Shown: positions 1 through 32,000 of the stretch, piece by piece | Layout: each line of letters begins with the position of its first letter | Position numbering within the stretch: position 1 is the first letter of the stretch | The notes under the pieces: model-generated | What the model was told of the DNA's origin: nothing | Database searches by the model: none | Seen by the model: only the letters and a program-made list of their open reading frames with translations | Assembly (NCBI RefSeq): GCF_000009965.1 | Contig: NC_006624.1 | Location: 690,001 to 722,000 of the forward strand | From: Thermococcus kodakarensis KOD1 | Lineage (GTDB): Archaea > Methanobacteriota_B > Thermococci > Thermococcales > Thermococcaceae | Direction: 5' to 3' | DNA length: 32,000 nucleotides | Position numbers and translations under genes: made by a program

Positions 1-36
1 TACAAGATAGCCAAGGTCATGAGGAAGAAGGAGTGA
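1..36 (+). CDS. 3' end of an unidentified upstream gene (partial)
   Basis: Frame 1 reads ...YKIAKVMRKKE, then TGA at 34-36. A T-rich tract follows (gtcttattttccattttct), typical of archaeal termination. Too short to identify. Confidence 0.25.
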   Translation, partial: YKIAKVMRKKE

Positions 37-66
37 GTCTTATTTTCCATTTTCTCTGAGAATTCT

Positions 67-333
67 TTAGGAATAAACGTTCCCCCTTTTTCCTACCTTC
101 AGGATCATCACAATTCGCTCTTCTTTGTTATACTCAAATATTACCCGATACTCTCCAACCCGGAGTCTGTAGACATTGTCGTATCCTTTCAGTTTTTGGA
201 CGTCAAGCTTTACGAGCGGAAAGAAAGCGAGTTTGGAGATTCTGTCTTTTATAATGTCCCTCTGACTTTCGGGGACATTCTTGAGTTCCTTGAGGGCTCT
301 TTTGCTTATGAGAATTCTGTTCTCAAAGCTCAT
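67..333 (-). CDS. relE: Type II toxin, RelE/ParE family (archaeal aRelE-like)
   Basis: 88-aa product from the internal ATG at 331-333 (MSFENRILISKRALKELKNVP...YRLRVGEYRVIFEYNKEERIVMILKVGKRGNVYS). The C-terminal G-x-YRVI-[FY]...I-x-IL-K-V-x-x-RG-x-x-Y pattern is the RelE/ParE hallmark. The ORF-track start at 420 would read through the antitoxin gene. There is an 11-nt overlap with the upstream small acidic ORF. Confidence 0.75.
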   Translation of the reverse strand: MSFENRILISKRALKELKNVPESQRDIIKDRISKLAFFPLVKLDVQKLKGYDNVYRLRVGEYRVIFEYNKEERIVMILKVGKRGNVYS

Positions 334-520
334 CCTTGACCACGTCCCATTCCATAAACTCGTCCTTTCTGCGCTTTTGAATTTCCTTAATCTCCCATTC
401 CTCTGGCTCGGACTCTTCAATGAGCTGAAGGTTTACTTCTATGAGCTCTTTGAGGAACTTCTCTATCTCGTCTATCTTCCTCTGTATCTCAACCAGAGTA
501 ACGCTCACAGTTCTCACCAC
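323..520 (-). CDS. relB: Putative antitoxin (archaeal RelB-like small acidic helical protein)
   Basis: 65-aa, highly acidic, helical-looking ORF (…EIQRKIDEIEKFLKELIEVNLQLIEESEPEEWEIKE…) directly upstream of the RelE-like gene and overlapping it. GTG start at 518-520 lies about 26 nt downstream of an AT-rich TATA-like box (541-553), suggesting a leaderless transcript. Confidence 0.6.
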   Translation of the reverse strand: MVRTVSVTLVEIQRKIDEIEKFLKELIEVNLQLIEESEPEEWEIKEIQKRRKDEFMEWDVVKDEL

Positions 521-540
521 AAAAAGATTTGTAAAAGGAC

Positions 541-553
541 AAATTAAATTTTC
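541..553 (-). promoter_or_regulatory. TATA-like box for the relBE pair
   Basis: Minus strand reads AAAATTTAATTTG in the 36-nt gap between the mptA stop (557) and the antitoxin start (520). Spacing to the GTG fits archaeal TATA-to-TSS distance (about 25 nt). Confidence 0.4.
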
Positions 554-556
554 CCT

Positions 557-1360
557 TCAGCTCCACGTCTCCGCTATGACGTCGTGCTTGTGGATGCTCT
601 CGTTGCTGATGACCCTCACGTGGATTCTGCCCCTGAAGCGCTCCTTGGCCTTTGCGAATATCTCCCTGGCCACGTCCTCGACGAACTTCGGGTTGGCGAA
701 CATTCCCTGGACGACGGCGTTCTCGTCCACAGTCTTTAGGAGCGTATAGGTCGGGTGGCTGAAGGAGCTTTCGACGACGTCTATCATCTCCTCAAGTGGA
801 ATCTCTTCCTCAAAGGGTGCCCTTATCTCCAGCTCGCCGATGGCCCTCTGGATGTGGGTCTTGCCGTTGTTGTTCGCCATGGCGTGCGGACAGGCCGTGT
901 TTCCTATCACCCTCACCCTGAGAACCTTCTCGAAGGAGCCGTCCTCATTCTTTATGACGCCGACCTCGACGTCGTAGGGTTCGTAGCTGGTCTTTTTACT
1001 GGCCGGAGTGGTTCTCGGAATTATCAGGTGCGTCTTGATCCAGACCTCAGCTCTCTTATGCGGGTGTTTTCCTTCGAGCCTCTCTATGACGGACTTTCCA
1101 AGCTCCTCTAGGGAGCTGTGGACTTTTGCCACTTCCTCCTCGACAGCTTCGCTCATGGCTTCTGTTATGCTCTCCACGAGCCTGCTCATGTGGATGCCCT
1201 TCTTCTCGGCCGGCACGTCTATGGTTACCTCTATGAGCGGAAGGAATGTGTACTCCCTTCCCTTCCAGTTTATCTTGGCGACCGTCCTTAGGTTCGTTAT
1301 GCCGACCCTTCTTAGAGGCTCTCTGATTTCGGGAACTTCTTCCTGTGTCTCGACGAACAT
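557..1360 (-). CDS. mptA: GTP cyclohydrolase MptA (FolE2/GTP cyclohydrolase IV family)
   Basis: 267-aa product with the FolE2/MptA-type layout (…[10 protein letters not shown]…, …[23 protein letters not shown]…, …[10 protein letters not shown]…), as I recognise from archaeal methanopterin/folate-type pterin biosynthesis enzymes. Confidence 0.85.
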
Positions 1361-1388
1361 TCTCTCACCCGACTGGAGTAGGCCTGCG

Positions 1389-1400
1389 GGTTTTTAAACC
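1389..1400 (-). promoter_or_regulatory. TATA box for mptA, overlapping the mcrC stop codon
   Basis: Minus strand reads GGTTTAAAAACC, centred about 35 nt upstream of the mptA ATG (1360). A GGTGAG Shine-Dalgarno-like element lies in between. This is the only AT-rich element in the 33-nt mcrC-mptA gap. Confidence 0.4.
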
Positions 1401-2827
1401 TCTCCCGAAGAGCAGAGGCCGAGGATGAAAGACTTCAGGTTTTCGGCGGTGTCCTCATCGATAACTACCGAGTTCTTCCTCAGCAGGATTTCGTCCCCTA
1501 TCATCGAAAGCTCGTACCCGAAGACCCCCACCCTCGTCCCGTCGAAGAACTCAAAGGTATCCTCCGGGCGCGCGCTAAAGAGGTTTGGAATCCAGTGGTT
1601 GTAAATTCCCTCGAGCCGCGGGTAGACTAGGAGAACTGGAACTCTTTTTGCCCCCAAATACTCGCTGACAAGGCGGGAGTACGTGTAGGCCTGATAAAGC
1701 TCGTCGCTCTTCCTAACGAGTTTTCTATGGGCCCTATTCTCTCCTCTGTGATACACGTAGAGGTTTCTGTATTTTACCTCAACGACGCAGGTTCCTTCGT
1801 CGGTGCTGACCACTATGTCTGGAAGGGGGTTGCCCATCATGAAGAGTGCGCCAAATCTAGCCTCGATTTCGCCCGCGTTTTTTATGACGTGGGGCAGCTG
1901 AACCTGGAATCTCACCTCTGCTTCGTTGTCGAGGACGGTCTTCAGCGTCCTGTAAACGAGCGTCTCAAAAAGCTCATCCATCCTGATGAACACTCCTGGA
2001 AGGAACTTCCTCGAACCTCCCGCGGCCAGCCCGAAGTACATCACCCGTGCCAGCCTGAAGACCGTTCTGAACCTCTCGTTGAGGTGGTTGAAGGAAACTT
2101 TCCCGAAGTCGCCGGGTTTTGGGTCACCCACGTCCCTGAAGAGGTCGAGAAGTATTCCTCCGACTTTCCTCGTCTCACTCAGGCGGGCAGACTTTACGGC
2201 GACTTCCAGGGCACCCTTTAGAACCCTGTTGAGGGGATTGTCCTCAAGAAGGAGTGAGTACCTGACGGGCAGGTCGGCCTTCCATGCTGGCCTCCGGGCG
2301 AGTTCATTTACAAGGATTCTGCCGCGGACGGTCTGGGAGCTTTCCTCAATCTCCCCGTATTCGTAGTAGAGTCCTCTGGACAGCGCTCTGGAGAGCATGA
2401 GGACGTAGAGATACTTGAAAATTTCGTCCAGCGCCTTCTGCCTGCCGTATTCAAACACCAAGGCCCTAATTTCGCCCGGCTCAAGACCCATCTGGTAGTA
2501 CATATTGAAGAGCTGAAGGAAGAACAGCAGAGAGCGGCCGTCCTCCCTGTCGTACCTGAAGGGCTTTGGCAGTACCTGCACAAGCACAATCCCGTCATCG
2601 CCCAGGTAGTACGCAAACCCCACACTCCCATGGGTCTTCAGGTGGTATTCATCCCTTCTCGGATCGTAGGTGACTGTAAAGACCGGACTGTCGCCGCCGT
2701 AGAGAGAATTCACAGCCTCGGCGAACTTCATTAGTTCTCTTTCCCCTGTCTGAAGCCCGAGTTTCTTCAGTTCTGAGAGTGGCCTGTTCTCAAACTCGTA
2801 GAGGGTTACGACTCTGAAGTCCATCAT
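1394..2827 (-). CDS. mcrC: McrC-like endonuclease subunit of McrBC restriction system
   Basis: 477 aa. The start overlaps the mcrB stop (ATGATGA at 2822-2828 on the minus strand). The C-terminal PD-(D/E)xK-type motif is …LPDIVVSTDEGTCVVEVKYRN… Position immediately downstream of an McrB-type GTPase is the canonical McrBC arrangement. Confidence 0.8.
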   Translation of the reverse strand: MMDFRVVTLYEFENRPLSELKKLGLQTGERELMKFAEAVNSLYGGDSPVFTVTYDPRRDEYHLKTHGSVGFAYYLGDDGIVLVQVLPKPFRYDREDGRSLLFFLQLFNMYYQMGLEPGEIRALVFEYGRQKALDEIFKYLYVLMLSRALSRGLYYEYGEIEESSQTVRGRILVNELARRPAWKADLPVRYSLLLEDNPLNRVLKGALEVAVKSARLSETRKVGGILLDLFRDVGDPKPGDFGKVSFNHLNERFRTVFRLARVMYFGLAAGGSRKFLPGVFIRMDELFETLVYRTLKTVLDNEAEVRFQVQLPHVIKNAGEIEARFGALFMMGNPLPDIVVSTDEGTCVVEVKYRNLYVYHRGENRAHRKLVRKSDELYQAYTYSRLVSEYLGAKRVPVLLVYPRLEGIYNHWIPNLFSARPEDTFEFFDGTRVGVFGYELSMIGDEILLRKNSVVIDEDTAENLKSFILGLCSSGEV

Positions 2828-4953
2828 TTCTCTGTCACCAGCTTGCGGAGGGCTTCAATGAACTCGTCGTCGTCCATCTCGATTATACGCCCTTTCTCGT
2901 CTATGAACCCGAACCCCGGCAGGGAGCGCCTTATTGCCTCCCAGTTGCCGTAGAAGTATTCCTGGAGAAGAGGGAGTATCTTGTAGTAGAAGACGTCCTT
3001 GAGTGCCTTTGCCCTCTCCTCCGGCTTAGCCTTTATGACCTCCCTGAAGTAGCCGTGGCCTATCGTGTAGTCCTTCCCGCGCTCTTCCTCGATAACCCTG
3101 TTGAGCGTCGAGAGGAGGTGCTGAAGGTTTACACCGCCGACTTCGATATCCCCGAGCTCCTCAGGGCGGGGCAGTATCTCAAGGAACGCAAAGCGCCTCC
3201 TGAGGGCCATGTCAAGGAAAGCTATGCTCCTGTCCGTGGAGTTCATTGTCCCGATTATGTAGAGGTTGGGGGGAAGGGCGAAGGGCTCTCTGGAATACGG
3301 CAGGGTTATTTTTGTCTCGTACTCCATTCCGAGCCTTTTATCGGGATCGAGTAGGGTTATGACCTCACCGAGGATCCTTGAGATGTTTCCTCTGTTTATC
3401 TCATCTATTATTAGGTAGAACTTCCCGCGGGGTTTGAACTCGCCTTTTCCTGTTTGAAGGTATTCAAGGACGGCTTCCTTTTTCTTCTTGTAATCGGCCT
3501 CTCCCTCGTCCGGGTGGAGGCCGCGGAAAATCGCCTCGACTGCAAGCCTCTTTAAAATGCCGTCCTCAACGACATAGAGCAGTTTGCCCTCCTTTTCAAC
3601 GGGCCTAAAACCTTCAACGAAGTCCTCATAGCTGTACGACTGGTGGAACGTAACGACCTCAACCTTATCGGCATCTCTTGAGAGATCCAGGGCAAGCTTC
3701 GTTTTTCCGGTTCCAGGGGGTCCGTAGAGGATTACGCCGCCGAACCTTCTGAGAACCTCTTCGAGCTGGGTGAACTGGTCGTAAGTAATGTCCCCCTCCC
3801 CAGGGGCGGCCTGCGTGGAGACGTAAGAGTATAGATAGTTCGAATCCGGGCGAACGTAATAGTAGAACCTGCCGCTGGCGCTTACTTTTCCAGAGGATTT
3901 GCCCAGAACGAGAACGTCTCCGCTCCTAGATATTCCCGAGAACTTTGGGTCAAAGGCTTCTGGGTTGTACCTGCCGAAGACTGTTCTGTCCACAATGTCA
4001 TCCAGTTTTAGAGAGCCCTTTTGAAGGAGGTCTTCGTACGTGACAAAGCCCCCGTACAGATAGCCCCTGAACTGGCCTATAAGCAGGAAAAGGCCCTTTT
4101 CGGTGAACTTCGTGAACACGAGCTCTCCCGGCAGGGGAATTATCCGCGCTTTCTTGGATGTGAGGATGTAGAGCTCCTTCCCGAGCTTCGTCCCGAGGAC
4201 CGCTATTGGCTCGTTGTCCCTCAGTACGATGTCCCCTATTGCGCCTTTTGTCGGGGGCGCTGGGGAATGGGCCGAAATCGTCTCTACTCCGTCCCAGAAT
4301 TCAATCGGCGAATAATATGGGTGAGGCGGATAGTTTATCCTCCCTATCCTGAGGGTGGGGTTTTTCATCCCGGGCTCTTTGAAGGTGTGGAGTATGTAGA
4401 TTTCATCGTCGGTGTCATGGATGGCATGGAAAAAGGCGTAGCCTCCCTGAAGGCGAGGTATGAAGACTGTCTCAAGGTCGGCGGGGGCACTGAAGTCGAG
4501 TCTCATGTCGCCAAAAATAACCACCCTCTCCATGTTGGTCAGGCTCACGTAGATGGGAAGCCTTGAGAAAGTTACCCTTAGGGCGTGCTCTTTTGGGTTT
4601 TCATCCTGAAACGGATAGAGTGCTATTTCCCCAGTACCGCACTTCATAAATACAGCCACGTTTTCAACGCCCGGAAAAACGACAACGTCCTCCTGGCAGG
4701 GAATCCCAACCCCACTCTTCCACCCCAGAAGCGGGTTCCCCTTCGTATCAAAGATGTGGAGAAACCTGGAGTCGTAGTCGTCCCTTATGAGTACCGAGAG
4801 GTATTCCCCGTTCTCTGAAATTCTCATGTCCTCTATAACGTAATCAACGTTGCTGCCCTCGTATTCTTCCCTGAGGCTTTCAGCTATTTTTTCCAGAGCG
4901 TTTTCGGAAATCTCAAATCTGCCCACGTGAACCACCGAGGTAATGTGGGGCAA
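2824..4953 (-). CDS. mcrB: McrB-family AAA+ GTPase with long non-canonical N-terminal domain
   Basis: C-terminal half has Walker A LYGPPGTGKT, Walker B/McrB signature LIIDEINRGNISRILGEVITLLD, and IGTMNSTDRSIAFLDMALRRRF (compare E. coli McrB MNTADRS…ALRRRF). The maximal ORF starts at TTG 4953. GTG at 4935 is more likely because it lies about 26 nt downstream of TATA 4957-4966 (leaderless). Confidence 0.85.
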   Translation of the reverse strand: MPHITSVVHVGRFEISENALEKIAESLREEYEGSNVDYVIEDMRISENGEYLSVLIRDDYDSRFLHIFDTKGNPLLGWKSGVGIPCQEDVVVFPGVENVAVFMKCGTGEIALYPFQDENPKEHALRVTFSRLPIYVSLTNMERVVIFGDMRLDFSAPADLETVFIPRLQGGYAFFHAIHDTDDEIYILHTFKEPGMKNPTLRIGRINYPPHPYYSPIEFWDGVETISAHSPAPPTKGAIGDIVLRDNEPIAVLGTKLGKELYILTSKKARIIPLPGELVFTKFTEKGLFLLIGQFRGYLYGGFVTYEDLLQKGSLKLDDIVDRTVFGRYNPEAFDPKFSGISRSGDVLVLGKSSGKVSASGRFYYYVRPDSNYLYSYVSTQAAPGEGDITYDQFTQLEEVLRRFGGVILYGPPGTGKTKLALDLSRDADKVEVVTFHQSYSYEDFVEGFRPVEKEGKLLYVVEDGILKRLAVEAIFRGLHPDEGEADYKKKKEAVLEYLQTGKGEFKPRGKFYLIIDEINRGNISRILGEVITLLDPDKRLGMEYETKITLPYSREPFALPPNLYIIGTMNSTDRSIAFLDMALRRRFAFLEILPRPEELGDIEVGGVNLQHLLSTLNRVIEEERGKDYTIGHGYFREVIKAKPEERAKALKDVFYYKILPLLQEYFYGNWEAIRRSLPGFGFIDEKGRIIEMDDDEFIEALRKLVTEK

Positions 4954-4956
4954 CTC

Positions 4957-4966
4957 CTATATAACC
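4957..4966 (-). promoter_or_regulatory. TATA box for mcrBC
   Basis: Minus strand reads GGTTATATAG in the 39-nt gap after the upstream gene's stop (4993). Distance to GTG 4935 fits a leaderless mRNA. Confidence 0.45.
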
Positions 4967-4992
4967 ATAACTGCCCTCAGTGGTTTGGAAAA

Positions 4993-5412
4993 TCACTCCC
5001 CTCGAAAAGAAGAGTAAGAAGTGGTGTACAAATTTGCCAGGTAGTAGACAGTCCTCAGAGGTATTCCGAGCTTTCTGCTGATCTCTTTCATAGGCACGCC
5101 CTTCCGGGCCAATTCAACGACCTGTTTTATCGTTTTCTCATCGTACTTCTTTGGCCTGCCCCTCGGATAGCTCTCTGGCAAAAGCTCCACCCCAAGCTGA
5201 TTCAGGGCCATGATGACTTTTTGAGACACCTTAGGGTAAAGGCTTGGCGGACACGTGATTTTCCTGACGTTCGGCGAGCGCTCTAGGATTTTGACGACTA
5301 CCTCCTTTGTTGGTCGGAGGTTCACATAGACCTCACTCACATCCTCGTTCAGAACCTCGTCCAGCTTCCTGATGAGTTCCGAATATGTCTTCGCCTTTAC
5401 CCTGACCTTCAT
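4993..5412 (-). CDS. Small DNA-binding protein with C-terminal resolvase/Hin-type HTH (resembles archaeal DUF1699 family)
   Basis: 139 aa. The C-terminus RGRPKKYDEKTIKQVVELARKGVPMKEISRKLGIPLRTVYYL is a textbook GRPxx…HTH_7-type motif. SD GGGGTGA lies 5 nt upstream of the ATG. Only 4 nt separate it from the preceding 414-aa ORF. The DUF1699 assignment is from memory. Confidence 0.7.
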   Translation of the reverse strand: MKVRVKAKTYSELIRKLDEVLNEDVSEVYVNLRPTKEVVVKILERSPNVRKITCPPSLYPKVSQKVIMALNQLGVELLPESYPRGRPKKYDEKTIKQVVELARKGVPMKEISRKLGIPLRTVYYLANLYTTSYSSFRGE

Positions 5413-5416
5413 TCAA

Positions 5417-6661
5417 TCACCCCTGGAGCAGGGCGAGGAACTGCTTGGCTTTGTCGCTCTTCGGCATGAACTTGTCAAACTTCTTCGCCTCTTCCTTGGT
5501 GAACAGGACGTTTGCAAGGCCCGATATCACGAACTTCTTCATGGCCTCGGTAAGCTCGTCCTCGGGAATTCCCAGTATTTCGGCAACCTTCTTCTCGTCG
5601 TAGTTGCTTATGCCGTAGAGTAGAACTCCTCCGAGGAGGTAGTTAGGAACCCCGCTGAGGTCCTTCTTCCTTCCAACGAGCTGTTCCTCCATCTCGCACT
5701 TTCTTATGATGTAGAGGCTTCCCTGGCCTGTTTTGAAGTTTGGATCCCACCTAAAGGGCAGGTCGAGGATTGAGTAGTGGCAGTCGAGACAGCTCTTTAT
5801 CCCCGGGAAAACTCCGAGGGTTTCCCTGTCCGCTGGCGACGTGAGGAAGTAGTAGCGGAATATGTCGAGTCCCAGCAGTTCGGCGCCCTTTTCGGGATTA
5901 AATGAGGCATAGGCCAGTGCCAGGTTGTCCACCGTGTAGTGGTTGTTTATGAGGACGCCCCTTGTCTTCACGAGGCTGAGAACCCTCCAGCGGAAGCGCC
6001 TTCCGAACTGCTTCCTCAGCTCGGCCTCGATGTCTGCATCGGCGGGAAGGCTGACGTGGGCCTTTTTCAGGCGGTTGTTCTCAAAGTACTCCACCTCAAG
6101 CCTTATGCTCCTGGTTTTAACCATTCCCTGTTCCCTGAGCCTGCCCTTGATCTCCTTGAAGGCGTCCCTCACGGAGAGGCTCTCCCTGGCGAGGAGCTTG
6201 AGGACGTCTCCCGAGTACGCCAGGTAAGGCAGTATCTCCACTCTCCCGATGCTGTAGGGCTTTCTGGTGGCCTTCACCTTCTCGTCCTTTATCTCGGTCG
6301 CCTTTATCTCACTGCTCCCCCTCTTGAAGGTGTAGTTGGCGTCGAGAATAGCTAACGCGATTTTGTGGGCCGTTATCGCCGAGCGGAGCCTCTCCAGGGC
6401 GAGCGTCCTGTAGTGCCTCTTTCTGTAGAGCCACTGGAGGTGTGGATCGCGGTTTTTCCTGTCTCCCATCGGTACGGAGGGGCCTCCCTCACCAACTCTG
6501 CGCTCAAGCTCCTCCTCAAGCTCCTCAAGGAGGGAAAGGTTGCGGTTTAGAGTCAGGGCTAACCTGACGGGGTCAAAGTCCTGGAAGAGCTCGCCCAGGT
6601 CTATGCCTATATCGTCCAGTATCTTGTTGACCTGGGCGACGAGTTCTTCCGTCGTCGTCAT
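5417..6661 (-). CDS. Uncharacterised 414-aa protein translationally coupled to top6A
   Basis: ATG overlaps the top6A stop (ATGA at 6658-6661). Native-like codon usage. N-terminal acidic coiled-coil-like segment ([12 protein letters not shown]), a CxxCH…C cluster ([10 protein letters not shown]…RKCEME), and a C-terminal HTH-like segment ([23 protein letters not shown]). I recognise no catalytic motif. Confidence 0.8.
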
Positions 6662-7815
6662 GGCAGGAGATCACCGTTGTTTATCTTTTCTGGGAGATAC
6701 TCCTTCGCGACGAACTCGAGGGACTTGTTGGCTAAAGCCTGCTGTTCAATCCTCACTCCCCACTTGAGGGCGAGCTGGAGCTGTCTCTGCCACTCCTTGT
6801 TCTGGAACCAGGGGTAGTTCATCTCCTCGAGGATTCTCTTGTAGTCTCCCGTTGGGCCGCCCTTCTTGTTCGGTGGAATGCCCTTGAGCTTCTCGGTGAC
6901 GTTCTCAAGGCCGTACTTCTTGATGTCGTCCATGGTCATGCCCACGAACTTCGATTCAGGAGTTGCCAGCTTGTCGCTGAGGTAGGCGAGGTTGATCGAA
7001 CCCTGCTTTATGGTCGAGTATATGTACCAACCGTAGGGGTCGCCATCGGTGAAGACAATGATGGGCAACCCTTCCTCGTAGTGGAGCCTGTGGATCAAAC
7101 GCCTAACCCCACGCGAGGCCTGTCCCTGGGTGGCTATGATGAGGGCGTTCTCCCTCTTCGGGAACTTTTCCTCGATGAGACGGTCGGCCATAGCCGCTGT
7201 CTCGACGACTAAGGCGTAGTCAACGTTTATCTCCGGGAACTGGATGTGCTCCACCGTTCCTGGAACGGCCCATCCACCGCTTCCGAGCCTGCTCGCGTTG
7301 AACTCGTCTTCCCCATCGCGGATGACGATGTCGCCGTAGATGTAACCGCGCCTATCGGCGGTTATGTGCATCTCCTCTCTCAAAACGCCGAACATTCTCT
7401 CAAGGTCTTCGATGATCGGGTCGCTCTCGCTCTGGTCTTCGAAGGTGTTCTCCCTCGTTCCCGGAATGGTGTGCTTGTTGGCGTAGTAGGCTTCACGAAG
7501 GCTCGCGTGCTTGCCCTCGCTCACGAGCCTCTTCACGTAGGCCATTATGAGGAGCGTCTGCATGAACTTTCTCGCATGGGCAACGTTGAGGAAGTAGCGC
7601 CTCGAGAGCTTGTCGCCCATCTTGATGAGCCTCGACTTTTCATCAAAGTATACGTTGCTCAGCCCGCGCATCGGGATGTCGAAGTGGGGGTTTTTGCCGG
7701 CTTTGATGTCCTCAAGGATCCTCCTTGCGTGCTCGTCGAGCATCTTCAGGACTTTCCTGGGGTCGTAGGAGAACTTCTCCTTGGGCCTCTCCCTCTGGAT
7801 TTTGCGCTTAGGCAT
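6658..7815 (-). CDS. top6A: DNA topoisomerase VI subunit A (Spo11 homologue)
   Basis: 385 aa. CAP/5Y region …[11 protein letters not shown]…, Toprim acidic residues …[11 protein letters not shown]… and …[13 protein letters not shown]…. 8-nt overlap with top6B. Confidence 0.95.
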
Positions 7816-9517
7816 TCTCGGCCACCTCCTCGGCTGCTACCTCTTCAACCTCCGCGCTTGCAAACTTGCTCTCGATAAACCTGATGAAGTACTCCCTAAT
7901 CTTCTCCTCGGGTTCTCCCGTCAGTATGCTTAAGGCCCTCGCTATCTCAGGGACGTACTTCTCGAAGGTCTTCCTTCTCTTTACCTGGGCCAGCTTCCTG
8001 TGCTTGCCGCTCAGGTAGGTCTGGAGCCTCCTCGCGGCGTCCATTATTGCTAAACGTATCTCGTTGTAAATCTCGTCAACGCTCGCTATGCTCTGCTTTC
8101 CTGTTCCAGTGTAAGGAACGTGGACCGAAACGACGTTTATCATGAGGACGAGCGGTGCCCTGTCAAGGTCGTCTATTTTATAGCGCTTCCAGTCTATAGA
8201 GCGGGCCGCCTGGGTTGTCACACACGAACCTGCATCGAATAGGAGCGGCACCCTGTTGGCGTAGCGGTAGAGGTCGAAGCCAGCCGGAATCTCGCCGCCG
8301 TACGCTATTCCAACCTCGACCTGGAACGGGATACCACCTGAGTAGACTTTTGGCGGTCTGGTAACGGCAGTCACGAACTCTGGTTTGAGTATTCCCTTAA
8401 GGCCCTTCTCGATGTTCTCCTCCCCGATGGGCCTTAGGCCATGAGTTGGGGGCGCCAAGAACTTCATGTACTTGAAGGCCTCGACTATCTCCTCAGCCTC
8501 GTGCCAGGTGAGCTTCTCGGGCGGCTTCTCCATCATTTTGGCGACCTGTTTGACCACCTTGGTGTAGCCCTTGAATGCCCTGAGAACAGCCTTGACGTGT
8601 CCCTCCATAAGCTTCTGGTAGTACTGCTCCTGGAGCTTCTTGTCCTCCACGGTCTTTATCAGCCTGAGGGCAGCGATGTACTCGATGAGTTCATCAACCT
8701 TCTTGTCGCTTATCCTCGAGAACTCGCCGATGAGGAACCTCCTGACGGTGTTCCTCCTCGTCTTCTTGGCCAATCTGTAAACGTCATCGGTGAGGACTCC
8801 CTTCGGGTGAGGCTTCATCTCGACCGGCGGTTCCGGGATGTAGTCGCTCGACCTCGGAAAGACTATGAGTTTTCCGTCCGGTTCAATAAGCTCGATGTGT
8901 GCGTGGGGGTTGGCTATAGCCGTTAGCTTGAGGTACCAGAAGACACCCTGCTTGGAGCGCATGTACTTGACGTTCTTAACTTCGAGCTCTATCCTCGTCC
9001 CGCGCCAGCCCTTCGGGTTTGGATGCTTCTCCTTCTTGACGATTTTACCCTCGTTCTTGTCAACGTCTATCTTAACCCATGCCTCGATTATCTCGTCGTT
9101 TCCGGTTGAAGTGATGACACGTGTGGCCTTTCCACTCGTTATCTGGGCGAACATGACGGCACCGCTTATACCGATACCCTGCTGACCGCGGCTCTGTATG
9201 TTCCTGTGGGCTTTAGTTCCAGCGAGCATCTTTCCGAAGACGTGGGTTATGTACTTCTCCGGTATTCCAGGCCCGTTGTCTTCAACTACAACCTTGTAGT
9301 GCTCGTTCCCGAGCTCCTCTATTTCAACCCTGACGTAGGGCGGGATTCCTGCTTCCTCACAGGCGTCGAGGGAGTTGGTTACCGCCTCGTGGACAAGGGT
9401 CGTCAGCGAGCGGACCTTGCCCGTGTAGCCGAGCATTGCGGCGTTTCTCCTGAAGAACTCGCTGACGCTCTGAATCTTAAACTCCTTGAAGAGCTGGTTA
9501 GCCTCGGCCATAATCAC
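7808..9517 (-). CDS. top6B: DNA topoisomerase VI subunit B (GHKL ATPase)
   Basis: 569 aa. Bergerat-fold boxes [13 protein letters not shown] (N box), EDNGPGI (G1) and [10 protein letters not shown] (G2). ATG overlaps the stop of the upstream KH gene (ATGA). Confidence 0.95.
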
Positions 9518-10230
9518 TCCTCCTCTTCCTCAAATTCATCAAGGTCTTCGGGCAGTTTGCCCTCGAGGGCCTCATAGTAAGTTGTGGCCTCAAGCTCGAG
9601 GTCTTTCTTCCTCCGCTCAAGGTAGCGGTAAACAACACCGTGCGGGGAACCCCTTGCGAGCTTCTCAACGGCGGTTTTGGCAACTTCAACCTGTATCGGG
9701 TTCCCGATTATCGCGACAGTCTTTCCATAGACGCTAATGTCAGCACCGCTCATCTCCTCAATGATTTCCCTCGTCCTTCCCTTTCTTCCGATGATCCTGC
9801 CCCTGACCCTCGGCAGGGCGTTCTTCTCATTGCCGACAACGATGTCGGTGAGGTTCACCACCTCAAGGGTCTCCCCCTCGTTGAAGAGCCTGAAGGCCCT
9901 CTCGGGAGAGAAGCCCCTTCCGATGGCCATAACCACATCTCTCGCCTTCCACACCGCCAGCGGGTCGTCGGTTTCTTCCGTCGCTGTTATGAAGACCTCA
10001 CCCGTCTCACTGTCCACCTCTATCTTCGTCTTGGTTTTTCTCTCGATTTCCTTCTTCGTCTGCCCTTTCTTCCCGATGAGTACCGCTATCCTCTCCTTCG
10101 GGATTTTAACGAACTCCTCCTGCTCACCAAGAGCGGTGAAAGTGATCTCTTCTTCATCCTCTTCTCTCTCAAACCTGCCGTCCTTATCAACGCGCTCATA
10201 CTTCTTAAGGAGCCTCTCAAACTCGTCCAT
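9514..10230 (-). CDS. KH-domain RNA-binding protein (archaeal Dim2/Pno1-like ribosome biogenesis factor)
   Basis: Two KH GxxG loops (VLIGKKGQTKKEIE and RIIGRKGRTREIIE) and an acidic tail (…DEFEEEEE). I chose ATG 10230 (MDEFERLL…) because the ORF-track start at 10284 would overlap the rio1 3' end. Confidence 0.85.
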   Translation of the reverse strand: MDEFERLLKKYERVDKDGRFEREEDEEEITFTALGEQEEFVKIPKERIAVLIGKKGQTKKEIERKTKTKIEVDSETGEVFITATEETDDPLAVWKARDVVMAIGRGFSPERAFRLFNEGETLEVVNLTDIVVGNEKNALPRVRGRIIGRKGRTREIIEEMSGADISVYGKTVAIIGNPIQVEVAKTAVEKLARGSPHGVVYRYLERRKKDLELEATTYYEALEGKLPEDLDEFEEEEE

Positions 10231-10234
10231 GATC

Positions 10235-11011
10235 TCACCCCTCAACGAGCTCGCGGAACTTCCCCTCTGGATCCTCAACATCAACGCCCTTCTTCCTGAA
10301 GTAGTTGGAGACGTTGGTTATGTCCCTCCTCAGGAGTTCAAGGCTCATTCTGTTTCTCCTCACAGTCGCCTGCGACCAGTCTATCACGACCGGCCCGTCG
10401 TGGAGGAGTATGTTGTACTCGCTCAAGTCGCCGTGAACCATGTCACCGCGCTTCCAGAGGCGCTCTATAACCCCCATCGTGAAGTCGTAAAGCCCCTCGA
10501 AGTCCTCCTTACTCAACTCTTTCTCAACGTCCTTGAGGCGTGGAGCTGGGGTTTCATCGCCGACGAACTCCATGACGAGGACGTTGTTTCTAAAGATTAC
10601 TGGCTCTGGAACCCTGACGGCATATTTTATCGCCCTCTGGAGGTTCTTGAACTCCCTCCTCGTCCACACGAAGACGAGCTTCCTCATGTCCTTAGGAAGG
10701 TATCCGATCCTTGGATCAGCTGCCAAGTACTCCCATATCCGCCTGAACTCGGTGGTGTAAGTCCTGTATATCTTGACCGCTATCCTTTTGCCCTCGCTAT
10801 CAATTCCCGCGAAGACGTTGGCCTCTTTCCCCGTGCTGATGACACCGTAGAGGGTCTCTATCTTCCCCCTCCTGTGGAGATAGGCAAGCGTTTCCTTCGT
10901 CGTTCTGTCGAAGACCTCGTTGGCTATCTTGTAGAGCTCGCTGTCCTTCTCTCTTCTCTCCCTGAGGCCGAGCATCTCCTCGATTTCCCTGTCAAGGAAC
11001 TCTTCCCTCAT
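10235..11011 (-). CDS. rio1: RIO-type serine/threonine protein kinase Rio1
   Basis: 258 aa. RIO motifs STGKEANVF (nucleotide loop), HGDLSEYNIL (catalytic loop) and VIDWSQA (metal-binding loop). Confidence 0.9.
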   Translation of the reverse strand: MREEFLDREIEEMLGLRERREKDSELYKIANEVFDRTTKETLAYLHRRGKIETLYGVISTGKEANVFAGIDSEGKRIAVKIYRTYTTEFRRIWEYLAADPRIGYLPKDMRKLVFVWTRREFKNLQRAIKYAVRVPEPVIFRNNVLVMEFVGDETPAPRLKDVEKELSKEDFEGLYDFTMGVIERLWKRGDMVHGDLSEYNILLHDGPVVIDWSQATVRRNRMSLELLRRDITNVSNYFRKKGVDVEDPEGKFRELVEG

Positions 11012-11043
11012 TGTCCATCCCTGCTAATTGATGGAAAAGCGGC

Positions 11044-11397
11044 TCAGAAGAGGAGCTCGCCGCCGCTGAGGAAGTCCTGGGTTATCTTACCCTTCCTCAG
11101 GAGCCAGTCAACCTGGGTTCTCGTGTAGCGATAGACGATGTCCCCGCGCTCGTCGCTCTGGACCGGCCAGGGCTGGACGATAACCACATCACCAACGCGC
11201 ATCCACATTCTCCTCTTGAGCTTGCCAGGGATCCTGCATCTCCTTACCTTACCGTCCTCACAGCGGACGTCCATCCATCCTGCTCCGAGGGCCTGCTCGA
11301 TCACTCCGAAGAGCTGTCCCTTGCTCCTGTCTGGAAGGGGAACGCGAATTACCTCATCACCTTCAACATGCCTGTCGTTCTTCTTTTTACCAGCCAT
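11044..11397 (-). CDS. eif1a: Translation initiation factor aIF-1A
   Basis: 117 aa from ATG 11397 ([22 protein letters not shown]…[20 protein letters not shown]…). GGAGGTG sits 6 nt upstream. The ORF-track N-terminal extension to 11496 covers promoter-like AT-rich DNA. Confidence 0.9.
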
Positions 11398-11424
11398 GAG
11401 CATCACCTCCCGTGAGTCGTGATT

Positions 11425-11445
11425 AGGGCTTATAAGCTTAGCCCT
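11425..11445 (-). promoter_or_regulatory. TATA box embedded in an inverted repeat, upstream of aIF-1A
   Basis: AGGGCT-tataagctt-AGCCCT: 6-bp arms flank a TTATAAG core centred about 25 nt upstream of the SD/5' end region of aIF-1A. Confidence 0.4.
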
Positions 11446-11530
11446 GCAAAAATTCTCCAAAGACCCTACGGATAGAACTTTAAAAAATTTTTGCAAAGAG
11501 AGTTCACAATCCTGTCCACTTAGTACACAT

Positions 11531-11545
11531 CAAAGTTTAAAAGAG
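11531..11545 (+). promoter_or_regulatory. TATA box for the ABC transporter operon
   Basis: CAAAGTTTAAAAGAG is centred about 37 nt upstream of ATG 11575. GGGAGG SD at 11565-11570. Confidence 0.4.
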
Positions 11546-11574
11546 AACCGGACATTGTGAGTACGGGAGGAAAA

Positions 11575-12366
11575 ATGAAAGCGGTTGAAGCCGAGAATTT
11601 AACGATCTTATACAGCGGGCAGCCAGCCCTGAGCGATGTAACGTTCACCCTGGAGGAAGGAAAAACACTGCTCCTCCTCGGGCCAAACGGTGCGGGGAAG
11701 ACGACCCTACTGAAGACTATAGCATGCTTTCACAGAGAGTACACTGGGGAGCTCAGAGTATTTGAGAGACCACCCTGCGAGGCGAGAGAGCTTATAGGCT
11801 ATGTTCCCCAAAGCCAGAGTCTAAACGAGAGAGTTCCCCTAACGGCGCTTGAAGTCGTTGCCATGGGCGGTGTTTACAGGAAGGGCTTCGTCCACTTCAG
11901 GATACCCGGAGAGGTAATAGAAAAAGCCGAAAAAGTCCTGGAGTTCGTCGGTCTCGGGGGAATTGGGGACAGGCTCTTCCGCGAGCTCTCCGGCGGGCAG
12001 AAGCAGAGGGTTCTCCTCGCGAGAGCACTGATGAGCGATCCAAGGCTGCTCCTACTTGACGAGCCGCTTTCGGCACTCGACCCAAGCGCGAGGGCAGAGG
12101 TTGCCAACGTTCTGGATAAGATAAAGCGGGAAAAGGGAGTGACGATGATAATCACGACACACGACATCAACCCGCTCCTCGAGATAGGGGATCTCGTGAT
12201 GCTCATAAACAGGAGGCTGATAGCCTTCGGCAGGCCTGAGGAAGTGCTCACTGACGAAGTTATAAAGTCTGTCTACGGCCCGATGGCAAAGGTGATCCCG
12301 GTCGGCGGAAAAGTCTACTGCATAACCGGGGACTTCCACATCCACCGCGGGGGTGAGAAAATATGA
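11575..12366 (+). CDS. Metal (Zn/Mn-type) ABC transporter ATP-binding protein, ZnuC/TroB-like
   Basis: Walker A GPNGAGKTT, signature LSGGQKQR, Walker B LLLLDEP, H-loop TTHD. I chose ATG 11575 (SD GGGAGG) rather than the ORF-track GTG 11557. 4-nt overlap with the permease gene. Confidence 0.9.
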   Translation: MKAVEAENLTILYSGQPALSDVTFTLEEGKTLLLLGPNGAGKTTLLKTIACFHREYTGELRVFERPPCEARELIGYVPQSQSLNERVPLTALEVVAMGGVYRKGFVHFRIPGEVIEKAEKVLEFVGLGGIGDRLFRELSGGQKQRVLLARALMSDPRLLLLDEPLSALDPSARAEVANVLDKIKREKGVTMIITTHDINPLLEIGDLVMLINRRLIAFGRPEEVLTDEVIKSVYGPMAKVIPVGGKVYCITGDFHIHRGGEKI

Positions 12367-13184
12367 TTCCAGAGTTTCTAATCAGGGCTCTCCTCGCGAG
12401 CATAATGGTCAGCGTCCTTCTCGGACTTCTAAGCCCGATAATCAACACGAAGGGGCTTGCTTTCCTTACCCACGCCCTCTTCCACGCTCTCCTGTTCGGT
12501 GCAGTCCTGGGAATGATACTGGCACTTCTTCTTAATAACTACGGCCTCGTCATTCTCACGGCCTTAGTAGTGACAACGCTCCTGGTCATCCTCATAGCCC
12601 AGCTGGAGAAGATAGGGTTCACTTCTGACTCCGCTGTCGGTATAGTTTCCAGCTTCGTCGCTGGGCTCACCGTTCTCGGCTTCGGTGTCCTCTACAAGGT
12701 CATGGCTACGAGACCCTACTTCCCGCTGACCCAGAACATAGTCTCGTATCTAACCGGCGATATATTCCTCGTCACACTGGACGACCTGACGGTTCTTATC
12801 GTCGGTGGGGCGGTTGTGTTCTTCGTTCTGCTGCTCCTCTACCGCGACTTCCTGTACATCAGCTTTGATATGGAAGGCGTTGAGAGCTACGGAGGCAACG
12901 CGAGGGCGTATCTCACGATCCTTTACGTGCTCGTTGGAGTAATCGGTGCTCTTATAGTCCAGACCGTCGGTCTGATAACTCTCCAAGTAGTTGCGATCCT
13001 TCCTGGTGCGATAGCGCTGATGGTAAGTTCTGACTTCAGGAAGGTTCTCGGAATAAGTCTACTCCTAACTCTGACCGTCCAGCTTACCTCAGTGGTTCTT
13101 GCCTACTTCACCGCCATACCCCCAAGTGGTATAGCCACGATAATGCTGGGCATTGTCTATGGTGCACTCTTATTTAGGAGGTGA
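12363..13184 (+). CDS. Metal ABC transporter permease (ABC-3 family, ZnuB/TroC-like)
   Basis: 273-aa polytopic membrane protein (about 8 hydrophobic helices), translationally coupled to the ZnuC-like ATPase. Confidence 0.9.
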   Translation: MIPEFLIRALLASIMVSVLLGLLSPIINTKGLAFLTHALFHALLFGAVLGMILALLLNNYGLVILTALVVTTLLVILIAQLEKIGFTSDSAVGIVSSFVAGLTVLGFGVLYKVMATRPYFPLTQNIVSYLTGDIFLVTLDDLTVLIVGGAVVFFVLLLLYRDFLYISFDMEGVESYGGNARAYLTILYVLVGVIGALIVQTVGLITLQVVAILPGAIALMVSSDFRKVLGISLLLTLTVQLTSVVLAYFTAIPPSGIATIMLGIVYGALLFRR

Positions 13185-13188
13185 ACCA

Positions 13189-13875
13189 ATGAAGATAGCG
13201 GGCATTGACGAGGCCGGGAGGGGGCCAGTTATCGGACCAATGGTGATAGCGGCGGTTGTGGTGGATGAGAATAGCCTCCCAAAGCTCGAAGAACTGAAGG
13301 TCAGGGACTCTAAAAAACTGACACCAAAGAGACGGGAGAAGCTTTTCAATGAAATACTCGGAGTTTTAGATGATTATGTAATTCTTGAATTGCCTCCCGA
13401 TGTCATTGGTTCCAGGGAGGGCACGCTCAACGAGTTCGAGGTTGAGAACTTCGCGAAGGCCCTGAACTCGCTCAAGGTAAAGCCCGATGTAATCTACGCT
13501 GACGCGGCTGACGTTGACGAGGAACGCTTTGCGAGAGAGCTTGGGGAGAGGCTGAACTTCGAGGCTGAAGTCGTTGCGAAGCACAAGGCCGACGACATCT
13601 TTCCCGTCGTCTCAGCTGCTTCAATCCTCGCCAAGGTTACAAGGGACAGGGCGGTTGAAAAGCTCAAAGAAGAGTACGGGGAGATAGGCTCTGGCTACCC
13701 AAGCGACCCAAGAACGAGGGCTTTTCTTGAGAACTATTATCGGGAGCACGGTGAGTTTCCGCCGATAGTTAGGAAGGGCTGGAAGACGCTGAAGAAGATA
13801 GCAGAAAAAGTTGAGAGCGAGAAAAAGGCCGAAGAAAGGCAGGCTACTCTTGACCGCTACTTTCGGAAGGTCTGA
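13189..13875 (+). CDS. rnhB: Ribonuclease HII
   Basis: MKIAGIDEAGRGPVIGPMV… (DEAGRG catalytic motif), …DSKKLTP…, …ADAADV…, …SAASILAKV…. 228 aa from ATG 13189 (SD GGAGGTG). C-terminal PIP box QATLDRYF. Confidence 0.95.
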   Translation: MKIAGIDEAGRGPVIGPMVIAAVVVDENSLPKLEELKVRDSKKLTPKRREKLFNEILGVLDDYVILELPPDVIGSREGTLNEFEVENFAKALNSLKVKPDVIYADAADVDEERFARELGERLNFEAEVVAKHKADDIFPVVSAASILAKVTRDRAVEKLKEEYGEIGSGYPSDPRTRAFLENYYREHGEFPPIVRKGWKTLKKIAEKVESEKKAEERQATLDRYFRKV

Positions 13876-15256
13876 GCTTTTTCCATGCAAAACTGGCAGC
13901 CGCGAGGACTTTTATCTTGTAGAGTGCTAGGGACTCCCTGAAGGCCTCCCATCTTATTACCTCATTCAGGAAGACTCCCATTGAGACAGCCGCCGGGGGA
14001 ACGAGTACCGTGGCGTAGAAGCTGAACTGAGTTTTTCCCCCGAGAAAGTATTGGAGGGCGAAGAGTCCAACCGTGCTCCAGAAAATAAAGAAGGGCTCGC
14101 TAACTCCTGGCTTTTTCCTGTAGACCCACGGCAGGGCCAGTATCATAACGACCATTCCCATAAGGAGCACGGGGTCAGTTGACGCGAAGACGTTTGGGTT
14201 AAAGTGGAACGGGAACGGACGGTAGTTTATGAACCACTCCCAGAAGGGAGATGTGTTTGGGTTCGCACCTTTGTAGCTGAGGTGCCACTTAAAGCTCCCA
14301 AGGAACTCGTTGAGCCACCTCTCGAACCCCATCGCCTTTATTGCAGGAAGTTCGGGTACTAAAAACGCAATTCCCGGGATTACAACAACCGCTGAAAAGA
14401 ACCTGACAAAGGAGTTCTCGCTCTTAAGAGACTTCCACAAAAGTACCGGCCATCCAAAGGCTCCGCTGAGCTTTGTAGCTCCAGCTAGACCCAGCAACAC
14501 CGCGGAGGAGAGTTTCCTTTCATAAACGATGGCAAGGACGAAGAGGGCAACGAAGAACGCCACGTGGATGTCGAGCATCGCAGTTACAGCCGTTGCCTGG
14601 AGCGTTGGATCCGCCGCGACGAAGAGAAGTGCTATAAGGGACGCAAGATAGCTTTTGCTTATTCTGTACGTTGCAAGAACAACGGCCAGCTCAATGAGGG
14701 CAAACGCTATTATTCCCGGGATTCTCCAGGCAATTGGTCTGTCCCCGAGGAGAAGCATGGAGAGCATTATGATGTCCTTCCCCATGAACGGGTGCTCCGT
14801 GTTGAGGTAGTTCTGTATGTTCTCCTTGTCAGGATACCTGAACCCGGGGATTACATCGTAGCTTCCATCTGGCAGGTCTGATTTTAATCTCTGGAGAAAA
14901 TCTTCGTAGTTCTCGGCAGGTATCTCATAATAGACTCCAGGAAACTCCCTGTACTCCATCCTGTATCTGGCATCGTTGATCCCTGCAACCCAATCCGTCA
15001 TGGCGAGATTTTTTATCTTTGCACTCGTGTTTGAAAATACAACGTTCACGCCATACGAGCCGTTGTGGATGTAGAAGACGTCAACGCCGAGCCTGTGGAG
15101 GATGTTTCTGCTCGCTGGAACGTACCAGACCTCGTCTCCTATGTAATCGTTCAGGTCCGGACGCGATGCAAAACTGTACGAATACCAGATTGTTCCGATC
15201 ATGGTAAGGGCAACAACCGCAACAAACACCGCCCTGATTATTTTTTCCCGCTCCAT
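13844..15256 (-). CDS. GT-C fold glycosyltransferase, PMT/ArnT-like (dolichyl-phosphate-sugar dependent)
   Basis: Polytopic membrane protein. First-loop DE motif (IGDEVWY) and an EHPFMGK motif (compare PMT/ArnT HPPLGK). ATG 15256 (MEREKI…) preferred over TTG 15268. The 3' end overlaps rnhB by 32 nt (convergent). Confidence 0.75.
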   Translation of the reverse strand: MEREKIIRAVFVAVVALTMIGTIWYSYSFASRPDLNDYIGDEVWYVPASRNILHRLGVDVFYIHNGSYGVNVVFSNTSAKIKNLAMTDWVAGINDARYRMEYREFPGVYYEIPAENYEDFLQRLKSDLPDGSYDVIPGFRYPDKENIQNYLNTEHPFMGKDIIMLSMLLLGDRPIAWRIPGIIAFALIELAVVLATYRISKSYLASLIALLFVAADPTLQATAVTAMLDIHVAFFVALFVLAIVYERKLSSAVLLGLAGATKLSGAFGWPVLLWKSLKSENSFVRFFSAVVVIPGIAFLVPELPAIKAMGFERWLNEFLGSFKWHLSYKGANPNTSPFWEWFINYRPFPFHFNPNVFASTDPVLLMGMVVMILALPWVYRKKPGVSEPFFIFWSTVGLFALQYFLGGKTQFSFYATVLVPPAAVSMGVFLNEVIRWEAFRESLALYKIKVLAAASFAWKKLRPSESSGQE

Positions 15257-15284
15257 TCTAACCCCCAATGGTCATGGCGGGCAA

Positions 15285-15296
15285 CGTTTTTAAGCC
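15285..15296. promoter_or_regulatory. Shared, symmetric TATA element for two divergent genes
   Basis: CGTTTTTAAGCC lies in the 59-nt gap between ATG 15256 (minus) and ATG 15316 (plus). It is about 26 nt from the plus-strand ATG (leaderless) and about 34 nt from the minus-strand ATG. Confidence 0.45.
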
Positions 15297-15315
15297 TCTC
15301 TCTTAACCTCCCAAT

Positions 15316-16467
15316 ATGCTCGAGGGAATCACAGAGGAGAAGATCAGAGAGGCAGAAGAGCTTATAAAGAGGGGCTATAGCGAGAAAAAGCTCCGCGCCA
15401 GGCTTGGTAAGGACTGGGAGCTGATAGCGGAGATAGCCAGGGCCAGAATCAGGGCTAAGGACAAGTTCTCAAGGAGCGACCTCTGGATGGACATGGAAGG
15501 ACTGCGCTACGCCACCCACGAGGTCGTCGCCAAATACCGCGCCGAGAGGCTGAAGGAATTTGGTGTGGAGAGCATAGCCGACGTTTCTTGTGGTATTGGA
15601 ATCCAGCTCATCTTCTACGCCATGAAAGTTGAGAGGGCCTATGGAATAGACATTGACCCTCTTAAGATAGAGTTCGCCAGAAGGAACGCCGAGAAGTACG
15701 GTGTCTCGAACATCGAGTTCATAAACGCCGATTCTCTCTCACCAGAAACCGTTGAGAGAGTGGATGCGGAGGTAGTATTCTCCGATCCTGCTAGACCTCC
15801 TGAGGCCCCCGAGAGAGACCTTGAGGGACTTCTCCCAAGCCCCCTAAAGATCTACGAGGCCTACAAAAAGAAGACCCGGGCATTTATCTTCGACCTTCCG
15901 CCGCAGATGAAGCGGGAGAAAGTCCCATGGAAGGGAGAGTTTGAATACATAGACCTCTTTGGGGCGCTGAACAGGTTGACCTTTTACACGGAACCCCTCG
16001 CGAGGGCTGAGAGGAGCGCGGTCATTCTTCCAGCGGGGGCACGTCTTGAAAGCGACCCTTCCCTTGAAGACATCGTTGAGTGGGCGGATAGGCCGGGCGA
16101 TTACCTCTACGAGATACCACAGAGCATCGATTATGCGGATTTAATAAACGAGCTCTTCCACAGGCTTCCAGTCGAGGCCAGAATGCTGCTCAGGGAAAAG
16201 AGGAGAGTCCTAGCTACCGGAGACGAGCCGATTAAAAGCCCATACCTCAAGAGGACTTACAGCGTCGTTGGGGTTCTCCCATTCCATCCAGTTAGGATAA
16301 ACGACTTCCTCAGAAAGGAGGGCTTTGGAAGGGCAACGCTGAGGATAAGCGTCCCCGAAAGCGAGTACTGGAGGATCAGGAAGAAAATCGAGGAGAACCT
16401 AAGGGGTGAGAGAAGGGCCTTCGTCTTCAAGGTGGGAGAAAAGGCGGTAATAGCTGAAGAACTATAA
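15316..16467 (+). CDS. Class I SAM-dependent methyltransferase (RNA-methyltransferase-like, with C-terminal extension)
   Basis: Motif [15 protein letters not shown], acidic motif II YGIDID, motif IV-like VFSDPARP. 383 aa. Substrate not inferable from sequence alone. Confidence 0.75.
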
Positions 16468-16662
16468 CTCCTCGATTTTCGCGTTCCTTATCTTCTTTGA
16501 GCCTATTCTGAGGTCTCTGAAGTAGTTTATGTGTTCCTCGGGCAGAAACGAGTCGAGGCTGGTCGGTTTAAGCCGCTTCTTCCTCCGAACTGGCTTTTCT
16601 TTGGAAACCTTTTTCGGAGTTGCATCGCCGATGAACTCGTCGAGCTTCCTGTCCATAGGCAT
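16462..16662 (-). CDS. Small basic protein with PIP-like motifs (candidate PCNA-binding protein, possibly the TIP orthologue)
   Basis: 66 aa with native GC3-rich codon usage. ATG 16662 lies about 26 nt downstream of TATA GCATTTATACCC (16682-16693), so the transcript looks leaderless. Motifs KLDEFI (res 6-11) and SLDSFL (res 35-40) flank a Lys/Arg-rich core. Confidence 0.55.
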
Positions 16663-16681
16663 CCTGTAATGAATTGACTTT

Positions 16682-16693
16682 GGGTATAAATGC
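16682..16693 (-). promoter_or_regulatory. TATA box for the 66-aa ORF
   Basis: Minus strand reads GCATTTATACCC. Distance to ATG 16662 matches leaderless initiation. Confidence 0.45.
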
Positions 16694-16705
16694 TTTTTTC
16701 CAGAA

Positions 16706-16718
16706 AGCTTTTAACTCT
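16706..16718 (+). promoter_or_regulatory. TATA box for glmS-aglB
   Basis: AAGCTTTTAACTC is centred about 43 nt upstream of ATG 16755. SD AAAGGTGG at 16742-16749. Confidence 0.4.
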
Positions 16719-16754
16719 CCTCTCTTATCGGCTTGAGAAGTAAAGGTGGTTGCC

Positions 16755-18563
16755 ATGTGCGGCATCATTGGTTACATAGGCGACAGAAAGGCCTGCGAAG
16801 TCATTGTGAAGGGCCTCAAACGGCTCGAGTACCGGGGTTATGATTCTGCAGGGGTCGTGACAGGAAACGGCGAAACCCTCGACGTTAGGAAGGGGGCTGG
16901 GAGGATAGACAAACTCACGGAGAAGCTCGGCTTCCTTGAGATGGAGGGCAACAGGGGCATCGGTCACACCCGCTGGGCCACCCACGGTGTCCCGAACGAC
17001 ATCAACGCCCACCCCCAGAAGGACTGTACTGGAAAAATCGTTCTCGTTCACAACGGTATAATTGAGAATTTTGCTGAACTGAAGGAGGAGCTCCTCAAGA
17101 AGGGACACGTGTTCAGGAGCGATACAGATACCGAAGTTATCGCCCATCTTATTGAAGAGGAGCTGAAAGGCTCTGAAAACTTTGAGGAGGCCCTTAGAAA
17201 GGCACTAAATAAGCTTAGAGGTTCTTTTGCACTTGCCATAGTTTATGCGGATGAGCCCGATAAGCTTTATGTCGTCAGGAATGAGAGCCCGCTCGTTCTA
17301 GGTATCGGGGAGGGTGAGATGTTCGCGGCGAGCGATGTGCCCGCTTTCCTTGAATACACAAATAAGGTCATCTTTCTGGATGACGGGGAGTACGCAATCC
17401 TGACAAAGGACTCCTACGTCGTCAAGAGAATCGACACAGGGGAAGTCGTCGAAAAACCCGTCCACGAGATAAGCTGGACGCTGGAGATGGCCGAGAAAGC
17501 TGGCTATCCCCACTTCATGCTGAAGGAGATATACGAGCAGCCGAGGGCCATCAAAGACGCCATTCACGGCAACAGGGAGATCATCAGGAGCGTCGCCGAG
17601 GAGATAGCGAACTACGATAAAATAATCTTCGTGGCCATGGGCACTTCCTATCACGCCGCCCTCGTTGGGAAGTCTCTCTTCCAGAGGCTCGCCAAGAAAG
17701 TTCCGATCGTCGAAGAGGCGAGCGAGTTCAGGTATGAATTCGAGGATCTGATAGACGATAAGACCCTCGTCATAGCGATAACCCAGAGCGGTGAGACGGC
17801 AGACACCCTAGCGGCAATGAAGCTTGCGAAGAAGAATGGCGCAAAGGTTCTCGCAGTGGTCAACGTTGTGGGCAGTATGGCAACGAGGATAGCCGATTTA
17901 ACTCTCTACACGCACGCCGGGCCGGAAATCGGGGTCGCGGCCACAAAGACCTACACGACCCAGCTCACGGTCCTCACAATGCTCGCAATAGAGCTCGCGA
18001 AGGTTCTCGGCACTGCGAGCGAAGACTACCTTGAGAAGCTTGAGGATGAGCTTATGAAAGTTCCGGAACTCGTTGAACTCGCCCTAAAACACGACGAGGC
18101 TCTTAGGGAGCTCGCCGAAACGCTCAAGGACAAGAGGGACTTCTTCTACATCGGCAGGGGGATAAGCGTCCCAACGGCCCTCGAAGGAGCACTCAAGCTC
18201 AAGGAGATAAGCTACATCCACGCCGAGGGGCTGAGCGCGGGCGAGCTGAAGCACGGGCCGCTCGCACTGCTTGAAGACGGTGTCCCTGTGGTTGCAATAA
18301 ACCCGAGCGGAAAGGTCTTCGACAAAATGGTGAGCAACATTGAGGAGGCAAAGGCCAGGGGGGCTATGATAATCTCCCTCTCCGATAGGGAAGAGCTAAG
18401 CAGGGTCTCGGACGTTCTGGTGAAGATGCCTGAAGTTGATGAGCTGTTGAGTCCGATCGTCTACGTTGTTCCGCTCCAGCTCCTTGCCTATCACCTGGCC
18501 GTTTTGAGGGGCAACGACCCCGACAAGCCGAGAAACCTTGCAAAATCAGTTACTGTGGAGTGA
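16755..18563 (+). CDS. glmS: Glutamine--fructose-6-phosphate aminotransferase (isomerising)
   Basis: The N-terminal MCGIIGY (catalytic Cys after Met removal) fixes the start at 16755. Class-II glutaminase domain plus two SIS domains (…[10 protein letters not shown]…). C-terminal …NLAKSVTVE. Confidence 0.95.
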
Positions 18564-18573
18564 GGTGGTCAAT

Positions 18574-21500
18574 ATGAAAACCGAAGCCAAAGAAAAATTG
18601 AAAAAATCCGAACCTGGGGAGGGACAGGCCTTCCCCAAGGCCTACCTTTATTTCAAAGAGTACGGGTTGCCCGTCCTCGTCCTGCTGTTGGCCTACATTG
18701 GGTACAGGATCAGGGCAGTGACTTCCGGTTTCAAGCTGTTCCTCGATCCAGATACGTTCTATCACTTCGAAATGTACAAGCTGGCAATCCAGGATTGGAT
18801 TCCCAAGTATTATGCCTATGCGGAACCTCCGATGGGCATAAAGCCCTCAGGGTACCTCGGTCTCTACACGGTTCAGGCTATGTTCTATAAGTTCGCACAT
18901 GCCTTGTTCGGCATGAACGAGTTTGAGGCCTTTAAGGTCTGGCCACCCTTCGTTGGGGCAATGATGGTCATAGGCACGTATCTGGTAGTCAGAAAGCTCC
19001 ACTCAAGCTGGGCGGGCTTCTGGGGAGCGGCCCTGATGATGGGCTTCTGGGGGGCTATAGAAAAGACGTACTCGGGCAACAACCGTGGAGAGGGCCCCTT
19101 CGTGATGTTCTTCCTGTTTACAGTCTATTTCCTGCTCCTCTATCTCGACGAAGAGCGCTGGAACTGGAAGAAAGTCCTTGGGCTGGTCTTTTTCCTTGTC
19201 CTCAGTCCACTGTACATGGGAGTTTGGACGGGGAGCTCGCTGGGTGTAATGATTCTGCTCGCAACTGGCGTGGTAGTGCCGGTGATATTCTTCACGGTAG
19301 GGGACACTGAACACCTCAGGCGCTTTGTCACTGAGTACTATCCTGCCTTTGGACTTTCCATTATAGCTGGAATTTTCCTCGCCCAGAGTGGCTTCGTTGG
19401 CATTAGAAACTTCCTTGTGTTCTCCTTTGAGGTTCTCATAGCGGGTACGGTGCTCGTCCTGATAATGCTTTACGGTGAGAGGTTTCTGAACTTTTCAGAC
19501 TGGATGCACAGGCTTGGAACCGTAGTTGGTATTGGAATTGCCGGCTTCCTGGCCTTTTACGCCTACTTCGGAAAGGCCCTCTTCAACTTCCTCAGAGCGG
19601 CCACTCAGTCAACTCCCCTTTACCAGACCGTCGCCGAGCTCCAGACCCCAAGCTGGAGATACATAATAGCAACGTTCAGCCTCAAACCCAAAGGCTCACA
19701 GGGGGACAGCATAATTTTCATATTCTCCCTCTTGGGCCTTTTTGTTCTCGGCTGGAAGTTCTATAGGGGGGTAAAGGAGAAGCGCTACGAAACCTACAAG
19801 CACTTCATACCTCTGTTCCACTACCTCGGCACAATATACCTCTTCAAGCAGGCAGTTCGCTTCTCCTTCCAGGCTTCAGTAGCCGCGATAATCCTGGCGG
19901 CTATTGCAATGGGAGAGGCCTTCCTCTACGTTGAGAGGATGAGGGACACGGTTACTGTGAAGGCACTATATACGGCCTTCCTGATTCTAATGCTAGTTCC
20001 AATGCCCTATGTGTCCGCTAGCTACTCCTATGATGCTATGAAGAGCGAGAGTCTCAAAATTAGATTAACTAACTCCAAAATGCCTGGAAGCGTTCCAGAG
20101 GCCTGGACCGACGCCCTTCTGTGGATTAAAAACAACAGCGACCCCTACGCAACAGTTCTAAGCTGGTGGGACTACGGCTACTGGGAGGAGTCGAGCCTGC
20201 TGAGCCACCGCAGAGCGGTAAGCGATGGTGGTCACGGCTACGACAGGAGATACATCATAGCCAAGTTCTTCTCCCACAGCGGGAACGCAGGAGAGGTTGA
20301 CCTGGAAGCCTGGGGAGACGACTACGTTATAACGTTCCTCGATCCCTTCGATGGATCGAGCGACTTCGGCAAGTTCAACGCCATAGCCTACCTCGGCGGT
20401 GCGATAGCCTATGGAGAGAGATATCCAATGTTCAGCTATGTCTATTACAACGACATCGTGGTCACCAACGATACCATAGCAGTCAAAGCTGGAAACGGGT
20501 ACGTGGTACCTGATATTGTAGTGGATCTAATCAGAGGCCAGGTATTCAAGAACAAGGAACCGACCCACCCGTTTGTCCTCTACATATATCCTTACATGAC
20601 TTCCAGCAACCAAATATACCCCATTGGGATTCTAGCCTACGAAAAGATAGCACTCAGCAACTACCTCCAGCTTGGATTGGGGGTTCCGATTTCGCTCAAC
20701 GGAGAGGAGAGTGAGAAGCTCTTTGCAAACTTCAAGCTCGAATACACCGGTTACAATGGCTACACGAAAAAGCAGGGGGTCTATGTCCCAAGCGTTAGGG
20801 TCTATAAGTTCACCCCGTTTGCAATACACCGCATCGAGGCCATGATGAACGGAAACTGGACTAGAGTTTATGATTCGATCAACGGCGGCGGACTAGAGGT
20901 TAAGAGCGGCAACACTACTCTGCCCTTAACTGGCGAACAGAAGCTCAGGCTCTACATTTCGGCGTTTGGAAGAGACGTAAAGAACGGAACGCTGATATTT
21001 GAAGCCTACAACGGTACAGAGCTGGTTGACAGGCAGGTTCTTGTGAAGAACCTCAATATTGACCACCTCAACGAAACTCCCGTTGAGGTCACCGTGAAGA
21101 TTCCGCAAGCAGAGAAGTACCGCTTCATCCTGCTCCAGGAGGGTCCCGTTGGTGTCACAAACGGCCCTGTTTACGTCAATGGAAAGCTCGCAAATCCAAG
21201 CATGCCGCTGAAACCTGGGGAAAGTGGCAATATCGAGCTTACGGAGGCGTTTGAGAAGGACTACACGAACGTCAAGTTCACTCTGAGGGGCGTTGTTTAC
21301 TACTACGTGGCACCCAACGGCAACGACATAAACAGGCCCGAGTTCTACCTTGAGCCTCACATGGACATAATCGGCTACATCCCTGTTGCAGAACTGGATA
21401 AAGTCCAGGAGGGGGACAACTTAATCAGAGGTCAGGCCAGCGTCCCGAAGGACTTCTTCGATTCATATATCCAAGAACTGAAGCAGAAGTACGGGGACAA

Positions 21501-21576
21501 AGTCGTGGTGGTTGGCAAGCGCCTTGAGCCGATATTCCTCACCCAGAAGGAGTACGTGCTGTGGGAAGGCCATTAG
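18574..21576 (+). CDS. aglB: Archaeal oligosaccharyltransferase AglB (STT3 family, long form)
   Basis: 1000 aa. First-loop acidic motif LDPDTFYH, WWDYG motif (SWWDYGYWEE), DK-type motif DFGKFNAI. About 13 N-terminal TM helices and a large C-terminal globular region. SD GAGGTGG overlaps the glmS stop codon. Confidence 0.92.
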   Translation: MKTEAKEKLKKSEPGEGQAFPKAYLYFKEYGLPVLVLLLAYIGYRIRAVTSGFKLFLDPDTFYHFEMYKLAIQDWIPKYYAYAEPPMGIKPSGYLGLYTVQAMFYKFAHALFGMNEFEAFKVWPPFVGAMMVIGTYLVVRKLHSSWAGFWGAALMMGFWGAIEKTYSGNNRGEGPFVMFFLFTVYFLLLYLDEERWNWKKVLGLVFFLVLSPLYMGVWTGSSLGVMILLATGVVVPVIFFTVGDTEHLRRFVTEYYPAFGLSIIAGIFLAQSGFVGIRNFLVFSFEVLIAGTVLVLIMLYGERFLNFSDWMHRLGTVVGIGIAGFLAFYAYFGKALFNFLRAATQSTPLYQTVAELQTPSWRYIIATFSLKPKGSQGDSIIFIFSLLGLFVLGWKFYRGVKEKRYETYKHFIPLFHYLGTIYLFKQAVRFSFQASVAAIILAAIAMGEAFLYVERMRDTVTVKALYTAFLILMLVPMPYVSASYSYDAMKSESLKIRLTNSKMPGSVPEAWTDALLWIKNNSDPYATVLSWWDYGYWEESSLLSHRRAVSDGGHGYDRRYIIAKFFSHSGNAGEVDLEAWGDDYVITFLDPFDGSSDFGKFNAIAYLGGAIAYGERYPMFSYVYYNDIVVTNDTIAVKAGNGYVVPDIVVDLIRGQVFKNKEPTHPFVLYIYPYMTSSNQIYPIGILAYEKIALSNYLQLGLGVPISLNGEESEKLFANFKLEYTGYNGYTKKQGVYVPSVRVYKFTPFAIHRIEAMMNGNWTRVYDSINGGGLEVKSGNTTLPLTGEQKLRLYISAFGRDVKNGTLIFEAYNGTELVDRQVLVKNLNIDHLNETPVEVTVKIPQAEKYRFILLQEGPVGVTNGPVYVNGKLANPSMPLKPGESGNIELTEAFEKDYTNVKFTLRGVVYYYVAPNGNDINRPEFYLEPHMDIIGYIPVAELDKVQEGDNLIRGQASVPKDFFDSYIQELKQKYGDKVVVVGKRLEPIFLTQKEYVLWEGH

Positions 21577-21577
21577 A

Positions 21578-21627
21578 AATTTTCCAATATTTGGCCCCCT
21601 AATTTTAGATTTTTTCCAACATTTTGT
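21578..21627 (+). terminator. Oligo-T terminator region after aglB
   Basis: aaattttcc…ctaattttagattttttccaacattttg: several T4-T6 runs immediately after the TAG stop, the usual archaeal termination signal. Confidence 0.5.
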
Positions 21628-21660
21628 CGATTCATCTTGTATTTTATACAAAGAGAACAG

Positions 21661-21674
21661 AAAACTTTAAATTC
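21661..21674 (+). promoter_or_regulatory. TATA box for the 246-aa hypothetical gene
   Basis: AAAACTTTAAATTC is centred about 40 nt upstream of GTG 21707. Confidence 0.35.
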
Positions 21675-21706
21675 TGAACGGCACAAAATAGCATCGGGCG
21701 AGGAAG

Positions 21707-22447
21707 GTGTTTGAAGTTATACCAGAGAAGTACAGACCCCTGATGCAGAGGCTTTTCATATCCAAGATATCAGACGCCTTAGACTCCCTTGGGATGAGGT
21801 TAGTGAGCAGTTCGATTTACGTTAATCCTGTCGGAAAAGAGGTATTCCTCAGGTTTCATCTTAGGGTGATTCAGACGAGTTTGGCAGGTTCTATTGATGT
21901 TGAGCCGACCGTTAAAGGACTTATTGAAAAACTTGTAATGGAAGCCAACGAGTCGCTTGGGAGGGTTTATGGTGTAACTTTCATAATTGAGGACGTTAGT
22001 ATTGAGCAGGAACTCCCAAAAGACCACGAAAGTCTCCAAGATCAACCCAAGTTGGTACTTGACGTCCCCCTCGAGCTGGAGGGACCTTTCAGACGGATTG
22101 GGAAGGGGCTTGTGATTTCCTTACGGGAATGGGGAATAGCCGCGGCATCAATCGTTTTGGGAGTTGACCCCTCAGGTTTAAATCGCGTTAGTCTGGTCGT
22201 AAAGCTGAGAGAACCGATGGGAAGGGAAGAAAAGGCTTCCCTCGTTAAAGCTCTCAGGGAAAAGCTTGCGGGGTACATAAAACTCTTGATAAAGAAGCCG
22301 ATGCAGACTTCTGTTAAGATCATTGATCCCAGCGATAAAGTCGTTGCCAAGGTAATGAAGAAAACAAAGCTCATGGAGAAAGAAGTGGAGAACATCATCG
22401 GCAACGAAGACGTTAGGGCTATCATGAAGGCCCTTGGAAAGCTCTGA
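21707..22447 (+). CDS. Hypothetical protein with internal tandem domain duplication
   Basis: 246 aa, GTG start. Residues ~20-100 and ~130-215 align with each other (G[MI]…VNPVGKEVFLRFHLR / VDPSGLNRVSLVVKLR; VKGLIEKL / VKALREKL; IIED / IIDP). Visibly more A/T-rich than its neighbours. No family recognised. Confidence 0.65.
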   Translation: MFEVIPEKYRPLMQRLFISKISDALDSLGMRLVSSSIYVNPVGKEVFLRFHLRVIQTSLAGSIDVEPTVKGLIEKLVMEANESLGRVYGVTFIIEDVSIEQELPKDHESLQDQPKLVLDVPLELEGPFRRIGKGLVISLREWGIAAASIVLGVDPSGLNRVSLVVKLREPMGREEKASLVKALREKLAGYIKLLIKKPMQTSVKIIDPSDKVVAKVMKKTKLMEKEVENIIGNEDVRAIMKALGKL

Positions 22448-22451
22448 ACCT

Positions 22452-23126
22452 TTACTCATGTTCCTTCCTCTTCTCCTCGCGTGAGTGAATGTAATCCAGT
22501 AAAGGCTGTATCCTCTTCCATACTTCACTTATCGGCCCGTCGCCGTCAACCCTAACGTATATCCCCTTGGCACGGTAGAACTTGATTATCGGCTCCATGT
22601 TCTTTGAGTATATCCTGTACCTCTTCCTGACGACCTCTTCCCTGTCGTCTGCCCTCTGGATGAGCTCGGAGCCGCAGACATCACAGATTCCTGGCACCTT
22701 GGGTGGATTGTACTTTACGTGATAGACTGCTCCGCAGTTGGGGCATATCCTTCTCCCGGAAATCCTCTCAACGCTCGTGTCCTCATCGATGAAGATTTCT
22801 AGGGCCAAGTCTAGCTTAATACCATGGTCAAAGAGGTAGTTCTCAAGGGATATGACCTGTTCTGGCGTCCTTGGGTAGCCGTCAAGGATAAAGTTCTCCC
22901 TCTGGCGGCGGAGCTTTGAGATTATCAGGGTGTTAACGATGGTATCTGGAATGAGGTCTCCCCTGCTAAGGTAGGCCTCCATCTCCCTGCCGAGAGAAGA
23001 CTTCCTTTCGATTTCTCTCCTGATGAGGTCTCCCGACGAAATATAGACGAGGCCGTACTTTTCCATTATTGTTCTTGAGTGCGTACTCTTCCCGCTTCCA
23101 GGCGGGCCGAAGATAAGTATGTTCAC
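22452..23126 (-). CDS. adk: Adenylate kinase, classical (bacterial/eukaryal-type) with Zn-binding lid
   Basis: GTG 23126 gives (M)NILIFGPPGSGKST (P-loop at the N-terminus). …LDGYPRT…. Lid CPNCGAVYH…CDVCGSELIQRADD (CxxC…CxxC). The ORF-track extension to 23198 adds 24 non-homologous residues over promoter DNA. Confidence 0.9.
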   Translation of the reverse strand: MNILIFGPPGSGKSTHSRTIMEKYGLVYISSGDLIRREIERKSSLGREMEAYLSRGDLIPDTIVNTLIISKLRRQRENFILDGYPRTPEQVISLENYLFDHGIKLDLALEIFIDEDTSVERISGRRICPNCGAVYHVKYNPPKVPGICDVCGSELIQRADDREEVVRKRYRIYSKNMEPIIKFYRAKGIYVRVDGDGPISEVWKRIQPLLDYIHSREEKRKEHE

Positions 23127-23138
23127 GGACGACCACCA

Positions 23139-23153
23139 ATAAATATTTATGCA
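23139..23153. promoter_or_regulatory. AT-rich palindromic TATA region between divergent adk and the coiled-coil gene
   Basis: AATAAATATTTATGC lies in a 58-nt divergent gap. GGTGGTG SD precedes ATG 23185, and GGTGG precedes GTG 23126 on the other strand. Confidence 0.4.
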
Positions 23154-23184
23154 CCCGAAGTTGAATAAACTTTTGGTGGTGCCG

Positions 23185-23640
23185 ATGAAGTTAAACACCG
23201 GCTACGTCCGCGCCAGTGGTTACGCTCACAAAGTAAGGAGGGTGCTCTTTGCATTAGTTAAGGGAAAAGTTGATCCCAAGGAGGTCGTCAGGGCCGCTGG
23301 AGAGCTTAACTCAAAGATATTTGAAGAGTTCCAGAAGTTAGGTGTTGAGAAGGAAGACGTTGTCAGGATAAGCGTTGAGTTCTCCATCAAGGATGGTTCA
23401 ATAGTGTGGGACTACGACACCCTGTCTATCGAAGTCTACAAGAAGAGCGAGGAGGAAAGGCTCGCAAAGGCCATGGAGGAGGTTGAAGCAAGGGAACGCG
23501 AGTTAGACCAGAAGATAAGAGAGGTCGAAGAGCTGGCGCTGAAGCTGAGGAGTGTTGCCGAAGAACTCGTGGAAAAGATAGAGGAGCTGAAGCAGGAGCA
23601 TACATCCCTCAAGCTGAAGGCTGAGATGGAAGAGAGCTGA
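23185..23640 (+). CDS. Conserved-archaeal-type hypothetical protein with C-terminal coiled coil
   Basis: 151 aa from ATG 23185 (MKLNTGYVRASGYAHKVRRVLFAL…). The C-terminal ~60 residues are heptad-like and E/K/L-rich (…EARERELDQKIREVEELALKLRSVAEELVEKIEELKQEH…). Confidence 0.7.
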   Translation: MKLNTGYVRASGYAHKVRRVLFALVKGKVDPKEVVRAAGELNSKIFEEFQKLGVEKEDVVRISVEFSIKDGSIVWDYDTLSIEVYKKSEEERLAKAMEEVEARERELDQKIREVEELALKLRSVAEELVEKIEELKQEHTSLKLKAEMEES

Positions 23641-23699
23641 ACTTTTTTCTAAGATTTTTCAGAAATGAAAGGTATAAAAGGACAAAAAAGTTGCTAGGA
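23641..23699. terminator. Bidirectional oligo-T terminator region
   Basis: Plus-strand T6 (23643-23648) and T5 (23655-23659) follow the coiled-coil gene. Minus-strand CTTTTTTG (23683-23690) follows the fprA stop. Confidence 0.5.
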
Positions 23700-24935
23700 C
23701 TACAAAGTCCACTGAACGAGCTTCCTGACGGCTTCCCTCAGCTTCTCCTCGTCCTCTGGCGTTGGGTAGCCTTTGCTCTCAACTGTCGCAACGTGGTCGA
23801 ACTTGCTTCTGGTGATCATCGTTTCGATTTTCCTACCAGCAACGCCGCCCCAGCCGAAGGCCCCGACAATGAGAACGGGCTTTTCGTAGTTGGCCTTGTC
23901 AACGATCTCGTAGAGGGCGTAGCGTATTCTCGGGTGTATCTCGGCCTCGTAGGTTGATGCGCCAATTATCAGGGCTTCAGCGCTCGGAACCTCGCCGAGT
24001 ATGTCGCTGACCGCTGGAGCTTCCTTGTCCGTGAAGCGGTAAACTACAGGTTTCTTTCCGTGCTTCCTTAGTTCATCAAGAACGATCTCCATTCTCCTTT
24101 CAACGAAACCGTACATGGAGTCGTAGATGACGAGAACCTTGTCCTTTTCGGAAACCCCTGCACCAACGCGCTCGTAGTGTTCGAATATCCTGAGCGGGTC
24201 CCTCTTCCACACCAAGCCGTGGCCGGGGAGTATCATCCTAGCGCTCTCAACTATTCCAAGACTCTTCAGCTTCTTGATGTTCTGGACGATGTACTTGTGG
24301 TAGTGGCCGATAACGGTGACGATGTACTTGGTCACGTGCGGGAGGTACTTCTCCACGAACTCCTCATCGCTGTCGTCGATGGTTTCGGGAATTGAGTACC
24401 CGCCGCCTGCGTCGCAGGAGAAGATTATCCTGTCCTCAACGACGTAGGTTATCATCGTGTCGGGCCAGTGAAGCCATGGAACTGCTATGAATCGGAAGGT
24501 CTTTCCGCCGATCTGCATCTCCTCGCCGTCCTTGACGACCTTGAAGTTCTCGACAACTTTGTCTCCATAGAACCCCTGAAGGAGGTTCCTCGCGAACTGG
24601 GTTCCTATCACCTGGGCCCTGTAGCCGTTCTCCTCAAGGACTTTGGGCAGGGCACCGCTGTGATCTGGCTCTGTGTGGTGGACGATTATGTGGGTTATCT
24701 CCTTTGGATCAACGAGCTTCCTAAGTGCGTCCATAAAAAGGTCGGTGTACTCCTTCTTTGTTGTATCAAAGAGGACAACTGCACCGTCGAGCTTCATCAG
24801 GTAGGCGTTGTAAGTTATCCCCTCGGGAATGTCCCATGTGGCCTCGAAGTACCTTATTTGGTCATCATCAACCCTTATGATGTAGAGCTCCGGATCAGTA
24901 CAGAGCTTTTCAACCCACAGCCTCGGCATTTCCAT
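23700..24935 (-). CDS. fprA: Flavodiiron protein (FprA family; metallo-beta-lactamase-like plus flavodoxin domains)
   Basis: Diiron motif HHTEPDHSG, and a C-terminal flavodoxin-like domain (…KVLVIYDSMYGFVE…). ATG 24935 (MEMPRLW…) chosen because TATA GCTTTTTTAT (24961-24970) sits about 26 nt upstream. The ORF-track ATG 24962 lies inside that TATA. Confidence 0.9.
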   Translation of the reverse strand: MEMPRLWVEKLCTDPELYIIRVDDDQIRYFEATWDIPEGITYNAYLMKLDGAVVLFDTTKKEYTDLFMDALRKLVDPKEITHIIVHHTEPDHSGALPKVLEENGYRAQVIGTQFARNLLQGFYGDKVVENFKVVKDGEEMQIGGKTFRFIAVPWLHWPDTMITYVVEDRIIFSCDAGGGYSIPETIDDSDEEFVEKYLPHVTKYIVTVIGHYHKYIVQNIKKLKSLGIVESARMILPGHGLVWKRDPLRIFEHYERVGAGVSEKDKVLVIYDSMYGFVERRMEIVLDELRKHGKKPVVYRFTDKEAPAVSDILGEVPSAEALIIGASTYEAEIHPRIRYALYEIVDKANYEKPVLIVGAFGWGGVAGRKIETMITRSKFDHVATVESKGYPTPEDEEKLREAVRKLVQWTL

Positions 24936-24960
24936 CACCGAACCCCTTTGGTGCGGAAAC

Positions 24961-24970
24961 ATAAAAAAGC
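24961..24970 (-). promoter_or_regulatory. TATA box for fprA
   Basis: Minus strand reads GCTTTTTTAT; see the fprA start-site reasoning. Confidence 0.45.
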
Positions 24971-25030
24971 TTTCCCCAAACCATATGTTTTGGACAGAAT
25001 TGTTGCCCTAAAGAGGCTAAAAATAAGAGA

Positions 25031-25477
25031 TCAGTGGAGCACTTCAAAAATCTCCTCCAGATCTGGAAGCTCGCTTATCGGGTAGACTTTGAAAAAGACT
25101 ACCCTTCCTTCCTCATCAACCAGCACGTTCGCCCTCTCTGAGAAGCCACCGTCTTCTCTAAATATGCCGTAGAGCTTTGAAACAGCCCCGTGCGGCCAGA
25201 AGTCGCTCAGAATCCTCAGCCTCTTCAGCCCCATATGTTCTGCCCACGCCTTCTTGCTCGGCACGGGGTCAACGCTAATCCCAACGGGAACGACGTTCAG
25301 CTCCTCAAAGCGCTCGTAGTTCTCTTCCAAAGCTTTCATCTGCTTCTCGCATATCCCAGTCCACGCAAGCGGGTGGAATGAGAGGAGGACTCTCTTGCCC
25401 CTGAAGTCGCTGAGTCTGAATTCTTTTCCGTCTTGATCTTTTAGGACAAAATCCAGAGCCGTTTCACCAACTTTCAC
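25031..25477 (-). CDS. bcp: Peroxiredoxin (AhpC/TSA family, Bcp/PrxQ-like)
   Basis: PxxxTxxC peroxidatic motif HPLAWTGICEKQ. GTG 25477 gives (M)KVGETALDFVLKDQDGKEF, the typical Prx N-terminus, with a GGGGTG SD upstream. Confidence 0.85.
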   Translation of the reverse strand: MKVGETALDFVLKDQDGKEFRLSDFRGKRVLLSFHPLAWTGICEKQMKALEENYERFEELNVVPVGISVDPVPSKKAWAEHMGLKRLRILSDFWPHGAVSKLYGIFREDGGFSERANVLVDEEGRVVFFKVYPISELPDLEEIFEVLH

Positions 25478-25510
25478 ACTATCACACCCCAATTAGTTTT
25501 GATCGCAGGA

Positions 25511-25540
25511 ATAAAGCAAGAAAAAGAAAAAAAAATCATT
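25511..25540 (-). terminator. Strong oligo-T terminator after the oxidoreductase operon
   Basis: Minus strand reads GATTTTTTTTTCTTTTTCTTGCTTTATT (T9 then T5), starting about 10 nt after the korB-like stop. Confidence 0.6.
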
Positions 25541-25549
25541 CTGGGCCTT

Positions 25550-26434
25550 TCAGAGCTTCTTCCCCTCAAAGAACTTCTTCACCAGCTCGGGCTTCGGCTC
25601 GCGCTTCCAGAGCGGTGTCTTGTCCTTCTTATAAGCTGGAACCTGCTCCTCAAAGGTGGGCTTCTCGTGGATGTAGAATATTCCGAGCGGGAGCGGGTCG
25701 CTCTCCAAAGCCCTTCTGAAGGCAGCCTCCCTGTCGTAGGGGTCGTGGTCGTCCATCCAGTATGTGTGCTCCCTGTACCAGGCGTAGGTGTTCACCTTGT
25801 TGAAGCTCACACACGGGTGGAGGATGTCCACTATGGTCAGGCCTTTGTGCTGGATGGCCTTCTTGATGATCTCGACACTCTCCTTGAAGTATCCCATAAA
25901 GGTTCTCGCGACGAAGGAAGCATCCAAGGCTATCGCTAGGGCGAGCGGGTTGAAGGGCTCCTCAAACACTCCCCACGGCTGGGTGGGGGTCTTCATGCCC
26001 TTCATGGTAGTTGGAGATGCCTGTCCTTTAGTCAGTCCGTAAACCTGGTTGTCGTGGATGAGGACTGTTATGTCAGGATTCCTCCTTATGGCGTGGAGCA
26101 AGTGATTTCCGCCCTCGGCGTACATATCACCGTCTCCACCCTCGGCTATGACCGTAAGCTCGGGGTTGGATGCCTTCACACCAGTGGCTATCGGAATAGC
26201 CCTCCCGTGGAGTGTGTGGTAGCCGTTGACGTTGATGTAGTGCGGCATTTTTGCCGCCTGTCCAATACCGCTGATGATGGCAACCTGGTTGGGCTTTAGC
26301 CCGAGTTCGGCCAGTGCTGAGATGAGAATGTTCCTTATGCCGAAGTTGCCACATCCAGGGCACCATGCTATATCTTGGCTTCCGGGTCTCTTCGGCTCGA
26401 AGAGCTCCCTCCCAGTGGGAAGCTGGACGTTCAT
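25550..26434 (-). CDS. 2-oxoacid:ferredoxin oxidoreductase beta subunit (TPP-binding)
   Basis: CPGCGNFG cysteine motif at the N-terminus, and TPP motif GGDGDMYAEGGNH. ATG overlaps the alpha-subunit stop (ATGA). Confidence 0.9.
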   Translation of the reverse strand: MNVQLPTGRELFEPKRPGSQDIAWCPGCGNFGIRNILISALAELGLKPNQVAIISGIGQAAKMPHYINVNGYHTLHGRAIPIATGVKASNPELTVIAEGGDGDMYAEGGNHLLHAIRRNPDITVLIHDNQVYGLTKGQASPTTMKGMKTPTQPWGVFEEPFNPLALAIALDASFVARTFMGYFKESVEIIKKAIQHKGLTIVDILHPCVSFNKVNTYAWYREHTYWMDDHDPYDREAAFRRALESDPLPLGIFYIHEKPTFEEQVPAYKKDKTPLWKREPKPELVKKFFEGKKL

Positions 26435-28143
26435 TCTATCACCCCCTTGAGGCCCTCAAGAACCTCTTCAACCGAGAACGGCCTCCCGTCGTACTTCAGG
26501 ATTTTATGGTGCACCTCTATGCCAAGCTCCTTCCTGAGAAGCTCTGCGAACTGGCCGGTGATGTTGTTCTCCACATCGATGAGAACCTTACCTTCGAAGA
26601 ACTCCCTTACCTTCGGTTTGAGTGGATAGACCCAGCTGAAGTGGAGCAGAGCAACGTCGTCCCTTCCGAGCTTCTCAAGGGCCTCTTCAACCACGTGGAG
26701 CGTCGAACCCCATGCTATCACTAAGTATTTGGCATTCTCGCTCCCTATAAGCTTCGGAAGCGGCGCGTTCTTTTTTATGGTCTCAAGCTTCTTGATGGCC
26801 CTCTTCTCCTGCATCTTTATCGTGAGCTCGGCGTCTTCAGTTATGTCGCCCCACTCGTCGTGCTCGTTTCCGTTGGCAATCACGACCTCTTCTCCGTAGC
26901 CTGGAACCGCCCTCGGCGAGATCCCGTCCTCTGTAAGCTCGTACCGCCTATAACCTGGCTTCGCCTCGACGATGTAGCGCTCGAACTTGACTTTCTCCAT
27001 ATCCGGAGCAGGGAGGTTGTAGTAGGTGTCAACGAAGTACTGATCGGTGAGAATTATCACGGGAACCTGGTACTTGTCCGCTAAATTGAACGCCTCCGCC
27101 GTAAGGTAGAACGCCTCCTCAAGGCTTCCTGGGGCTAGGATTATCCTCGGGAAGTCGCCGTGGCCGGAGTAGAGGACGAGGTTCAAATCGCCCTGCATCG
27201 TCCTCGTTGGGAGACCTGTAGCAGGCCCTGGCCTTTGGGCAAGGTGCACCACCACAGGGTTCTCCGCCATTCCGGCTAAGCTTATCGCCTCGCTCATCAA
27301 CGCGAAGCCGCCGCCAGAAGTGCTCACCATCGCCCTCGCTCCAGCGTACCACGCTCCAAGCGCCATGTTTATGGCCGAAATCTCGTCCTCGACCTGCTCG
27401 ACGATTATCCCAAACTCCTCCGCGTGCTGGGCCGCGAAGGTTGAAACTCCCGTTGATGGGCTCATGGGATAGAAGCTCAGGAAGTCCATACCCCCAGCGA
27501 AGGCGCCTATTCCGACCGCTTCCGTGCCGGTCAGGAGGACTTCATCCTTAACTTTCTCATCTCTCTCAACCTCGATCTTGATAGTCCCTTCCTCGCAGAG
27601 CTTCACCCCCAGCTCGTAGCCCTTTCTTGCCGCTTCGATGTTCTTCTGGACAACGTTCTCGCCCTTGCTTCCGAAGCGCTTCCTTATGTATTCCTCAACA
27701 GCCCCAAAGTCTCCGTGGAAGAAGCCGACTATCAGGCCGGCCGCTGTAGTGTTGAGGTAGAGCTGGCTTCCGACTTCCATGACCATCTTCGTGAGCGGGA
27801 CTTCGACGAGGTTGACCTTGTCCAAAAACTCCTCCTCAACGTTTTCTTTCTCCCCTAAGACGACGGTGTTTTCTCCGAGCCTGTCTCTAACCCAGCTCAG
27901 AACGCCCTGCTTGAAAGGCACGAGGATGTCTATCCTCTTCACGAAGGCCCTGACGCGCTTTGAAGAAACGCGTATCTCCGTGGTGTTTATTCCGCCCCTG
28001 ACTCGGGACATGTACTCCTTGTTTGCATAGACGTGGTAGCCGGACTTCTTGAGGGCGTGGGTGAGGATTTCCTCAACCGTCTGGATGCCCTGTCCGGCCG
28101 CTCCGCCGAGAACTATGGAGACGTCTTCCTTAAACTCACTCAT
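26431..28143 (-). CDS. 2-oxoacid:ferredoxin oxidoreductase alpha subunit (fused gamma-alpha type)
   Basis: 570 aa. N-terminal gamma-like domain (VLGGAAGQGIQT…) fused to an alpha domain (…FLSFYPMSPSTG…, …VSTSGGGFALM…). SD GGTGGTGAGG precedes the ATG. Confidence 0.9.
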   Translation of the reverse strand: MSEFKEDVSIVLGGAAGQGIQTVEEILTHALKKSGYHVYANKEYMSRVRGGINTTEIRVSSKRVRAFVKRIDILVPFKQGVLSWVRDRLGENTVVLGEKENVEEEFLDKVNLVEVPLTKMVMEVGSQLYLNTTAAGLIVGFFHGDFGAVEEYIRKRFGSKGENVVQKNIEAARKGYELGVKLCEEGTIKIEVERDEKVKDEVLLTGTEAVGIGAFAGGMDFLSFYPMSPSTGVSTFAAQHAEEFGIIVEQVEDEISAINMALGAWYAGARAMVSTSGGGFALMSEAISLAGMAENPVVVHLAQRPGPATGLPTRTMQGDLNLVLYSGHGDFPRIILAPGSLEEAFYLTAEAFNLADKYQVPVIILTDQYFVDTYYNLPAPDMEKVKFERYIVEAKPGYRRYELTEDGISPRAVPGYGEEVVIANGNEHDEWGDITEDAELTIKMQEKRAIKKLETIKKNAPLPKLIGSENAKYLVIAWGSTLHVVEEALEKLGRDDVALLHFSWVYPLKPKVREFFEGKVLIDVENNITGQFAELLRKELGIEVHHKILKYDGRPFSVEEVLEGLKGVIE

Positions 28144-28250
28144 GCTTCCTCACCACCAGGGCCGCCCTGGGTCTGCCCTTTGGGAGGGCCCTTCCCTTGG
28201 GTATCATCCTAAAACTAAAAACGGAGAGAATGCGCCTTAGAGCACTTCTG

Positions 28251-28263
28251 TTCATTTTTAACC
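28251..28263 (-). promoter_or_regulatory. Candidate TATA box for the oxidoreductase operon (implies ~85-nt leader)
   Basis: Minus strand reads GGTTAAAAATGAA, about 114 nt upstream of ATG 28143. No better AT-rich element lies closer to the gene. Confidence 0.35.
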
Positions 28264-28287
28264 ACCAACAGGTAATAGTATGCAAAA

Positions 28288-28297
28288 CTATATAAAG
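28288..28297 (+). promoter_or_regulatory. TATA box for msrAB
   Basis: CTATATAAAG is centred about 37 nt upstream of ATG 28330. GGAG lies about 9 nt upstream of the ATG. Confidence 0.45.
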
Positions 28298-28329
28298 ATT
28301 TCCGACATCATTCGGTTGGAGATGTGATA

Positions 28330-29346
28330 ATGGGTGGTATCAAAATTGAACCTAAGACGGCAATATTCGCCGGTGGCTGCTTCTGGTGCATGGAGGAGGC
28401 CTTTGAGAGACTTCCCGGAGTGATTGAGGCAATCTCTGGCTACACCGGCGGCTGGGTGGAAAATCCAACCTATGAGCTCGTCTCAACAGGTGAAACCGGC
28501 CACAGGGAAGCGGTAAAGGTGATTTACGATCCATCAAAAATTTCCTACGAGAGACTTTTGGATGTTTTCTGGCGGAACATAGACCCCACGGATCCAGGCG
28601 GCCAGTTCGCCGATAGGGGCGAGCAGTACAAGACCGCTATATTTTACCTCGACGAGGAACAGAGGGAACTCGCGGAAGAATCGAAGAGAAGGCTTGAGCT
28701 TTCGGGAATATTCGACGAGCCGATAGCTACCGAGATTCTGCCAGCGAAGGAGTTTTATCCGGCTGAAGACTACCACCAGGGCTACTACTTCCGCTTTGAG
28801 GCGAACTACAAAGGCTACAAGCTCTACTCTGGAAGACTGGGCTTCATAAAGTCCGTTTGGGAGAAAAACCGGCACTTCAGGCTCTTCCCTGAGAGAGAGG
28901 GCTACTGGCTCGGCTATGTTAAGCCCAGCGACGCAGAGCTTAAACGTCAGCTAACTCCCCTCCAGTATAGGGTTACACAGCTCGGAGATACGGAAGAGCC
29001 TTTCCACAACGAGTACTGGAACAATCACGAGGAAGGAATATACGTTGATGTGGTCTCCGGAGAGCCCCTGTTCAGCTTGCTCGACAAGTATGACTCCGGA
29101 ACCGGATGGCCGAGCTTTACAAAGCCCCTGGAAGAGTGGGCAGTCGTTGAGGCTGGAGAGTGCGAGGGCTTCCTCTGCGGGCGGGAAGTCCGGAGCCGCT
29201 TTGCAGGTTCCCACCTCGGACACGTCTTCGACGAGCCCACACCAACGGGAAAGCGCTACTGCATAAACTCCGCGGCACTTCGCTTTATTCCAAGGGATGA
29301 GCTTAGAAGATACGGCTACACCGCTTACGAGGGGATTTTTAAGTAG
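28330..29346 (+). CDS. msrAB: Bifunctional methionine sulfoxide reductase MsrA-MsrB fusion
   Basis: MsrA active site [11 protein letters not shown]. The MsrB half has …GTGWPSF… and the catalytic …[16 protein letters not shown] 28330 preferred over GTG 28324. Confidence 0.92.
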
Positions 29347-29513
29347 TCATCCTAAAAATTAGGTGAGGGTTCATGGGAGTGGTAATACGGGGGAGAGATC
29401 AGGAGTTTCCTGTCAGGAGGGATTCCTGGTACTTAGTCGTCTATTTTAACGAAAGCCTCTAGTATCTCTCTATTCCATCTTCCAGCGAGAAAGATCTTGA
29501 AAGGCTCGCTCTC

Positions 29514-29795
29514 GTGAGATTCCTCTTTGAACTGTCTGATGTTCCACACATAGTTTTTGGCATGGCCAGGGAGGGCGTTTATGAACTCGGTGAGAAGTTT
29601 TTCGAGCGGCTCAAAGAGGAACACGGCATAGACTCGCGCTCCAGTACTGAGAAAGACGCCCTGACTCTCCTTAATGAACTTGAAAAGATGGAGGCGTTCT
29701 ACACAGGGCTTGGCTTCCTTGAAGACCTTGAAGAAGTGATGGACATAAGAAAAGCCGCGATGGAACTCCTTGAAAAACTGAAAAATGGAAAGTGA
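29514..29795 (+). CDS. Hypothetical helical protein, possibly the 3' part of a disrupted 140-codon gene
   Basis: The ORF-track 93-aa frame is helical and acidic (…EKDALTLLNELEKMEAFYTGLGFLEDLEEVMDIRKAAMELLEKLKNGK). The same frame is open from ATG 29373 (SD AGGTGAGGG) except for a single TAG at 29460-29462. A codon-aligned antisense ORF (29433-29624) competes with it. Confidence 0.4.
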   Translation: MRFLFELSDVPHIVFGMAREGVYELGEKFFERLKEEHGIDSRSSTEKDALTLLNELEKMEAFYTGLGFLEDLEEVMDIRKAAMELLEKLKNGK

Positions 29796-29796
29796 A

Positions 29797-30588
29797 CTAA
29801 TTTCTGCTCCTTATTTCTTCCAAAAGGCTGCTGACTTCTTCCGCGCTGAGCGGCCAGGGGTAGATTCTAAGGTCGGCGATGTCCCCGTGGAAGTAGAGGA
29901 ACTCTGGCGTTACAGAGTCCGCCGTCTTTCCGTAGCCGAGGGTGAAGAGCTCCTTCCCCGGGATGTCGACACAGAAGAGCCTCATGCTCTCGTTCCCGAA
30001 GTTGTAGTGCCTCCAGGTCATCTCCCTTCCGTTCAGGTAGGCGGTGTTTCCATCCTCGCTCACGACCACGACGAGGTGATACCACCTTCCGGGCTTGAGG
30101 TTGAAGCCGCTGTCGAAGCAGAGGGCAGGCTTATCTCCCTCCGGAATCCAGGTGACGTAGAGCCTCCTGTTGTTCTCACCGTTGTGCCCTATCTCAATTA
30201 TGAAGAGGCTCTTTCCTTCCCTGTCGCCAAAGTAGAGGATTGGGAGGACATTCTGGTCGGTTTCCTCGTAGCGGAAGACGAGTGAAATAGCTCCAACCTT
30301 CATGTCCGATATTTCTCCGATGGCATTGCTGAGGTCAACGTAGCCGTTCCCATCAAAATGGAGCACTCTTCCATATGCAGTGACGTTGCCGATTAAGGTT
30401 CCATTGATGCTCTTGATGGGCCCAGTTGGAGTGGTGTAGAGTTTGAGCACCCCTTCTATGGGAGTCCCATCAATTGAGACTTCCTCCGATGTCTTCTTTG
30501 AGTTCTCTTGATAGATGGCACTTGCAACGACTCCAATCGCTATGAGGTCTATAACTATGGCAATGAGGAGTATCCTCGCCCTGTCCAT
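29797..30588 (-). CDS. Membrane-anchored LamG/concanavalin-A-like lectin domain protein
   Basis: N-terminal signal-anchor helix (RILLIAIVIDLIAIGVVASAIY), followed by a LamG-type jelly-roll pattern (…ISLVFRYE…, …RWYHLVVVVSEDGNTAYLNGRE…, …FHGDIADLRIYPWPLSAEEV). ATG 30588 is preceded by GGGTGGTGG. Confidence 0.75.
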   Translation of the reverse strand: MDRARILLIAIVIDLIAIGVVASAIYQENSKKTSEEVSIDGTPIEGVLKLYTTPTGPIKSINGTLIGNVTAYGRVLHFDGNGYVDLSNAIGEISDMKVGAISLVFRYEETDQNVLPILYFGDREGKSLFIIEIGHNGENNRRLYVTWIPEGDKPALCFDSGFNLKPGRWYHLVVVVSEDGNTAYLNGREMTWRHYNFGNESMRLFCVDIPGKELFTLGYGKTADSVTPEFLYFHGDIADLRIYPWPLSAEEVSSLLEEIRSRN

Positions 30589-30695
30589 GCCACCACCCAT
30601 TAGGACTAGAGAGGATGTCGATATTAGGGACTCGGTGAAACCTGCCTGGTTCGATATGTTCTACATGTTCCAAATCGTTTCTTTAGCAAGAATAG

Positions 30696-31433
30696 TCACT
30701 TTGATACTGTGGGCTTCAATTTTTTGGGAGCAGAAACGCCAATTCCGAGAACGGAGCGAAGCAGTTCTAATTCCCTCCTGTCCCAAGCATCTTCCTCGAG
30801 GAGAATTATGAGCGCACCGTTTTCGACCACGAGGATATCGTGTATTGTTGCCAGGGCCTTGAGGAGAGCCTTAAAATCGTTGTACATCGCGAGTAATTCA
30901 AGGCCCTCTACAAGAACCACCGGGGTTACACCCTTGTTCTTTGCCTCTGCAACGTATCTTGCCACCATGTCCACGATTTTATGGAGCTCGGTCGGGTATA
31001 TGCTCGTCTCGTCCCTTCCAGCAGCTGTTATCCAGTAGGTTTTCCATCCTGGAACGGAGATGCGCTTTCTCATGAAGGCCAGCACGGGATAGCCCTTCAG
31101 ACTTCTCTCCTCTATCTTCCGTGCTATGGTGACTCCAGACTTTATATTGATCTCTTCTGGAGTCTCCTCGATCATCCCTCCATGTAGAACAAGAAGGGAA
31201 TACGTTAACGTCACTATAATGGGAGCTGTTAAAACTACCCAATCGTTTGGATTGACAATTGGAACGCCCCGATTTCCAATCATAACAGCGGTACTGGTTG
31301 CTCCAACCCCGAGGAGAACTATGCTGGCCCCAAAGAGGTAGGCCCTCCAGCCGTACCGCTTTCCGAGGAACTCGATTATTAGAAAGCCCGCTAGGGCAAG
31401 GGTTATACCCGTGATCACATAAGGATAGCTCAC
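30696..31433 (-). CDS. DUF835-type protein (membrane N-terminus plus cytoplasmic KaiC/RecA-like-fold domain); possibly 5'-truncated by a frameshift
   Basis: 245 aa from GTG 31433. Three hydrophobic helices precede a soluble domain (…GYPVLAFMRKR…VVLVEGLELLAMYNDFKALLKALATIHDILVVENGALIILLEE…) that matches my memory of archaeal DUF835. The frame stays open and hydrophobic for about 40 codons upstream of the GTG. Confidence 0.7.
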   Translation of the reverse strand: MSYPYVITGITLALAGFLIIEFLGKRYGWRAYLFGASIVLLGVGATSTAVMIGNRGVPIVNPNDWVVLTAPIIVTLTYSLLVLHGGMIEETPEEINIKSGVTIARKIEERSLKGYPVLAFMRKRISVPGWKTYWITAAGRDETSIYPTELHKIVDMVARYVAEAKNKGVTPVVLVEGLELLAMYNDFKALLKALATIHDILVVENGALIILLEEDAWDRRELELLRSVLGIGVSAPKKLKPTVSK

Positions 31434-31492
31434 GGCCCCAGTTGGGCGCCCAACTCCCAGTTCAAGAACAAGTGCTCCGAGAACCGAAGAGC

Positions 31493-31777
31493 CTATGGGA
31501 AGGAGGTAGAGGCCGTTTTCATTGTGAGTGGCATCATAGTGTCTATGTTCTCCTCATCGAGGAGAAGATTAAGGGCCGTGATTATAGTCGTACCCACAAC
31601 ACCGACTATAAGGCCAAAAAGAGTAGGATCACCAATATAGGCAGCGTAATCTACAGCACCACTCAATAAAAGCGCGATTCCAAGGAATAGGGCCGATTTT
31701 CTCTTTGTTCGAAGATGGATGTAAGCGAAAACGAGGAGAAGGACTGTCCTTAGTGATGTACCCAAAAGTATGTTCAT
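31493..31777 (-). CDS. Small membrane protein, or the N-terminal fragment of the DUF835 gene
   Basis: 94 aa with three hydrophobic helices. It ends in a non-hydrophobic tail (…TMMPLTMKTASTSFP*) exactly where the downstream gene's frame becomes open. Confidence 0.5.
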   Translation of the reverse strand: MNILLGTSLRTVLLLVFAYIHLRTKRKSALFLGIALLLSGAVDYAAYIGDPTLFGLIVGVVGTTIITALNLLLDEENIDTMMPLTMKTASTSFP

Positions 31778-31807
31778 AAGCTTCCCTCTTTGGGGGTGGG
31801 GAAAGTG

Positions 31808-31816
31808 CTTTATAAC
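31808..31816. promoter_or_regulatory. Shared TATA element for divergent genes
   Basis: CTTTATAAC lies about 26 nt upstream of GTG 31838 (plus, leaderless) and about 35 nt upstream of ATG 31777 (minus). Confidence 0.4.
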
Positions 31817-31837
31817 GCTTTTGCCAAATTCTTGGGG

Positions 31838-32000
31838 GTGAGCGCATTGGCTAGTGATGAAAAGAAGAGGATAGGGATAAATGAAGTTAGAGCCATGGCA
31901 ATACGCTCCGAAATAGGCGCCGCCAGAGTGTATGAAGCACTTGCGGAACTTACCGAAAATGAAGAGATGAAGAAACTCTTCCTTACTCTGGCGAGGGAGG
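31838..32000 (+). CDS. Rubrerythrin/ferritin-like diiron protein (5' part, runs off the window)
   Basis: The frame from GTG 31838 reads VSALASDEKKRIGINEVRAMAIRSEIGAARVYEALAELTENEEMKKLFLTLAREE…. The E…Y..LA…(~30 aa)…LA.EE pattern is the first helix pair of ferritin-like/rubrerythrin domains. Confidence 0.55.
   Translation, partial: MSALASDEKKRIGINEVRAMAIRSEIGAARVYEALAELTENEEMKKLFLTLARE

What the first reader, a model, noticed from the sequence alone, without database searches (positions are those of the whole stretch)
3770..4953. McrB GTPase carries a ~395-aa beta-rich N-terminal domain unlike known McrB DNA-reader domains
In McrB proteins the N-terminal domain is the target-recognition module. 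It is a small 5mC-binding domain in E. coli, and, as I recall, a YTH-like m6A reader of ~170 aa in Thermococcus gammatolerans. Here the AAA+ core only starts near residue ~400 (Walker A at nt ~3703-3726). The preceding ~395 residues are dominated by short alternating hydrophobic strands (YLSVLIRDD, FLHIFDTKG, VAVFMKCGTGEIALYPF, VVIFGDMRLDF, IYILHTF, ELYILTS, LFLLIGQFRGYLYGG, VLVLGKSSGKVSASGRFYYYV). That pattern looks like a repeated beta-sheet or propeller-like fold, not a compact DNA-base reader. It could be a new specificity domain recognising a different modification, a DNA structure or even a protein, for an archaeal McrBC-type defence system.
Basis: partly seen in the sequence, partly recalled or inferred. 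Interest (0 to 1): 0.7.

Follow-up and report, generated by a model that had tools for sequence, protein, structure and literature searches.

The report
McrB restriction motor with beta-propeller head
The McrB restriction motor TK0795 of the archaeon Thermococcus kodakarensis carries a roughly 370-residue beta-propeller where other McrB proteins carry a small modified-base reader, so this DNA-cutting defence system probably picks its targets in a way not yet described.

Summary
The window is Thermococcus kodakarensis KOD1. The gene is TK0795 (McrB), followed by TK0794 (McrC).

- **Start codon:** the true start is GTG at 4926, not TTG at 4953, giving 700 aa.
- **Fold:** residues 1-370 give a confident AlphaFold2 model (pLDDT 90.9, pTM 0.89) with about 28 strands. 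Every top Foldseek hit is a 7- or 8-bladed beta-propeller.
- **No known reader:** there is no match to DUF3578, YTH, PUA/EVE, SRA or B3 readers by sequence or fold.
- **Rarity:** the domain is a sequence orphan. Searches of 1.8 and 5.8 billion proteins found it only fused to McrB in a few Thermococcus lineages.
- **Selection:** it is under purifying selection (43-75% identity between members).
- **Enzyme parts:** the AAA+ core and the McrC nuclease motifs are canonical.
- **Locus:** the 3.5-kb pair is an accessory insertion in a conserved housekeeping locus.
- **Published experiments:** deleting TK0794-TK0795 raises transformation with both methylated and unmethylated plasmid. TK0795 is pulled down on unmodified AT-rich DNA and is found on isolated chromosomes. 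No held paper describes the propeller.

Best reading: this is a new variant of McrBC whose propeller is the targeting module, probably independent of Dam/Dcm methylation. The ligand is unknown.

The parts
2824..4926 (-). McrB gene (TK0795), 700 aa, GTG start at 4926, stop TGA at 2824-2826
   Evidence: ORF. The start is fixed by an exact match to BAD84984.1 and by alignment to homologues.
3817..4926 (-). N-terminal beta-propeller domain, residues 1-370. It has an N-terminal strand 2-6, a helix 8-23, then about 27 strands.
   Evidence: AF2 pLDDT 90.9, pTM 0.89. The strand pattern was reproduced in a second run. Foldseek top hits are all propellers. No family hit.
3775..3816 (-). Short variable acidic linker, residues 371-384 (TQAAPGEGDITYDQ)
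   Evidence: Low pLDDT (28-32) in the full-length model. Length and sequence vary and are E-rich in homologues.
2827..3774 (-). McrB AAA+ GTPase core plus lid, residues 385-700
   Evidence: PF07728 at 1.3e-17. PDB 6ut3 T. gammatolerans McrB at 2.8e-69 and E. coli McrB at 4.9e-36. The McrB_lid family PF28529 is recorded on homologue P0001.
3700..3723 (-). Walker A motif GPPGTGKT (residues 402-409)
3391..3414 (-). Walker B motif LIIDEINR (residues 505-512)
   Evidence: aligned to the TgMcrB Walker B
3226..3246 (-). McrB consensus loop MNSTDRS carrying the NxxD signature (residues 561-567)
   Evidence: The motif definition MNT[A/S]D[R/K]S comes from the preprint read, and NxxD from PMC11090510.
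1394..2827 (-). McrC gene (TK0794), 477 aa. Its start overlaps the McrB stop by 4 nt (ATGA).
   Evidence: PF10117 at 3e-72. PDB 6ut5_G TgMcrC at 1.6e-24. Overlap shown. Exact match to WP_052273622.1.
1766..1822 (-). McrC PD-(D/E)xK nuclease motif: PDIVV...EVKYR (residues 336-354)
   Evidence: Aligned with TgMcrC PDYVV...DAKYR. Conserved in four clade members.
2069..2092 (-). McrC finger segment FNHLNERF. His248 aligns with TgMcrC Arg263, the GTPase-stimulating residue.
4958..4964 (-). TATA-like box TTATATA, 32-38 nt upstream of the GTG start; putative McrBC promoter
   Evidence: An AT-rich element lies at the same distance in L001-L004. Its function is inferred.
4932..4936 (-). GGTGG Shine-Dalgarno-like motif, 5 nt before the GTG start
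1392..1398 (-). TTTAAAA TATA-like box of the downstream MptA gene. It contains the McrC stop codon and marks the right edge of the insertion.
   Evidence: (the same box is present in empty sites)

Best explanation
TK0795/TK0794 is a working McrBC-type motor nuclease. The small modified-base reader usually found at the McrB N-terminus is replaced by a ~370-residue, probably seven-bladed beta-propeller. A ~14-residue acidic linker joins the propeller to a canonical McrB AAA+ GTPase.

By analogy with E. coli and T. gammatolerans McrBC, I infer the following steps. McrB forms a hexamer that displays six propellers. The propellers dock the complex on target DNA. McrC binds in the ring and stimulates GTP hydrolysis. 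Translocating complexes then cut DNA with the McrC PD-ExK site.

What the propeller recognises is probably not Dam or Dcm methylation. The most likely target is a feature of unmodified DNA, such as AT-rich or A-tract DNA, or DNA coated with a chromatin protein.

Shown here:
- the fold and its orphan status;
- purifying selection on the domain;
- intact motor and nuclease motifs;
- the accessory nature of the insertion.

Shown in the literature:
- restriction of transformation;
- binding to unmodified AT-rich probes;
- association with chromatin.

Inferred: that the propeller is the element that makes the contact, and what its ligand is.
For: Fold:
- AF2 pLDDT 90.9, pTM 0.89.
- All top PDB and viral-protein fold hits are propellers with probability 1.0.

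Not a known reader.

Rarity: the domain is found only fused to McrB and only in Thermococcus. This held across 5.8 billion proteins and 1.84 billion cluster representatives, genomes and metagenomes.

Selection:
- N-terminal domain identity is 43-73%, against 59-80% for the core.
- Substitutions in relatives more than 90% identical are mostly conservative.

Enzyme parts:
- Intact Walker A, Walker B, the NxxD loop and the RRRF arginine cluster.
- McrC hits PF10117 and keeps PD...EVK.
- The two genes overlap by 4 nt.

Locus: in 46 related loci the Top6A-DUF530-HTH-MptA backbone is conserved. The pair is present only in the window and seven of the 46 loci (L001-L005, L012, L013; L013 appears to be the same contig as L002). 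Many other loci have HTH directly next to MptA.

Literature:
- Deleting TK0794-TK0795 gives the most transformable strain, with similar trends for dam+/dcm+ and dam-/dcm- plasmid (PMC13385129).
- TK0795 is retained on unmodified biotinylated dif-region probes, which reach 75% AT, but not on a kanR control (PMC11840125).
- TK0795 is found by mass spectrometry on isolated chromosomes (PMC7325993).
Against: - No experiment or computation here assigns DNA binding to the propeller rather than to the AAA+ ring or a partner.
- The domain is acidic (net charge -6 to -12, pI 5.2-5.6), which is unusual for a DNA-binding module. The core is equally acidic.
- TK0795 co-purified with TrmBL2, so its retention on AT-rich probes could be indirect.
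- dam-/dcm- E. coli plasmid may still carry other methylation (my own knowledge), so modification independence is not proven.
- Fold matches are generic (TM 0.35-0.50, 7-12% identity), so they give no hint about the ligand.
- Loop conservation shows only a weak one-face bias (0.71 against 0.59, p=0.02).
- McrC has His where TgMcrC has the stimulatory Arg263, so coupling between McrC and the GTPase may differ.
Confidence: 0.6

Rival explanations
1. The propeller is a protein-binding platform, not a DNA reader. It would tether the McrBC motor to a chromatin protein such as TrmBL2 filaments on AT-rich DNA, or it would sense a virus or plasmid protein. The nuclease would then be directed by a protein cue.
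For: - Most characterised propellers among the fold hits are protein-interaction scaffolds, such as WD40 proteins, Cdc20 and DDB1.
- The domain is acidic.
- TK0795 co-purified with TrmBL2 on the same probes.
- It is present on isolated chromosomes.
- Deleting TK0795 slightly strengthened a TrmBL2-dependent boundary.
Against: - All characterised McrB N-terminal domains bind DNA.
- TrmBL2 and TK0795 were isolated from two different salt eluates.
- No conserved partner gene travels with the cassette, which always consists of only McrB and McrC.
Confidence: 0.2
2. The propeller is a reader of a modified base after all. The modification would be one not tested so far, such as m4C, m6A in a particular context, 5hmC or a viral hypermodification. 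McrBC1 would then be an ordinary modification-dependent Type IV enzyme with an unusual reader fold.
For: - This is the default for McrBC systems.
- Transformation rises about 100-fold with unmethylated plasmid in all strains, so methylation matters for some system in this organism.
- From my own knowledge, some eukaryotic WD40 proteins recognise damaged or modified DNA, for example DDB2. This is a lead only.
Against: - The benefit of the deletion was similar with dam+/dcm+ and dam-/dcm- DNA.
- A lysate of the strain lacking both McrBC systems still degraded methylated plasmid (Figure 5 legend).
- TK0795 bound unmodified probes.
- There is no similarity to any known modified-base reader.
Confidence: 0.15
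3. The propeller is not a targeting module. It would be a regulatory or assembly domain, for example one that auto-inhibits the motor or controls oligomerisation. Alternatively, the system may have been co-opted for a chromosome-maintenance role rather than defence.
For: - Deletion strains grow less well.
- The protein is chromatin-associated.
- A McrB relative has been co-opted for cell division in S. aureus (title and abstract of PMC10602043).
- McrC lacks the usual basic finger residue.
Against: - The cassette is patchily distributed at a variable junction and is sometimes split into fragments. This is typical of defence genes rather than housekeeping genes.
- Its deletion increases DNA uptake success.
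- The nuclease motif is intact and conserved.
Confidence: 0.05

Closest known systems
Thermococcus gammatolerans McrBC (PDB 6UT3-6UT8)
   Same: - AAA+ GTPase core at 43% identity over the core (phmmer E 2.8e-69).
- The same Walker A, Walker B and NxxD consensus loop.
- A partner McrC with a PD-(D/E)xK site (E 1.6e-24).
- A two-gene operon in a Thermococcus.
   Different: - The Tg N-terminal domain is a ~170-185-residue YTH-like 6mA reader. Here it is a 370-residue beta-propeller with no detectable similarity.
- TgMcrC Arg263 is His in this clade.
- The residue aligned near Tg Asn193, the guanine contact, is not conserved. This rests on an approximate alignment by eye.
Escherichia coli K-12 McrBC
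   Same: The motor and nuclease architecture is shared. NCBIfam McrB scores 1.4e-36 and McrC 4.9e-17, both below the equivalog cut-offs. PDB 6hz4 scores 4.9e-36.
   Different: - E. coli McrB uses an N-terminal DUF3578 (ADAM) domain that flips out 5-methylcytosine. No such domain is present here.
- EcMcrC is 348 aa, against 477 aa here.
WD40-type and other 7-8-bladed beta-propellers (e.g. Ipi3 8PTW, Cdc20 6Q6G, DDB1, NirN, BamB, BtuG)
   Same: The overall fold class is shared. Foldseek probability is 1.0, with E down to 7e-8, and alignments span the full length.
   Different: - There is no sequence-level repeat family hit for WD40, PQQ, Kelch, NHL and similar families.
- No internal sequence repeat is detectable by self-BLAST.
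- TM is only 0.35-0.50 and identity 7-12%.
- None of these propellers is fused to an AAA+ McrB motor.
LlaJI/LlaI-type McrBC relatives with B3-like site-specific DNA-binding domains
   Same: They set a precedent that McrB-family motors can be directed to unmodified DNA by a non-reader N-terminal module.
   Different: - Those systems use small B3-type domains and sometimes a three-gene layout, and they recognise defined sequences.
- Here there is a propeller and a two-gene layout, and the target is unknown.

Membership tests
McrB (GTP-specific AAA+ motor of McrBC) | AAA+ domain of the AAA_5/McrB type with Walker A and Walker B | tested here: met
   PF07728 at 1.3e-17. GPPGTGKT and LIIDEINR located. 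PDB McrB cores at 2.8e-69 and 4.9e-36.
McrB (GTP-specific AAA+ motor of McrBC) | McrB consensus loop MNxxDRS with the NxxD signature | tested here: met
   MNSTDRS at residues 561-567. It is aligned to the Tg loop.
McrB (GTP-specific AAA+ motor of McrBC) | Adjacent, co-oriented McrC partner gene | tested here: met
   McrC PF10117 at 3e-72, with a 4-nt overlap with McrB. The same pairing is seen in L001, L003 and L005.
McrB (GTP-specific AAA+ motor of McrBC) | N-terminal DNA-binding domain of a described type (DUF3578/ADAM, YTH, PUA/EVE, SRA, B3) | tested here: not met
   No Pfam hit at E<=10 in seven members. No PDB sequence hit. No such structure among the top 50 fold matches. The fold is a beta-propeller.
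McrB (GTP-specific AAA+ motor of McrBC) | GTP-specific hydrolysis stimulated by McrC; hexamer formation | not testable with these tools
   This needs biochemistry. The upstream guanine-contact elements differ between homologues and cannot be read from sequence.
McrC (nuclease subunit) | McrBC-family domain and PD-(D/E)xK catalytic motif | tested here: met
   PF10117. PDIVV...EVKYR aligns with Tg PDYVV...DAKYR and is conserved in the clade.
McrC (nuclease subunit) | Conserved basic finger residue (TgMcrC Arg263 / EcMcrC Lys157) that stimulates the GTPase | tested here: not met
   The aligned residue is His248 in the window and in L001, L003 and L005 (FNHLNERF). The alignment is ungapped across the strongly conserved LNERF motif.
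Type IV (modification-dependent) restriction system | Cleavage requires a modified base in the target | not testable with these tools
   Published data point the other way. The deletion effect is similar with dam+/dcm+ and dam-/dcm- plasmid, and the protein binds unmodified probes. No direct cleavage assay exists.
Beta-propeller fold | Ring of four-stranded antiparallel blades | tested here: met
WD40 / PQQ / Kelch repeat sequence families | Recognisable sequence repeats matching the family profile | tested here: not met
   No Pfam repeat hit. The best are DUF5711 at E 0.27 and Beta-prop_Aladin at E 0.16, both far below their cut-offs. Self-BLAST finds no internal repeat.

The most novel reading that the evidence does not exclude
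The propeller would make this McrBC a modification-independent restriction system. It would tell foreign DNA from self by a physical property of unmodified DNA (AT-richness, A-tract shape) or by its chromatin state (bare versus TrmBL2- or histone-coated). This would be a composition- or chromatin-sensing mode of innate immunity in archaea, carried out by an otherwise classical GTP-driven McrBC nuclease.
Probability: 0.25. Interest if true: 0.85.

Novelty: new variant of a known kind. Interest (0 to 1): 0.62.

Why it matters
McrBC is the textbook modification-dependent restriction system, and its specificity is set by the McrB N-terminal domain. All structurally described N-terminal domains are small nucleic-acid readers of about 150-190 residues.

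A 370-residue propeller is a different kind of module. It implies a different recognition logic, possibly a DNA shape, a DNA composition or a protein cue.

The gene sits in a genetically tractable model archaeon. Knock-outs, a transformation assay and a DNA pull-down assay already exist there, so the question can be tested directly.

It also matters in practice. TK0794-TK0795 is one of the main barriers to transforming T. kodakarensis. Knowing what it recognises would allow rational design of vectors that evade it, without paying the growth cost of the deletion.

Tried and rejected
- **TTG start at 4953.** Rejected in favour of GTG at 4926.
- **Upstream HTH/DUF1699 gene (4993-5412) as a regulator of the system.** Rejected. 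It belongs to the conserved backbone and is present in loci that lack McrBC.
- **Internal sequence repeats in the domain.** None found by self-BLAST.
- **Remote sequence homologues outside McrB.** A single-sequence search and a profile search of 5.8 billion proteins, plus an exhaustive search of 1.84 billion cluster representatives, gave only clade members and fragments. A PDB profile search gave nothing.
- **Full-length AF2 model, to see how the propeller sits on the motor.** It was uninformative (pLDDT 66.7, pTM 0.51, three-sequence alignment).
- **One-face conservation from loop parity.** Only a weak signal, and not used as evidence.
- **Net charge as a test of DNA binding.** Uninformative, because the DNA-translocating core is equally acidic.
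- **Defence-island context.** Rejected. The neighbours are housekeeping genes (topoisomerase VI, MptA, a GlmS-like protein, an oligosaccharyltransferase, a pyruvate:ferredoxin oxidoreductase (POR) subunit, MsrAB). There are no tRNA or Rfam hits.
- **Literature on McrB with a propeller or WD40 domain.** Nothing relevant in the held library.
Full report
**What is at the coordinates**

The minus strand carries a long ORF (2824..4953 from TTG, 709 aa). It is followed, with a 4-nt ATGA overlap, by a 477-aa ORF (1394..2827).

The second ORF is McrC. It hits Pfam PF10117 at 3e-72 and T. gammatolerans McrC (6ut5_G) at 1.6e-24.

The C-terminal ~320 residues of the first ORF are a McrB AAA+ core:
- Pfam AAA_5 at 1.3e-17.
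- T. gammatolerans McrB (6ut3) at 2.8e-69 and E. coli McrB at 4.9e-36.
- Walker A GPPGTGKT at nt 3700-3723, Walker B LIIDEINR, the McrB consensus loop MNSTDRS (NxxD) and an RRRF arginine cluster.

Nothing in Pfam, NCBIfam or PADLOC matches the first ~390 residues.

**Identity of the window and the true start**

Exact-sequence look-up shows the window is Thermococcus kodakarensis KOD1:
- The 700-aa product from GTG at 4926 is BAD84984.1/WP_011249746.1/Q5JH85, which is TK0795.
- The TTG-initiated 709-aa version is not on record.
- McrC is TK0794, and MptA (557..1360) is TK0793.
- Topoisomerase VI A (6658..7815) is BAD84987.1, three accession numbers after TK0795, which places it at TK0798.

Homologues all begin at the same MGRFE/MGHFE position. 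All have a GGTG Shine-Dalgarno-like motif 5-9 nt upstream and an AT-rich TATA-like element 35-45 nt upstream. In the window these are GGTGG at 4932-4936 and TTATATA at 4958-4964. The N-terminal region is therefore 384 residues, not about 395.

**The fold**

AlphaFold2 on residues 1-375 with a five-sequence alignment gave pLDDT 90.9 and pTM 0.89. All five models scored 83 or higher.

The model has:
- an N-terminal strand (2-6);
- one helix (8-23);
- about 27 further strands with two short helices.

That makes 28-29 strands, which fits seven four-stranded blades.

Foldseek against the PDB returned 134 hits at E<=0.001. Every one of the top 50 is a beta-propeller, including Ipi3, Cdc20, NirN, prolyl oligopeptidase, DDB1, AztD, BtuG, BamB and a designed 8-blade protein. 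Probabilities were about 1.0, but TM was only 0.35-0.50 and identity 7-12%. The viral-protein library gave the same picture.

No McrB N-terminal domain, YTH, SRA or PUA structure appeared. A second AF2 run on the full-length protein was poor overall (pLDDT 66.7), but it reproduced the N-terminal strand pattern and gave a low-confidence linker at 370-384.

**How rare it is**

Searches with the domain gave the following.
- Among 5.8 billion clustered proteins there was one hit: P0001, a 683-aa McrB from a JGI metagenome at 55% identity.
- An exhaustive HMMER pass over 1.84 billion representatives gave six hits. One is a 707-aa McrB at 44% identity (P0002). The rest are fragments.
- A profile of seven members found only further Thermococcus fragments.
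- Species-representative genomes gave two Thermococcus MAGs at 59-60% identity.
- The cluster at 90% identity or more contains T. stetteri and T. peptonophilus. Split ORFs 97-98% identical from Thermococcus sp. KS-1 turned up in the profile search.

Every full-length member is a propeller-McrB fusion. No stand-alone copy and no fusion to another protein was found.

N-terminal domain identity between members is 43-73%, against 59-80% for the core. In the near-identical species, substitutions are mostly conservative. The domain is therefore translated and under purifying selection, though it evolves faster than the motor. The closest McrB cores outside the clade are at most 51% identical.

**Genomic setting**

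A metagenome scan with the upstream HTH/DUF1699 protein returned 42 loci. Mapping the window's proteins onto all 46 loci held showed a conserved Thermococcales backbone: Top6A-DUF530-HTH-MptA.

- The propeller-McrB/McrC pair lies between HTH and MptA only in the window and in L001-L005, L012 and L013.
- Many loci have HTH directly next to MptA.
- Others carry a ~255-aa membrane-protein gene at the same junction.
- The right edge of the insertion abuts the MptA TATA-like box TTTAAAA, which contains the McrC stop codon. The same box follows the HTH stop in empty sites.

The cassette is thus a 3.5-kb accessory insertion, and the HTH gene is not part of it. The rest of the window is housekeeping, with no tRNA or Rfam match.

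**What is already known experimentally**

1. **PMC13385129 (2026).** This paper names TK0794-TK0795 'McrBC1'. Its markerless deletion, in a strain already lacking the two type II restriction enzymes, gave the most transformable strain (TS902). Trends were 'relatively similar' for dam+/dcm+ and dam-/dcm- plasmid. Growth was reduced. A lysate lacking both McrBC systems still degraded methylated plasmid.

   The reported amplicon shift, from 4.8 kb to 1.3 kb, matches the 3,533 bp spanned here by the two genes.

2. **PMC11840125 (2025).** TK0795 was one of two proteins, with TrmBL2, retained specifically on biotinylated dif-region probes and not on a kanR control. That region reaches 75% AT. Deletion of TK0795 slightly strengthened the local chromosomal boundary. 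The authors call the protein functionally uncharacterised, with weak homology to McrB.

3. **PMC7325993 (2020).** TK0795 (79.7 kDa) is among the proteins identified by mass spectrometry on isolated chromosomes.

None of these papers mentions the N-terminal fold. Neither do the McrBC census (PMC11090510), the Tg/Ec cryo-EM paper or the 2026 LlaI preprint. Searches for McrB with 'propeller' or 'WD40' found nothing relevant.

**Mechanism**

The motor and nuclease parts are canonical. I therefore infer the standard McrBC scheme: a hexameric GTPase, McrC inserted in the ring, and translocation-coupled cleavage. The propellers replace the reader domains as the target-docking modules, held close to the ring by a ~14-residue acidic linker.

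The published data argue that the target is not Dam or Dcm methylation and that the protein can engage unmodified AT-rich DNA. Whether the propeller makes that contact, or instead binds a chromatin protein such as TrmBL2, is open.

The acidic charge of the domain (pI 5.2-5.6) does not settle this, because the core is equally acidic.

One difference from the studied systems is worth noting. The basic McrC finger residue that stimulates GTP hydrolysis (Arg263 in Tg, Lys157 in Ec) aligns with a His that is conserved in this clade.

**Comparison and novelty**

By every sequence feature tested, this is a member of the McrB/McrC families, except the type of N-terminal domain and the McrC finger residue.

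It is not a member of any described McrB reader class. At sequence level it is also not a WD40, PQQ or Kelch family member. Only the fold class is shared.

I rate it a new variant of a known kind: McrBC with a new class of N-terminal module. The gene itself is annotated and has been deleted, so the existence of the system is not new. The propeller, and what it implies for target recognition, is new as far as the held literature shows.

**Verdict**

Interest is 0.62. A specialist would be surprised by a propeller on McrB, and the organism makes the question directly testable. However, the ligand is unknown and the fold match is generic.

Noticed in passing
window 3817-4926 (proteins P0003, P0004, P0005): Three short database proteins from Logan assemblies are the window's own N-terminal domain. 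Every difference is a sense-strand C-to-T change (S>F, A>V, P>L, T>M/I, H>Y, L>F). They look like assemblies of bisulfite-converted T. kodakarensis reads, not real variants.
   Followed up: partly
window 2069-2092 (McrC residues 246-253): The McrC finger segment reads FNHLNERF. His248 aligns with TgMcrC Arg263 and EcMcrC Lys157, the basic residue shown to stimulate McrB GTPase. The His is conserved in all four clade McrCs examined.
   Followed up: partly
window 1392-1398: The McrC stop codon lies inside the TTTAAAA TATA-like box of the downstream MptA gene (TK0793). The same box follows the HTH gene in loci without McrBC. A deletion of TK0794-TK0795 that touches this box could alter MptA expression and contribute to the reported growth defect; this last point is inference.
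   Followed up: partly
proteins P0164, P0167 (Thermococcus sp. JCM 11816/KS-1); P0166, P0168 (T. peptonophilus assembly); P0006, P0007, P0056: In several genomes this McrB is annotated as two or more short 'hypothetical proteins' that are 88-98% identical to parts of the window protein. These are either frameshifted pseudogenes or draft-assembly errors.
   Followed up: no
L022 7408-8175; L037 7394-8158: In other Thermococcales the same HTH|MptA junction holds a gene for a ~255-aa predicted membrane protein instead of McrBC. The junction is therefore a variable spot.
   Followed up: partly
window 4993-5412 and 5417-6661: A DUF1699 plus HTH_7 protein (TK0796) and a DUF530 protein (TK0797) are conserved next to topoisomerase VI in all 46 loci examined. 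Their function is unknown, and they are unrelated to the McrBC cassette.
   Followed up: partly
search output: The core-domain search listed no protein longer than 560 aa. It omitted P0001 and P0002, which are 59-71% identical to the query core. The candidate selection of that tool seems to have missed the closest full-length relatives, so the list under-represents long McrB architectures.
   Followed up: no

What the first reader, a model, noticed from the sequence alone, without database searches (positions are those of the whole stretch)
4993..6661. Two uncharacterised HTH proteins translationally coupled to the topoisomerase VI operon
The 414-aa ORF starts on the ATGA that ends top6A. The 139-aa ORF follows 4 nt later with its SD inside the 414-aa gene. 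Both therefore appear to be expressed stoichiometrically with Top6B/Top6A. The 139-aa protein ends in a resolvase/Hin-type HTH (GRPKKY…ISRKLGIPLRTVYYL). The 414-aa protein has an acidic coiled-coil N-terminus, a CxxCH…C cluster and a C-terminal HTH-like segment. Plant Topo VI needs accessory subunits (RHL1, BIN4), but no archaeal Topo VI accessory factor is established. Tight coupling makes these two candidates for DNA-targeting or regulatory partners of archaeal Topo VI. Alternatively they could regulate the mcrBC module immediately downstream.
Basis: inference. Interest (0 to 1): 0.65.

Follow-up and report, generated by a model that had tools for sequence, protein, structure and literature searches.

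The report
Orphan DNA-binding gene pair behind topoisomerase VI
Two uncharacterised genes (DUF530 and a DUF1699/helix-turn-helix protein) always travel together and sit at the tail of the Thermococcus operon that also encodes topoisomerase VI, but the same pair is just as tightly attached to unrelated housekeeping genes in other archaea, so a topoisomerase VI partnership is possible but unproven.

Summary
The window is Thermococcus kodakarensis KOD1. ORF414 is TK0797 (Pfam DUF530) and ORF139 is TK0796 (DUF1699_N domain plus a Hin/resolvase-type HTH). The ATGA overlap with top6A, the 4-nt spacer and the internal SD sites are all present.

Published TSS mapping shows the unit is wider than a Topo VI operon. 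It is a 7-gene unit: aIF1A, Rio1, KH/Dim2, top6B, top6A, TK0797, TK0796. mcrBC has its own promoter and occurs in only 3 of the Thermococci loci, so the "mcrBC regulator" reading is rejected.

DUF530 and DUF1699 form a near-obligate pair. They are adjacent in almost every lineage and fused in one protein. Neither has a significant sequence or fold match to any characterised protein apart from the HTH.

Linkage to top6A holds in all Thermococci and in three other deep lineages. In Methanobacteriales the pair follows MetRS instead, with the same ATGA overlap in 40 of 73 loci. Elsewhere it follows PcrB, KH or aIF2α. The family is small, whereas Topo VI is nearly universal in archaea. T. kodakarensis AP-MS tables list Top6A/B repeatedly but never TK0797 or TK0796.

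The best reading is a heteromeric DNA-binding module of unknown housekeeping function. A dedicated Topo VI accessory role has a probability of about 0.2.

The parts
5417..6661 (-). ORF414 = TK0797, a DUF530 family protein of 414 aa. It has an acidic N-terminal helical hairpin, a basic central alpha/beta domain and a C-terminal helical domain with an HTH-like three-helix unit.
   Evidence: Pfam PF04409: 101 bits against a cut-off of 27, matching residues 8-255 only. Full-length homology to distant members comes from a profile search. AlphaFold model: pLDDT 87, pTM 0.81. Charge profile. Genome identity.
4993..5412 (-). ORF139 = TK0796. It has a DUF1699_N small alpha/beta domain (residues 1-80), an RGRPKKY arm and a Hin/resolvase-type HTH (residues 85-128).
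   Evidence: HTH_7: 29.5 bits against a cut-off of 23.8. DUF1699 PF08004: 32.1 bits, just under its 33.4 cut-off. Homologues carry PF28505 and are named DUF1699 family protein. Model pLDDT 86. PDB profile hits to Cbp1, Hin and gamma-delta resolvase DNA-binding domains.
6658..6661 (-). ATGA overlap of the top6A stop codon and the ORF414 start codon.
   Evidence: Read directly from the sequence. Conserved in 26 of 27 Thermococci loci.
6669..6675 (-). GGTGATC Shine-Dalgarno-like site for ORF414, inside the top6A coding sequence.
   Evidence: Sequence. The corresponding GGTGA or GAGGA motif is kept at the same place in the related loci.
5413..5424 (-). 4-nt spacer (5413-5416) and the GGGGTGAT Shine-Dalgarno-like site that spans the ORF414 stop codon, ahead of the ORF139 ATG.
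   Evidence: Sequence. In related loci the gaps are mostly +4, -4 or +6 nt.
6658..7815 (-). top6A (TK0798).
   Evidence: TOP6A-Spo11_Toprim 1e-53, TP6A_N 3e-19. NCBIfam NF003333 5e-193.
7808..9511 (-). top6B (TK0799). It overlaps top6A by 8 nt. Its annotated ATG at 9511 lies 2 nt after the KH gene stop.
   Evidence: TIGR01052 1.3e-227. Junction sequences. Annotation coordinates.
9514..10230 (-). KH-domain protein (TK0800, Dim2/PNO1-like). It is part of the same transcription unit.
   Evidence: ORF listed. KH_KRR1/KH_PNO1 domains on the orthologous genes in L034, L036 and L040. Annotation.
10235..11011 (-). Rio1-type kinase (TK0801).
   Evidence: ORF listed. RIO1 Pfam domain on the orthologous genes. 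Annotation.
11044..11407 (-). aIF1A (TK0802, ATG at 11397) with the only primary TSS of the unit at 11407. A TATA-like CTTATAAG lies about 26 nt upstream of the TSS.
   Evidence: TSS table of Jaeger et al. 2014 (PMC4247193, supplementary file 2). Sequence.
7536..7536 (-). Internal sense TSS inside top6A (genome position 697536). It could give a transcript that carries TK0797 and TK0796 without intact top6.
   Evidence: No strong TATA box upstream.
4927..4992 (-). Spacer between TK0796 and mcrB. It holds a TTATATA box (4958-4964) and the mapped primary TSS of mcrB at 4935. This marks the end of the unit.
1394..4926 (-). mcrB-like (TK0795, GTG at 4926) and mcrC (TK0794). This is a separate, variably present module and is not part of the feature.
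   Evidence: AAA_5, McrB and McrBC domain hits. Present in only L001, L002 and L013 among the Thermococci loci.

Best explanation
TK0797 (DUF530) and TK0796 (DUF1699_N plus Hin-type HTH) are the two subunits of one conserved DNA-binding complex. It is archaea-specific and has no characterised relative.

Proposed mechanism, with the status of each step:
1. Shown: the two genes form an almost obligate adjacent pair, in the order DUF530 then DUF1699. In one lineage they are fused into a single polypeptide in that same order.
2. Inferred: the small alpha/beta N-domain of TK0796 docks onto TK0797.
3. Inferred from homology to the Hin/resolvase/Cbp1 DNA-binding domains: the RGRPKKY arm plus the three-helix HTH of TK0796 reads DNA (minor groove plus major groove).
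4. Inferred from charge and the structure model: the strongly basic central domain of TK0797 (net +13) and its C-terminal HTH-like unit add DNA contacts, and the acidic N-terminal helical hairpin mediates oligomerisation or partner contact.
5. Shown for T. kodakarensis by TSS mapping and by sequence: the pair has no promoter of its own. It is expressed by read-through and translational coupling from the promoter-distal end of the housekeeping unit aIF1A-Rio1-KH-top6B-top6A.
6. Shown: in other lineages the same cassette sits at the tail of other housekeeping units (MetRS, PcrB, KH, aIF2alpha), repeatedly next to replication genes (primase, MCM, PCNA/GINS, Cdc6/RFC).
7. Inferred: its role is a constitutive DNA-transaction or chromosome function. 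The adjacency to Topo VI is ancient but dispensable, and does not mark a dedicated, stoichiometric Topo VI subunit.

The pair does not regulate mcrBC.
For: Pairing:
- A DUF1699 profile hits the ORF directly downstream of DUF530 in the non-Thermococci loci L034 to L041, L043 and L044. It hits the C-terminus of the fusion protein P0243 in L033. Only L042 lacks a partner.
- The two genes are adjacent in all Thermococci loci and in 76 Methanobacteriales-type loci.

DNA binding:
- HTH_7 hit above its cut-off. PDB profile hits to Cbp1, Hin and gamma-delta resolvase DNA-binding domains.
- Invariant R84-G85-R86-P87 arm.
- Net charges: ORF139 +12, ORF414 residues 110-240 +13.

Orphan status:
- No PDB sequence hit for DUF530 at E<=10.
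- No Foldseek hit with E<=0.001 in the PDB or BFVD for either model.
- Nothing for ORF414 in NCBIfam, PADLOC or PHROGs.

Operon tail:
- TSS table. Junction sequences.
- DESeq base means for TK0796 to TK0799 are of the same order.

Coupling is not partner-specific:
- ATGA overlap with top6A in 26 of 27 Thermococci loci, and with MetRS in 40 of 73 Methanobacteriales-type loci.
- The pair follows PcrB directly (overlapping in L041) in L037 and L041, follows KH in L034, and DUF530 alone follows aIF2alpha in L042.

Replication-gene neighbourhoods.

Narrow distribution: 36 representative clusters.

No co-purification: TK0797/TK0796 are absent from AP-MS tables that list TK0798/TK0799 many times.
Against: - No experiment addresses either protein. 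No paper in the searched library mentions TK0797 or TK0796.
- Physical interaction between the two proteins is inferred only from gene order and one fusion.
- DNA binding by TK0797 is inferred only from charge and a model.
- Top6A adjacency is retained on at least three deep branches of a crude DUF530 neighbour-joining tree. In L036, L040, L044 and L048 the gap between top6A and DUF530 is only 12-56 nt. This is more persistence than drift alone would easily give, so a real functional tie to Topo VI cannot be excluded.
- The AP-MS absence is weak negative evidence. The tables list only enriched proteins, some stored files were truncated, and low-abundance or DNA-bound proteins are easily missed.
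Confidence: 0.5

Rival explanations
1. Archaeal Topo VI accessory or targeting complex. In this reading the DUF530/DUF1699 heteromer binds Top6A/B and DNA. It would recruit or tune the enzyme, for example for decatenation at particular chromosomal sites, as a functional analogue of plant BIN4/RHL1. The lineages where the pair has moved away from top6 would have simply lost the operon link.
For: - top6A-DUF530-DUF1699 is adjacent, in the same order and on the same strand, in all Thermococci loci.
- The same holds in L036/L047/L048, L040 and L044, whose DUF530 is only about 20-27% identical to the window protein.
- These members lie on at least three deep branches of the family tree.
- The ATGA overlap is conserved in 26 of 27 Thermococci loci.
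- The partner protein is DNA-binding and has an AT-hook-like RGRP arm.
- Transcript levels are similar to those of top6A/B.
- No archaeal Topo VI partner is known, so the niche is open.
Against: - The pair is unlinked from top6 in Methanobacteriales (76 loci), in the Methanofastidiosia-type loci, and in L033, L034, L042 and L043.
- In L034 the pair stays behind KH while top6BA is absent from the cluster.
- The same ATGA coupling to MetRS occurs in 40 of 73 loci.
- The family is far rarer than Topo VI.
- From established knowledge: Topo VI from Sulfolobus and Methanosarcina, which gave no hit in the exhaustive search, is active as A2B2 alone.
- TK0797/TK0796 are never listed in AP-MS tables that repeatedly list TK0798/TK0799.
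- DUF530 and DUF1699 evolve much faster than Top6A/B within Thermococci: 52-75% and 55-76% identity against 83-94% and 75-93%.
Confidence: 0.2
2. Transcription regulator. TK0796 would be a sequence-specific HTH repressor or activator, with TK0797 as its co-regulator or sensor. It would control the host operon (autoregulation from the operon tail) or a regulon elsewhere.
For: - Small HTH_7/HTH_23-type protein.
- Closest solved relative by sequence profile is the sequence-specific CRISPR repeat-binding protein Cbp1.
- The position at the end of operons is common for autoregulators (inference).
- The invariant loops RPTK and CPPSxYPKVS in the alpha/beta domain could form a ligand or partner site.
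Against: - The host operon differs between lineages (top6, MetRS, PcrB, aIF2alpha), so regulation of one conserved target operon is unlikely.
- Constitutive housekeeping units rarely need a dedicated regulator (inference).
- A partner of 370-580 aa is unusual for a simple repressor, and DUF530 has no recognisable sensor domain.
Confidence: 0.15
3. Regulators or accessory proteins of the mcrBC restriction module immediately downstream.
For: Only the physical proximity in this genome: there is a 66-nt spacer between TK0796 and mcrB.
Against: - mcrBC is present in only 3 Thermococci loci (L001, L002, L013). In the others with enough downstream sequence mptA lies downstream of DUF1699, directly in many.
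- mcrB has its own TATA box and its own mapped primary TSS.
- The pair exists in lineages where no mcrBC appears in the gene tables of the loci examined.
- No PADLOC hit for ORF414, and only weak HTH-only hits for ORF139.
Confidence: 0.02
4. Domesticated or decayed mobile-element module. ORF139 would be a remnant of a serine recombinase/invertase (alpha/beta domain plus HTH_7) and ORF414 its accessory protein.
For: - The architecture (alpha/beta domain, then a GRP arm, then HTH_7) mirrors resolvase/Hin.
- Weak Foldseek hits to Tn3 resolvase and Bin (E 0.03-0.05).
- PHROG DNA-invertase hit over the HTH only.
Against: - No hit to the resolvase catalytic domain family.
- The position equivalent to the catalytic serine is not conserved. 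Residue 11 varies, and only E12 and L13 are invariant nearby.
- The location is stable and syntenic within housekeeping operons across a whole class.
- The Foldseek matches are not significant.
Confidence: 0.03

Closest known systems
Pfam DUF530 (PF04409), archetype in Methanobacteriales (e.g. Methanothermus fervidus ADP77406.1)
   Same: Clear homology: 101 bits against a cut-off of 27. It shares conserved motifs with distant members, such as A-x-x-H-[KR]-I-A, LP-x-x-G-[DN]-Y, D-[LI]-F-x-Y-[YF]-L...R...FP and a C-terminal KAK-x-FL. It is always followed by a DUF1699 gene.
   Different: The Thermococci form is about 100 aa shorter. It lacks the CxxC...CxCG zinc ribbon that follows the long helix. 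It also lacks a roughly 100-residue stretch present in the longer (~520-aa) archetype proteins. Only its N-terminal 60% aligns to the Pfam model. It follows top6A rather than MetRS. The family itself has no known function or solved structure.
Hin / gamma-delta resolvase C-terminal DNA-binding domain (HTH_7) and the CRISPR repeat-binding protein Cbp1
   Same: A three-helix HTH preceded by a G-R-P arm of the kind that lies in the minor groove in Hin. Sequence-profile hits: Cbp1 (2lvs) 2.9e-07, gamma-delta resolvase and Hin about 0.03.
   Different: There is no serine-recombinase catalytic domain and no conserved catalytic serine. Cbp1 consists of tandem HTH repeats, whereas ORF139 has a single HTH plus a novel four-stranded alpha/beta domain.
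Plant/eukaryotic Topo VI accessory proteins BIN4 and RHL1
   Same: They would be functional analogues if the Topo VI reading is right: two small-to-medium DNA-binding proteins that form a heterodimer and associate with Topo VI. BIN4 is described as having an AT-hook (my own recollection), and ORF139 has an RGRPKK arm.
   Different: No homology is apparent. BIN4/RHL1 share a beta-barrel core like Ctf8/Dcc1, and they co-occur strictly with Topo VI in eukaryotes (PMC9665070). They are reported absent from archaea (PMC11302465). DUF530/DUF1699 have different predicted folds and do not co-occur strictly with Topo VI.
Replication/translation gene superclusters of Archaea (Berthon et al. 2008, PMC2643942)
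   Same: The pair is embedded in just this kind of mixed cluster. Examples are MCM-RPA-aIF2beta-aIF1A-Rio1-KH-top6BA and PCNA-GINS-L44e-aIF2alpha. In such clusters functionally unrelated housekeeping genes are co-transcribed.
   Different: That paper's main text does not contain the terms DUF530, Rio1 or Dim2. Membership of the pair in these clusters is an observation made here.

Membership tests
DUF530 (PF04409) | Score above Pfam's gathering threshold. | tested here: met
   101 bits against a cut-off of 27, E 7.5e-29, residues 8-255. The sub-regions hit individually.
DUF530 (PF04409) | Full-length homology to archetypal members, including the C-terminal half. | tested here: met
   A profile of Thermococci sequences aligns end to end with distant members (P0228 6-413, P0241 7-399, P0243 8-414). 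The C-terminal motifs are shared.
DUF530 (PF04409) | Zinc ribbon (CxxC...CxC) after the long helix, as in the Methanobacteriales archetype. | tested here: not met
   Absent from ORF414 and from all Thermococci. It is also absent from several other branches, so it is not universal in the family.
DUF1699 (PF08004 / PF28505 DUF1699_N) | Score above the curated threshold. | tested here: inconclusive
   PF08004 scores 32.1 bits against a cut-off of 33.4 for the window protein. Close homologues carry precomputed PF28505 hits and are named 'DUF1699 family protein' by NCBI. A profile of the Thermococci proteins finds the PF28505-annotated genes in distant loci at 1e-17 to 1e-42.
HTH_7 (resolvase/Hin-type helix-turn-helix) | Pfam threshold met, and a three-helix unit preceded by a basic GRP arm. 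| tested here: met
   29.5 bits against a cut-off of 23.8. Helices 92-103, 108-115 and 119-134 in the model. Invariant RGRP. PDB hits.
Serine recombinase (resolvase/invertase) | N-terminal catalytic domain with a conserved nucleophilic serine. | tested here: not met
   No resolvase-domain hit. The equivalent position is variable. Foldseek gives only E 0.03 and TM 0.35.
Topo VI holoenzyme subunit / dedicated accessory factor | Phyletic co-occurrence with Top6A/B. | tested here: not met
   36 representative clusters in total, from a few euryarchaeal/DPANN groups. Topo VI is present in all archaea except Thermoplasmatales (PMC11894792).
Topo VI holoenzyme subunit / dedicated accessory factor | Conserved gene linkage with top6A/top6B. 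| tested here: inconclusive
   Linked in Thermococci and in three other lineages. Unlinked in Methanobacteriales and in at least five other lineages.
Topo VI holoenzyme subunit / dedicated accessory factor | Physical association with Top6A/B. | not testable with these tools
   There is only indirect negative evidence. TK0797/TK0796 are absent from published AP-MS tables in which TK0798/TK0799 recur. No multimer prediction was available.
BIN4 / RHL1 (eukaryotic Topo VI accessory proteins) | Homology to the conserved beta-barrel core. | not tested
   No BIN4/RHL1 sequences or profiles were at hand. The literature reports no archaeal homologues (PMC11302465). The predicted folds of ORF414 and ORF139 are not beta-barrels.
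McrBC system component / regulator | Co-occurrence with mcrB/mcrC, or a match to defence-system profiles. | tested here: not met
   mcrBC is present in 3 Thermococci loci only. PADLOC gives no hit for ORF414 and only weak HTH-only hits for ORF139.

The most novel reading that the evidence does not exclude
DUF530/DUF1699 would be the first accessory complex of archaeal topoisomerase VI. It would be a heteromeric DNA-binding module, ancestrally encoded in one operon with top6B-top6A, that targets or modulates Topo VI on the chromosome (for example for decatenation). It would be non-homologous but functionally analogous to plant BIN4/RHL1, and restricted to Thermococci, Methanobacteriales and a few related lineages.
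Probability: 0.2. Interest if true: 0.8.

Novelty: new member of a known kind. Interest (0 to 1): 0.45.

Why it matters
Topo VI is the main, and in Thermococcales the only, type II topoisomerase of archaea, and it is the ancestor of Spo11. No archaeal partner or regulator of it has been described, whereas the plant enzyme needs BIN4 and RHL1.

A conserved, structurally orphan DNA-binding pair that has stayed behind top6A across a whole class and in three other deep lineages is therefore a concrete, testable candidate in a genetically tractable organism, T. kodakarensis.

Even if the Topo VI link turns out to be only inherited gene order, the pair is still of interest. It is a near-obligate two-protein module with no known fold relatives. 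It repeatedly rides at the end of replication/translation superoperons, so it is a piece of archaeal housekeeping 'dark matter'.

The work also gives a caution of general use. An ATGA overlap with the upstream gene is not evidence of a specific partnership, because the same cassette is coupled in the same way to MetRS in another order.

Tried and rejected
- Fold searches. The ORF414 model was searched against the PDB and BFVD, and the ORF139 model against the PDB. No match reached E<=0.001. The top hits (crAss portal, IRAP, D-lactate dehydrogenase, Tn3 resolvase) have TM scores of 0.4 or less and were not used.
- A profile search of DUF530 against PDB sequences gave zero hits at E<=10.
- NCBIfam, PADLOC and PHROGs gave nothing for ORF414.
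- Pfam scans of three ORF414 sub-regions at E<=10 gave only DUF530 and two noise-level hits (zf-C2H2_9, HTH_8).
- A third homologue search with a mixed alignment (A3) was swamped by Thermococci and added only P0255.
- The metagenome scan with A3 failed because the alignment had no conserved stretch. It was repeated with A4.
- Literature searches for DUF530, DUF1699, TK0796/TK0797 and my guessed Pyrococcus locus tags found nothing relevant. The arCOG 2015 paper, Berthon 2008, the P. abyssi interaction network and two topoisomerase reviews do not mention the pair or any archaeal Topo VI partner.
- The idea that the CxxCH...C cluster is a conserved metal site was rejected. It is Thermococci-specific and is broken in Palaeococcus.
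- The idea that ORF139 is a decayed serine recombinase was rejected.
- The lineages of the metagenomic contigs L033, L034, L036 and L044 could not be determined with the tools available.
Full report
**Identity of the window and check of the observation**

The window is Thermococcus kodakarensis KOD1. ORF414 is 100% identical to a protein found on a 2,088,737-bp contig. The gene coordinates in the supplementary tables of Jaeger et al. 2014 equal the window coordinates plus 690,000:
- TK0796: 694993-695412
- TK0797: 695417-696661
- TK0798 (top6A): 696658-697815
- TK0799 (top6B)
- TK0800 (KH protein)
- TK0801 (Rio1)
- TK0802 (aIF1A)
- TK0795/TK0794 (mcrBC)

All genes lie on the minus strand.
- Bases 6658-6661 read ATGA, so the ORF414 ATG overlaps the top6A TGA. 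GGTGATC lies 7 nt upstream.
- The ORF139 ATG follows the ORF414 stop after 4 nt, and GGGGTGAT spans that stop.
- top6A and top6B are confirmed by Pfam and NCBIfam. The downstream genes are McrB-like (AAA_5) and McrC.

**What the two proteins are**

ORF414 belongs to Pfam DUF530 (101 bits, cut-off 27), but only residues 8-255 align to the model.

ORF139 has an HTH_7 domain above threshold and scores just under the threshold for DUF1699. Its homologues carry PF28505 (DUF1699_N) and are named 'DUF1699 family protein'.

The AlphaFold models are confident.
- ORF414 (pLDDT 87, pTM 0.81):
  - a helical hairpin at 4-56, net charge -10
  - a long helix at 73-109
  - an alpha/beta domain with three long strands at 110-236, net charge +13
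  - an all-helical C-terminal part with an HTH-like three-helix unit at 340-380 (charges)
- ORF139 (pLDDT 86):
  - a four-stranded beta-alpha domain at 1-80
  - an invariant RGRP arm
  - a three-helix HTH

A profile of the ORF139 family hits the DNA-binding domains of Cbp1, Hin and gamma-delta resolvase in the PDB. No resolvase catalytic domain is detected, and the serine position is not conserved.

Neither protein has a characterised relative beyond that HTH.
- DUF530 has no PDB sequence match at E<=10.
- Neither model has a Foldseek match with E<=0.001 in the PDB or BFVD.
- NCBIfam, PADLOC and PHROGs give nothing for ORF414.

The zinc ribbon typical of the Methanobacteriales archetype is missing in Thermococci.

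**The transcription unit**

Published dRNA-seq lists only three sense-strand TSSs in this stretch:
- 701407: primary, 10 nt upstream of aIF1A, with a TATA-like box at about -26
- 697536: internal to top6A, with no strong TATA box
- 694935: primary for mcrB, 9 nt upstream of its GTG and 26 nt downstream of a TTATATA box in the 66-nt spacer after TK0796

No TSS is listed for TK0801 to TK0796. The genes therefore lie at the promoter-distal end of a seven-gene unit: aIF1A, Rio1, KH, top6B, top6A, TK0797, TK0796. This is not a dedicated Topo VI operon.

The other junctions in the unit are equally tight. KH to top6B has a 2-nt spacer behind GAGGAGGAGTGA, and top6B to top6A has an 8-nt overlap. DESeq base means for TK0796 to TK0799 are of the same order, which fits co-transcription.

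**Comparative genomics within Thermococci**

A scan of one genome per species returned 32 Thermococci loci.
- In every locus with enough flanking sequence the order is KH-top6B-top6A-DUF530-DUF1699.
- The ATGA overlap is kept in 26 of 27 loci, with a GGTGA or GAGGA motif at the same distance.
- mcrBC is present in only three loci (L001, L002, L013). In the others with enough downstream sequence mptA lies downstream of DUF1699, directly in many.

mcrBC is therefore a variable insert with its own promoter.

**Beyond Thermococci**

An exhaustive HMMER search of 1.84 billion representative proteins found only 36 clusters at E<=0.001. The source names that were available are Methanobacteriales (Methanothermus, Methanothermobacter, Methanobacterium, Methanobrevibacter, Methanosphaera), Methanofastidiosia, 'Methanomicrobia archaeon' MAGs and a Diapherotrites MAG.

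The gene neighbourhoods were as follows.

| Locus or group | Arrangement |
|---|---|
| L036/L047/L048 | aIF1A-Rio1-KH-top6B-top6A-DUF530-DUF1699 (aIF1A seen in the L036 gene table only) |
| L040 (Diapherotrites MAG) | Same arrangement, preceded by MCM-RPA-aIF2beta |
| L044 | KH-top6B-top6A-DUF530-DUF1699 |
| L034 | aIF1A-Rio1-KH-DUF530-DUF1699, with no top6 in between |
| Methanobacteriales (L038, L039 and 76 metagenomic loci) | MetRS-DUF530-DUF1699, with primase PriS/PriL next door |
| L037/L041 | PcrB-DUF530-DUF1699, with MCM nearby (seen in L041) |
| L042 | PCNA-GINS-L44e-...-aIF2alpha-DUF530, without DUF1699 |
| L043 | DUF530 followed by a divergent DUF1699 |
| L033 | A single 578-aa protein fusing DUF530 to DUF1699_N-HTH, next to Cdc6, RFC, GINS and MCM |

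A DUF1699 profile finds the gene immediately downstream of DUF530 in every one of these lineages except L042. On a crude neighbour-joining tree the top6-linked members fall on at least three deep branches.

**What this means for the Topo VI idea**

The linkage is conserved well outside the species, and there is no match to an unrelated characterised family. The hypothesis therefore survives.

Its main argument, however, fails a direct control. The argument was that tight translational coupling implies a stoichiometric partnership.
- In 40 of 73 Methanobacteriales-type loci the DUF530 ATG overlaps the MetRS stop by the same 4 nt.
- In the Methanofastidiosia-type loci the pair follows PcrB directly, overlapping it in L041.
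- In the window the ribosome-biogenesis KH protein is coupled to top6B just as tightly.

The cassette evidently lacks its own promoter and rides at the tail of whichever housekeeping unit it sits in.

Further points argue against a core-subunit role.
- The family is far rarer than Topo VI, which is present in all archaea except Thermoplasmatales (PMC11894792).
- It is established knowledge that Topo VI from Sulfolobus and Methanosarcina works as A2B2 alone.
- In L034 the pair stays with KH and Rio1 while top6BA is absent from the cluster.
- In T. kodakarensis ferredoxin pull-downs and a large interactome data set, TK0798 and TK0799 are listed many times and TK0797/TK0796 never. This is weak negative evidence, because the tables are thresholded and some stored files were truncated.
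- No paper in the searched library mentions TK0796 or TK0797.
- RHL1 and BIN4 are reported absent from archaea (PMC11302465). They have a beta-barrel core unlike these models (PMC9665070).

**Most likely explanation**

Three things are shown:
- The two genes form a near-obligate pair, fused in one lineage.
- One partner carries a Hin-type DNA-binding domain.
- Both are expressed from the distal end of a housekeeping unit.

Three things are inferred:
- The proteins form a heteromer, with the DUF1699_N domain docking on DUF530. This is consistent with the fusion order.
- The complex binds DNA through the HTH and GRP arm of TK0796 and through the basic central domain and C-terminal HTH-like unit of TK0797.
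- It serves a constitutive DNA-transaction or chromosome function. The recurring neighbours (Topo VI, primase, MCM, PCNA/GINS, Cdc6/RFC) suggest this.

I put about 0.5 on this reading, meaning a DNA-binding housekeeping pair that is not a dedicated Topo VI subunit. I put about 0.2 on a genuine Topo VI accessory or targeting role, about 0.15 on a transcription regulator, and a few percent on the remaining rivals.

**Novelty and interest**

The genes are ordinary members of two catalogued but uncharacterised Pfam families, so I file them as members of a known kind. That 'kind' has no known function and no fold relative.

Interest is moderate (0.45). The Topo VI link is old, recurrent and testable in a tractable organism, but the present evidence does not make it the most likely reading.

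Noticed in passing
window 1394-4992 (TK0794/TK0795): mcrBC is a variable insert between DUF1699 and mptA. It is present in only 3 of the Thermococci loci and has its own TATA box (4958-4964) and TSS (4935). The first ~390 residues of the McrB-like protein have no Pfam domain. A 2025 paper (PMC11840125) recovered TK0795 in a pull-down with DNA probes from the dif chromosomal boundary region. Its deletion slightly strengthened that boundary.
   Followed up: partly
L033 8223-13307: A natural fusion protein P0243 (578 aa) joins DUF530 to DUF1699_N-HTH. It is followed by a 1091-aa protein with no Pfam hit, then by Cdc6, an HTH protein, RFC small and large subunits, GINS and MCM. The large orphan neighbour was not analysed.
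   Followed up: no
L038, L039, L049-L124: In Methanobacteriales the pair always follows methionyl-tRNA synthetase, with an ATGA overlap in 40 of 73 loci. The primase genes priS and priL lie next to this block. They are on the same strand in Methanothermus and on the opposite strand upstream in most others.
   Followed up: yes
L034 8093-12122: On a 706-kb metagenomic contig the cluster reads aIF1A-Rio1-KH-DUF530-DUF1699, with no top6B or top6A in between. It is unknown whether that organism encodes Topo VI elsewhere.
   Followed up: no
window 6621 (+), 4940 (+), 4987 (+): The published dRNA-seq lists antisense TSSs opposite the TK0797/TK0798 junction (genome position 696621) and opposite the 3' end of TK0796 (694940 and 694987). 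Their function is unknown.
   Followed up: no
window 7536 (-): An internal sense TSS lies inside top6A, 279 nt after its start, with no clear TATA box. If real, it would allow TK0797 and TK0796 to be expressed without full-length top6A or top6B. That would undercut strict stoichiometry.
   Followed up: partly
window 4993-5412; alignment A2: The DUF1699_N domain has invariant loop motifs, R33-P34-T35-K36 and C54-P55-P56-S57-x-Y59-P60-K61-V62-S63, which I place near the ends of strands 2 and 3 of the model. These positions are typical of ligand or partner sites in Rossmann-like folds. RPT and CP are also kept in the fusion protein P0243.
   Followed up: partly
PMC6401487 and PMC12016516 (T. kodakarensis AP-MS data): Both Topo VI subunits are recurrent co-purifying proteins with ferredoxins, rubrerythrins and oxidoreductases in His-tag purifications. 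The authors call them unanticipated partners. This may be a sticky-protein artefact or a real link, and it is unexplained.
   Followed up: no
L041 11491-12231: In the Methanofastidiosia-type locus L041 a TPD-domain gene (PF14811) overlaps the end of DUF1699, which extends the cassette by one gene there.
   Followed up: no
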